Assembly (NCBI RefSeq): GCF_030144855.1
Contig: NC_082717.1
Location: 67,828,001 to 67,892,000, forward strand
DNA length: 64,000 nt
From: Hypanus sabinus
Lineage: Eukaryota
Direction: 5' to 3'
A program made the position numbers and the translations under genes. The notes beneath the pieces are model-generated. The model saw nothing but the letters and a program-made list of their open reading frames with translations. It made no database searches and had not been told where the DNA came from. Positions 1-64,000 of this stretch are shown here, piece by piece. The first letter of the stretch is position 1; every line of letters starts with the position of its first letter.

Positions 1-9
1 CCTTTTTTA

Positions 10-337
10 GTGAGTGAAGAAATATTTAGTGTAGATGTCAGAGGTATGTTCTTTACGCAGAGTGCTAAGTACCTGGACTACACTGTTGGAGTTGATGTTA
101 GAGGCTGATAACACTCATTACCCTGCTAAGCTGAAAATAAGCATTTCAGGTTCGGAAGTTACAGATCACCAACCACACATTAGGGGCATTTAAGGGACTC
201 TTATATAGGCACATGGAGCTTTATGGGCTACGTTGGAAGGAGGGGTTAGATTAATCATGGAGTATGTTTGGAGATCAGCACAATATCACAGGCCACGGGC
301 CTGTACTGTGCTGTACTGATCTATGGTTTATGTTCTA
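10..337 (+). mobile_element. CR1 LINE 3' fragment, interrupted by a 67-bp insert at 111-177
   Basis: Degenerate ORF2 C-terminus and typical tail 'gggcctgtactgtgctgtactgatctatggtttatgttcta'. Confidence 0.75.
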
Positions 338-370
338 GATCAGCAGGGACATGGGACATAGGGTTACACC

Positions 371-632
371 CAGGTTTATTATCACCGACGTGTCGTGAAA
401 TTTGTTAACTTAGCAGCAACAATTCAATGCAATACATAATATAGAAGAAAAACAAAATAAAATAATAATAATAAACAAGTAAATTAATTACAGTATATGT
501 ATATTGAATAGATTAAAATTGTGCGAAAAACAAATAATACATATTTTAAAAATTAATCGTGTTCAAGGGTTCAATGTCCATTTGGGAATCGGATGGCAGA
601 GAGGAGGAAGCTGTTCCTAAATCGCTGAGTGT
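371..632 (-). mobile_element. Rex1/Babar-type LINE 3' fragment
   Basis: Closely similar to the 3' part of the copy at 15328-16345 ('gaaatttgttaacttagcagca...aagggttcaatgtccattt...gatggcagag'). Confidence 0.75.
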
Positions 633-3600
633 TTATCTGGGCAGGCAAGGTGGGTGCAGTCCACTGCTGGGGCTAGGCAGCAGCTCAGCAGGTGTTGCCT
701 GCTCAGATCCTGTGGTCTATCTTATCACTTACAGTTCAACATGATGACAATCGCTATCTCCCTCTCTTTATTTGCCCAGTGATTCCTTCACACCCAGAAT
801 TCATACCAAAAGTAATGAGATGGGAGAGTCTATAGCACAGTGCAGAAGGAAAGCCAGGACCTGACAACCTACAGCTCTGAGGAGCCAAAGAGGGACAGAT
901 GTGAGAACCGGGTAGATGCCTGATACTTCATAACTTTTGAAGGATGAACATGTACATCTGCAGAAGCAGGTCAGTTCCAATTCAGAGAAACTGGAACTAG
1001 TTCAAAAATTAGAGCACCCTCAGCTGGAATAAAAAAAAGAGGTAAAAAGCTGAACAAAGTGGGCTGCTGATTGAGTAACTTCTCACTCTAGAGACTGAAA
1101 TAGAATAGAGAGATGCTAAAATAGATACATTAAAATGGCATTATAGTCTTTCTGAACAGTCATTGCTTTTTCAAAATAGTGCATAAAAACAAGTACTGGC
1201 ATCATTTGTGAAGCAGCAAGTTGCTGAAAGACAGGTTGGAACAGATGTAATTTAAGTTTTGGTTTAAGAAGTCGAACTTTCTTTCCCAGACTAAATTAGA
1301 ATAAATGCTCTGATAAAGAAAGCATTTCAGCGAATGAAAAGCACTATTTGAGACATGACAAATCTTTGTCTTTGGGAGAAGAAAGTATTTCACTGAAACA
1401 ATGAGTCGGAGCATACTACAATATACTGTGAGTATAAGCAGAAAATGCTGGAAACCCTCATCTTTCTTGGTGGAGAGAGAAATGGAATTAACATTTCAGC
1501 TTAATGATCCTTCATCAGCTCTAAGCATGTCTGCAGGATTCTCCAAAGATAGGTGTGAGTGTCCTGGAATGAATGAATGTGGATCAAGAATATAAATGAC
1601 CATTTCTTAAGGTACCAAGTTCCACCTTCTCACCGCTGTAAGTAAAGAAACTTATCCTGATTTTCGTTATTAAATTTATCAGTGAATTTATTTATGGTAA
1701 TTATTTTAGCCAAGTCCACAAGATGAAACACTTGTTTAGCTAGATAGAATCTTTAAAAATTCTATCAGTTCATTTATCAGCCTTCCTTTTTGAAGGGAGT
1801 GGGCCCCATCCTGTTTGACATTCCCTCATAATTGTAACTTCTCAGTTGTGGTATTAGCTTTGAATATACATGGGCTGTGTATTGCACCTAGTCCAGTGGT
1901 TCTCTATCAATTTTTATAATATGAAGACTGGTAATATATGCAACACTCCAAGTGACAATATTCTGTTGTTGAACTGAGGCCCTCTTAATGGATTTTTAAA
2001 CATGTTGGATAGGATTCATTGATAGATGCTTGTGCTAAACATGAACATGTCATGACAGCTTCATGTTTTACTCCACTTCTGAATTTCAGCTCCAGTGAAG
2101 CAAGTAGAACCAAATCTCAGAAGCGGTGTGCACAGTGCAGCCATTTCTGTATATGTATCTTTTGAGCAGAAGACCATCTTCTGCAGGGTTGCCACCCTGG
2201 GGTCCATGGTAGTGGTCCCTCAGTTAACGGCATCAAAATGGTTGGGAAACCTTGAGCTGGTGGAGATCGCACTAAAATGCAGACACAATGCCCTAATGCA
2301 ATGGTATCATCTTATCAAGGTAAAATGAGAAGTTTTCACTTCACTGGAACATAAAGTATTACAAAATAAAATCGTGAAAACGCTTAAGAGTTTTAAGGTT
2401 TGGATAGCAGCAAAGAGTTAATTGACGTCAAATGAGGTTTGGGTGATGGCGGATGCAGTTAGTGTTCTTCGCTCCAGCTCCTGCAATTCTTGCCTGATTT
2501 TTAAAAGTAACCCCTTAAAGCCCAGAGCACGATGGAGAGGAAAACTTCAGAATATGTTGACTCTGTGGCATTTGCAGCCTGGATGAGCACGACAGCGTTC
2601 GAGTCAAGTAGAGTTTACTATTATGTGCACAGGTACAGCAAGTTACAAGTACAATTAAAAACTTCCAGCAGCATCACAGACACATTGGTTCAGACAGTAC
2701 ACTAAATATTAGACAAGGCAGAGAAGTGAAAAGACTGTGCAAAACAAGGTATCACAGAGACATAGTCATGGTTTAAATTTCCATCCAAAAAGAATTAGAT
2801 GTCATACTATGTACTCCTGTGGGAGCAATCACAGACTTAGATTAGGCACAAATGGTCCATATCTGTGTTGTGATCTTGAAGACATCTTATAAGTATATTG
2901 ATTAAAATTTCTCTGAATGCAGTAGATGCCAAATAATTTAAATTTGTTTAAGCTAAAATACAGAAGGAATACAAAGATTAAAATTTAATTTTATTTTAGT
3001 TCAGATGCATCCATATTATTACTCCCATAGAAAATTAGTGTTTTATTTTTCTGGATAAAAGCATAACATTTGACTTTCTATTTTGGCTCCACTTCAGTTT
3101 AAATCAGGCAGTTTATTTTCAGAGCACTTGGGAGCCAGGGCTTCTAAGAAATGGCTGGGACTCCTAATGAATGACTAGAGTGTCTCTGTGTTGTAAATGT
3201 CTTCCAGTCTTTTCAGTTAATATATGTGAGTGAGAAAAATAAAACTAAAAGAAAGAAAGCTATTTGAAGAGGGTCATGTCTTAAACGCACATTCCAAAAC
3301 AATATTTCATGAAACCAATCAAGTTAATTTGAAGTTATATTTTTCTAATCTAACTCAGTTCCATCTCCCAATGGATTTTGTTTCGAAAAATATGAATTAG
3401 TACCTTTTTCAAGACATTTTCTGCTCTTACAATTAATGGTCTTTAATATAATAACATGGTGGACTTCACTGATGTAGTGACATTTTCTGTATTTATACTA
3501 GATGAGCTCATCTCAAAATCAATAATGTAAAAAGTTGAGTGCTTTAAAATTCTAAACGCTACGTGTCCAAGAAACTTTCTCCTTGCCCCATTTCAATATA

Positions 3601-4389
3601 CAGTTTCAAGATCAACCAATGCTTCTACATTTTAAGGAGCATCACTACTTTAGTCAATTCCCTGTTTGCCATTAGTAGCTCTTCCTTTTGCTGCCCATAC
3701 CCAAAATTCTGGAATTCCCTTTTAAGTTCCCTTCAAGGTAGTCCTAAATTCACTTATCTGATCAGATATTGATAAGTTCCTCCTGTAAAACATTTGAGTT
3801 GTTTTACTGAAGGTCGTTCATGAATGCAACTGTTGTTATGTACAAAGATTCTAATTTTGGCAAGTACATGCAAATAAAAGGCATCAAGCACCTTAAAATG
3901 CGAGATCATGATGTTTAATACATTACCAATCAAACACAGCTGTGACATCTGATAATTTCTTTTAAAAATTTGCTAAAATAAACTCATCCAGGATATTCCA
4001 GGAGAAGATTCCATTTAAAAACTCCGCATTGTGATTTATCATTGCATCAATAGAAGGCATTCCAATGACTGACTACGTCCCATTACTTTACAGCCCAGCT
4101 AATGATTTCTCCTCAAGATTCTATCTAATTTACCTTATAAGTGTCCTTGCTCACTCTTTCCATTAGCTTTGAAGATATCCAGTTCTGGAGCATAATCTTT
4201 TTCCTCTCATTTTCACTCACTTTTCTCACCCACCTGAACTTTTTCTTTTTCACATTAAATCCAGTTCTTCAAATATCCTGGAATATCTCTATGTTCCACC
4301 ATGAAGTTGTTCCCTGAAAGTACCCTCTTGACATCCTCTTTTTTTTTGTGAAGAAATAAAAAGAGCCACTTCTTCAGCCAGATTCTTTA

Positions 4390-4713
4390 TCCCTGTGTCA
4401 AAATGACTAATACTAGAGGGCATTCATTTAAGATGAGAGGAAGTAAATTCAAATGACATTTTAGGGCATGTTATTTTGTTACCCTAAGAGTGGTGAGTGC
4501 TGGGAATGGACTGCCAGGTGGCAATAGTGGAGGCAAATACAATGAAGACATTTAAAAGACTCTTAGACAGACAGATGATTGTGCAGATAATGCAGGTGTA
4601 GGTGGAAAGTATTAATTCAGTTAGGTTTTTAATTACTGGTTTAATTAGTTCAGCACAATATCATGGACCAAAGGGTCTGTTCCTGTGTTGTACTCTTCAA
4701 TATGATATGTTCA
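4390..4713 (+). mobile_element. CR1 LINE 3' fragment
   Basis: Degenerate TRGH...RVVSAWNGLP...FKRLLD coding remnant plus CR1 tail. Confidence 0.75.
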
Positions 4714-6346
4714 TGAATCTGAAATTGCATTGCCCTAGAACATTCTAGTAAGTATTTTCTGAAACCCCTCCTAGCTTTTCACAACCTTACATCCAATGAA
4801 GTCTTTCAATTCTGTATATCAGGTATTGAAAACTTGCTTATGCATTTGTTTGGTTTATACTTTATGAAAAGCAGGTTGAAAAATAGTATGGTGAAAAACA
4901 AGTAGCAACAGAACACATTTTCAAGTAATTGTTGCTTATAATCTCTAAAGTAATATATAAATAACCCTACCTTTATTGGGGGAACTTTTTGCAGATCAGC
5001 AAAATCTGAAATTATTTAGACCTAACTTTAAGAAGAGAGTTTACCCTTTGAACTAAATTCTGCTCCACTTCCGAAGTCTTTGCTTTCAATTGGACAGGAC
5101 ACTCAAGATTTGGCCTATGACCCTTCACAATTATAGCAGTTATTGGCCAATTGAGTTGTGAATCAATCCCAGTCCCAGTGATGCAAACAAAAGAGGTCAT
5201 TCCTGTGTTATATAAGATTTTTCTTTAAAGTGATATCGTACATTGGAAACAAAAATATTTTGGATAATTCTTTTGGTCTTGGAAATTCCATGCCTTCTAA
5301 ATTTAGCACAATAACATTGTGGTATAATCCAGAATGAAGTAAGTACTAAAATAGTTAAACAGAGAGCAGGTTACTAGCCTAGGTTTATCGTTAATCAGAT
5401 ATTGAAGATTAATGAATGATCTATTTGAGATGTCTGAGATTATTAAAAGATCAGTGTCTTCCTCTGATGTGGGAGCCTGTAACGCAGAGTATAACTTTAC
5501 ACTAATATCTAGGTCATTCCAGTGGAAAATCAGGCAACTCTCCTTCTATGACCCCATTATTGGAAACCTGGAGCTCTCATCCAAAAAAAAAGTTAGTAGG
5601 TTATAGCTCAATGGAAGGTTTCAGAAATGAGGTCATGTATTAGGCAAGGCTATTCTGGAAACAGTTAACCAATGGAATTAAGATACAGATTGGCTATAAC
5701 TAATTGAATAGTGGGGCAGCATAAACTGCTGAATGTCCTACTCCCGTTTCCAAATTATGTCCAAAAAGCGAACAATGATTTCCATTTATAATATCTCTTT
5801 TCAAGATGGCCCAAAGTAACTTGCAGCCACAGAGGTCCTTTCTGAAAGCTGAACAGCTATGCTGTAGCAAGTAGAACAGCCAATCTGTACAGTGCAAGCT
5901 TCCAAAGACAGCATTACGATGACATCCAGATGACCTTTACCCTTTCATCAATCTGATCACACTTTAAGTGCAAGTTTATTTATTTTTAATATTTTTTAAA
6001 ACAGCAATGCACTCTTTCGACATATACACATTTATATAATATAAATTAATGTTGTATTCTTAGTATGTAGTTTTAAAATGATGGACTAAAATAACTAGCA
6101 TCACTTGCTAGACAATTGAGTTACTCCATGCAGTAGGAGTACTGAAGGCACCAACATGATTATTAAAAATATATTTTTCTAATCTGGGAGACATGTCTTT
6201 TGAGAGAATTGGTTAAGGGTAGACAAGGAAAAGGAAAACCGGTCACTCCTCAGGCAGTATAATTTCTCAATTTAAAGCAAGATAGACTAATTCAAAGTTT
6301 ATTTTAAAAATTTCACTCTAAAATGTTGTTTCTATTAATAGAAATG

Positions 6347-7564
6347 TTCTTTCTTTCTTTCTTTCTTTCTTTCTAAATCTTTTTATTAATATTAGTAATA
6401 TGGACAGAATACAGATGATATATTGATAAAGAAATTACCAACATACACATTCCATTACATATGAAAAAAAACATACATAATAGTTACAATATAAATGAGT
6501 TTACCAAGACATAAGCCATAAGATATATGTATGGACATAGTAAATCTAAATATTTCATAATGTATAATATAAAAAAAACAGAAAAAAGAAAGAAAAAAAC
6601 AAAAAAAAATTATATAATGCAGAACTAGCTAATCTAATCTAATAACTATAACTAATAAGTAATATAAAAGAAAAAAAACAAAAGAGAAGGGAAAAAAAAA
6701 CGGGCTGTTTATAATATCTCACAAAAATAAGTATTCATCAATGCCGTCACTTCCGGTCCTCTCAAAATACATAAGCTGAAAGCTGGGAAATCAAATGAAC
6801 TTGGCACAGGGTCATATTACATCATATGAAAATGTTGAATAAATGGTCTCCATAACTTTTCAAATTTAATAGAAGTCTCAAAAGTACCACTTCTAATTTT
6901 TTCTAAATTTAAACATAACATAGTTTGAGAGAACCAATTAAATACAGTGGGAGGATTAATTTCTTTCCAATTCAACAATATAGATCTTCTAGCCATCAGA
7001 GTTAGAAATGCAATCATTCGACAGGCAGAAGAAGATAAATGCAGTGAATCTAACATTGGTAAACCAAAAATTGCGGTAATAGGATGAGGTGGTAAATCAA
7101 TATTCAAAACCGCAGAAATAATATCAAAAATATCTTTCCAGTATTTCTCCAAAAATGAACACGACCAAAACATGTGAGTTAAAGACGCAATTTCAGAATG
7201 ACATCTATCACAAATAGGACTTATATGAGAGTAAAAATGAGCTAATTTATCCTTGGACATATGGGCCCTATGTACGACCTTAAATTGTATTAGTGAATGT
7301 TTGGCACATAACGATGATGTATTAACTAATTGAAGAATTCTATCCCAATTCTCACTAGAAATACTAAAACTAAGCTCTCTTTCCCAATCCTGTTTAGTCT
7401 TATAAAGAGGCTCTGAACGTATCTTCATAATTATATTATAAAGTTTTGAAATAAGCCCTTTTTGAAAAGGGTCTAATTCAAATAAACTCTCCAAAGTATC
7501 TGAAGGCACAAAATTTGGAAACGTAGAGAGTACAGAACTTAAAAAATGTCTAATCTGTAAATAT
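6347..7564 (-). mobile_element. 5'-truncated L1-clade LINE with 3'UTR, AATAAA and (AAAG)n tail
   Basis: ORF2 C-terminal region; minus strand ends 'aataaaaagatttag(aaag)n' at 6347-6390. Confidence 0.9.
6817..7563 (-). CDS. L1 ORF2 C-terminal fragment (zf-RVT, CCHC), partial
   Basis: Open frame YLQIRHF...QFKVVHR...CDRCHSEIASLTHMFWSC...W; truncated at the 5' end. Confidence 0.85.
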   Translation of the reverse strand, partial: YLQIRHFLSSVLSTFPNFVPSDTLESLFELDPFQKGLISKLYNIIMKIRSEPLYKTKQDWERELSFSISSENWDRILQLVNTSSLCAKHSLIQFKVVHRAHMSKDKLAHFYSHISPICDRCHSEIASLTHMFWSCSFLEKYWKDIFDIISAVLNIDLPPHPITAIFGLPMLDSLHLSSSACRMIAFLTLMARRSILLNWKEINPPTVFNWFSQTMLCLNLEKIRSGTFETSIKFEKLWRPFIQHFHMM

Positions 7565-7788
7565 ACTTTAAGTGCAAGTTACTTCACTGGAAAGATATCC
7601 TTCTGTTCTTCGAGCTATGCCGTGAGATTGTTCACTCCCACCTCAGAAAGCCGATGGACCTCCGTTAAACATCTCACCTAAGATGCAACATTTTCAAAAC
7701 TATATAGCATTCCTTCAGTACTAGAAAACTGGCCTCAAGGTCCGTAATTATGCTGTTGAAGTTGAGCTTAAACCAACAGTCTTCCGCT

Positions 7789-7910
7789 TTCAAGATATTA
7801 ACATCACTCAAGTTCATTTGAAATTTATCCTGGTTAAACAGGCAAAATTTCCAAAAAATGATAATGTAGTGTAACTAAAGACTACTTTTCCTATTTCTCA
7901 TGTACCTACA
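7789..7910. repeat. 122-bp dispersed duplication, copy 1 (copy 2 at 9989-10110)
   Basis: Direct alignment with about 7 mismatches and no gaps; 2200 bp apart. Confidence 0.95.
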
Positions 7911-8459
7911 GTTATTTTCCAATTGCCAATATGAGGCAAGTAAAAACTATTACTAGAACTATTTAGATTAAAGTACAAAATGCTTAACAATATTCCACAT
8001 TTCTAGAGAACTCTCTGATTTATAAGCAGTTTGAATGCTAAAATGACAGGTTCGCTGAACAATTCTGTTCCAGAACAGAAGATAGATTTCACTTGGTTAC
8101 ATTAATACATACAAAATGGGGAAAAAAAACAATATATGTACGCACAAGATATACAACAAATGTTAATTAAATTCCTAAACAAACATTTCTGGAGCCATAA
8201 TATGCTTTGCTATTGGAACATTAGGAGTTGATGATCAGAAGGAAAAGTCTGCATTTATAGAAAGCATAACTGTGATGTACAGCCGTAAAATTGAACTTAA
8301 AGTAAAATGTTTCAATTTGACACTCACATACTGACACGGTAATTGGCATATCTGAGGAAATATTTTCTTAGACAATTATGACACCATACAGGAAACATGA
8401 GTGAAAATAAGCTTTTTAAACTCACAATCTGACAGAATTACATTGAATTGATGGGAGTA

Positions 8460-8670
8460 TCAGCTTTGGTAGAGAGGGAAGTATTCTGAATCAGAAGGTT
8501 ACAGTCCAGTGCCAGACAAAACTGTTGGAGGTGCTAGGTAAAACATTAAATCAAGGCCCCTGCCCTTTCAGGTGAACATTAAAGATCAATTGACTTTATT
8601 CTGGAGAACAGAGAAGTTATACCAGTGTCTTGGTCAATGTTTAATGCATAGTCAATATTAATGAGACTGT
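8460..8670 (+). mobile_element. SacSINE1/Deu-SINE-like SINE, degenerate
   Basis: 'ctgaatcagaaggtt...aacattaaatcaaggcccctgccctttcaggtgaacattaaagatc' core. Confidence 0.55.
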
Positions 8671-9403
8671 TTAGGCCAGAAGTTCATTTGTAAGGAGCTG
8701 AAGAGTTTTTCCAGCACTCTGAAAATTACGTTTCTGGAGGGGGATGTAAAAGCAATCACTTATGTGGGCAAAAAGAATATTGCAGCGAGTAATACAGTTG
8801 TCTCTTCATTCTGGAAAATGTAGGTTTAATCCTCTTTGTTGTCTATCTGGAATTTTCATGTTCTGTCTGAAACTGCCTGGGTTTTCCCTTCAGTTCTCTG
8901 ACTTACACCAACAACCCAAACACACGCTGACTGAGCAGTTGGCTCTGTGAGTGACTTTCTGTGCAAGGAGGAGCAGGAAATTAGGGTGGAGTTGGTGAGC
9001 AGAGAATTCTGGGAAATATGTGATGCCTGAGATTGATGGTAATACTCTGAAAGGGAAACTGGACTGGCTAGCTTAAATGGCCTCCATTTATGCTGTAATA
9101 AAATTTAAAGATTTCTGCACCAGGCACTATTGGCAATATCAGTTCTTTCCTGATCTTGTATGCAGAAAATTGCACTTCATTGTTCCAAAGGGTTCCTGTC
9201 ATTGGGAATCCTGGAACAACCATGGGGATCCAATCCAGCTAAATCTAATTAAGTTACCACATGATCTCCTTGGCACCAACCCAATGCACTAGCTTTGACT
9301 CTGGCGCTCTTGATAATGTACTCTATCCCCCAGATTTGGCCCAGGCTCTGAATCCTGTTGTCTCTATGCAACTACATATCAATTAACTAAAAGTACATAT
9401 GTG

Positions 9404-12270
9404 TGATATGGCTTCAACTGGTGTATTCACACTTCAGTGAGAGAAAGAGAAAGAGCAATACGCAAGCGAGGGCAACAGATCATATGTAGTGCTAAGGGGA
9501 GTCATTGTTCTAAAAGAAATAAATCCATGCATTACACTTCCTACCCCTTTAGATTAATATAACATAAAACTGTATATGTATAACACATTCAATTGCCCTT
9601 TTACCAACCATATTTGAATAAACATGCTTTTATAGTAACGGTCCATGACTAACTTCAGTCTTTTGGGTAATGCTCTGTTTCTTTCAGAATAGCGCCTCTA
9701 GACGTGTGGCGTGACATCAGGTTTGGTGGGTGCCTTGTCAAAGACAACATTCTCGGTTGCCGATGTCATGTTGCTGTTAGAGGCACGACTGTCTCTGAGA
9801 GGTAAGTCCAGTGGTTGTAATGTGTCCGTCTTGTTGGATGCATTCGACTCAGGTGTGTACTTCGGCTGAGCATCCAGTGTCTGGTCCACATGACGTCACC
9901 CTGTCTAATCTCCAACATCCACTGTGTACATCAATGGTCCAGTTCTTGTACCTACTAACTCCTCAAGTCACATCTCCTCTCTTCATTCTTCAAGATATTA
10001 ACATTGCTCAAGTTAATTTGAAATTTATCTCAGTTAAACAGGCAAAATTTCCAAAAAATGATAATGTAGTGTAACTAAAGACTACTTTTCCTATTTCTCA
10101 CGTACCTACATGGCCAAAGCCCACAAAAACCCAACAGCTTTCATACAGACAAGAAAGAATAACGTCTCTCTCATTGGTTAAAGTCCTATTATCACTAGTC
10201 ATAACACAAACATAGCAGCTACGTGAGAAACCATTACATCAGCAATTAACAGTACAGGGAAGTCATTACATAAATGAGCTGATTGTGGATTACAGGAGGA
10301 ATGGAGGCGGACTAACCCCTATTTACATCAATGGATCTGGGGTTGAGAGGGTGAACAGCTTTAAGTTCCTCAGCATACACATCACCGAGGAACTCACATG
10401 GCCTGTACATACCGGCTGTGTGGTGAAAAAAGCACAATAGTGCCTCTTTCACCTCAGATGGTTGAAAACCTTTGGTATGAGACCCAAATCCTAAGGACTT
10501 TCTACAGGTGCACAATTGAGAACATCCTGACTGGATGCATCACTGCCCGGTATGGGACCTGTACTTCCCTCAGTCGCAGGACTCAGCAGAGAGTAGTGCA
10601 TCTATAGATGTGAACTTCTCACTTCTCAGGACATTTACAGAGACAGGTATGTAAAAAGGGCCTGAAGGATCATTGGGGACCTGAGTCACCCTAACCACAA
10701 ATTGTTCCAGCTGCTACCTTCTGGAAAATGGTACCACAGCATAAAAGCCAGGACCAACAGGCTCCAGGACAGCTTTTTCCACCAGCCCATCAGACTGATT
10801 AATTCATGCTGATACAACTGTATTTCTATGTTATATTGACTGTCCTGTTGTACATACTATTTATTATAAATTATTATAAATTGCACATTGCACATTTAGA
10901 TGGAGACATAACATAAAGATTTTTACTCCTCATGTATATGAAGGGTGTAAGTAATAAAGTCAATTCAATTCAATTCAATTCAATTCAAATTATCAACAAA
11001 GCTGACCTTGCATCAAGCTCCATTTTCAGTTTTACACCAGACTCACCTTTTGTGTTCCATATGATTTTGTGATCTGCTTTAGTAATACTATGCAGTTCTA
11101 GGCATGACATCTCACTTTTGTCTGACTCAGTGTTGTCTGTTTCTGTTGCATATTTGGTCATTTTATGCACTTGCTTAGTTTAGTGTTTGAAATTTTTCAC
11201 TCGGTTGTGTTTCTTTTCTGCATTGCACACTTTATGTGACCTTGTCTTTGACACTTTCTGCAAGCTTTTTTATCTGAACCAATAGTCATGGGAGGATTTG
11301 CCTCATCAATAACAATTTTTGGCTTTTTACACCATTCAGGTACATTTTGTGCATTTCACATTCTAGACTCTTTTTCTGTAGTTCTGCTGCATCCTTTGCT
11401 GCAGTCTCTAACAATATTGCAAAGGTCACTGCCCATTCCAAGCTTAGGTCTCTTTCAAACAGTAGCTTCCTTTGAGTGCTTTGACTAAGCATGCTACATA
11501 CAAGCCTGTCCCTCGATCCATCAGGAAGTCCATCTCTAAGGTCACAGTATTGTGAGAGTTTGCATAGTTCTTCAATGTATTCAGAAATGTTTTCATCGTT
11601 TGACTGATCTCTTTTGTAAAATCTAAATCTCTCAGTTATTACCAGTGGTTAGGTGATTTTGTATAATTGTCACAATTTCATTGACCGTCTTGCTTGCTGG
11701 CTTTTCAGGAGTTACTAAGTTGTGTAAGAGACTGTATGTCCTAGTGCCCACTAAGCTAAGAATTGTGAGGGCTTTCTTTTCCTCATCAACATTGTTCACA
11801 CCACAATACAGTTCAACCCTCTTGCCTTACGACTTTCAGCCTTCTTTAGCACTTTTGCATTAATCAGCTTTCCCCGACTAAAGCCATCGCCACATTATTT
11901 TCACTTTACCCTTGCCAGCTGCACGCATTTCACTGTGTACTTTGCAGTTCCTCAAGCATCCTTTTGTTAGCGTCTGTGATGGTCTACTCCGCACTGTTTC
12001 CTTTCACTGCCTTGTCCCGTAATCATCCTACAGCTGTCGGTGCAGTTGGTGATATTCTCTGACATTCACGTTTGTACTTATTGCCAATTTGTTGATTGTG
12101 GACTGATGTATTCACATTACAGTGAGAGAGAGAGAGAGAGAGAGAAAGAGTGAGGGAGAGAAAGCATTGCACATATATAGACAACAGATCAATACTCATA
12201 CGTTGTCAGTAGTCCATACGTAGTGCTAAGGGGAGTCATTGCTTTAAAAGAAATAGATCCATATATTACA
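9404..12270 (-). mobile_element. Degenerate, internally deleted Gypsy LTR retrotransposon
   Basis: Related LTRs ~9404-9536 and 12090-12270 (both end 'attaca'); PPT at 9537-9550; PBS-like 'aattggcaataag' at 12077-12089; gag remnant 11290-11890 (LSLVGTRTYSLLHNLVTPEKP, ERFRFYKR, TQRKLL); protease start KMELDARSA near 11000; integrase tail RTGPLMYTV...RHVDQ near 9880-9950. Confidence 0.85.
10271..10987 (+). mobile_element. Rex1/Babar-type LINE 3' portion nested in the Gypsy element
   Basis: ELIVDYR...FKFL...FYRCTIENILTGCITA motifs; (CAATT)n tail 10961-10987. Confidence 0.85.
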
Positions 12271-12936
12271 GAGTCCAAGTTCTCTTCCACACTACACACA
12301 TATGGCATTGTAGACTCATTTCAAAAGCTATCCTTGATTTTTACTGAAGTGCAGTTTCTGAGAATGTGACATATGTACATTGCCTGCTGTTCTTATGTTT
12401 CTGTGTCATCTCATTAAAATGCACTGAGTTATGAAATACAGACACTTTTCCTTTTAGAACACTTAGCTTCTTCAGCCTGCTTTGCCATTTAATGAGGCAA
12501 TGGCTGATCTGTGATCTAACTCCTCTTATACATCTTTGTCCCATATCTTTACTTAAGATAAATTGATTAATCTCAAACTAGTAATTAACAATTGACCTCA
12601 CATTAATTGGCGTTGATGGAAGAGATTTTTAGACGCCTGTACTAGTGGTTTGCAGTAAGTTCCACTCTAGTGGGTGATGAAGTTTCTCTGAGATCCTTGT
12701 TGGAATAGTTTGTTAGAAACCATTAGAAATAATGGTTGAATTATTTTCAGTGTTGGATGTTTTTAGCTTCTGCTTTATCTTTTAACTCTTAACATTTGCA
12801 GTTGTTCAAGAAGGCAAGTTCTGGAAGCTTCCCGAAATGGATTCAATAACTTGGTAAACCTGGTTTCTGTCTTACTTAGGTTCATGGCCTCGTTTTGCTC
12901 TTTGGAGGAATGCAGGTCTCATGGGAAGAGCAGACC

Positions 12937-13530
12937 TCCTCCTAAAACAACTGCTGGTCCAGAAGCAAAATATACCGCTGGAAGAACTCGGCGGTTCAAG
13001 CAACATCTGTGTAGGCAAACAGAGTGTTGGCATTTCTGATTGTGATCCAGCACCAAAGACTGAGAATGTACAGGGAATAAAGCCAGTGCATAGAAGGGAG
13101 GAGTTGTCGAGATAGAGACTAGTGGGTAGTAGGTGGGACCAGAAGATGAGTGGATGAAGGATCAGACTTAGGTAGGGAAGGGGTAGTGTTCAGATAGAGG
13201 CTGATACATGTAAATACTAAGTTCAATTAGATAAGGAAGGAATATGGACAAATGGAACCAAGTGGGGGAGGGTAACAAGACTAGATTATGAGGGAAAATG
13301 TGAACAAAGGGAGAAAAAAACCTAACTAGATTGGTGGGAGTGGGAAAGGAACACAAGGGTTATAGATGATCTAAAAATTGAAAAAATTATTACTCATACC
13401 ATTGGTTTATAGGCTACTTGAGTGGAATATAAGGCGTTGCTCTACTAGTTAAAATTTGGCTGTACTTTAGCAGTGTGGAAGGCAGAGAACAGACAAGTCA
13501 ACGTGGGATTGGGCAGGGGACTTGAAATAA
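12937..13530 (-). mobile_element. Penelope-like element remnant (GIY-YIG C-terminus plus pLTR)
   Basis: Reverse strand encodes degenerate 'LVEQRLIFHSSSL.TNGM'; homologous to 24808-25236 and 60889-61474. Confidence 0.65.
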
Positions 13531-14723
13531 CAAAAAACTGTTGGATGAGGGTATAGAATTGTTACTTTTCTAGTATTTTCCTTGTAGTTTAACTTTCCTA
13601 TGCTTGATTGTATTTTAATATAATTACCTATATACATGTAATTGTTGCAGTAATTACCATACAGTTGCTTTTGTATTTTTCTAGAGACATCTTAGCTTTC
13701 AGAAACAAATGTCATACTCCTTGAATCTGGTGGTTTTGTGGGTTAATTGTAATCAATCGAACTTTGTTATCTTTAGCCTGTGTATGAGGCCACCACAACT
13801 ACTTTTTCTTTGTCTTTCCTCTTTTTGTTTGTTTTCTGCTCTTGTAAGACATAATAAAACAATAATAACCAACAAGTTGTATGCCTCATTCTTGATTTCA
13901 AATAGCCTTTGGATCACATAAGTATCAGGATCCAAAAAGCTGAAGACAGAGAGTAGGTGAGGGTGGGGAAGGAAGAACGTGACTGGCCCATTAAACCGGA
14001 TGGCATGTCCCAGATGTCCCAGATTCGTGATGAGCCACCACCTCAAGAAAGTGGCAAAATGTAAAAAGAGTTGAAAGATTGCACAGTCTCAGCCCAAAAC
14101 ATGAAACAGCTGCCGTTGAACCTGCAGCGTTCTTCCTGCAGGTTATGTTTTTCCCCATAGTTTCTTATGGCCACTGCTAAACCAAAAGCTCCGGGAGCTC
14201 CTGATTTACAGCAGCAACTACAAATATGATCAGATTCTTTTAGGTAAAAGTCCTACAGGCTTCTGTGAGCAGAACTACTCCAGACAACATTACCTGAGGG
14301 CAGCTGACGGCAATTGCCAGCAGCACTCCCACAGGTTAACAATACTAGTACCATGCACAGTTGTGAAACAGGACTAAAAGAAGGCGTTTGCAAGGCACTG
14401 AGTTCATGCAAGTCTGATGGTGTCATTTGGCCCAGGTGTAAAGTTATTTGTGACATTTACACCTGTTTCACCTGAGAGGTCCTGAAACCAGGGTTAATGC
14501 CCCCTGGAGCTTACATGGTGGAATCGAAGCACCTCAGGTGAAAAACAAACATGTTTATTGTTCTTTCTCCTGCTAAATACCTTCTACCCAGTTTGAAAGT
14601 GTGAAGAGTAACGAAGGCTAATGAACAGCCAAATTACTTCCAAGCCCAGTCTGAATTAAATGCTGCTCATGGCTAGACAATGATTGAAATGGTTTGTACA
14701 GAGCTGTGGAGTTGAGTCTTGCA

Positions 14724-15012
14724 GATATACAACATGGAAGTGACCCCCTGGGTCAGCTCATTAGGTCTGTGCTGACCATTTTTACACTAATTCTGCTGTA
14801 ATCCAGTTTACTCTCACCACATACCCATCATCTCCCTCCATGTTCGGCCATTCATCTACATGGTAGGGACATTGTTCCTAGTTACCCTGCTTTGTAGATG
14901 TGGGAGGACACTGGTGCATTCAGAGGAAACCCACATAACCACAGTCAGGATGTGCAAATTCCTTACAGACAGTCCTGATGAGGCAGCAACTCTACAGGCT
15001 GAGCCACTGTGA
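14724..15012 (-). mobile_element. HE1-type V-SINE with CR1-derived tail
   Basis: V-core 'gatgtgggaggacactggtgcattcagaggaaacccacataaccacag...tgtgcaaattccttacagacag'. Confidence 0.7.
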
Positions 15013-15327
15013 CATCCATAAATTCAGACACCATCTTCACTGTCATTATGTCTTTGAGATGATCTTGTATTTATATTTTAATGAGGAAAGTGCTGAAACT
15101 GCTGTTTGTATTTCAACACATCTTTCTTTTTAGCCTTCTCTGCTGCAATCAAGGGAAATTATGGGAACTCTGAACCTAAACTACTGCTGTGGCATAAAAT
15201 ATTCTGAAAATCCTATGATTGGTCTATTGAGGACTCCGTGAATTTATTATGATGCATTAAGTCAAAATTATAGCTCAACAAACTTCCTAGCATTGAAAAA
15301 TATTTTTATAGTGTGTTATTATTTTAG

Positions 15328-16345
15328 CATCAGTATCAGGTTTAATATCACCAGTATATGTCATGAAATTTGTTAACTTAGCAGCAGCAGTACTACGCAA
15401 TACATTAATATAGAAAAATTAAGTAATTCAATTACAGAAAGTATATATGTATATGCATATTTAATAGTTAAATTAAAAATAGTGCATAAACAGAAATAAT
15501 ATTTTAAAAATGAGGTAGTGTCCAAGGGTTCAATGTCCATTTAGGAATCAGATGGCAGAGGGGAAGAAGCTGTTCCTGAATCACTGAGTGTGTACCCTCA
15601 GGCTCCTGTACCTCTACCTGACAGTAACAATGACAAGGAGACATGTCCTGGGTAATGGGGGCCTTTCTGACGCACTGTTCCTTGAAGGTGTCTTGGGGAT
15701 TACGGAGGCTAGTACCCAAGATGGAGCTGACTTATTTTACAACTTTCTGTAGCTTCCTTAGATCCTGTGCATTAGTTCCCGCCCCCCCCCCCCCCCATGC
15801 CCGACAGTGATGCAACCTGTCAGAATGCTCTCCATGATACGTGGAGACATTTTTGAGTGTTTTGGATCACAAACCAAACATCCTCAAACTCCTGATGAAA
15901 TATAGCTGCATTGATATGTTGGGCCTAGGTTAGACTGCCAGAGATCTTGATGCCAAGGATCTTGAAATTGCTCTCTCTCTCCACTTCTGATCCCTCTATG
16001 AAGATTGGTTCATGTTCCCTCATCTTACCCTTCCTGAAGTCCACAATCAGCTCATCAGCTCTTTGGTCTTACTGACAATGAGTGCAAGGTTGTTGCTGCA
16101 AAACCATTCAACTAGCTGGTATATCTTGCTCCTGTACACTCCCTCATCTCCATCTGTGATTCTATCAGCAATGGTTGTATCATCAGCAAATTTGAAGATG
16201 GCATTTGAGCTTTGCCTAGCCACACAGACATGGATATAGAAAGAGTAGAGCAGTGGGCTAAGCACACATCCCTGAGGTGTGCCTGTGCTGATTGCCAGCG
16301 AGGAGGAGATATTATTACCAATCCACACAGATTGTGGCCTTCCAT
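15328..16345 (-). mobile_element. Rex1/Babar-type LINE, 5'-truncated
   Basis: RT motifs TGTPQGCVLSPLLYS...KFADDTT...WFCSNNLALIVSKTKEL (ORF 16047-16328). Confidence 0.9.
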
Positions 16346-18033
16346 GATATTTTAAGTATAAAGCATTTTAAAATAAAGTTTTTAAAATGATTCCTGATAT
16401 TTCCACTTCCATTTGAATCACCTATATTATTCTGTCTGTATTTACCATTGTATAATATTTGAAATATTTCTTATTTGTCAGATAAATGTCTGAAATGAAA
16501 GAATTTGCGAGTTGATGGGGAGGAGTTACAGGGCTAAATGGCTTGACCTCTCATAGAGCTAGCATAGACTTGATGGGCTGAATAGCCTCTTTTGTGTTGC
16601 AACTATTTTGTATCTCTCATTCCTGGCATGCTTTCTATGTGAACTGTTTTAATGTGATAATGATAGAGATATCTTAGTTTGATGTCCAACAGCAGCAGAG
16701 TGTTAGAGAGAGAAAGTTTCTGCTACAGTGAGTGCAGGATCTTTGTAGGGGGCTTTCTTCAATGTCAGTGAACATGTCATTGCTTTGGCACCAAGTGCAC
16801 ATTCTGGCTCAATAAATACAAGTTAAATTCTTGGGCCTCTGCATTTCATGTGCCACAAAGTAAGGAATTCACATTCTTTTGTGATTTAAGTACATATTTG
16901 GAAATATATTTTTGAGAATGGAAATTTAAACTATCGAGTCCCAAATGCATTATTATAATGTCACCGTGGGAGTGAAGGATTTGTAATTTAGGATGCAGAA
17001 CAGGTATCACCTCAGGAACTCCACAGCATCCCTCTTCATGCTCTTGCTTATGAAAACCATGGCACAGAGCCACTGTACTCAGATGCATAATTATTTGAAA
17101 TGAACAATTGGACAAGTTTAGTATCCACAAATCCCAGCTGAGATAACCTTCCCATTGGTTGGCTAGTAGTGAAGTGGGAACACCACTGCTGCTAACTGGC
17201 AGGAAATTCTTTCCAGAGTCCTCAATTACTGTACATTATAGGTATGCGCAACTTTTGCCAACTAAGATAGATTACTCGAAAGAGGAAATCAGCAAATATT
17301 GTTCTGGCATAGCCTTCAAAAAGCAAAAAATCACATCTCTTCATGAACCATATTCATCAAGTCAAGAATTTCCCAGCATCTCTTGCTGTTCACTGCTAGC
17401 CTCAAATCTTGACTTCTGTGGTTCCCATTATTCCAACATGAGGGACCATGTCATCAAAGTGGCAAGATTTTCATTCTAATGTTCCCTATACAAACCTTTC
17501 CACTTCACTCCCACTTTTGTCTTTTGAAGTCCACCTTTGTCCAAAATACTGAACTAATAGCTTCATTTGTAACTCATTCAAATCTCTCCAATAAAAGACT
17601 TCAGGAACCTTGGAACATACTGCTATGTTATGGACATAATACAATTAGAAACTGTTGTTCAATGACTCCTGAGGCTGAATGGTATTATACCAATTCCCAC
17701 TTTGGTTGGTGGTAATTTAAAATGTGGTCATTTTTTTTTTAATTTTATGAATTCAGGTTTTTATTGTGTATTAGAAACCACAGTGATCTGAAAACAAATT
17801 TTGGGCTGGCCTAATCAAAATTCCCTTCATTCTGATACATTCCTTTCTCCAGGCCATTTATTAAACAATCCCAAAATTTGTGCAGAATCCCTCCTATTTG
17901 CATACTAACGCATCCTATCCAATTAGTTAATGGAGCACATTGGGTCAAGAGAATGATTATGAATAGTCATCTCCTTAAGAACAGATGCTGTTATCAGATT
18001 ACAATCATGCTCTCTCTCTTTACGTTCATTCGA

Positions 18034-18393
18034 GTCATAGGTCCATAGAGAGAATACTGCAACACAGAAACGGGCATTCTGGCCCATCTAGTCTGTGCTG
18101 AACTATTATTCTGCCTAGTCCCATTGACTTGCACATGACCACGGCCCTCCAAACCCCCATCCCATCCATGTACTCATCCAAACTTCATTCAAATATTCAA
18201 ATCAACCTCACATGCACCACTTCCTCTGGACGCTCGTTCCACACTCACATCGCCCTCTAAAGGAAGAAGTTCCCCATCAGATCCCCCTTAAATATTTCAC
18301 TTTTCACCCTTAACCTATGACCTCTGCTTCCAGTTTCACCCAAACTCTGAGGAAAATGTCTACTTTCATTAATCCAATCTATGCCCCTCATTA
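18034..18393 (-). mobile_element. CR1 LINE 3' fragment
   Basis: SRGHRLRVKSEIFKGDLMGNFF in ORF 18257-18496, plus tail. Confidence 0.8.
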
Positions 18394-20179
18394 TATCGCT
18401 TAAAGCAGCTGGAGTTGTGTCCTTTGCTAAAATGTCATTGTTCAAAATGGAATTTATGCCTTCTCCCTGTCCACAGCAAAGATTGCAGTTTTCCATCTTT
18501 TCCTGGCATGGCCTTCCCCTTGCAGCATCATGCTTGACTACCTAACTGAACTGGAAAATCTAACCTGTCCCAGTTGGCTCATTCTGCATTTATTCACAAG
18601 TTTGGCTCACAAGTGGAATTGAAAGGAAATTTCAGAGCTGCTGCTGCCTCTTGAATAATTTCTGTTTGGCGGAGCACAAAACATTACTGTGTAATCCACA
18701 GAGAATCTTTCCCAGCTCTATTGCAGGGACACAAAGTTAAATAGCCTTGCTGCCAGTTCAAGATCCTGCATTATTTTCATTTATTTCAGGCAGGCAGCGA
18801 TGAGTGGGGGAAAGGGGAACCACAAAACAAATGATGATCTGTTCACATTGTCAGTCTTCGAAGCAGCACCTAGCCCAATCGACAGAATGAATTTCTGTCA
18901 GATTTGTTTGATATGGACAACCGACTCCACGTTGATGCTGAAGGAAAATGCACTTCACCTGGTGTTGGTTAGACAGGAGGTTAAAATTTAGTTGCGGCAC
19001 GGGTGTGATTCCCTTGGTCCACTGCTACGGTGGCAGCTGCTTTTTCTCTGAACTCCGGGTTGCAGCTACAGACCCCTTTCTTCCTGGCAGCGTTACATAC
19101 TGCCACTATTGTTTTCCTGTTTGTTCTTACTTCACCCCAACACTCCACCATTCACCTCACCTCCACTCGCCAGCATCTTGTGTTGTGCTCATACCTCCCC
19201 ACTCCTCCTACAACCTGTTGTTATCCATTAATGCACCAAGTGCTTCTCATCACCAGATGAACAATGAGTAGATGGCGCTCTACAGTATTGCATGCTGGGT
19301 AACCACGCCTGCATGATGTCGTGCCCTCAAACTCCAGATCCCCAACTACATCTAAACCAGCACCTCATTGAAAAGATTTAGCCGAATCACTCTCTCCAAG
19401 CCTTGGTCTCTGATTGGTTGGAATGCATCTGACTTTGTTCAAGAAAACTTTCTAATGATATATTGTTCAAATTTTCACTTGTCTCCATTAATTCCTGCAT
19501 GACATAGTTCTGAAATGCCAAATCAAATCATCTTTCTTATATTAAATGAGGAAAAGTTTCAATTTTTCCCAGTTTCCTTAACATTTTTGCCTTGTGCAGA
19601 AAATAATAAAAAGTATACTATGCACCCGGCAATCATTTAGCAACTACCCTGTGACACACCGACTCCATCTTTTTTATTCCAACGGTGGACCTTCCTACTA
19701 TACCCACTCTCAGCTCTCACAGATTCCCACTTGTTCTCAGGCTACTTCCTAAACCCCCATTACCTTTTGTCCTGCTTTACCCACTCATCACTTGTTGATT
19801 CCTCTTGTTCTCCTTTTCTTGTAAAAATCGTGTATCATTTATGTTTATGTTTTTGTGATCACTGCACATATGATGCCATGTACCATGATGTTGCCTCAAC
19901 CAAGATCTTCATGGCACCTCTGGGTACATGTACTTGTGCATATGACAATAAGCTCGTCTTTGACTTTGTTGCTGATTGCAGATCTTTCGTTCTTTGCAAT
20001 TCTTGTTTCGTTTTGTTTCCTTGACCTTTGATGTCTTCATTCACTCTCAACTCACTTCTTTTTACCTTCACTCAGCACTCTTTGCATCGTCCCCTGTCAG
20101 CTCTTACTGATGTGTCTACCCTTGCCTGTCTTTGCTTCATTTACTCCTACTTGACTTGCTACAACAACTAGCTTACCCA

Positions 20180-20610
20180 AGACACAGGAAATGACAAGGC
20201 ATCATGGTCACAGCTCCGCACATCACGGAAAACAGCAACCCTCCCGTGGACTCTGTCTACACTTCTTCCTTCTTCAAAGACCCCTCCCACCTCAAACATT
20301 CTCTCCTCCTCCATCCATCGAGCAGAAGATAGAAAACCTTGAAAACACTTACCACTAGGCTCAAGGACAACTTATATCACACTAAGACCATTGCATGGAC
20401 CTCGTGTAGGATAAGATGGATCTTGGCCTCACATCCTACCTCATTATGGCCTTGCCTGCCAGGACTTCCTAAGTAACGGTAATGCTATATTCTGTTATTG
20501 TTTTCCTTTGTACCAGCTTGATGTACTGATGTGGTGAAATGATCTGTGTGGATGGCATGGAAAGCCAAGCCTTTAATTGTACTTTATTTACGTATAACAA
20601 TAATAAACCC
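20180..20610 (+). mobile_element. Rex1/Babar-type LINE 3' fragment
   Basis: 'aaagacccctcccac...accactaggctcaaggacaac...aacaataataaacc'; similar to 62142-63320. Confidence 0.6.
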
Positions 20611-22657
20611 ATGAATTACCCATTACTGGCTTTGCAATCTCTGTTCTAATGGACTCCTGCTCTGCTTCAGTCAGGTCTCTTCTTCTGGACCTGTTCTGTG
20701 TTCTCCACTCTCCCTGCATTCTGCTGCTTCCTAGACCCTTCCTTTTAGTCCAGATGAGGGGAGTTGATACGAAACATTAAGAATTCCTTTCCTCCTACAG
20801 ATGTGCTCAACCCACTGTGTTCCTCAAACAGATTGTTTGTCACTCCAAGTTCCTGCATCTGCAATCTCTTGTTCTCCTTCCATTTATACCTCAGCACTCA
20901 GCGTTGAACTGAATCACTTGGTTTTGAAATTCCCTGATGAGAGATCAGTCATATTAGAAGGGGGGGCATTTCACACAATAAGGCATTGAACTTAGGTTTT
21001 CTTACCCATTCTCAGGTGCATCACAGAGGCAAACCACATACAATGATTGGCTAGGCTTACTGAATTCAAGTTTTACCTAAAATATTTGATTAAGCTACAG
21101 TTAAATTCTTGGTCATGAAGTGGAGGCGAAACCTTAAAACTGTGGCATTTACACATTTAATTGAAAATACTTTGGTGATGCGGTAATGATATTGTCAATA
21201 ATATCTGGAATAAGCAGTATTTGTTCTAATGTGTCAACACTTTGGTGAATTGCTATGCCATGTAGATCAGTATTGTGCAGAAATGCATCAATCTCTAATG
21301 ATTTTGAATAAATTTAAGCCAGAATGATCAAAAATTAATTAATATGCCACGGAATCAGGCATCTATATTGTGTCTCTGATTGGCACAATCAGGTCTGAAT
21401 TCCAAAAATATTAACAATAATACCTGAACTCTTTCAGCCTAAAGCTCAAATTAAATGTATTGTTCAGCTTCACTGACAATAGACTGAAGCTATAGGTTAA
21501 AATATTTCATATAATTGAAGATAGGCTCGGTTCATACTTCTCTTCATTTGTTATTAATTCTTACAGCAATGAAAACCTTCAGTCACCATGATCTTCCATT
21601 TTGTGGGAAAAGAGTGGGTTTAGAGCATTCTTTATAATAATATTCTCCCTTTTCTGAAAACAACCAGCATTTTATTTTACCCATAAAGTATTCTGATTTT
21701 GTGGACTCCAGACCCCTGCAGGCTTCTGAACATCTAAAAAGGACGTGTATGCATTTCGAGGTTGATGGGTGATGTCTGCTATTCTGCATAGACCATCTGC
21801 CCCAAACTACCATTTTTTTTTGTGTAGAGCTGCAAGATCTGAAAGTAAGCATGTCAGTTTTACTGTGTGCTGTAGTAGTTTCTTCTACTCAATGACAGAG
21901 CCACTGGATTCATTTAAAAGATGAAGAAATTCTACTTGTAGCAAATTTTTGAGTATCATGGGAACTGATATATAATGAGCTCAATGTAACATTCTTTTCC
22001 TTTCAGCCTATTTGGTTCTGCAGCAATGTGTAGCTTTTTCACCCTGTACGGAGTATAATAAGCTAGTTTATACATATTTAACGTGATTACTTTATATCTG
22101 CAGTGTTCTAGAATTATATAAAATATATCATACAATCTTAATATTATAGTATGATAATAGTATGATCATTAATATTTTTATATAACTCATTGTCCAAATG
22201 CAACAGCTATTTTTCCCTCAAGTATTTAGACATGTTCTGTACCTTAGCAGATAGAATCATTACCTACATAAACACATTAATTAGAAATGTTGCTGATAGA
22301 AAATAGAGAATCCTGTGCCTTTCAGCAAGTACATTAGGGAAAGGAATTCCTGCACTAACAAACGCAACAGATTCTTGCAACATAGTCCATGTGTCAAACT
22401 TCATCCTTAAGATGAAATATCCAACAACTGAAATCTTTGTCCCACTGAACAAAGGATGTTTAATTGTAGTCGAGGGACAAGGATTCACCAAATGCATTAG
22501 GAGTTTGTTGTGCTGTGCTGGTCAGGGCATGAAATGCAACTAAACAACATTCAGCAATATTAAGGAATAAACAATATGGAATACAACAAGTATACAGTAA
22601 GTCAATACCAGCACATATAATAATATATAATACCAGAATGTTTAATATGAACAACAT

Positions 22658-23195
22658 GGTTGGTGGGCCTTTATTTGGAGTATTGCCTGCAGTTCAGGTC
22701 ACCTAACTACAGGAAAGAAATTAGTAAGATTGAAAGAGTGCAAAGAAAATTTACAAGAATGGTGCCAGGACTTGAGGACCTGAATTATAGGGAAAGGTTG
22801 AAAAGTTTAGGGCTTTATTTCCTAGAGCGTAAGAGATTGAGGGGAGATTTGACAGAGGCAAAACAATAAGAGGTGTGGATAGTAAATGCAAGCAGGCTTT
22901 TTCCACTGAGGTTAGGTGAGACTAGAATTAGAGATCATAGCTAAAAGTGAAAGGTGAGACGCTTATGAGGAACGTGAAGAGAAACATCTTCACTCAGAGG
23001 GTGGTGAGAGAGTGGAATGAGCTACCAGCATCTTCAGTAGGTTCAATTTTAATATTGACCTGAAATTTGGATAGGTACATGGATGGGAGAGGTTGAAGGG
23101 CCATGGTCCAGGTGTGGGTCCTTGGGACTAGGCAGAGAAATAGTTTGGCATGAAGCAGGTGGCCAAAGGTCCTGGTTCCATGCTGTAGTGATTTA
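22658..23195 (+). mobile_element. CR1 LINE 3' fragment
   Basis: LEYCLQFRSPNYRKEISKIERVQRKFTRMVPGL...LRGDL. Confidence 0.9.
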
Positions 23196-23842
23196 TAACT
23201 TAATAACTCTATGCTCTTGATGATGGCACAAGCATATGGGCAGAAACTCATTTCAGGATCAAGGCTGTGTACAGGAAAAGAACTGTGAAATACATCTTGG
23301 ATGGAGACACTAAATGAGTGGAATCAGATCTGTTGGCAGTAATACAGCTTGTATGAAATTGAATATCGGATGGGAAATGTAACAAGCTCCAGCTGCATTG
23401 CTGCTCATTTTGTGCCTCTGAAAAAATTGCTGGGTAAAGTATTGAAAGAGCAAGAAAAACAAAACTAAAGTATAAAAAGAGGGCTGGATTTGTGCCAGGT
23501 TTTTAAATAATAAATGTCAAAATAGATAGCATTGCTTACAAAATAATACTAACATAATTTTAGGAAGTCTTCTCTTTCAAACTAAATATATAGGGGATTC
23601 TATTTTTATATTTCCAATGCCCCTTGCAGGTTTGATCCATGAGAATTGGATAGGCAAGATGAATTGAAATGCAGATGTATATTTAGTACTTCCAATGTCA
23701 TTTTACTGTGTCGAATGCATATATAATCCAAAGATGCTGTCCCATGCTTTGTTGGCCTACTTATCAGGTAAGTTCCAAAATTAGCCAAACTCGTTCATGC
23801 ACTGATTAGACTATTAAGGTTTCCTGAGATGCTGAGTGCAAT

Positions 23843-24290
23843 AAGAACATAAGAAATAGGAGCAGGATTAGACCATCTGTGCCCGTGTGATGGCTCTGCC
23901 ATTCAATCGATCTCTTCCCCAGCTCCAGTTGACTGCACTAATTCCACATCACCTGATTCCTGCAAAGTCCTGAGATCTATTGATTCTCCTGAATGTTGTC
24001 AGTGCCTGAGACTTCACACCATTCCACAGCAGAGAACTTCAAAGATTCAGCCTAAGAAGAAATTGCATCTCAGTTCCTTAGTTTGAGATTGTGACCCCTA
24101 GTTCAAGACATCTGTACCCACACTGTAAAGTATGTCAAGAATTTTGCAGGTTTTAATATTACCACCTTTCAATTTACTGAAGCCTAGAAATTACTTAATC
24201 TATTTATAATAAACCACCATCAATCAGCACACTCACTCTATTACAGGTATATCGTTTCTTAGTTATAGAGACTAATCCTGGATAGAATAT
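23843..24290 (-). mobile_element. Old CR1 LINE 3' fragment
   Basis: Reverse tail 'aagaacataagaaataggagcagga'. Confidence 0.6.
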
Positions 24291-24807
24291 CATCAGGATC
24301 AAACTTGCCGGCGATTACTGTACAGTATTTTCTGTAATAAGTTGCACACAAGACCTCCTGCAAAAAATATAGAATGTCATTTCACCTCCTATTTAGAATT
24401 GTAGGCTGACTATTAATGAAACCTCGGGACAGCACACTACACTCCAATCAGTGGCATGTTCTTACGTATGTATTGTATACTCTGTTACTACCTGATACAT
24501 AACCTAATTTGTTACCCCTCACTATCATCTTGTTTTTTTTTTACTTTTAATTTTCTAAATTTTCCCTTGGCCTGATTTCTGCCCCCATCTAGTTACACTA
24601 AAGGCTTTACCCCAGAAAATTAAATCACCAAGGCACTAGTCCCAAGTTGATTTAAACAAAGCCCATCTCAGTGGGACCACTTCCATTTTACGCAATACTG
24701 GTAGCAGTAAGAGAACACCATTTATAGAATAGAATGTCTTTCTAACAGGAAGTACATTTGAACATGAGTATGTTTACATTTACTGTGGTGCACATTTAAT
24801 TTGATTG

Positions 24808-25236
24808 ACACACAAGAGACTTCAGATCCTGGAATCTGGAGCAAACAAAATCTGCTGGAAGAACTCAGTGGATCAAGCTGGGAGGAAAGAAATTGTCAAC
24901 ATTTCTGGCAAAAAACCCACGTTATGACTGAGAGGGGAGAGGTGAGGTGGCCAGCATATAAACGGGAAGGAGAGTGGGAAGGGAACTGTTAAACTGGTGA
25001 ACTACAGAGGGGTGTAGTGCCAGATATGGGAGATGAGTAGGGTTGAATTTGGAAGATTGTGGCAGGGTGGGCGGTTACCTAAAATTAGAAAACTCAATAT
25101 CCATGCCTTTGAGTTGTAGACTACTCAGACAGAATATATGGTGTTGTTTTTCCAGTTTATGTTAAGCTTCATCATGGCAGTAGAGAAGGGAATGGATAGA
25201 CAGATCAGAGTGTGACTAGGAAGGGGAGTTAAAATG
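24808..25236 (-). mobile_element. Penelope-like element remnant
   Basis: Reverse strand HFNSPS...KLEKQHHIFCLSSLQLKGMDIEFSNFR* plus pLTR. Confidence 0.75.
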
Positions 25237-25245
25237 TGTGTGAGC

Positions 25246-25735
25246 AACATAACATAAGAAAGAGGAGCAGGAGTCGGCCATCTGGACCATCAAGCCTTTT
25301 CCACCATTCAATAAGATCATGGCTGATCTGGCCATGGACTCATCTCCACCTACCTTCCTTTTCCCCACAACACTTAATTCCCCTACCATGCAAAAATGTA
25401 TCCAACCTTGTCTTAAATATATTTACTGATGTAGCCTCCACTGTTTCATTAGGCAGAGAATTCCACAGATTCACCACTCTTTGGGAAAAGCAGTTCCTCC
25501 TCATCTCTATCTTAAATCTACTCCCCCGAAACTTGAAGCTTTGTCCCCTAGTTCTAGTCTCACCTACTGGCTTTCCTGTCTCTATCTATCCCTTTCATAA
25601 TTTTACGTGTTTCTGTAAGATCTCCTCTCATTCTTCTGAATTCCAGCAAGTACAGTCGCAGGCGAGTCAATCTGTCCTCATAGTCTAACCCCCTCATCTC
25701 TGGAATCAACCTGTGAACCTCCTCTGCACTGCCTC
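25246..25735 (-). mobile_element. CR1 3' end of a second family, fused to the long CR1
   Basis: EAVQRRFTG...RVVNLWNSLP; 3'UTR differs from the one at 26320-26407. Confidence 0.8.
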
Positions 25736-25759
25736 AATCCTATCAAATCCTTTAATTAT

Positions 25760-26407
25760 AGTGAAGAGGGCAAATGGAATGTTGGCATTTATTACAAGGG
25801 GAATTGAGTACAAGAGCAAGGATGTCCTTTTGCATTTGTACAGGGCCCTGGTGAGACTACACCTGGAATATAGTGTACAGTTTTGGTCTCCAGGTTTAAG
25901 GAAGGACATTCTGGCAATTGAGGAGGTGCAGCGTAGATTCACTAGGTTGATTCCTGGGATGGCAGGGCTGTCTTACGCAGAGAGATTGGAGAGATTGGGC
26001 TTGCACATGCTGGAATTGAGGAGATTGAGAGGGGATCAGTTTAAGATAATTAAAGGATTTGGTAGGATTGAGGCAGGAAATATGTTCCAGATGTTGGGAG
26101 AGTCCAGTACCAGAGGGCATGGATTGAGAATAAGAGGTCAGTTATTTAAAACAGAGTTGAGGAAGAGCTTCTTCTCCCAGAGAGTTGTGGAGGTGTGGAA
26201 TGCACTGCCTCGGAAGATGGTGGAGGCCAATTCTCTGGATGCTTTCAAGAAGGAGCTAGATAGATATCTGATGGATAGGGGAATCAAGGGATATGGGGAC
26301 AAGGCAGGGACTGGGTATTGATAGTGAATGATCAGCCATGATCTCAGAATGGCGGTGCAGACTCGAGGGGCCGAATGGTCTACTTCTGCACCTATTGTCT
26401 ATTGTCT
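25760..26407 (+). mobile_element. 5'-truncated CR1 of the same family, inverted inside the long copy
   Basis: VKRANGMLAFITRGIEYK...RVVEVWNALP...GDKAGTGY*; (ctattgt)n tail; ATTAT at 25755-25759 and 26408-26412. Confidence 0.9.
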
Positions 26408-29127
26408 ATTATCTTAAACGTTTCAATCAGATCCCCTCTCAATCTCCTCAATTCCAGCGTGTACAAGCCCAATCTCTCCAATCTCTCTGCGTAAGACAGC
26501 CCTGCCATCCCAGGAATCAACTTAATGAATCTACGCTGCACTTCCTCAATTGCCAGAATGTCCTTCCTTAAACCTGGAGACCAAAACTGTACACAATATT
26601 CCAGGTGTGGTCTCACCAGGGCCCTGTACAAATGCAAAAGGACATCCTTGCTCTTGTACTCAATTCCCCTTGTAATAAAGGCCAACATTCCATTAGCCCT
26701 CTTCACTGCCTGTTGCACTTGCTCATTCACCTTCATTGACTGATGAACTAGGACTCCTAGGTCTCTTTGCATTTCTCCCTTACCTAACTCTACACCGTTC
26801 AGACAATACTCTGCCCTCTTGTTCCTGCTTCCAAAGTGGATAGCTTCACATTTTTTCACATTGAATGACATCTGCCAAGTATCTGCCCACTCACCCAGCC
26901 TATCCAAGTCTCCCTGTATTCTCCTAACGTCCTCTTCGCATGTCACACTGCCACCCAGTTTAGTATCGTCAGCAAACTTGCTGATATAGTTTTCAATGCC
27001 CTCATCTAAATCATTGACATAAATCGTAAAGAGCTATGGTCCCAATACAGAGTCCTGTGGTACCCCACTAGTCACCTCCAGCCAGTCGGAGAAACACCCA
27101 TTCACTGCTACCCTTTGCTTTCTATCTGCCAACCAGTTTTCTATCCATGTTGAAACCCTGCCCCCAATGCCAAGAGCTCTGATTTTACTCACCAATCTCC
27201 TATGTGGCACCTTATCGAATACCTTCTGAAAATCTAGGTACACAACATCCACTGGCTTACCCTCGTCTAACATCCTTGTTACACCCTCAAAAAACTCCAA
27301 CAGATTAGTCAAGCATGATTTGCCCTTGGTAAATCCATGCTGGCTTGGCCTAATCCTATTACTGCCATCAAGATGTGCCACTATTTCGTCCTTAATAATG
27401 GACTCAAGCATCTTCCCCACGACTGACGTTAGGCTAACAGGGCGATAGTTCTCCGTTTTCTCCTTCCCTCCCTTCTTGAAAAGTGGGATAACATTAGCCA
27501 CTCTCCAATCTTCAGGAACTGATCCTGAATCTAAGGAACATTGGAAAATGATTACCAATGCATCCGCAATTTCCTGAGCCACCTCTTTTAGAACCCTCGG
27601 ATCCAGACCATCTGGACCCGGGGATTTATTAGCTTTCAGTCCTAGCAGTCTACTCATTATAGTTTCTTTCTTCATGTCATATCTGTCTCAATTCCTCTGA
27701 TATCTTATGACCCTGGCCCATCCATTCATCTGGGAGATTGCTTGTGTCCTCCCTGGTGAAGACAGATCTAAAGTACACATTAAATTCTGTTGCCATTTCC
27801 CTGTTTCCCATAACAATTTCTCCCAATTCATTCTTCAAGGGGCCAACATTGTTCTTAACTATCTTCTTTCTCTTCACATAGCTAAAAAAGCTTTTGCTAT
27901 TCCCTTTTATATTCCTGGCTAGACTGAGCTCATACCTGATTTTTTCTCTCCATATTGCTTTTTTAGTTAAGATCTGCTGTTCCTTAAAGCTTTCCCAATC
28001 ATCTGTATTCCCACTCATCTTAGCTCTGTCATACTTCTTTTTCTTTAATGCTATACAATCTCTGACTTCCTTTGTCAACCACTGTGGCCCCTTCCCCCTC
28101 TTTGAATCCTTCCTTCTCATTGGAATGAACTGCTTTTGCATCTTTTGTATTATCCCCAAGAAGATCTGCCACTACTGATCCACTGTCTTTCCTGCCAGGG
28201 CATCCGCCCATTTAACTTTGGCCAGCTCTTCCCTCATGGCTCCTAGTCTCCTTTATTTAATTGCAACACTGACACCTCTGATCTGCCCTTATCCCTCTCA
28301 AATTGTAGATAAAAACTTATCATGTTATGATCACTACTTCCAAATGGCTCCTTTACTTCAAGATCACTTATCAATTCCTGTTCATTACACATCACCAAGT
28401 CCAAAATAGCCTCGTTCCTGGTTGGCTCAAGCACAAGCTGTTCCAAAAATACATCCCTTAGACACTCCACAAACTCCCTATCCTGGGGTCCAGCACCTAC
28501 CTGATTCTCCCAGTTCACCTGCATGTTGAATTCTCCCATAACGACTGCATTACCTTTAGCACATGCCAATGTTAACTCCCTAATTAACGTACCCAATATC
28601 CATGCTACTGTTTGGGGGCCTGTACACAACACCCATTAGGGTCTTTTTACCCTTACTGTTCCTCAGCTCAATCCACACAGACTCTACTTCCCCTGTTCCC
28701 AAGTCACCTCTTGCTCAGGACTGAATCTCATTCCTCACCAACAGGGCCACCCCACCCCCTCTTCCCATATTTCTGTCTCTACGATAGCACGTATACCCTG
28801 GTACACTCAATTCCCAGGCCTGATCCCCTTGCAGCCATGTCTCCGTTATCCCAACAATATCGTAGTTCCCCATTTTCATCTGAGCTTCAAGCTCACCTGT
28901 CTTATTTCTGACACTACGCGCATTCAAGTATAGAATTCTTAGCCCATTCCTCCTCTCTTTGCTTAAAACACTGTCTATTGTACCTAACCCAGCTCCTTGA
29001 ACTTCCATCGGGCTAATTGCACCTTGAATTTTGATGACCTTCTCAAGATCACCCAAACCTTCTACACATTTAACCCAATGCTCCTTCTGACCAACCCTCT
29101 GGATCTGGATCCCTGCCCCCTGCACAT
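26408..29127 (-). pseudogene. CR1 ORF2 (AP endonuclease plus reverse transcriptase), disrupted
   Basis: YLNARS, GITETWL, GGGVAL, SDH; KSPGPDG, NYRPVSLTS, QHGF, YLDFQKVFDKVPH, GVPQ, FADD; split over five ORFs. Confidence 0.92.
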
Positions 29128-30073
29128 CTAGTTTAAACCCCCCCCCCCGAGCAGCACTGGCAAACATTCCTGCAAGAATGTTAGTACCCCTCCGGTTCAG
29201 ATGTAGACCGTCCCTTTGAAACAGATCCCAAAGTCCCTGGAACAAAGACCAATTATCCAAAAACTTGAACCCCTCCTTCCTGCACCATGCTCTCGGCCTC
29301 GTATTAATGTGCATAATCATTCTATTCTTCGCCTCACTCGCACGTGGCACAGGTAGCAATCCCGAGATTGTCACCCTGGAGGTCCTGCCTTTCAGCTTCA
29401 CTCCTAACTCCCTGAGCTCTCTAAGCAGGACCCCCTCGCTCACCTTACCTACATCATTGGTCCCTACATGGACCACTACATCTGGGTTCATGCCCTCGTT
29501 ATCAAGAATAGCCTGCACCCGATCTGAGATGTCCCGGACCCTGGCACCAGGGAGGCAACATACCATCCGAGACTCCCGATCTGCCCCACAAAATCTCCTA
29601 TCTGCCCCCCTGACTATAGAATCCCCTAAAACTATCGCTCTCTTCTCTTCCCTCTTCCCCTTTCTAGTTGAGGGTTCAACCTTTGTGCCAGAGGCAGGAC
29701 AACTACAACTCATTCCTGGTAGGTCATCCCCATCAACAGTATCCAGTACGGTATACTTATTGTTAATGGGAATGGCCGCAGGGGTGCTCTGCTCTCTCTG
29801 CCTGCTCCCCCTGCCTCTCTGGACCGTCACCCATCTGCCTACTTCTTGGTTTTTTGGTGTGACTACCTCCTGATAACTCCTATCTATCTCTGCCTCCACC
29901 TCCCGAATGATCCGTAGTTCATCCAGCTCCTGCTCCAACTCCCTAACTCATGCTGATAGGAGCCGCAGCTGGACGCACCTTTTGCAGGTGTGGTCATCAG
30001 GGACAACTGTGTTGACCCTGACCTCCCACATACTGCATACGGAGCACACCACTGCTCTGACTGTCTCCCCCAT
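29128..30073 (-). pseudogene. CR1 ORF1 (CxxC-CxxC zinc finger/coiled coil plus SGNH esterase) with premature TGA at 29948-29950
   Basis: MGETVRAVVCSVCSMWE...HTCKRCVQL; GDS, LPGA, VHVGTND, DGLHLN motifs. Confidence 0.9.
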
Positions 30074-30247
30074 ACCTGAACTGAATTAATAGAATAAGTC
30101 TAAAAATCATCTAGCGACCTTACCTTCTTCCCCTCAGCGAGCAATCACACAGGCTTACCGAAGTCCCCTTACACCGAAGCCCACTTAGCTAAAGCCCAGG
30201 ACTCTGCTTCCACAGACTCCGCTGCCCGCTCTGAAAAGAAGTCCTGC

Positions 30248-30295
30248 CTTTTAAAGTGCGCGCTCGACGCTGACGTCACTCGCGCCTGCGCAGTC
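30248..30295 (-). promoter_or_regulatory. Putative internal Pol II promoter in the CR1 5'UTR
   Basis: NRF1-like TGCGCAGGCGCG (30281-30292), perfect CRE TGACGTCA (30271-30278), TATA-like TTTAAAAG; CpG retained. Confidence 0.5.
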
Positions 30296-30774
30296 CCCCC
30301 TCCTCCACAGGTATTGACCAGGTAGGCTTAATTCCTACCTACAACGGTCGAATTCTCTGAGCTCCCAGCTGAATCACAAGCTGTAACTTGCTGTCGATTC
30401 AAATAGGGTCTTTTAAGAAACTTTTAGATAGGTACATGGAGCTTAGAAAAATAGAGGGCTATGCGGTAGGGAAATTCTAGGCAGTCTCTAGAGCAGGTCA
30501 AATCAACACGTACAAACAAGCTGGATGAACTCAGCAGGTCGGGCAGCATCCGTTGAAAGGAGCAGTCAACGTTTCGGGCCGAGACCCTTCGTCCTGAATC
30601 CCGTATGAATCAGATGCACTTCATACTGTGGTTTTAAAATAGTGATCAGTGAGATAGTTTGCGCATTTTTTATCTTTCCCAAAATTCTGTCAATTCACGG
30701 AAGGCTCCACTAGATTTTAAAGCATTCAAAAAGAGACGAAGGTGAAATACAAGTAGCGATATGCTTATTTGCTT

Positions 30775-30958
30775 CACACACAAAATGCTGGCAGAACTCA
30801 GCAGGCCAGGCAGCATCTATAGAAAAGAGTAAACAGCTGACGTTCTGCACCAGGCTGGTCACTCTTTTCCATAGATACCGCCTGGCCTGCCGAGTTCCTC
30901 TGGCATTTCGATGTGTTGCTTGGATTTCCAGCATCTGCTGATTTTCTCAAGTTTGTGA
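30775..30958. mobile_element. Palindromic Penelope pLTR-derived element
   Basis: Arms 30775-30832 and 30860-30916 are imperfect reverse complements and match the pLTR at 48899 and 61390. Confidence 0.75.
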
Positions 30959-30984
30959 TGCTTATTAGCTTAACATCAGACACA

Positions 30985-31560
30985 GGAAAATGTTAAAAGC
31001 AATTATTAGAGACAGTATGACAGAGCAAGTAGAAAGATTCAGGGTAATCAGGCAAATTCAACATGGTTTTGTGAAAGAGAAATCATGTTTGACCGATTTG
31101 TTGAGTTCATTGAATATATAACGCAGATTGGGGTGGATGTGCTGAGATTTTTCAGAAGGCTTGTATCTGCTAGAAATTGGCCGACTGAGAATAGAGTTAA
31201 TGATAAGTAGGATCATGAAAGATTTTGAGAAGGGGGACATTGCTCGGTTGTTTCCATTTGTGGCAGAATCTGGAACCAGGGGCTACTGTTTAAAACATCT
31301 GGAACTGTCCATTTAATAAAGAGATGAGGCAAAACTTTTTCTTTCAGGGAATATGGACTCTTTGCAACCTTTCCCCTAAGATCAGTGAATGTCAATACAT
31401 TGATTTTTTTAATTCAGAAATATTAATACTTGATAAGCAAGTGGATGAAGGCATGCAGAGATGAGATTAAAATCATAGCAGCCATGAACTTATTAAATGG
31501 CAGAGTAGGTCTGAGAAACCGAGAGGCCTACACCTGCTTCTAATGTTTCTATGTTCGTAT
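30985..31560 (+). mobile_element. Old, internally deleted CR1
   Basis: QHGFVKEKSCLTDLLSS remnant followed by CR1 3' end. Confidence 0.65.
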
Positions 31561-32214
31561 CTGCCAGACGAAGACATGTCTAACCCAACCCTCTTTTTCC
31601 TGCCAGTCTTCTCTACACACAATGTTTTACCTCCTCCATCATTTTATTTTCTGTTGTAACTTCGATGCACCACCTTATCAAATGTCTGTTAGAACTCCAA
31701 GTATGATACACCTACAGGTTCCCCTTTCATCGGCAGCAGATCCCTGATTGCTGAGTCATATCAACTTTACAAGAGAAGACTGAGACTTAGGCTGAACTAG
31801 ACCAGTCTAGGCCAGCAGCTATCAGTTCCAAATAAATATATGTGATGATGACGTCTGTTTGTTTTTACATTAAATTCTGTCATACACAGACATTGTTCTG
31901 CTTATGCGGCCAATTCAGCAGGGGAGGATTTGGTGGCAAGGATAACAAGTTACCTGGTAGGGCAGGCAAACAGTCTCCTGAGGTGCAGGAAGGTTGCTCT
32001 TGGAGCCCTGGAAATAGCTGCTGGTGGCAACCAGTGGTCTCCTGGGTGGAGAGCAGATGAGTCTGACTGGAGGAGGAGAAGGAAATAACCGAAGTGTTTT
32101 GCACAGGTACTTAACTTGTGAAGTGGGCGCACACGGGAGTCCTGCAGTGCCTGTGCCAGTGGGTGCCATACTGGAATGGAGTATTGGTCAGGTTAGATCA
32201 AATTTATAAAGTTA

Positions 32215-32525
32215 GAGAATCATAGAGAGATATAGCGCAGCCCGCCGTGTCCATGCCCCCAGTCAACTGCCCAGCTTAAACAAATCCTTCATTAATCTCA
32301 AATTTTAATCTCATCGCAATCTCAGATTCTGCCGCTAATGTAGACACTACAGGCTACAAAGATCAGTTCACCTACCAACCCGCACACCTTTGGGATGCAG
32401 AATGAAGCCAGAACAGGTGGAGGAAACCCACGCAGTCACAGGGAAATCATGCAGGTTCCACAGAGACAGAGACCAGCACTGAACCTGGCTAACTGGTGTT
32501 CTGACTGTGTGGTTCCACAGGTTGT
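32215..32525 (-). mobile_element. HE1-type V-SINE
   Basis: 'cctaccaacccgcacacctttgggatg...ggaggaaacccacgcagtcacaggga...ccacagagacag'. Confidence 0.75.
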
Positions 32526-33107
32526 GTTGGGAACAGTGTAGAGATTATTGAAAGGTGTCGAGATAACATACACTCGCTGAAGAGGCCAATAACTGGCAGG
32601 TGAAAGTTAACAGACAGAAGTGTGAATTAGCACACACTGGTGAACTGAACAAGTGGAGATAACATTGACTAATTTACAGAGTTGTAAAAGGTATATGGGA
32701 CCTAGCAACCACTTGCGAGGACACCCATCTGCATCTGTTCACTCAGCTTCACCACTGATGCGCAATCCCAGCAGTCCTGTACTATCTATAGGACACATTG
32801 CAGCTACTCACTTCTCCTAAGATTTGCAAACAAAGATCTTTACCATCTAGAATGTTTCAAGGTGAAAAAGCATGGGAACCACAGTAGGGATGGACAAATA
32901 AACATTGGATCAGCCTGTGAAGCCCACATCCCTTACATAGAACAGTACAGGCCCTTCAGCCTACAACATTGTGACAACTTTTTAACCTGTTCTGAGATCT
33001 ATCTAACCCTTCCCTCCAACAGAGCTCTCCATTTTTCTGTCATCCATGTGCCGAGCTAACAGTTTTCCTAAGGCACAAAGATGTTAGAAAAACCCCTTAA
33101 ATGATTC

Positions 33108-33301
33108 TTCCTGTAGAAGTAGTAGAGGCCAGTTCAGTTGTGTCATTTAAGGTAAAATTGGATAGGTATATGGACAGGAAAGGAGTGGAGGGTTATAGGC
33201 TGAGTGCGGGTAGGTGGGACTAGGTGAGATTAAGAGTTCGGCACGGACTAGGAGGGCCGAGATGGCCTGTTTCCGTGCTGTGATTGTTATATGGTTATAT
33301 G
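33108..33301 (+). mobile_element. Young CR1 3' terminal fragment
   Basis: PVEVVEASSVVSFKVKLDRYMDRKGVEGY; tail 'ggcctgtttccgtgctgtgattgttatatggttatatg'. Confidence 0.8.
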
Positions 33302-34683
33302 ATTACAAAGAATAAGGAACAGAGGGATCTGGATGCATATGCCACAAGTCTTTGTCAAGACCAGGACATGTTGCCAGAATGGTTAATGAAGCAGATGAAA
33401 ACTTGGACCTTTCAAATGGACAAACACACTACTAGAAAGGGAATTTATATTCAGCCTTCAGAAAACACACATTAGCAGGATGTGAATTTCCCCGAGAGAC
33501 TGCAGGAAAGATGTCCTAAAATGCTTCCAGGAATGCGGCATTTTATCTGCAAAGTTTGAAATACTGGATTGTTCCTGGTAGAGCAAAGGAACTTTAATTA
33601 TTTTAGTAGATATGTAGAAGACCATGATGGCTTAGATCCCATAAGTCAAGGATTGCTTCCCATTAGCAGAGAGCTTAAGAACTGGGGTGCATTTTAATGG
33701 TGGGCAAAAAATATAAGCAAGGAAAATCTTATGTGAAAAGTGAGGCCAATCTGGAATTCACTTCTGAAAACCTAATAAATCAGGGCTTTCAACTTGCAAT
33801 TGGAGTGAAAATAATTTTCCAACCTGTGAGGTATTTGACTGGTTGAACTGCTCCACAGAGTGCTGAGATGTACTCAAGTGGGTCAAATAGCCTCTCTTCA
33901 TTCCACTAAGAATTCTTATTGCAGTAGAAGGCTGTTCATTCTTGTGCCAATTCTTTGAAAGAATTAGTCCCATTCCATTGTCCATATCTGACATGTCAAT
34001 TCTAACACTTCAATAATTAACCTAGAGGCATTTAAATTTGACAACAACCATCTTCCAGAGGAAACTTGGTCAATGCTTCCTTTGACCAAATTAAAGTTAA
34101 TGGAAAGATTACAGTGTTTCAACTAACATTGCTTATATTCCATAAGTACAGATAAGTTTTGATGAAGTCATCACAGAAGTTATAAGGAGTAAACTAATTT
34201 AAGGTTCTGAAAAAGTCAAGCCAATGTTACTGGGGACTCACACGATAATTCCATGATGTATTGGCAATTGGGTAGACAGAATTAGTTCCATATTGGCAGA
34301 AATTCCCAGCAAGAGTTTTCTCTGATTATATCTTGCCCAGAGTTATTCCCCAAATCATACTGCATCATGCTGCATCCATGTTCAGGAATCCTTCATTCAT
34401 GAACATGGATACAATACGGACAAACTTTCAGAAAGTCAATATAGTTATTTAACCTCAAAGGAAATTTACTGATTTAATGCCTGGATCTATAAAAGCACAA
34501 AGATCTTGATAGTGGTATCTATAAACTGTGCATACGTATATTAGCATATTTTCAAAGGCACATCAGAGAGCACTCTATCATAGGAGCAAACTTTGGAATA
34601 TCAACTCGATACTGAATTTCAAACTTATGCTTGTGTTAGATTTCATTAAAATCAATGTTTTATATGTGGTCATTCTGCTTCAG

Positions 34684-35317
34684 GTTCAAGTTCAAGGTTA
34701 ATTGTTTTTTCAATCATTCACGTGAATACAGCCAAGTGAGACAGCGTTCTTCAGGGGCTGCAGCACAAAACACAGTATCAACAGTCACACACTGCAGAAG
34801 GCACATATAGCACATTTAATTATGATAGCAGAAAACACCGTTACAAGAAAAATGCGTAAAAATTGACTAATAATATAGCTCAAGTCCCTGAGCGTCATGG
34901 CCTGTTGATTTATGGTGCATGGATGTTGTCCTGAAATCATGTGTCTGCAAGGACAAGCATAGAGCAATTCCTCATCATGCACTCATGCAGACGCTGACAA
35001 ATGCAATCCAGCTTGGCTTCCACCGAGCAAACACTGGAGAGCAGCATTGATGGGAGTGGCCAGCACCCAAGCCAGTAGAAATCCCGCGGCACACAGCCAG
35101 CTCCAGCATCTCCTTCCTCAGCAGCAGCAACAGGCGATTCCGAGGCAGAGGGCCTTGTCTACGCAACAACCGAGGCGATGCTGCTACCCCGCTGTCAGCC
35201 TTCCCAATGGACCAGTGAATCAGACTTGCAATATTCTAGATTACCAATGTCGAACAGGGACTTGTGATCACAACAAAAACATCCAAGACAATCACCTACA
35301 CAGTCTGTTGGACTGTG
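34684..35317 (-). mobile_element. Unclassified non-autonomous retroelement with Rex-type (CTTGAA)n tail
   Basis: 'gttcaagttcaaggttaattg' reverse tail followed by a GC-rich non-coding body. Confidence 0.45.
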
Positions 35318-36270
35318 TTTATATGCACTATATACTGTATATTCTGTAGATTCAAAGCAGTATAGCCTTGAGATGTATTGCCAAAGCCATCTGCAAATTA
35401 TCTGCAACCAAAAGTTCTGAACTTTTACTATAGGGGATAGTCAGAGCCTAAGGCTATGCATGTATTTTTTCTTCTAACTGTACATTTTATCTATAATTTA
35501 TTCTGCTTTTCTAAATTATTCAAACTGACAGTAGGTGAAAATAGCGAATTCACTGAGTCCCTCCTTTAGGTTATTAATGTAAAACAGTCTTTTTGTTGAT
35601 TTGAATTTTTAAGTTTTGCTTTAACTTCCCTTTTAATCAGACTTTTATTCTGATCAAGTGAAAGTGAACATAACTTGTGTTAAATAAGGTTAAATAACTG
35701 TAGATTTAATAAAAATTATCTTCAAGGTTAATGAAGGCGAATGATGACAAACATGTTTATTAGAGATGCCATAGGCCCAACAGCTATTTATAATGCTTTT
35801 CAATTAATTGCCTTTTACTTCTTTTTTACAAACCACCAGAAAATTCACTTTGGCATCTGTCATATAGCTTGAGTATTGCCAGTAGCCTGGTACTTACAGA
35901 ATCCTAAAAATCCTCATAGCAGCTTCATTGGTTTTCAATCAGGTGCTGTAGAGTTTGATGTATAAAAAAACAGGCCCTACTTATAGTTTGCATGTAAATT
36001 CTGATGAGTTTCAGCATTTACATTTCAAATTATGATATTCTCTTCATTAGTGGAACAGACTGCCATTAATACTTCATCCCTTTCTTAATTGTTATTACTA
36101 CAGCCTTCATTTGGGAAAGCACAAAAAAATTGTTCCTTGGCCTTCCCCAAAGCTATGCTACTGTTAGGAGATCTGCATGCCCATCAGTGGTTGAGTTTCT
36201 TGTTCAAACACATTAGGTTTGGTAACTTCCTTACCAACAAACTTTGGAAATGCCTGATCATGTGAAAAGC

Positions 36271-38375
36271 AGAATCGGAATCAAGTTTAGAAACAGGCTT
36301 AATATCATTGGCATATATTGTAAAATCTGTTGTTCTGCACCAGCAGTACAGTGCAATACATAATAATAAAAAATATTAATTATGACAAGTAAATACTGTG
36401 TATCTATTAAGTAAGTCGTGCAAAAACAGAGGTAAAGAAAACCGATGTAATATACATGGTTTCATTGTCATTTGGAAATCTGATGGCAGAGGGGAAGAAG
36501 CTGTTCTCGAAAAGTTGAAATTTCTTCTTCAGGCTCCTATATCTCTTCCTGGATGAGAAGAGGGAATGTGCTGGGAGATCAGGATTCTTAATGAAGGATG
36601 CCACCTTTTTGAGGCATCGCCTTTTGAAGGTATCCTGGAAGCTTAGGAGATGAGTATCCATGATGGAGCTGGCTGAGTTTATAATTTTCTGCAGCTTTTT
36701 CTGATGCTGTGCGGTGGCTCCTCCATACCAGACAGTGATGCAACCAGTTAGAATGCTCTCCATGGTACATCTGTAAAAATTTGTGAGTGCTTTTGGTGAC
36801 ATGTCAATTCTTCTCAGACTCCTAATGAAATATTGCTGTTCTTTGTAATTGCATCAATGCGTTGGGCCCAGGATAGATCTTCAGAGATGTCGACACCCAG
36901 GAATTTGAAACTGCTCATCCTTTCCACTTCTGATCCCCTGCTGGGGATTTGTGCATGTTCCCTTGGCTTCCACTTCCGGAAGTCCACAAGCAATTCCTTG
37001 GTCTTGTTTATTGATGTTTAGTGCAATGTTGCTGCTGCAATATCACTCAAGCAACTAATCTCTCTCACTCCTGTACGCCTTCTTATCACCTTGAAATTCT
37101 GCCAATAGCTGTGTCATTGGCAAAATTATAGATGGTGTTTGAACAGTGCCTAGCCACATAGTCATGGGTGTAAGTGTAGTAGAGCAGTAAAGCATTCTCA
37201 GCAAGGAGATGTTATTTCCAATCTGCACAGACTATGGTTTCCCAATGTAGAAGTCAAGGATCCAGTTTCAGAGAAGTTACAGATGCCCAGGTTGTGGAGT
37301 TTGTTGATTAGAGCTGAAGGTACGGTTGTGATGTGTGTTGAGCCATGATCAATAAACAGTAGTTTGACATTGACCTCCGACACAACGGTCACTAGGTCAC
37401 AAGATGCTGCAGGGATTCACACAGGTGTGGTTTTATTCTCCCTGCAAAGTGAGCATAAAAAGCATTGCGCTCATGTGGGAAAGAAGCATCACAACTTGTA
37501 ATGGTGTTAGGTTTAGCCTTGTAGGAAGTGCTGGCCTGCAAATCCTGCAGAGCAGACATGCATCCGATTCCATTTCTAATTTCAATCAGAGATGTTTTCT
37601 TGCCTTTAACATAGCCTTCCATTGATCATGCCTGGACATCTCATATAGTTCTGGATCACCAGATTTGAACGCCACAAATCTAGCACTCTGCAGGCTATGA
37701 TCCTTCAGGTTCATCCATGACTTTTGGTTTGACTATGTCCAGTATGTTCTCGAAAGCGCACACTCTTCCACACAGGTCTTAATGAAATTGGAGACAACTG
37801 TGGCATATTCATTCAGATTTGAAGATGAATCCCTGAATACTGCCCAGTCCACTAACTCAAAGCAGTCCTGTAAGTTCTCCTCTGCTTCCCTTAACCATAA
37901 CTTCTTGGTTTTTACCACTGGTGCTGTGGTCTTCAGTCTCTACCCATCTGCTGGGAATAGAAGTACAGACAGGTGATCAGACTTTCTGAAGTGTGGCTGT
38001 GGGATGGCATCGTAAGTGTTCTTGATAGTGGCATAACAGTGGTCAAGTGTGTGTGGGCTCCTTTGGTTCCACAGGTGATATCTTGGTAGTGATTTGTGTA
38101 CCACATTGAGTTCATCATAAAGCATACTCCATTTTCTCTACCTTTAAAATACTCAACTGATCTATCTTTTCAATGGATAGTGAAGTGCTGCGTCTAAAAT
38201 ATCTAGGTTGAGCCATGTTTCCATGAAGCAAAGTACACAGCAGTCATAATGTCTCTTTGGTAGTGCAGTCTTGCTCTAGGTCTTCAATTTTATTTTCTAG
38301 AGATTGTACATTCACCTGCAGGACAGTCGGGAGCGCATGTAGCATCTACGGTTTCTGTGTTTCAATTGTATCTGC
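36271..38375 (-). mobile_element. Degenerate Rex1/Babar-type LINE with internal deletions
   Basis: DCCVLCFMETWL, TLDHCY...KSDHLSVLL, LQDCFELVDW, NFYRCTMESILTGCITVWYG. Confidence 0.88.
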
Positions 38376-39836
38376 TGACTATGAGACTGACATCCCGGGT
38401 CAATTTTGAGGATTAATACGTTTTTTAATCATCACATCGCTGTGACTGTGGATTTCATCTATAATAGTCCTAAGCAGGAATATTTTATGATTCTCAATGG
38501 AGCTGCACACAAAGAGTCACCACATATCAATGACATTTGCATTCATTGCAAATTTTGCAAATTTCTTCTGAAAGCTCTGTCTAACAAATATATCTGACTT
38601 ATGGGACTACTTGATTTTTTATTTTGCAGTGCATTTTTTTCAAAGTAGTTTTTCATACAAATTAAGAAAAAGTTCTGATATCTGACATCTCTGATGAATA
38701 TAAGCCTTGATCATGCTTATGAATCATGTTCATGGCCTCAGTTATTTTGCACATATGAAAATGCTCTTGGAAATTCCTTCATAATGACGAATAAACAATA
38801 GTCAAAAGCAGAGTGAATTCCGAGATTCTTAACCATTGTTCCAACTTGATATGTGCAGCTCATTCATGTTTAATTCAGATGTTATTTTTGCAAATGGCAT
38901 GTCCACATATCTATTCGCAACATGGAACCTTCCCGCTGAAACTCAGATGCCCCACAAACAATTTCAAATAAGCGTCAGGTTACCCAGTCAATTCTTTGTT
39001 GCCCTGGAAGGATCTTGTCTACATGTTACCTCATGAGAGAATGCATGGTGTTGACTTTTGAGACAATAGTGTTTAAGAATTTTGCCAGTAACTTTATTTA
39101 TCTCTGAATCTTCAATAACATCCAATGAGTAGTTCAAATCAGAATACGTGAAAAGAATTTTACATATAATGGATCCTGAACATTTAAAAAATATTCTGAA
39201 TATTCTTTACATTTTCACTTTTCTATTTTTACAAAGAAGAGTAGAGTGTAATTATTGCTACTTGTCTTGAAATAGTATAAAATTGGTTTGAAACCCACAG
39301 TGTTTATCACAGAAAACAATTTAATTTGGGATTTGCATTTTGCACAATCATTTAACTCCTGTGATGATCTGGTGTTTACAGGAAGAAGCTGGTGAAACAA
39401 GACCAAAGTTTCTAATATATTGATCCAATATATCGACATACAACTTGTGCCTCATTTGTCTCTGGTTTCTGAAATTCATTCTGTTGTATGTGTTTGCAAA
39501 TTCCCTTTTGGTTCACTTAACTAGAAAGAGAAAACTGTAATAATGATAGTTGACTAATACATTATCTGAAATATTAATTCCTGAAACCATAAAATAAGAA
39601 ATTAGAGGGTGATTTGGTAGTGGATTAAATGGGGTTGCAATAATCAGACAGGCATAGTGAAAGGTAGATGTGACTAAATTGAGGAGAATAAAATACTGAG
39701 AAGTCTGATCAGAGGAAGGGCCTTTCTCCTGTTGCAGGAGAGTTGAAGATCAGAGTTTTAAATATGAAGGTTGTGAGGGGCTGTCTATGAGAGTGGTAGG
39801 GGTCCGGAATTCACTGCTTGAATATATGGTGGGGGC

Positions 39837-42262
39837 TATTATGGCTTGTAAATTCAAAACATTAAACCAATTGAAAGGAAGACACAAGAGTCTGGAAATG
39901 TGGGTCTAACTTTGTGTTTACTTTAGGCAAGGTACCACAAACATCTTGTGGTAGCGTGGCGATGAATGCAATTCACAAATCTATATGTTTAACTCATAAT
40001 GAATTACAAAGTGTATTTAAATAACCAAGAATGCTTAATCAACCAATATATATTACTCAAATATTACTGAAATATTAAATACACAAAACTCCTCCCTGCT
40101 TAGCTAAAGACTCGAACTCAAAACAGAATGCATCTCAATTGTATACACAGTGTTTTATATAATACAACTACCATATACGGGCATCCACAGTATTCAGATT
40201 TAATGATTTCTTACTGGTGTGGCCTGGCATGGGGGGTTACTCTGCTTGGCTGGTGAGACTGGTGGATGTGAAACATTCTCAGGTTGTGGAGCCTCCTCTA
40301 TGATCGTTGTTTGCATTGACTCGGAGACTGCAGGAAGAGGTTCAGACAGCAGTAATCACCTTTCTTCTTCTAGTTTGTGCATCTTGATCCTGGGAAGGTG
40401 CATTTAAATCACTGGAATCATCTACAACATCATCTGATGACTCCTCTATTTTCAAATCTCCATTGACACCATTCTTTGTGGATTTCTATTCAACAAGCTG
40501 CACTTTAGTCTTTGCATCTACTTTTACAAGCAGCTTTTCATCTCCCACTTGAAGTTCCATTTGAGATAACCTTAAAGCATGCCAAGCAGATTCTGGTTCT
40601 TTATACTCACAAAAACTAAATGCTTCCAACATTCCTGAAGCTCCTTGATCTCTCTTCCAGCTGAAATCCAAACCACATTTCACAAGTAACTACCTGATTA
40701 ACATATCAGAAGCTTTCTCAGATATGATGCCCACAAAAACTGGTACAGTCAGATCACAGTTTTCATCCCGTTCACACTTCCGCTGAGCAGTATGGTCCTT
40801 CCTTGTTCCAATATGCTTTTCAACCAGAGGCACAGAGGTTGGCATCAACATTGGGCTCTATTGTACAACAGTTCATGGTGTACAGCATGGAAATAGTTGT
40901 GGCATCATCCAAAAGCGTTCTTAATTTGCTTTCAATTGGTTTCATTGCAGGGGATGTGGCATACAAATAGTGGATGGATCTCCAAACATGTTGTAGTCAT
41001 CTCAGCCAATCACATCTCCACAATGATGGTCGTCCTGTTTTTACCACAAACACGCTCAATGTGGCTTGTTGGTTCTTATATTTTACCGTCACAAGCATCA
41101 TTCCCACGGGAATTATCTTTTCTTCAGCATATGTTCTTAGTTGGTTATCTGCAGGCTTCAGTTTAGTATCTTTGAAAGGCCATTCAAACTTATTTCGTGG
41201 ACTGACTGAAACAGCTGTCCAATTCCATTTTAGTTAATTTGCCGTTCATTTTTGGTGTAGCCATATTACTTGTCTCATGTTAGTTTTCACCTTGTAAATC
41301 TCAAGGGTACCCAGACCTGCATCACTCTCATCATTATCAGCTTTCTCATCAGACAGCATACAGATTAGCATTCTTTTTGTAACTTGACTTTTTTTTCTTT
41401 TTGACTTCTCTGTGCAGTTTATTTATTTTTGTCTGCCTGATATAATCTGTGTATGTACTACTTTATTGCATTTTCTATAATCTTTTAGATTCCAAGTATG
41501 TTTCATAAGTATTATGAACCTTATGTTTCATTCTGCAATCATCAACGGTTTTGGTTCTAAATGTTCCTGCATCACTTTCACAATATCAGCAAAGCTAATT
41601 TTGGATGGTTTGGTTGGAGCAGGTAAACTTTGAAGCAAACTGTATGCCTGTAAGCCAAATGCACTCAGCAAAATTGATACTTGTTTCTGACTGGCTTTTC
41701 CTTCCTATTTGTTTCAAAATATTGTTCAATTAGCTCGGTATACATGAGTCAGTTATCCCTTGTGGAATCAAGCACACCAATATTTCCGATGTACCAACTA
41801 TTTCTACTTTATTTAATGACTATTTTCACCCAATACTCACACTTTATGAATCTGTGAATTCTTCTGTTTGCTGCTTTTTTTAAAACTTCACATTATCTGC
41901 ATATGCTGAGCTGCATTTTTTTTACTTGCCATTTCTCTCTGGAATTTTTTTAGTTCAAAGTTTTTGCTCTGCTTCAACAACTCAATAGCCATCTCAGGTT
42001 CATTATAAAAATACCTTGTCACCAATGTTATTTTGTGTAACTTCAAAACATTAAACTAATTCAAAGGATGATACAGGAGTTCAGTAATGCAGGTCCAACT
42101 TTGTGTTTGTTTTAAGCATGGCACACATGTATCATGTGGTAGTGCGATGACATATGCAATTCACATAGATATAACTCATATTGAAGTATTTAAACAAGCA
42201 AGGATACTTAATCAATCAATATAAGGTTACTCAAATATTACTTAAATATTAAATACACAACA
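39837..42262 (-). mobile_element. Non-autonomous Gypsy LTR element inserted in an old CR1 fragment
   Basis: LTRs 39837-40088 and 42026-42262; PBS-like TTGGTGACAAGG 42014-42025; PPT 40089-40097; TSD GGGGC/GTGGC; gag start near 41800; protease KMELD...LRTYAEEKIIPVG...DWL 40975-41265; flanking CR1 is collinear. Confidence 0.9.
40359..40890 (-). pseudogene. RBM25: Processed RBM25 fragment (RRM domain and flanks) inside the Gypsy element
   Basis: Translates to KHIGTRKDH...DENC...VFVGIISEKASDMLIR*LLVKCGLDFSWKRDQGASGMLEAFSFCEYKEPESAWHALRL...EKLLVKVDAKTKVQLVE*K...SSDLNAPSQ, matching recalled vertebrate RBM25; no introns; stops at 40690-40692 and 40486-40488. Confidence 0.93.
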
Positions 42263-42381
42263 GTGGCAGAAACACTTATCACAAGTAAAGAGCACTTGGA
42301 TATGTACTCAAAGTGCTGTGTTCTCCAAGAGCTAGGTTGTTTTCTTTGATGAGTACCAGTCCGATGACAAGCCAAATGCCC

Positions 42382-42499
42382 TCCAATTCCATAATTCTAA
42401 TTAAGATTTTGTAGTTAATGAATCTTAGTCACCTCCATCCAATTCCATAATTCTAATTAAGATTTTGTAGTTAATGAATCTTAGTCACCTCCATCCAAT
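42382..42499. repeat. Perfect 56-bp tandem duplication (2.1 copies)
   Basis: Units start at 42382 and 42438; TCCAAT recurs at 42494. Confidence 0.95.
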
Positions 42500-43819
42500 A
42501 CTGTATTTCTGTGGTTATATCACTATCATTGCTTCACAAACAGCAGGAAATATTAGTTAGATTTCCTGCTTTTTCTTACTTTCTAAGGACCTTTTTGGAA
42601 AAGTGCATGGGTTAGTGTGGAGGGGGACTGATAATTTGTTCTGTCATTAAGTAGCCTCTGAATATACACTGTCTACACTGAAAGAGTGACTGTGGCCACT
42701 AGAGAGCAGTCAGGGCTTGTGGGCCCTTGACTTTGCAATAATCTGTGACTTCACAGGGTAACTTTAAGGGAAAACACAAAATGAACAACAAAGACACATC
42801 TTGTAATCTTTTATGTTGGCAACACCAACCTGGAATGCAGGCCATCTAAAAGGGAAATGTGAAGTGCCGATAAAGGGAATACCGAAGACAGCAACAAGAG
42901 AACTGCTTGTGGGGGGAAGACAGGAAACATGTTTGATCTTCCTCCATCCCGTCTCTAAAGTACTGTTTGAAAGCATTGCAAAAGTTCCAGTCTGTTAGGG
43001 ATTCTCTGAAGGAGTGCTTTACTATTTTTTAATCCTTTGGCTGCCAAGAGGTTCCTGGAATCTGTTGTCTTTCTGAACCAACCGTTTGCTTCATTGCTCT
43101 CTGCTGAGGTGTCCCTTCATTCAGAAATAATAACATTATTAAAACTTCCAAATGTCAAATGAAGTGTTCCTTTATTGAACAAGTGAAATGAAAAATACTA
43201 ATAGACATTTTTCTAATATTCCTCACATTCTCTCCATTCTAATTAAATAACTTTAATTACTTTTACGCAATCTGAATGCATATTCATTGTTTCTATTGAT
43301 CCCAACTTGTCTTTCCTTTGAAAAGAAAGTCTTTAAACAGTTCACAAACCTGATTCCCTTGGTCCCACAACAGTTTGTAGGCGTGTGTTGTAGTTGCATA
43401 ATATATACCCAGCTGACAACCAGTTTCAAAGACTGTTTTGACCAATTGAGTTTCATAAGTCTAATTATTGACCTGACCACATCATAACTATGACCAGGCT
43501 TACCCTTAATGCATTTCTGCATGCCAGTGTAGAAAAGACAAACATAGGACCAGTTATCTGATGCGGTAACATTGTTTAAAAAGGGGGAGAAGTTACAGAC
43601 CGACATTTACAAGCTGCTCAAATGAACAATGATGGCAGGAGAATTACTGAAAAACATATCTGAGGCACACGTTAAACCATCATTTGTAAAAGCATAAATT
43701 ACTTCAGCAGTCACCATGTCTACACTGAGTTTTTTTTTCAGGAGATAGCAAGGAGAACTAATGAAGCAGCAAGTCTGACAATGTCCATATGCCAACTAAA
43801 TCAAGGAAATATTAGAGAT

Positions 43820-45140
43820 AGCCAGGGAAAAGTGGAAAAGCGGATCCAAAATTGACAGTGGAGTAGGAAGAAAATGGTATTAGTTACTAGGAGGTAATAA
43901 GGCTCAGTGACTCACTCTTGCTCTCAGTGGTAAATATCAATAATTTAGCTTAAATATAGAGAAAATCTCAGAGAAATGCAGAATAATAGAAAAATATAGA
44001 AACAATCTGCCTTGTGGTTGATGTGAAAATAAGAGTTTTAAGTATGTAAGATGTCAATGGACTTGTTAGCTTGGCTGAAAATACATTCCAGAGAAATGGA
44101 AAGTAATCAGTTCAGAAAGCAGAGATGGGCAAGGGAATATCCACGAAAAGGCATGTGAAAAGGGAAATATTACGATAATCATGGGGGATTTCAATATGCA
44201 GGTACTGTAGATTGGGAAAATCAGATTGGCGCTGGATCCCAAGCAAAGGAAATTGTTAGTATGCCTACAAGATGGCTTTTTAGAGTAGTTTGAGGTTCAG
44301 TCAGGGCATCAAAGGTTATGGGGAGAAGGCAGGAGAATGGGGTTGAGAGAGATAATAAATCAGCCATGATGAAATGGCAGAGCAAACTGGACTTAGTGGG
44401 CTGAATGGCCTAATTCTGCTCCTATGTCTTATGGTAGGATACTGAGGAGTATTAAGGAATAGGAGTATATCTGAGGGCACAACTACAGATAGATACAGTG
44501 CATTAAGTAAAACATTGAAGATGCTGGTAATCTGAGGTGAAACTAGGAAATGGTGGTAATTCTCATCAGGAAAATAAAACCATTTTTCCTCTCCACATGT
44601 GCTCTCTGGCCTCCCGATCAGTCCAGTACTTTATGTTTCCATTTAAGAAATCATATAGGATGCCTTCTGCTATTGTCCTGGACATAGAATATAAGAGCAA
44701 AAAACCCCATTGAAACTTTACAAGGCCTTAATTCACACAGCTGAAGTGCTGTGTTCTGCTCAACAGACCATAAGAAGGAAGTTACATCATAAGAAATAGT
44801 TCAGGGATTTGCGAGCATGTGGCCAGGATTGAAGACATCTAGTTATAAAGAAGGATCAGGCAGGCCATGGTTGTTCTCTTTAGAATAGATAGGAAGATCT
44901 AATATCCATTAGCAGAGTGGTCAATAACTAAAGGGAGTTGATTTAAAGTAGTTGGTAGAATGCATAGAGAGGAGTTGAAGGAAAATTCTGATAATCAAAA
45001 AAGTACCAAGGGTTTAAAACTCATTACCTGAAAAATCGTGCCAGAAGACCTGAGGGCATTTGAAAATGGTTTGGTGTAGCAGAAGCTGCTCAACAATAAG
45101 CAGACTGGGGAAGTGGGGTTAAAATGGGTATCCTTTCTAT
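43820..45140 (+). mobile_element. Old CR1 remnant with nested younger CR1 chimera (44157-44435) and pLTR-derived remnant (~44500-44640)
   Basis: Degenerate RT C-terminal sequence collinear across the inserts. Confidence 0.55.
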
Positions 45141-47399
45141 TCAACATGAGATTGGGGCTATGATCCTATTATCTATCCTCTCAATGTCAAATGTCATCTC
45201 CCACCTAACCTCCAAAACATGTGCAGCAAGTAGGGTATGAAAGATCTATCAAAGAAAGTAGAAGCACATAGGCAGTTTTGAAAAATGGTTTATTGTCACA
45301 GCCAGTAACTTTTGTACAAGTTATTAGTAGGTGTAATATTTTAATGCAAAGATATAACTACTGGTGTAAAAACTATTCATAAAATGAATATACCTTTGCT
45401 AATGCTCATGTCGTCTCTTTAACATGAATATTTTACACTGCTAAAATTATCGATTCTTGGTCTATATAAACTTGCATATTCCAAGACTAACAGAAATGGC
45501 TTGTGCTCCTGTTATTTTGTTGTTAGCATGAATATAGTTGGGATTTTGAAAACATCTTTTACATTGGAGCATGACGATAATTGATTTCTTTTTTTGCTCA
45601 GCTGATAGATTTTGCGTTTGGGATTTTCACTTTGGTCTGACCTAAACCAATACCTTCTACCCACAAAGCCTGATCTAAGTCCGTTAGTGACATTGTTACA
45701 GCTAACAATGTTAGGGGAGACTTGACTAAGTTTTGCTTGGTCCGTTTCGCTTGAGGAAGAACACCATTTTTAATGCTAAAACTGCTTCAAATTTTTATGT
45801 TCCTTGAATTTGGGTTTCATGAGAGTGGTGTTTGCAAAGTAATCATGGTGGAATCCAACTTCCTCATTCCCATTGCCTGATGGTTTCTTACCCTCTTGAC
45901 TGCAGTGTAAACACATAGGCCTGGTTTATGGATTTCATTGCTTTGAAATCTGCATTAATGCAGAGCTGACATCACAGTGGCCAAACGATGAATCCAACCA
46001 TAATGTATTTTAAAGGAATTGCAAGCAGGGTTCAAATTTCAGCTTTGTGTAAAGTGCAATTCTCAGAAGTTAACACAGCAGTAGTTTGAGATGCATTTTA
46101 ATCAGATTCTTGGAATTGCATAATTCAGAACTGCTTTTGTACTTGAAGAGCTTACCAATCCAACATCAAGAATTTGGTCATTTTCACTTAAGTAAATATC
46201 TGACAAGTGAATATTTTTTGCTAAATAAATAGAGCTCAAAAAAAAGCTCAAACCATTTCTGTCTACGCCATCCTGTTAACGTTGTGTTTGCAAAAGTAAA
46301 CTTCTGTTAAGTGAATTCTTTTTATTTTTGCCCAGATGACACATTTTTGATTTAAACCCTGCCAAAACAAGTTTTACTGTAACTTAAACAAAAATGTCTG
46401 ACAGTTCAGTGAGACATAACATCATGCCTCCATGGCATGGAGTGCAAAAAGCATCCGTTTGCAAAAGTGACAGTCTCTCAGCAGGACAATGCATAGTAAA
46501 GTGCAGTGATTTTTTGGCACAGTCACATGGGTAAGATTGACAGGTGATTAAAACATTTTTTACACCATAGGATGTATTTTAATGCAGAGTTATTGCATAA
46601 AGCCTGTACTATGTTCTGAATGCACAGTTGGTGTTATGAATTACAGTAATTGTTTGCATTGGTCTTCCTTTATGTCCTTGCCAGCTGGCAACAGCTTCAG
46701 CTGTGACACATGACACTACAGCTGTGTCCACATGTTTCTAGGCCATGGTATCAAGTTATATAATGTATGCCTTTGATCAGTAGTAAAAGTTGTCAATTGC
46801 CTTTTTCAAGAGAGGGAGAAGTGTATTCTGAGTAATCTCAGTGTCTTTTACTATGTAAAAATAATTATTTGGCTTGGTCAAATTAATATTTCTGGCAGTC
46901 TAAACATTTGAATTGCTGGAGTGTCATCCTAAAGATTATTTTAAAAATAAAGCAATTAATCATCCAATGTTGAAGTAAAATAAAATTGCAAGCATCCCTA
47001 GAGACATCACAGACCTGAACTATGATATTTCTAACTTTATCACAATATACAGTTGGAGACTGTCAATCCCTGTGGTTTGACAAAGTGATTTTTTTGTTCT
47101 GGCCTCAAATTAACAATGTTTTCCAGTCGTAGTGAAGCCAATTCTGCTCCTTCGTGTTCCATATAATCAGTTAATCTTATCACATATTCTCACCGCAATG
47201 TCAGGAGTCCAGAATTTCTGACCAGTTCCAGATATGCTGTATATTTATTATGAGTCTCTGCCCATCCTTTATGATGTAGGCAGTAGGAGTGAACTCCATA
47301 CATTGGAGGTGATGCATCCTTATCTCTCAGCTCAAACATCAGTGGAAGTTCTCCTGCTAAGAAAATCCAGCAAGGAAAGAGGAGCTCACTGCCAGACCA

Positions 47400-48106
47400 C
47401 TTTCTAAATGAGGAGAAAATTTTATAAATGAGATGCAAAGGGACAGGGGAGTCCTTGTGCAGGATTCCTTGAGGGTTAACTTGCAGGTTGAGTTGGTGGC
47501 AAGGAAGGCAAATCCAATGTTAGCTTTTATTTCAAGAGGACTAGAATATAGAAGCAAGGATATCATGCAAAGGCTTTAGAAGGCACTTGGAGTATTGTGG
47601 GCAGTTTTGGGACCCTTATCTAAGAAAAACTGTATTGGCATTGGAGAGGATCTAGAGAAGGTTCACTAGAATGTTCTGGAAGGAGCAATTGCTGGCTCCG
47701 GGCCTGTACTCACTAGAGTTTAAAAGAATGAATGGGGAACTCATAGAAACCTATTGAATATTGCAAGGCCTAGATAGAGTAGATGTAGAAAGGACGTTTT
47801 ATATAGTGGACAAGTCTAGGACCAGATGGCACAGTCTCAGAATAGAGAGACATCTATTTAAAACAGATGAGAAGGAATTTCTTTCATCAGCATGTGGTGA
47901 ATCTGTGGCATTCTTTGCCACAAATGGCAGTGGAGGCCAAGTACTTGGGTACATTTAATGCTGAAAGGTTCATGATTAGACAGGGTGACAAAGGCTATGC
48001 AGGAGAATGGGGTTGAGAGGGATAATAAATCAGCTGTGGTGGAATGGCAGAGTGGACTCGATGGGCTGAATGGCCTAATTCTGCTCCTATGTCTTATGGT
48101 CTTATG
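47400..48106 (+). mobile_element. CR1 LINE 3' fragment
   Basis: KANPMLAFISRGLEYRSKD...QGLDRVDVER...SRTRWHSLRI; (tcttatgg)n tail. Confidence 0.88.
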
Positions 48107-48304
48107 TCCGGCATTGGTCAGTAGAGGCAACTTTGCCTCTGTATTTCCAGGTTCAAAGTTCAAAGTGAATTCATTGTCAAAGTATGTACAGTATATATGC
48201 CACCATATTCTACCTTGAAATTCATTTTCTTGTTGGTATTCACAGTAGAACAAAGAAATACAACAGAATCAGTGAAAAGCTGTTCAGATCCCACACAATG
48301 AGCA

Positions 48305-48680
48305 CCCAATCTGAAATGATGTTTCTGTGCAGTACCCGGGGGGAGCTGCTCTCTCAAGGTGCCACCTTTCAGGTGAGGTGTTCAAATGGGGCTCTGGTGA
48401 AATGCCATCTTGGGTAAACGTAAAATCTTGCATGACATGATTCATGGAGCACTCCAAAATGTTGCAGGGTAATCAGGGCAAGGGAAATCTCCTTAGTATC
48501 CTCGCCAATATTTATCCCTCAGTCAATAAACCAAAAGCAGAACACAGGCCACTTTCATTTCTGCAAAGTTGTTCATAAGCTATTAGCATATTCTCTAAAA
48601 ATGAATAATATTTATACTTCTAACATATTCAACTGGTTGTAACACACTTTGACCTGAGGTAGTAAAAGTTACTACCTGTA
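48305..48680 (+). mobile_element. SacSINE1/Deu-SINE-like SINE
   Basis: 'gtgcagtacc...ggtgccacctttcaggtgaggtgtt...gccaatatttatccctcagtcaa'. Confidence 0.6.
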
Positions 48681-48898
48681 TTGATATTTTATCCTCCTCT
48701 CTTAGGTTCCTGAACTGCAAGGTAAATTTCCTTTCCCAAATCAATTCAATATAGTTCCTCACTCAATCTTCCCATCTCACCAGTCTTTGGCTTATGGGTC
48801 CATAAAATCAATGGGCCTTCCAATGTCCTAGAGTTTCAGTTGGCAGTCTTCAGAATTTCACAGCTCTGTCACTGAATAGATAACATATTCATACAACT

Positions 48899-49023
48899 CA
48901 GACAAGGGAAAATTTGCAGATGCTGGAAATCCAAGCAACACAGACAAAATGCTGAAGGAACTCAGCAGACCAGCCAGCATCTATGGAAAAGAGTACAGTT
49001 GACGTTACGGCCCAAAACACTTT
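48899..49023. mobile_element. Penelope pLTR fragment
   Basis: 'tgcagatgctggaaatccaagcaacacagacaaaatgctgaaggaactcagcag'. Confidence 0.7.
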
Positions 49024-49164
49024 GACATTCATGCTGAGAGCCTAAACTCAGATATTACTTCCCTAACTCTCCCTCTCTTTCTTCATCTGTCTGTCCATAT
49101 GAAGTGGTTCAACTTCAAACGTCTATTGTCCAAGTCTTTCTGGAAGGGCTGTTTGACCTGCTGA

Positions 49165-49855
49165 GGTGACATTAGGGCACATCTGAACCAATACGCTTTG
49201 GCACAATTGAGCCACTTCCCCAATTAGCTAGTTCCATGGAAATAGTTAAAAATATATAAAATGGCAAGCTATCATTTAACTGAGAAACAGATTATGCATT
49301 TTAATGAAATACAGGACAAATTAGAACACTACCAAAGCTACTACAGTACTATAAAACTGTGCATTAGTTTCTAATAGTTCTGATGTATGCTGCCAGGTAT
49401 GGGGTGTCCAGGGTGGGATAACACCTCTGATGAAGGGGATTGTCATGTCCATTCTGGGTCCCCACCAAACACTCAGCTCTCACCTGTGGCTCCAAGTAGC
49501 TGCTTGCATGAGACAGCGGCCACAACCCTGTACACCACTTCAACAGGCAGGGTCAACTAGGTGATGGTAGCCAACGGGCCTCATATCCCAGTAAAACAGG
49601 GATGACAGGAGCACATACAAATGATGCTATTTAAAAACTGCTCACTCACAGTATAGTGTCTAATGGCTAAGTGCAAATGACTGACACTAGTTAGAAACTG
49701 TTCGGCAACAGACTCCTGTCCCAATTAAGTGGCATGGCATCCCAAATAAATGAAGGGAGTCCAGGATATTTTTTTGATTAGATTTTGTCCTTTAAGAGTT
49801 GTCACAAATAGGCGGCTGCCCCAGTTAATCAATGGACCAATTAACCAAAATCCCC
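49165..49855. mobile_element. Probable Tigger/pogo-like non-autonomous DNA transposon with nested RTE-like 5' fragment (~49395-49605)
   Basis: Repeated 'ccaatta' subterminal motifs at both ends; classification from recall. Confidence 0.4.
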
Positions 49856-51602
49856 TTAAAACCTACCTCTTTGTCCAAGCATTTAGTTTTTCTGAGCAAC
49901 TCCTTATATGGCACAAAATAAAATGTTGTTTGACAAGGCTTCTGTGAAGTATCTGGGGACATTTTACCGTAGTGAAAGCACTCTACAAATGCAAGCTTTT
50001 GCTCCTGTTGTTGATGATTCAGAGTTTCTGCTGCAGACAGGAAACCTCTCCTTCTCCTTTCTACAAGAGAATTTTAAATTTGTTTTTGTTTGTATTAATA
50101 TGCAATTTCAGGCTACAATAAGAGACCTGACCTTCTGCACTGCTTTTGTGTAATTTACAGAATGCAACTTTATTATTAATGCTCAAAATAGTGGTGATTA
50201 AGAAATGTATACTGAGTGTCATTAGGAATGGACATTATCCAAACTATATACACGTCTTCACTAGCAAAAAGTTAATGACTTTAACATAATTAAACCATGA
50301 TAATCAATGATGCATTTTCACATTGAACAGTATGGAAGCCTTATTTCAATATACCTCTTTATAGTAAGCTTTGGGAATGGGTTAGAAAGAAAAACAGATT
50401 TTTTCTGTCTGCTTTCTGTTGGCCAATAGCAGATTATATTTCATTGTCATCAAGTATTAAAGCCAAGAAAATGTTCTTTTAATTCTCACAAAGTTACGGA
50501 TGTTGCAAATGTGGACAAATAGGATGTGAGTTCAGAGGTAGCCTCAGCAGATGTCTTTATATCTGGATCTGTAAACAATTTAAGTGAATCATAAAGAAAT
50601 TGTAGTTTTCCACTTAAACACCAAGCTAGGCAGATGATGGTGGCCCTTTGAAGGCAAATCGTTCTTATTTTTTTCTTTTGTTGAGTGTGCTTGCAAATCA
50701 CTCTCACTTTCCACCAGATGTAAATTGAAAAGTTGAAAACAAATTTCAAACTAAAAAAAAGCCAAGAACATTGGAACGATTTACATGTTAACACATTGAG
50801 AGGATTGTATAATTGAGACTTTAAATTATTAATCTGCTGCTATTAACCAAAAGCATATTGATTGTGAATTCCTGGCAACAACCATGTTTCACTATTACTT
50901 TGGCCATGAAGGAATGATGAATGATTATCTTAATCCTCCAAATCTTTATTCATGAATAATGCACAGATTGCTACATGGGCTGGCATACTGGCAGCTTCGC
51001 TATTGGCTTCAAATGATTCAGACCCTTATTTTGCAGATAGTAATGATCATTATTTCTGTGATAATCCGCTGTCAGAACTTCTAATATCCTATTCAGGATA
51101 TGAATAGAGTGATATGTGAACATCTCCTTTGCTAAAACAAATAATATCACCAAATTGGTTTGAACTTATGTGCTTTACTTATTTTATAGTTTTGGTGCTT
51201 TATTAGGACAATCTGCTTTATTCCAAAATCAATTATCTCACATCTGGAAAATCACAAAATAACTTTGTTCCGCAATACCAGTTATTAGGCCATTTGCGAC
51301 TGCTACCACCAGTCTATAAAAATTACTTGAGCTGATGGACAAGACTTTGTGCTGTATTGTGCTGGTAAAGATCCACCACAGCTCTGAAGGGAAGAACAAT
51401 AAGTCTCAGAACCACTTTAAGTTTCAGATGATGCATCCATCACTCATTCTATCAGGTGCTCAACAGCAGAGTCTGGATGTGCTGGGATAACACTCCTCAT
51501 TCCTACAGTGGCTCACCTGGTGAAAGATCAGAGACCCTGTTCATTTCATCTGGAGGCAACCAGGAAACTTGCAAGGTATTTAATTTTTAAAATTGGTAAC
51601 CA

Positions 51603-52190
51603 GGCTTTTTATTGTCGCCTGCAGTAAGGTACAGTGAAAAACATGTCCCGCATACCTGTCAATTGATTGTGATGTAGGATAAGGTAAAACAACAGCAGGG
51701 TGCAGAATGAAGTGTTACGGTTCTAGAAAAAGTGCAGTGCAGATGGACAATAAGGTGCAAAGTTATAAGGAGGTAGATTCTGAGGCCAAGAGTTGATCTA
51801 AGGTACAAGAGAACCATTCAGTAGTCAGACATAAGCTGGTCCTTGAGCCTGGTGGTACATGTTTTCAAGTTTTTGCATCTTCTGCCCTATGATGGTATCA
51901 TCTACAATTCTGAGTGTCCAAGAAGTAGAGAGCCTTGTGGTGCACCAGCGTTGAGGATGATTGTGGTGGAGGAGCTGCACCCCATCTTTACTGATTAGGG
52001 TCTGTTTGTTAGGAAGTCAAGGATCCAATTACAAAGGGAGATGTTGTGACCTGGTTTAGGAGCATAGGGATGAGTTGGCTTGGATTTACAGTATTAAAGG
52101 CAGATACGTAACAGTCTAACTTCGGTGTCTTCACTGTCCGGATGCTTCAGTGATGAGTGTGGGGCCGGTGGGGATGGCATCTGCTAAAGA
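51603..52190 (-). mobile_element. Old Rex1/Babar-type remnant
   Basis: Reverse tail 'tttattgtc...acagtgaaaa' and a degenerate RT segment with PQG motif. Confidence 0.55.
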
Positions 52191-54289
52191 CTTATGTTAT
52201 TTTGTTTTACTTCAATGGTTATATCAATTATTATATCAATTATTGATAGCAATGTTGCCAATTTTTCTATGTATCTGAGTCTCAGGGAAAGCTAAAAGTC
52301 GTAAAATTCGCAGACAAAGCTACATTCCCGTCCTCTGACAGAGGCTGTCAGGGACTTCAGGAGCAGACTTGGCAGGATGCCATCTGAGGCCTTCTTGTCA
52401 CTGTGGGTCAGCGCATTCAGCTTTTTGCACCTTACCCAGGTGGATGCGGGCAGGCAGGGATAGTGGGCGAGCAGCCAGATCGAGCACCATCTGCTTCATA
52501 CTTCACAGACTGTGTTTAGAGCTCATTACATTAACAATTAGCATTCCATAAAAACAACTGAATTCTAAAGACAAAAATAATGCATGTTGTGATTGTTAAA
52601 TTTCGAGATCATAGCAGATTTAAATAATAATGCGCATCTTCCTGTCAGTGTATGATGCCATTTGTGTGCACCGGTGCACGAGCCTCCCCCTATAGCTTGC
52701 CATCTGGTGAGTTTACCCTTAACTTAAACCACAAAAGCTACACTGCTTGAAACAAATTTATTCAGCTCCACTTCACGCTGCCTGTTTCTTGTCTGATCAC
52801 TTGAAAGCTGAATTTCTTTAATCCTTTTCAGTTCCTTTCACATCTAATGATGGTTACATTTGATGAAAAGAGGTGTGTGCTGTTTCACTGTAATTACATA
52901 ATTACCTCCTCCATGCTATTGTTGCCTTTTCACTTGATTATTCCAAGGTAACCTGGCTAGCTTCAATCATATCACCCTTCACAAAGTTGTGCTCATGTGA
53001 AATTCTACTGGCATCAATTCCTCCCCACATCTGCCACCCGACACTGACCTACAATATCTCAATTTTATAATACTCATCCTCCTTTCCAAATTCCTTTACA
53101 TTTCACTCATCTCCTCGAGTCTGATAATTCTCCAGTTCTGGTCTCCTGAACAGTCCTGATAGTACAAGAACCTTCACTTCTCCCCTCTCTCTTTTTCTGC
53201 CTTCTTTTAAATTGATATTTTAAAACTACCTCTGAACCAGCTTTTGGCCATTTGCCTTAAAAGCTCCTTACAAGACTAGTCTTCATATCTGCGTTTGTTT
53301 ACAACCCTGAGAAGCACTGTGGGACATTTGACAAACTTAAGTTTCAATTCTAGGATCAACATTGGGCATCTGCACTGTTTCATAGGAAAAGGCCACGTAT
53401 TTACCTATTGTGGCATTATTCATTCTGTCTGCAGAGGACGCAAAATAATTCCTTTTCTTATTTCTAAACATTAACTACATTCCTGATTTTATCAAAGTAT
53501 TCCATCTTGAGACAGACACAGTAACTGTAGAATGAAACACATGGAAAAGTGCTGATAATTAACATTTGAAGTTGAGGCTTTCTTTTTGCCAAACACATGT
53601 TCCATCCATGGCTAAATGCTAGACAGTTCAGTTTCATACATACTACAGCATGCTCTGCAGGAGAGCTTGTCATCTGTCAAGATAGGAAGGGACAGACATC
53701 ATCAGGTTCATTACAGTGCAATTGCTAAATCTCTGCCAAGTGGTTTAGCTATCAACCCTACTGCTTTTGAAATCACTTGATGGATGAACTTTATTGACAA
53801 TAGCCTTAACACTTGTCAATTTATCCATAATCATGTGTTATCTTCTCTAAATCAAATGCTGCATTTCAATTCTGAGGGAATAAGTGCTTTATGATATCAA
53901 ATATGTTGCATTATCCCTTTTGAAAGAGTTGTGAAGAAAGTGGTTAAAAGGAAGATGTGAACACGTGAGAAGGGTTGAAAGGTTGTCGTGCTTTGCTCCG
54001 TGTAGTAGCAAACATGTGTTTCCTCCCTTCTGTCAGCCTTGCCAGCAGTCTGTTTTCTGCAAGGTAAATCAAGAAAGATTTCCTTCAGGATCTTTGAGTG
54101 ATGAAAAGGAATCCATACACACTTTTATGCTGAATGGTGCTCAGTCCCACAGAGAATAGGGAGCACCACCATATTCAAATCTATAAGAGCCTACTGCTTT
54201 CAAATGAATACATTGCTATGAATTACATAGGCTATATGGCACAGAAGGAGGTCAATCAGCCCAACTAAATTGTGCTGCCAATTACTGTT

Positions 54290-54900
54290 TAGAGTCCTAC
54301 AGCACAGGAAAAGGCCCTGCAGCCTACTGTGAACCTGCTGACCATCAAGTGCCCATTTCTATCTTATCTAAAAATATGCATTAGGAGCAGGCCATAATTT
54401 TATTCTTTCTGATGACAGCAGGGTATAGATAATGTCTTTTTCCATGGGGAAGTAAGTCAAAAACTGGGGAGTATTGGTTTATGGTGAGAGGGGAAAGATT
54501 TAAAAGGGACCTGAAGGGCAACTGCTTCCTACAGAGAGTGGTACCTATGTGGAACGAGCAGCCAAAGCAAGTGATTGAGAAAGGTACGACAGAAACACTG
54601 TGAAGACTCTTCAACAAGTTTAGAGGGATTTTGATCAAATGTGGGTAAAAGTGACCAGCTTGGATTGGCACCGTGGATGAGTTGGGCCAAAAGCCTATTG
54701 CCATGCTGCATTACTCTATGGCTCACATGTACCCATCAACCCCACTTTGCCATTCGCCTCCACTCTGGCGTAATTCACAGTAACCAATCTATTCTGAGGG
54801 AAGAAAGAGAACAGCTGGGGAAAACACATGCTCTCAGAGAGGGAGTCTGCAGACTCCAGAGGTTGGAATTGGATTCGGAACGCTGGAGCCAGAAGCTGCT
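54290..54900. mobile_element. HE1-type SINE (minus) interrupted by a CR1 3' fragment (plus, ~54410-54720)
   Basis: SINE tail 54290-54370 and V-core 54725-54900 flank RGERFKRDLKGNCFLQRVVPMWNEQP. Confidence 0.65.
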
Positions 54901-57772
54901 CTCCGAGCTCAGCTTCCAAAGTTTGATTCTAATGAATTCAATGGGACAGAACTTGCGAGGCAGGGGATGCAATCCAAGTGCTATCATTGGTGATGTGCAT
55001 TACTCTTATATTAATCTCATGTTTTTAATTTATGGGAGATTTAAATAATTTACTTAATAAAGGAAAAGGCAATAGCATGGTTATTTACTGGAGTCAAAAT
55101 ATGCTTGAATTAATAAGAAAGGATTAAAAATGGAAAAATTAAAATAGATTATTGCTTTTAATTACTATTAATCACATTACACAAATTAGGTAATTCACGC
55201 AGGGAATTAAAGTTGGCCTTGCCTGTGACATCCATATCCAATCACTGAATAAAAAATATGCTGCAGTACAATCTTAATTGATAAAGATTTAAGATATAAA
55301 AACATCTGTTATCTTATTACATTTTACCCTATGCTGGATAACCTGTTCAAATGCTGGACTCTAGTATGAAAATCTCTTCAGACTGGAACCCCAATTTGCC
55401 AGGTTGGTGACAAATCTGGACAAAGCTAAAAAAAAAACACCTTCCTGATATCACTAGTTTAATTTTACTGCATTACACTAGGAAATTTGTAAGAACTCAA
55501 GAAATCTATCGTTCAAAGGGGGAAGTGGACAGGATCATATGGAAAATAATCACATAGCCAGTCTCGCATTGGCTGTGAGCAATGCCACTGGAGAACTAAT
55601 TTTAATGTGTAAACCAGAAACAAGTCAGACAGTCAGAACTGCGCACAGAGATATCCTAGGATGATTCGCCCAACTGAAATCCTCTGTCTCTGATGACAGA
55701 TCACAATGCACTGGAGTAGAATTTGGCCTTTACAGACTGAGCTTGGGAAGACCACAGATTGGAAAATCTGGCAAACAGTATTGCTGGAGTTTCCTTCCTT
55801 TTAAGTTATTGGAAAGAAAGCTTAGCTGCTTCAGTGACGGGTGTGCAAAGTTCCCTGGCAGGCTTTGCTCTCTGCATCCTGCCTTGGGCAATACTTCAGG
55901 CAAAGTCAGCAAAGATTGAGATCAACTTCGGTGTATTTAAGGTAGCGCTAACTAAAGCTATCTGTCCCACTTTAGGGTTTAAAATGTCCAATAGGGTAAT
56001 GTGTGCTTAAGCAGATTAGGACTTTCAGAAAACAGCATTAAGAAATGAAAAGCAATCTTGAGTGAGATTGTTCTGTTAAAATCTGAATAGTAGATTGTGG
56101 ACAGTATGCATTCTTCAAACAGAGTAAATAGAAAGAGGTTAGAAGTTCAAAGTGTAAGTGCACTGAACAAGGCATGGGGCATGGTCTTGTCTGATCCTCA
56201 TACACTACCAGGTCAGCTCAGACCCACTGCAATTAGGCCTCAGATGTCAGCTAAAGTAACCTGCCGTGCAATGGCCGCCAGCTGCCAGGCAACGGGCCAG
56301 CAAAAGAGGAGTCCGTGTCAAGCCTCAGTAAGTCATCTGTTTTTAGAAGGGGGCTGAATTGCCAAGCCTGTGGAATCAGGGAATTCCTCCAGCTCCACCT
56401 GTCCTGTCAGGAAACTGTCCTTTTCTGAAATATCTGTTATAACTTGCCTTTTAGATGGAGGCTGCAAAAGTGGTCGGAGAGTCCAAGTGAGAGATCCTCT
56501 CACTGCTGAAGAGGGATCTTTCAATAGATGGTTGGCTATAAGACCATAAAATATAGGAACAGTATTAGGCCGTTTGGCCTATTGAGTCTGCTGATTTCTT
56601 TCTCAATCCCATTCATCTGCCTTCTCCCTTAACCCCTTTACTAATCATGAACCGAGCAGTCTCTGTCCGACAGCGCTGTGAAAGCCAAAGCGTTCCATGG
56701 GTCCGTCACTAACTTACTTGAACGAAATATCATTAATTTGTAAATCTAAAGGAAAATACTAAAGATGGTGAAAATCTGAAATAAAGCCAGGAGTGCTGGA
56801 AATACTCTCAAGGCAGCTTGCACCTCCGAAGAGAGGATGCTGGAAAAATGAAATAAATCAAAAAGTACTGGAAATATTCTACACAATGGATATAGGAACA
56901 GAGTGGGGTTTGATAAAAGGTCAATGATCTGAAATGTTCTTTCTGTTTCTCTCTTCGCAGATGCTGCCTAACTCACCAAGTGCGGCAAGTTTCAGGGACT
57001 AGGTAGCCTTCTCCTGCTCCTCTCTTAATGTTTCCTGATATTATTTCAATTTTTCTTTATACTCTCCCTTTTAGCAGAACAAAGCAGGGTCGCTTGTTTA
57101 TCAAATAAAAAAGTGCTAGAGCAATATAAGGACTATTGACCAAAACATGAATTGTTAAGTATAAAAATTCTTCCAGGGTCACTGTACTGAACATAATATT
57201 GCCGGGCCTGTGTATTATATTCCATTTCGATTCCGTTCCATTGAAGCCATATAACCTAAATATTTTAAGTGGAGTTATAGAGTCCTTCTCCTGGGTTATG
57301 TGTTTATTACTGGCAAACAAGTACTCATTTCTCTGTACAGCTTTTAACAAAGGGAATGTGAGGAAGAGAGATTTAAGGTAGAAATTCTAGAACTTAATGC
57401 CCCAAACTTTAACAGCTAAGAAACTATGGAAACAAATCTAAGAATTTTAAAACTGAGATGCTTTCAGTTTCATGGAAAATGTATCCATTCCATATCTATT
57501 TATATCCTTTATACCTTGAAAGAGTACGGATAAAAAAAACGCTTACCAGTTAATAAACCAGTAAGTATGCAGCTGCTCTCAAATCCAAACAATTAGGTAT
57601 CGAATGTTACCGGGCTTTCTATTTGTCAGCTCTCATTCGGTCCGGGATTAAATATTATCATGCGCAGACTGACGTAGCTGGTTAGTAAATGATTGGGTTG
57701 CCCACTTGTTACAAATCAATGATTTGACCATGATTCATGATCCCTATTCAAGTTGGAATAACATAGGTGGTA

Positions 57773-57773
<1 letters not shown>

Positions 57774-57855
<82 letters not shown>
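57774..57855. repeat. (TG)41 microsatellite
   Basis: Perfect dinucleotide run. Confidence 0.98.
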
Positions 57856-57857
<2 letters not shown>

Positions 57858-58844
57858 TTCCCACAGCAGGGAGCAGATTATCATAGGTGTCATATTCCGT
57901 TAACGTGGTTGTTATCGTGTCACTGCGTCTGAGCATACTAGATCACATTCAGATGCTCAGCGCCCATTCCGCCTGCACCCCATTAGATTAACCTTGAATG
58001 TTACTAAATGCGAACTCCATCAAGCAAACTTTCTGCAGCCACAGTCCAGCCCTATGTGACCTGCGTGCCCAAGTTCACGTGCACGACTCTCACTGAAAGT
58101 TCTCCAACAGTTAATTTCTTCTATAGAATTTAACAACCTAGCACACTAACATTGATTTTCAGTAGCCAGCCCAAAGGCACATATTATTGTACACTAGAAA
58201 CAGTGAATTGAAAAAAAATAGTTTGTCCTTGTATTTGCCTTTGGCATCAGAAGTAAAATACAATCATTAGGAGATAATATGCATTAAAAGGTGATCCATT
58301 GTTGAATTTTGTTTTAAACACCTGATTTTATGAGCAAGTCACAGTCCAACAGACATTGTTTGTAGACAATGCCAATGTTACATGGTGAGAAAGAATGTCT
58401 TGAATTTACATAATGTCACTCCTAAGGTTGGGCTGTGATGATTTTTATCTTTTGGACCAATTTACATGAAACATTTAAGCTTCATTTGGAAAGTATAAGC
58501 CCACATAAACAACTCAACGACAGCAGAAAACCAAGCATTCAATTTTACTCATGGCTGTAGGTAAAGAGAAGAAATGGTTGCAGCATTTTGGATTGGCATT
58601 TCTATATTCTGATCCGGCAAAGGAATGTTAGCAAATCTCCACTGAATGCAGCAGCTGTTAGGTCACACAATGATAGCTTCCGTTTAGTTACATCCCAACC
58701 ACTTGGACTCAACATAGGGTTCATCAACTTCAGATCTTAGCCATGGTCATTAATTTGTGTATTAAGGTGGATTCTGTTCGTTATTCGCAATTCTGCATCT
58801 TTACAACGTTTATTTTTGTTTCATTACTAACACAGAGATCACAC

Positions 58845-59490
58845 ACCTGTCCTCATTTAGGGTCAGCAGGGAAAAGGGTGAGTGGCTTCAAGTTCCAGGC
58901 TATCAATATCTTAGAGGATCTATCCTGGACTCAACACCCTGATGCAATCACAGAAAAGGCACGCCAGCAGCTTTACTTTTTTAGGAGTTTGATGAGATTT
59001 GGAACTGAAGCAAATTTCCATTGATGTAAGATGGAAGGCATTCTGTGACTGAGGCCTGGGAGCACTCTGCACAGGGGATTCTGACTGGTTGCATGGAGGC
59101 TTCAATGCACAGGATTTCAAGAGGCTGCCAAGAGCTGCAGACTCAACCAGCTCCATCATGGGCACCACCCGCCCATCTTCAAAGATATCAACAAGAGGTC
59201 ATGTCTCTAGAAGGCAACATTCATCACTGAAGACTCTCACCATCAGGGTCTTGTCTCCTTTGTGATACTACCATCATCATGGAGGAATACAGGAGCTTGA
59301 AGACCCAGATCCAATGTTTTAAGAACAGCTTCTTCCCCTCCACCATCAAATTTCTGAACAGTCCGTGAACCCATGAACACTACCTTGTTATCCATCTTTT
59401 ACCCTATTTATTTACTTTGTAACTTATAAGAACTTTTACGCCTTGCATTGTACTGCTGACACAAAACAAGTAATCCTATGACCATTGTCC
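58845..59490 (+). mobile_element. Rex1/Babar-type LINE 3' portion
   Basis: RVSGFKFQAINILEDLSWTQHPDAITEKARQQLYFFRSLMRFG. Confidence 0.85.
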
Positions 59491-60888
59491 AGTTATTATT
59501 TTGAAAATGAGGCCAATTCTCTGCAGTTTAAAAGTCAGTTCATGAAACATGTGAAATCCTTGGGGTTGAGAGGGTTATTATTGGGAGTTTTTTTGTCATC
59601 AAGTCTAACGTTACCAAGTAGAATTCCAGGAAAAGCAGTTGACAATTCAGGTCTGAGATGAGGAGAAACTTGTTCTTTGTTTGGAATCTTTTCAATTCTG
59701 TACTTCAGTAGTTTATAGATCCTCAGTTGTTGAATTTAATCAAGACTGTGTTTGGAGATCTGAGGCAAAAATAAAATTTAAGGGTAAAATAAGAAAATTA
59801 AGGTATCAAATATCAGATGTTCTAGAAAAGGAAAGTAAGCTCATGGTGTGTGGCCACTTCCTGCTTCTTTTTTTAAGTTAAAACTAACGAGGGCACAATA
59901 TGGCAGCAGACTTGGACAGAAACTCATTCCCAGAAATTGGCGTCGCTTTAAGCCTGAAAGTTACTTGGAGCCATAAACGGCTTGTTTCAAAGCATTTAAA
60001 CTTGGCATCAATGCAATTTAAATCAACGGAAAAAAAAAGGCTGGGATTTCTTAATGTCGGTAATTCTGACAGTGGCTCCGTGCCAGATGAAAAAACAGCA
60101 CTTACAATGCTACTGTTCATTTAATTTCCAGTAATATGACATTGTGATTTGCAAAGTTTAATCATTGCAATAATTGAAGTATAACACCTTTAAAGTGTAA
60201 CACTGGTACTGTTAATTCTTACAAGGTAGGCAGATTCCATTTTGGGATGTGTGCTCTTTATGAAAATGATATAACATCTGCTGGATGGAGTAGAATTTCT
60301 GCAATGTTCACAGAGGTGGTAGGATTGGCACATGGCTCAAATTGCGCAATGTCTGAATTAGGCACACACCAATGATCGCCAACATTCATGACATGGATCA
60401 TTAACTGCGCAGTACACTCCCAAAATGATCTGAGCTTGCTTCAGAGAACCTTCGCAATTCCAGTGGGGATTCTATTAACCAACTTCAGAACTAAGGAGTA
60501 TTAAAACTGAGCTGCATTGCAACAGAAGCAAACCAGAAATGCAATTTCTTGAGCTAAAGTGCATGCTCTTTCACTTGTTTAAAACTTCAGAGGACTTCTT
60601 CCCTCGTAAGAAGGGAGGTATTTCAGGATCTGGATGTCACCGGTAAAGCTATAACCTGTTGCCCTGAAGGAAGTGGTGATGGAGAGCCACCTTCTTCAAC
60701 TACTGCAATCATTCTGACGAGGGTGCTACCGAGTAGAGAGTTCCAGGATTCAGAACCTGGATGGTGATATCTTTCCAAATCAGGATAGTGTACAGCTTGG
60801 AGGGGAACCTGTGAGTGGCGGCAGCTCCATACACCTGTCCTTCTTGGCGATTGGTAGAGGTCACATGTTTGGTAGGTGATGTTGGAAT

Positions 60889-61474
60889 CATGATCTCCCA
60901 GTGGTCTGCCAGAAGTAGCGGGATCTCCCACTGGCCACTTCCCAGTCCCATTCCGATATGTCCATCCATGGCCTCCTCTACTGTCGCAATGAGGCCACAC
61001 TCAGGATGGAGGAACAACATCTTATATTCCGTCTGTAGCCTCCAACCTGACAGTATAAACGTCGATTTCTCAAACTTCCGGTAATGGCACCAACCCTCCC
61101 CCCACCCCCTTCACCATTCCCCATCCCCTTTTCCCTTTCTCACCTTATCTCTTTGCCCACCCATTGCCTTCCTCTAGTGCTCCTCCCCACTTTTCTTTCT
61201 TCCATGGCCTTCTGTTCCCTCCTATCAGACTCCCTTTCTTCAGCCTTCTATCGCTGTCACTAATCAGCTTCCTAGCTCTTTACCTCATCCCTCCCCCTCC
61301 TGATTTCTCTCTCCCCGCAGCCATTTTTAAAATCTACCTCTCATCTTTTTTTCTCCAGTCCTGGTGAAGGGTCTTGGCCCGAAATGTCGACTGTACTTTT
61401 TCCCATAGATGCTGCCTCGCCTGCTGAGATCCTCCAGCATTTTGTGTGCATTGCATCTGCAGATTTTCCCTTGT
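60889..61474 (+). mobile_element. Penelope-like element 3' part with pLTR
   Basis: HSDMSIHGLLYCRNEATLRMEEQHLIFR...SLQPDSINVDFSNFR*; flanked by TTGGAAT (60882-60888 and 61475-61481). Confidence 0.85.
61356..61393 (+). ncRNA. Minimal type-I hammerhead ribozyme motif with mutated core
   Basis: cagtc-CTGgTGA-a-ggg-tcttgg-ccc-GAAA-tGTC-gactg; stems I and II can pair. Confidence 0.6.
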
Positions 61475-62248
61475 TTGGAATGGCCTAGTCAAGTAACTGC
61501 AGTTGTCGAAGGTGCTTTCTGGAGTTGCTGTACATGCCTAAAGTGATGGATGGGGTACCAACCCAAACGGTTCCCCTGTTCTAGCTGGTGTGTTTCTTGG
61601 GGGTAGTCAGAACTTCACTCATTCAGTCAAGTGGGGAGTGTTCCACCAAGCTTCAGACTTGAGCCTGTGGGAATGGTTCAGGTCTTAGGAAGTGAGCCAT
61701 TCACCACAGAATATTCAGCCTCTGGCCAGTCCTTGTGGCTGTTGTATTTATGTATTTGGTCCGTTTGTGTTTCTGGTCAATGCTGTTTGAAAACATGTCG
61801 TACTTAGTGTATTGGAATGAACACATAAAAATGTATATCTGCTGAGAATAGAAGATGCTGTCAGATTGGCTCCAATTAAGAGACAGTACTTAAAATCGTG
61901 CCAAATACATACCACAACTATCAAGCCAGTGTGAACCATTACTGCCCTACAGTGCACAAATGGATGTTGGTGGGTCAAAGGTCCCAAGGTACCAAATGGG
62001 TGTCAACATTAGGGAAAGCATGCAAGCAACATATGCCAAGGAGTTTGTCCCTGGTCATTGACACTAAATGAGCATTTCCGTAGTTCTTGAGTATTCACCT
62101 CTGCTTCTAAACTTTGAGATGAATTTTAGAAGTGGGATAGAACACATCAGCAGGCTCAAGGAGAGTTTCTGCCCTGCACTGAACTCTTGCCCTCACAATC
62201 TACCTCATCATGGCCTTGCACTTTATTGCCTCCTTTCACTGCACTTTA

Positions 62249-63149
62249 CAATACAAATACTTTATTGTCACCAAATAATTGGTACTAGAGCGTACAATCA
62301 TCACAGTGATACGTGTTTCTGCGCTTCACACTCCCTGAAGTACAAAAGAAAATGGTGGGCAGAGGGATCCTAAAGACCCGCCGCTTCAATCTGACCAGCA
62401 GCCTAGCTCTTTCCCCATGCTTGCTTGGTAATTTGTGCATCTTTCCAGATTTCCATCGATGCAGTGTGTTGTTGGCAGCTCTTTGAGGTTGGTGGACGCG
62501 TCCCGCGGGGATCGATCGGCGGGTCATGTTGTCGGGCACTCCAGGTCGGGCCGAGTGCCACTTCCAACTGTCGGGGGCCCGGGCTGTTGTTCGGGTTGGG
62601 ACCTGAAGCCGACACTTAATCCCGGAGGGCCGGGCTGCCGGCTGAAACAAGTCTGTGAACTGTGTCACGGTTGCGGAGGCCTCCGTTCCAGCCGAGCCCC
62701 GGGCTCGATTTCTGAGGTCGGCGACGGAGGCCTCACTTCCGGCAGCTGTGGATGGCCACCAATGGGGCTCTATGGTGGTCGCTCTGGGGAAACGTCTGGG
62801 GTATATTGAGGTCTCTGACATCACTTCCGTGTGCTTGTTTGCTTCGGAGAGGTGCTGGTCGGAATGGGCCATGTCTCCAGGCGCTCCGACACAGTAGCAG
62901 GCCGCGGGTCTCCGGGAACGTGGTGGACCTCCGACCAGGCCTCGACGATCGGGTCCAGGTGCGGTCTGGAGTTGAAGCAATTCTGGCGCATCAATGATCT
63001 CCAGCTGGGTCAGTAACTTCACCAGGGTGGTGGTGATCTTGCTAGATGTAGCAAATTGGAGGTTTAGAAGGGTTTCTCGGGTATAGGATAGTGTAAAGGG
63101 CAGTTTGCTCGGCAGAGCAGATGCAGAGTCGCCAGTTACCGGTGCCATG
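62249..63149 (-). mobile_element. Bipartite, internally deleted Rex1/Babar derivative inserted in an older Rex tail (62142-63320)
   Basis: 5' 'acatggcaccg', YTRETLLNL and KHGERARLLVRLKRRVFRIPLPTI joined directly to a ~105-bp 3' tail with AATAAA; TTTA at 62245-62248 and 63150-63153. Confidence 0.75.
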
Positions 63150-63360
63150 TTTATCTGTAACTGCAACACTTTATTCTGCAATCTGGTGTTGTTTTCCTTT
63201 GCACTGCCTCAATGTACTGATGTAATGAAATGCGCTGAATGGATAGTTTGTTAAACTGAATGGATGTCTTGCTGAAGAAGTTCTTCACTGTATTTCAGTA
63301 CATTTGACAATAATAAACCATTTGACCATGCTCCTCTCCTTTTTACAACCACTCATGATT

Positions 63361-64000
63361 AAAGTTCAAAGTTCAAAGTAAGATTGATTATCATACATGT
63401 ACATACATGTCACCACATACAACCCAAGATTCTTTTCCCTGCAGGTATACTTAGCAAATCTAGAGAACAGTAACTGTAAACAGGATCAATAAACAACAAA
63501 CTGTTCAAAGAAAAATATAAATAAATAGCAAAAAATAACAGGAGTATGAAGTAACAAGAGAAACAGTCCTTAAAGTGAGACCATCAGTTGTGGGGACACC
63601 AGAAATAGAAGAAGTGTAGTCATCCCCTTTTGTTCAAGAGCCTGATGGTTAATCAGGAATGATTGTTCTTGAACCTGGTGGTGCGAGTTCTGAGGCACCT
63701 GTACCTGCTGGCAGCAGCGAGAAAAGAGCATGGCCTGGGTGGTGAGGATCTCTGATGATGGATGCTGCTTTTCTACGGCAATGTTTCATGTAGATTGCTC
63801 AATGGTTGGGAGGGCTTTATCCGTGTTGTACTGGGATGAATCCATTGCCTCTTGGTAAGGCCTTGGTATTCCCATGCCGGACCGTAATGCAGCCAGTCAG
63901 TACACTTTCCACCACACACCTATAGAATTCTGTCAAACATTTTGGTGACATTACAAATCTCCTGAGGGTGTAAAGGCACTGCCGTTTCTTCTTTGCAATT
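63361..64000 (-). mobile_element. Rex1/Babar-type LINE 3' portion (runs off the window)
   Basis: (aaagttc)n reverse tail; EFYRCVVESVLTGCITVRHG remnant. Confidence 0.8.

What the first reader, a model, noticed from the sequence alone, without database searches (positions are those of the whole stretch)
5961..7580. L1 insertion with apparent ~370-bp 3' transduction
Seen: a perfect 16-bp direct repeat ACTTTAAGTGCAAGTT at 5961-5976 and 7565-7580. It brackets the truncated L1 (6347-7564, with its own AATAAA and (AAAG)n tail) plus an extra non-L1-looking segment 5977-6346 that ends in a second A-rich tail on the minus strand. The outer flanks rejoin into one SINE, which marks the empty site. Known: L1 read-through carries 3' flanking DNA in mammals. 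Inference: the same process operated in a cartilaginous fish, and the segment tags the source L1 locus.
Basis: partly seen in the sequence, partly recalled or inferred. Interest (0 to 1): 0.72.

Follow-up and report, generated by a model that had tools for sequence, protein, structure and literature searches.

The report
Stingray L1 carrying extra 3' DNA
A young, front-truncated L1 jumping-gene fragment in a stingray genome carries 370 bases of unrelated DNA behind its normal tail, inside one pair of 16-base target duplications; the well-known read-through mechanism (3' transduction) fits best, but the donor locus could not be looked up.

Summary
The sequence observation holds. A perfect 16-bp direct repeat (5961-5976 and 7565-7580) brackets a minus-strand element. 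The element has an open 248-codon L1 ORF2 C-terminus (7564-6820), a T-rich 3'UTR, AATAAA (6387-6382) and (GAAA)7 (6374-6347). A 370-bp non-L1 segment follows (6346-5977) and ends in an A/T-rich tract next to the repeat.

Two diverged relatives on public contigs (L002, L004) share the terminal block TAATAAAAAGATTT..(AAAG)n. Unrelated DNA follows that block in both. The family's normal end is therefore most likely the (AAAG)n tail, and the segment is not part of those relatives' 3'UTR. The segment is unique in the window, non-coding, not pol III-like, and differs in composition from the L1 3'UTR.

3' transduction is the best reading (about 0.6) but is not proven:
- The closest copies (Hypanus sabinus, 96% and 85% protein identity) could not be read as DNA, so no source locus was identified.
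- The distal end is not a true poly(A) tail.
- The claim that the flanks form one SINE could not be verified.

The mechanism is well known in mammals. The scan already holds another 3' transduction note on other DNA of this genome. Interest is modest.

The parts
7565..7580 (.). Target-site duplication, copy at the 5' side of the minus-strand element
   Evidence: Exact 16-mer
6820..7564 (-). 5'-truncated L1 ORF2 C-terminal fragment, 248 codons, open frame. The stop codon is at 6819-6817.
   Evidence: zf-RVT hit. Aligns to human ORF2p 1034-1231, E=5e-12. 96% identical to the L1 part of a Hypanus sabinus protein model. Homology to L001 and L004 starts at 7564.
6375..6816 (-). L1 3'UTR, 50% T on the element strand, with AATAAA at 6387-6382
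   Evidence: The terminal 38 nt are 95% identical to the L004 L1 end. The terminal 27 nt are 93% identical to L002.
6347..6374 (-). Canonical L1 tail, perfect (GAAA)7
   Evidence: TRF. The same (AAAG)n tail follows the conserved block in L002 and L004.
5977..6346 (-). 370-bp non-L1 segment, the candidate transduced 3' flank of the source element
   Evidence: No similarity to the window, to the L1, or to the flanks downstream of relatives' tails. Balanced A/T composition unlike the UTR, eight T4-5 runs, no open stretch above 34 codons. No tRNA or Rfam hit.
5977..5997 (-). A/T-rich 3' terminus AAAAAATATTAAAAATAAATA, with ATTAAA (5990-5985) and AATAAA (5984-5979). This is the likely priming site.
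5961..5976 (.). Target-site duplication, copy at the 3' side of the element. The first-strand nick is inferred at 5'-AAGTT/AC on the + strand.
   Evidence: The nick site is inferred from the TSD boundary.

Best explanation
This is a single target-primed reverse-transcription event of an L1-clade element in a stingray (probably Hypanus sabinus).

Inferred sequence of events:
1. A transcript that included the 3' part of a source L1 was not terminated at the element's own AATAAA/(GAAA)n end. It ran about 370 nt into the DNA downstream of the source.
2. The L1 endonuclease nicked the target at 5'-AAGTT/AC.
3. The exposed ...GTT-3' end paired with an A-rich tract (..AAAUAAAUA) of that read-through RNA.
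4. Reverse transcription copied the flank, then the L1 tail, 3'UTR and the last 248 codons of ORF2, and stopped early (5' truncation at 7564).
5. Second-strand nicking 16 bp away produced the 16-bp duplication.

Shown here: the TSD, the L1 identity, the internal canonical L1 end, and the non-L1 nature of the segment. Inferred: the read-through transcript, the priming site, and the existence of a source locus with this 3' flank.
For: - A perfect 16-bp TSD encloses both the L1 and the segment.
- The 5' junction is clean, with homology to other copies starting exactly at 7564.
- The L1's own end is internal. The block TAATAAAAAGATTT..(AAAG)n is the only conserved part of the 3'UTR in two diverged relatives. 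In both it is followed by DNA unrelated to each other and to the segment.
- A more distant L1 (L006) also ends in AATAAA, about 14 nt, then an A-rich tail. Vertebrate L1s are described as ending this way (PMC5381506).
- The tail joins the segment with no extra A run, like a genomic tail/flank boundary.
- The segment's composition differs from the T-rich UTR. It has eight T4-5 runs, so a pol III or SINE RNA is unlikely. It has no tRNA or Rfam hit and no coding potential.
- The known L1 chimeras described in 10.1101/2025.02.02.635956 put the partner RNA 5' of the L1, not 3' of it.
- The family is young and multi-copy in Hypanus sabinus, with copies at 96% and 85% protein identity and an open frame here.
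- The scan holds another followed-up 3' transduction note in this genome (s1-193300; not checked by me).
Against: - No source locus was found. No genome-wide search of the segment was possible.
- The distal end is not a poly(A) tail. The last AATAAA ends 2 nt before the TSD, so the RNA end was not made by that signal in the canonical way. Internal priming on an A-rich tract has to be assumed.
- A further AATAAA at segment position 44 (6303-6298) also had to be bypassed.
- The only relatives with readable 3' ends are 72-75% identical. Their ends are not confirmed by TSDs. A subfamily-specific 3' extension therefore cannot be excluded.
- The empty-site (SINE) argument is unverified.
Confidence: 0.6

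Rival explanations
1. Subfamily-specific long 3'UTR. In the window's own L1 subfamily the 370 bp are part of the element and (GAAA)n is an internal microsatellite. An older transduction would have become fixed in a master copy. This insertion would then be an ordinary 5'-truncated copy.
For: - The closest copies (96% and 85% protein identity, Hypanus sabinus) could not be read as DNA.
- The 3'UTR body is already unalignable between the window and L002/L004. Those relatives therefore say little about a young subfamily extension.
- Their ends lack TSD confirmation.
- A weak, non-significant resemblance exists at the very start of the segment to the L004 flank (CATTTC, TTAATAGAA; z about 2.3).
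Against: - The conserved terminal block sits at the point where similarity ends in all three copies.
- The segment's composition (A 35%, T 37%) is unlike the T-rich UTR (T 50%).
- There is no significant similarity of the segment to what follows the tail in L002, L004 or L001.
Confidence: 0.12
2. Template-switch or RNA-ligation chimera. Reverse transcription started on an unrelated A-rich-ended RNA (the 370-nt part) and then jumped to the 3' end of an L1 RNA. The two RNAs were never neighbours in DNA.
For: - It gives the same final structure: one TSD, both parts in the same orientation.
- L1 chimeras formed by template switching or ligation are documented in mammals (10.1101/2025.02.02.635956).
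- The segment ends with ATTAAA/AATAAA like a transcript 3' end.
Against: - The chimeras described there have the L1 as the 3' partner, not the 5' partner.
- The junction shows the complete L1 tail followed at once by the segment, without a poly(A) run or untemplated bases. This looks like a genomic tail/flank boundary.
- The eight T runs speak against a pol III partner RNA.
Confidence: 0.13
3. Two separate events. An ordinary L1 insertion produced the 16-bp TSD. The 370 bp were later inserted or captured by break repair exactly between the L1 tail and the TSD.
For: - A 3-nt AAC stands both before the segment (6348-6346) and at the start of the TSD copy (5976-5974), read on the minus strand. 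The tail could once have joined the TSD directly.
- A-rich tails are favoured L1 targets (general knowledge).
Against: - No second TSD of meaningful length flanks the segment. Two of the three shared bases belong to the GAAA unit.
- The event would need to land exactly at one boundary.
- The segment is in the same orientation with an A-rich 3' end abutting the outer TSD, which a single event explains more simply.
Confidence: 0.07

Closest known systems
L1 3' transduction in human and mouse (Moran 1999, Pickeral 2000 and Goodier 2000 are cited from my own knowledge; Pickeral 2000 is cited in PMC5381506; about 25% of tumour insertions carry one, PMC13009371 abstract)
   Same: One TSD pair, a 5'-truncated L1, the element's own weak poly(A) signal and tail internal, and unique downstream DNA attached in the same orientation with an A-rich end at the TSD.
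   Different: - The host is a cartilaginous fish.
- The element's tail is (GAAA)n rather than pure poly(A).
- The distal end is a short A/T-rich genomic-looking tract with no poly(A) tail 10-30 nt after a signal.
- The source locus is not identified.
L1 chimeric insertions (U6/L1, Alu/L1 and mRNA/L1; 10.1101/2025.02.02.635956)
   Same: Two unrelated sequences in the same orientation inside one TSD, made during TPRT.
   Different: In those chimeras the non-L1 part is 5' of the L1 3' end. Here it is 3' of a complete L1 tail.
Scan note s1-193300 (same genome, other DNA): L1 copied with about 500 bases of its old flank, including a SINE
   Same: Same genome and same proposed mechanism.
   Different: A different locus and a crippled mini-L1. 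I did not check whether it is the same L1 family.

Membership tests
L1-clade non-LTR retrotransposon | ORF2 C-terminal domain with the Cys/His zinc motif, homologous to L1 ORF2p | tested here: met
   zf-RVT, E=3.5e-6, just above the curated cut-off. Aligns to human ORF2p 1034-1231, E=5e-12. CDRC...H...C is conserved in the alignment.
L1-clade non-LTR retrotransposon | APE-type endonuclease plus reverse transcriptase in ORF2 | tested here: inconclusive
   These domains are absent from the window copy because of 5' truncation. The relative L004 (72% nt identity) has an ORF aligning to human ORF2p residues 8-909, endonuclease included, E=4e-175.
L1-clade non-LTR retrotransposon | 3'UTR ending in AATAAA followed by an A-rich tail | tested here: met
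   AATAAA at 6387-6382, then (GAAA)7. Same in L002, L004 and L006. Described in PMC5381506.
TPRT insertion by L1 endonuclease | Target-site duplication of about 7-20 bp flanking the whole insertion | tested here: met
   16/16 bp, not expected by chance.
TPRT insertion by L1 endonuclease | Nick site resembling 5'-TTTT/AA | tested here: inconclusive
   The inferred site is 5'-AAGTT/AC. Only the TT/A core matches.
L1 3' transduction | The L1's own tail and poly(A) signal are internal, followed by non-L1 DNA inside the same TSD | tested here: met
L1 3' transduction | The transduced DNA ends in a new poly(A) tail downstream of a second poly(A) signal | tested here: inconclusive
   ATTAAA and AATAAA are present, but only 2-9 nt of A/T-rich sequence follow them. 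There is no pure A run.
L1 3' transduction | The segment maps immediately 3' of a source L1 elsewhere in the genome | not testable with these tools
No assembly DNA is served. No hit in metagenome contigs.
L1 3' transduction | Other family members lack the segment | tested here: inconclusive
   Met in two diverged relatives. The closest copies were not readable.
Template-switch L1 chimera | The partner RNA is joined 5' of an L1 3' end. It is often a small pol III or snRNA. | tested here: not met
   The partner lies 3' of the L1 tail. It has eight T4-5 runs and no Rfam or tRNA match.

The most novel reading that the evidence does not exclude
A currently active stingray L1 lineage with a (GAAA)n tail can start reverse transcription on an internal A-rich tract of a read-through RNA that has no poly(A) tail. 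The 370-bp tag would then identify a live source element, for example one of the near-identical copies such as the one inside the METTL21A gene range of Hypanus sabinus. This would be a documented L1 3' transduction and source tracing in a cartilaginous fish.
Probability: 0.3. Interest if true: 0.4.

Novelty: new member of a known kind. Interest (0 to 1): 0.3.

Why it matters
If confirmed, the 370-bp tag is a natural barcode. It points to the source L1 and shows that read-through mobilisation of flanking DNA, well studied in mammals, also operates in the diverse low-copy L1 lineages of cartilaginous fishes. It would also give a concrete case for asking whether such L1s need a poly(A) 3' end for priming. 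It does not change how L1 is understood. It is one more instance of a textbook by-product, and the scan already holds another instance from this genome.

Tried and rejected
- **Second copies in the window.** BLASTN of the segment, the L1 and both flanks found only themselves, apart from an unrelated 131-bp duplicate.
- **Close L1 copies through proteins.** Three word searches found Hypanus sabinus models at 96%, 85%, 65% and 63% identity.
- **ENA and Logan contigs.** L001, L003 and L005 stop or break before the L1 3' end.
- **Exact look-ups.** The window's 230-aa and 33-aa ORFs are not on record.
- **JGI metagenome contigs.** Scans for a 25-mer of the segment and for the conserved L1 terminal block found nothing.
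- **TSDs of the L1 copies in L002 and L004.** None were found.
- **SINE claim.** The joined empty-site model found no spanning copy with sensitive BLASTN and nhmmer. There were no tRNA or Rfam hits.
- **Earlier findings by sequence.** These came back blank.
- **Rejected: pol III or SINE origin of the segment.** It has eight T4-5 runs and no pol III head.
- **Rejected: coding cargo.** The longest open stretch is 34 codons.

Full report
**Observation**

The 16-mer ACTTTAAGTGCAAGTT stands at 5961-5976 and 7565-7580 with no mismatch. The repeat cannot be extended on either side. Block-wise shuffles of the window give on average 0.12 exact 16-mers repeated within 3 kb. The few real ones other than this pair belong to longer duplications. 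The repeat is therefore real and not a chance match.

**Anatomy of the element, read on the minus strand**

- **TSD copy:** 7580-7565.
- **ORF2 fragment:** 7564-6820 is an open 248-codon frame ending at a stop at 6819-6817.
  - It carries the zinc-binding domain of non-LTR reverse transcriptases (zf-RVT).
  - It aligns to residues 1034-1231 of human L1 ORF2p (E=5e-12).
  - A relative on contig L004 has an ORF aligning to human ORF2p 8-909, endonuclease included (E=4e-175). The family is a true L1-clade element.
- **5' truncation point:** DNA homology to independent copies (L001 83%, L004 72%) begins exactly at 7564. The relatives continue upstream with L1 sequence where the window has the TSD.
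- **3'UTR:** a 442-nt stretch that is 50% T (6816-6375), with AATAAA at 6387-6382.
- **Tail:** a perfect (GAAA)7 at 6374-6347.
- **Extra segment:** 370 nt (6346-5977), ending AAAAAATATTAAAAATAAATA directly against the second TSD copy.

**Which genome**

The best protein matches are Hypanus sabinus models whose matched parts are L1 ORF2, at 96%, 85%, 65% and 63% identity. The scan's own notes call the genome a stingray. The family is thus multi-copy and young there. The open frame and perfect TSD agree with a recent insertion.

**Is the (GAAA)n the normal end of this L1?**

Two diverged relatives with readable 3' ends were fetched through their proteins: L002 (75% in the ORF) and L004 (72%). 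Their 3'UTR bodies do not align with the window's. The last 27-38 nt do, at 93-95%: TAATAAAAAGATTT, two variable bases, then (AAAG)n.

In both relatives, what follows the tail is unrelated to the other relative and to the window's segment. Local alignment scores were at or below those of shuffled sequence.

A distant L1 (L006) also ends in AATAAA, about 14 nt, then an A-rich tail. Boissinot and Sookdeo describe the same architecture for fish, frog and lizard L1: T-rich UTRs, then AATAAA, then a tail (PMC5381506).

The canonical end is therefore very probably at 6347, and the 370 nt lie beyond it.

There are caveats:
- The relatives are distant.
- I found no TSDs for them.
- Contigs L001, L003 and L005 break or stop before the end.
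- The close Hypanus copies could not be read.

**What the segment is**

- It has no second copy in the window or in any fetched locus.
- It has no tRNA or Rfam match on either strand.
- Its longest open stretch is 34 codons.
- It has eight runs of four or five T on the element strand, which would stop RNA polymerase III.
- Its composition is balanced (A 35%, T 37%, GC 28%). This is unlike the T-rich L1 UTR, and somewhat more AT-rich than the neighbouring DNA.

It looks like ordinary non-coding genomic DNA.

It contains AATAAA at its position 44, and ATTAAA and AATAAA at positions 357 and 363 of 370. The last signal ends 2 nt before the TSD, so there is no proper poly(A) tail.

**Mechanism**

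The simplest single-event account is 3' transduction.
1. A transcript runs through the source L1's AATAAA/(GAAA)n into its 3' flank.
2. The target is nicked at 5'-AAGTT/AC on the + strand. This is only a partial match to the L1 TTTT/AA preference.
3. The ...GTT-3' end pairs with the A-rich tract of the RNA.
4. Reverse transcription proceeds through the flank, tail, UTR and 745 nt of ORF2, then aborts.
5. A second nick 16 bp away gives the TSD.

The junction between tail and segment has no extra A run or filler, like the genomic tail/flank boundaries seen in L002 and L004.

What is inferred rather than shown: the read-through RNA, the internal priming, and the source locus.

**Rivals**

1. **Subfamily-specific 3' extension**, itself an older transduction fixed in a master copy. 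This cannot be excluded without the close copies. The start of the segment and the L004 flank share CATTTC at the junction and TTAATAGAA a little further on. The alignment score is only about 2.3 sd above shuffles and is within their range.
2. **Template-switch or ligation chimera.** The documented L1 chimeras have the partner 5' of the L1 (10.1101/2025.02.02.635956). Here it is 3' of a complete tail.
3. **Two-step insertion at the tail/TSD boundary.** Only a 3-nt AAC is shared, and two of those bases belong to the repeat unit.

**What could not be done**

I followed its instruction to go on with other tools and did not resend or trim the stretch.
- Scans of JGI metagenome contigs for the segment and for the L1 terminal block found nothing, as expected.
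No copy spanning the junction exists in the window or in the first four fetched loci. From memory the flank resembles shark SINE cores, but that is a recollection and not a test.

**Comparison and verdict**

This works like mammalian L1 3' transduction. It meets the structural criteria except for a genuine second poly(A) tail. The source-locus criterion is untested.

The scan has already followed up another 3' transduction on other DNA of this genome (s1-193300; not checked by me). It has also followed up a twin-primed L1 (s1-207093). Ordinary L1 by-products therefore appear to be present in this stingray.

My literature searches found no report of L1 transduction in cartilaginous fishes. The library is incomplete, so this is weak evidence of novelty.

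I rate this as a new member of a known kind, with confidence 0.6 in transduction and interest 0.3.

Noticed in passing
window 7780-7910 and 9980-10110: A 131-bp direct repeat, 92% identical, with start-to-start spacing of exactly 2200 bp, just right of the insertion. It is not part of the L1 event. It could be a local duplication or two copies of a short repeat.
   Followed up: partly
proteins P0048, P0050, P0049, P0144 (Hypanus sabinus RefSeq models): Models named METTL21A isoform X1 and BBS5 isoform X1 consist entirely of L1 ORF2 sequence. fam185a isoform X1 has an L1 ORF2 C-terminal tail, and IQCB1 isoform X1 is 68% identical to an L1 ORF2. These look like L1 copies inside genes that were annotated as protein isoforms.
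   Followed up: partly
L001 989-1471: The 83%-identical L1 copy on this ENA contig loses homology about 145 nt into the 3'UTR. It continues with unrelated DNA that carries a 173-codon minus-strand ORF with no Pfam match. This is either an interrupted copy or a chimeric contig.
   Followed up: partly
window 6346-6320 (minus) and L004 4249-4276: The DNA right after the (AAAG)n tail begins CATTTC in both copies, and both have TTAATAGAA within 30 nt. It is not significant against shuffles (z about 2.3), but it is odd for two supposedly unrelated flanks.
   Followed up: yes
window 6303-6298 (minus): An AATAAA lies 44 nt into the extra segment. Any read-through transcript would also have had to pass it.
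   Followed up: no
window 8288-8303 (minus): A 14/16 match to the TSD 16-mer lies on the opposite strand, about 700 bp to the right. It is probably chance.
   Followed up: no

Follow-up and report, generated by a model that had tools for sequence, protein, structure and literature searches.

A decayed Gypsy-type LTR element carrying spliced RBM25 sequence and the old repeat family to which it belongs

The 64,000-nucleotide stretch of Hypanus sabinus DNA analysed here (the window) holds on its minus strand a dead, non-autonomous Gypsy-type element that has, in all probability, had its RT-RNaseH-integrase region swapped for a spliced piece of the host gene RBM25, most likely by two microhomology-guided template switches involving a co-packaged mRNA. 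Gene capture by a vertebrate LTR retrotransposon can here be resolved in full, with the host gene, the parent family, both junctions and the later sub-lineages all readable. The features that make the case notable are the copy number of the resulting family and the mRNA isoform preserved in its copies.

Anatomy of the window copy

The LTRs, primer site, gag, protease, RBM25 piece, pol tail and polypurine tract that a first-pass annotation had described on the minus strand were all located at the following window positions, where TSD is the target-site duplication.

39837..42262, minus strand: decayed LTR element as a whole; the window copy, dead
42263..42267, minus strand: TSD, 5' side, GCCAC; 4/5 match to the 3' side
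42026..42262, minus strand: 5' LTR, 237 bp, with TG at its start
42014..42024, minus strand: primer-binding site, decayed; the family form complements the 3' end of host tRNA-Ser(GCT)
41250..42000, minus strand: broken gag region, limits approximate, with a gap near 41520-41476
40905..41250, minus strand: broken aspartyl-protease region with its linker; colinearity with the parent family holds as far as the junction
40898..40904, minus strand: 5' junction microhomology TGCCACA, found both in parent pol and where host exon 3 ends
40852..40894, minus strand: host exon X (48 nt), with 5 nt missing over the joint with exon 4, which shifts the frame
40459..40851, minus strand: host exons 4, 5 and 6 without introns (RRM), with two stops
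40361..40458, minus strand: host exon 7, 60 nt of it deleted, followed by the shared deletion to the start of exon 9
40359..40368, minus strand: 3' join AGAAGAAAGG into the pol tail; the host side in long copies is exon 10
40101..40360, minus strand: pol C-terminal tail plus 3' untranslated region; parent copies are colinear here
40089..40100, minus strand: polypurine tract
39837..40088, minus strand: 3' LTR, 252 bp
39832..39836, minus strand: TSD, 3' side, GCCCC

Consistent with the earlier description of a decayed copy, the LTR pair shares 84% identity over 230 aligned columns (K2P 0.18), both reported stops are present in the RBM25 piece, and the near-perfect 5-bp TSD matches at four of five positions (GCCAC/GCCCC). 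The single internal deletion noted previously is the 60-nt loss in exon 7, but the copy also carries the 5-nt frameshift between exon X and exon 4, and its gag lacks ~330 bp that sister and parent copies have. Likewise, the RRM was correctly recognised within the RBM25 piece, which nonetheless starts ~45 nt farther upstream than proposed, taking in the end of exon 3 and the 48-nt exon. The piece lies in the same sense orientation as the element and has neither poly(A) nor a target duplication of its own at its ends, bearing out the view that it is not a LINE-made retrocopy. Its AGAAGAAAGG join is the product of later deletions and not the original 3' join, since this copy belongs to the short forms and has lost a further 60 nt. 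The protease piece of this copy matched neither Pfam nor PDB; a Pfam scan of eight window ORF pieces gave nothing useful and a PDB scan of the protease pieces nothing relevant, while aspartyl-protease Pfam matches, all sub-threshold, were obtained in six of seven sister copies.

Other repeats were seen in the window. A perfect 56-bp tandem duplication lies at 42382-42499, ~120 bp past the 5' LTR. A LINE-type element at 26395-29947 (minus strand), which we take to be CR1/L2-like, has an SGNH/GDSL-esterase ORF1 piece together with endonuclease and RT pieces, and a 253-aa frame at 6820-7578 (minus strand) with a zf-RVT match is a fragment of another LINE-type element. The stop-free 307-aa frame at 62288-63208 (minus strand), which had no Pfam match, is probably a repeat ORF1.

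Spliced RBM25 in place of the catalytic core

The host RBM25 gene was located on G000:C16 with an RBM25 C-terminus protein as query, and 150 kb of the locus was examined; a PWI family search of the genome did not recover the gene that the protein query found. Nine host exons are relevant to the captured stretch, all with canonical GT-AG ends, and exons 3 to 10, numbered by the vertebrate scheme, form a single open frame in which an additional 48-nt exon, X, stands between exons 3 and 4. Among named proteins, the RRM piece is best matched by RBM25 from the shark Heptranchias perlo. When the window piece was aligned to the host gene, as had been proposed as a check, it was found to span the exon junctions, corresponding to five separate exons spread over 12 kb at 81-88% identity. 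In longer copies the captured stretch takes in the final 10 nt of exon 3 and extends into exon 10, with eight introns gone, and in a set of 74 copies (96 loci, minus 16 with fewer than 400 aligned bases and 6 duplicates; 55 of the 74 chosen through the RRM region) the exon joints are aligned gap-free in 59-71, depending on the joint.

Both ends of the captured sequence fall on exact microhomologies. The 5' junction, identical and ungapped in 60/74 copies, lies on the 7-nt TGCCACA, a word that parent pol has in common with the final bases of host exon 3. After it the copies read ACT, as exon 3 does, giving a 10/10 match to the end of that exon; the presence of these last exon 3 bases speaks against reading the join as a splice to exon X. 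In long copies the 3' junction lies on the 9-nt GAGAAGAAA, which occurs in the pol tail and again where exon 10 starts; the exact word is kept in 4/8 parent copies with an undeleted tail. The first-pass annotation was thus right that there is a 3' microhomology, though its host side is exon 10 and not the basic stretch of exon 7. At random switch points, at least 7 matches would be expected with a chance of ~6e-4 and at least 9 with a chance of ~5e-5. The 5' fusion also proved to keep the frame, which had been raised as a question for protease and RRM: pol and host frames coincide, and natural copies are open from the linker through to the RRM.

Parent copies, chosen via a motif that includes the 5' microhomology, identify what was replaced. 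An exact parent-type 22-mer, combining the upstream word with a different next base, occurs 331 times, and all 20 retrieved parent loci run on into pol and not RBM25. At the very point where RBM25 begins in the hybrid, the parent continues into RT, RNase H and integrase, as the claim of replacement had it: pieces of two copies gave RVT_1 and RNase H matches and weak integrase matches in Gypsy order, and in parents L072 and L090 these domains occupy a motif-to-tail distance of 2,437 nt. A captured mRNA of ~1.07 kb therefore stands in place of ~2.4 kb of RT-RNaseH-integrase. Parent L082 adds a weak gag zinc-finger match, and a whole pol frame was found in none of the 20 parent copies. The element is classed as Gypsy-type from its anatomy and motifs: it shows the protease-RT-RNaseH-integrase order (integrase and protease below Pfam cut-offs), TG...CA LTRs, a tRNA primer and a 5-bp duplication of Gypsy/Ty3 elements, with a family primer site that matches host tRNA-Ser(GCT). 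Shared LTRs, the shared primer site and similar decay suggest that the family was mobilised in trans by this parent.

Among 12 parent copies extending to the tail, three or four carry cargo-free deletions whose end point is the pol-tail word of the 3' junction, which therefore looks like a recurring landing point, resembling the recurring switch site near an exon joint described for BLASTOPIA by Tan et al. (PMC5131818). In L081, L085, L086 and possibly L078, the cargo-free deletion runs from the integrase zinc-finger region to the pol-tail word that received RBM25; these copies are perhaps a second non-autonomous family.

Amplification, age and decay

Searches of the 4.04-Gb genome indicate that the hybrid is abundant. 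With the window copy as a DNA query there were 2,726 candidates, of which 40 were scored, the others among these being ~80% identical to it; a protein search gave 5,541 candidates, of which 150 were scored, with a best identity of 80% and no young copy among these best 150. There are 136 exact occurrences of a 23-mer at the 5' junction, and 24/30 of those retrieved were of the captured type; because the exact junction word is present in only 3/55 copies found independently, we arrive at a rough estimate of ~2,000 copies (roughly 700-9,500 when the binomial error of 3/55 is carried through). TSDs matching at no fewer than four of five positions were found in 11 of the 18 copies with both ends called (41 examined at length), compared with 5.5% for mismatched pairs, so each copy is a separate insertion. 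Amplification after capture, as previously proposed, is what these dispersed loci record: the scattered copies share one 5' junction and have their own target duplications, as is seen for non-autonomous LTR families. An extra LTR or a tandem arrangement with an adjacent family member was seen at L127:799 (oriented) and at L010/L129.

Sub-lineages are visible within the family. Captured lengths cluster at ~900-1,080, 710 and 610 nt; exon 8 is kept in 21 of the 74 copies, 33 share the common exon 7-to-9 deletion, which departs from the host frame, and 20 are otherwise deleted or interrupted. A few source copies may lie behind the deletion classes, as suggested by three substitutions that track deletion class (p 5e-4 to 9e-3, uncorrected, 38 sites), and the classes are unclustered on the tree (23 changes vs 24.4 when shuffled).

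Copies lie 0.10-0.13 from the commonest base of each column, in agreement with LTR pairs in 13 copies (K2P 0.16-0.32, mean 0.25). Because the tree is star-like, with end branches near 0.1 (support on 6/72 inner branches), the copies appear to descend from a single old burst. A shark rate of 7e-10 per generation has been published (PMC10587355), but since it is expressed per generation and comes from a species other than the host, it does not serve to date the family in absolute terms. Nine residues differ between the host and Heptranchias, and most copies agree with the host at six of them and with Heptranchias at three; this pattern would place capture on the host line, after the Heptranchias split and before three later host changes, with one shark protein as the base. 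At two of the six host-like residues, bony-vertebrate outgroups fully match Heptranchias, indicating that the host state is derived.

The dN/dS check that had been suggested gave no sign of selection: non-CpG pN/pS is 0.77-0.80, against a neutral expectation of 0.80 from the four-fold-site spectrum, a comparison with low power on the source lineages because the tree is star-like, and an open frame under purifying selection was accordingly not seen. Variants shared by many copies have lower values (0.53-0.74 at four or more copies), which may reflect recurrent transitions; weak selection is another reading. In-frame stops occur in 66/74 copies, and across pN/pS, stops and all 74 copies no sign of function was found in the RBM25-carrying family, nor was an annotated chimeric protein found, by names and coverage, among 66 matches of 165-527 residues. 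Decay since insertion has been neutral, and the cargo most likely rode along as a passenger. The idea that the element spread a splicing-factor RRM through the genome therefore holds for the hybrid, which was amplified, but not for a working RRM, as the copies decay neutrally.

Routes of capture, known systems and the preserved exon

The first-pass annotation had proposed capture of an mRNA by template switching, and its components (spliced content, replacement, microhomologies and amplification) were each tested and upheld. RBM25 mRNA would have been co-packaged with element RNA, and during minus-strand synthesis RT would have left the element RNA at the pol-tail word GAGAAGAAA, landed on the identical word in RBM25 exon 10, copied back across eight exon joints and, on reaching TGCCACA where exon 3 ends, rejoined the element RNA. 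Copying in trans by the parent family's enzymes would follow, because the hybrid kept both LTRs, the primer site and the polypurine tract. One old burst would then have carried it to its ~2,000 sites, with slippage in the purine-rich RBM25 part as the putative cause of the shorter sub-lineages (~710 and 610 nt). The switch is deduced from its trace, and recombination at the DNA level with an RBM25 cDNA would leave an identical one.

Such DNA-level joining, in which a LINE-made RBM25 retrocopy or free cDNA met a Gypsy copy through microhomology-mediated repair and the hybrid was mobilised afterwards, gains some plausibility from the LINE-type elements common within the window and from the microhomology that end-joining repair also leaves. 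We nevertheless consider it very unlikely, given the lack of poly(A) and of an own duplication, the position of both ends within coding exons, and a pol that is replaced and not interrupted; moreover, the column-commonest bases differ from the host at just 31/585 sites, many of them CpG or host-lineage changes, which leaves little time for an intermediate pseudogene. Read-through followed by splicing is the classic route of oncogene transduction, and here it would require a parent upstream of exon X transcribed into RBM25, a cryptic pol donor spliced to the exon X acceptor, and template switching for the 3' join alone. The 5' join is indeed just 3 nt off the exon X acceptor, a GT stands at the corresponding parent position, and GCT, one transition from the copies' ACT, is found there in 3/20 parents. 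However, the full 10/10 match of the copies to the end of exon 3 requires zero changes and the parent site fits the splice-donor consensus poorly, making this route highly improbable.

A separate question is whether the cargo drove the burst, either as an in-frame Gag-protease-RRM fusion or as RBM25 RNA that aided packaging, export or escape from silencing. In favour of this, the 5' join keeps the frame, the source RRM is unaltered save for two CpG columns, a stop is never the commonest codon of a column, and the common deletions all lie 3' of the RRM. Yet an in-frame join has a 1 in 3 chance and 55/74 copies were chosen through the RRM region; pN/pS is neutral, both of the exon X changes that track deletion class are non-synonymous, the exon 7-to-9 deletion loses the host frame, and deletion derivatives without cargo stop at the same tail site. 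A useful cargo is thus unlikely. Doubtful too, though it merits mention, is a broader reading in which the in-frame fusion was made and aided spread, or small RNAs supplied by thousands of sense copies placed host RBM25 under its own transposon defence, while the repeats also keep in frozen form an ancient isoform, possibly of the germline, whose extra exon is specific to cartilaginous fishes.

The template-switch reading agrees with a mechanism already known for LTR-mediated retrocopies in animals (Tan et al. 2016, PMC5131818), whose hallmarks the RBM25 family shares: introns are absent, sense-oriented partial mRNA replaces the internal ORFs, both LTRs are retained, and both joins show microsimilarity (median 6 bp there, 7 and 9 nt here). 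Poly(A) and a cargo duplication, the features of a LINE-made processed pseudogene, are lacking in both, and in both the product went through further rounds as a non-autonomous element. As described there, two retrocopies have more than one insertion site, with 18 sites for nine retrocopies, whereas the family here is old and dead with ~2,000 copies and size sub-lineages. Crocodilian ERVs that captured nectin3 (CrocERV31) and KIT-ligand (CrocERV29) are likewise vertebrate LTR elements in which a captured host mRNA was amplified, and nectin3 stands in place of an element gene (PMC4299795). Those are described as retroviral, with cargo ORFs under purifying selection, whereas the present element is Gypsy-type, lost its whole catalytic core and decayed neutrally; the exon set of an essential splicing factor has here become a repeat family of ~2,000 copies, compared with six and nine copies. 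Maize Bs1 is also an LTR element with host gene fragments, but it is a plant element with three host genes and a chimeric gene (PMC13317346), while here there is one gene and no sign of a new one. As far as these accounts go, the copy scale here exceeds that of the compared cases. Our literature search found no report of an RBM25-carrying LTR family, although a repeat library could already contain it unlabelled. Both the effect of the cargo on spread and host tolerance of many sense copies of its own gene are now testable.

Finally, the copies keep a record of old host alleles and of an old mRNA isoform; they will confuse RBM25 annotation and read mapping in the host lineage. Exon X is retained in 72/74 copies and occurs in the Heptranchias protein, and it is missing from all 39 bony-vertebrate RBM25 N-termini with a readable upstream part (among 162 proteins); it is possibly a regulated cassette exon of cartilaginous fishes. 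In the host it lies at L047:6119-6166 (G000:C16:113706119-113706166), 48 nt in frame with strong splice sites, and its surroundings are conserved, with 60-68% of sampled words from a 501-nt stretch found in sequencing runs from four other organisms. The exon X-to-4 joint was found in contigs of 4/4 sequencing runs from three related organisms (their RNA status a guess), and in the same runs the end of exon 6 is crossed by 4-10 divergent contigs per run. Because element copies could yield the same joints and RNA status is guessed, these contigs are a hint that relatives carry the RBM25-bearing family and have no bearing on whether the exon is included or the family expressed. About 126 kb downstream of host RBM25 lies a gene for tRNA-Ser(GCT), the primer type of the family (L192, G000:C16:113872517), probably by chance.
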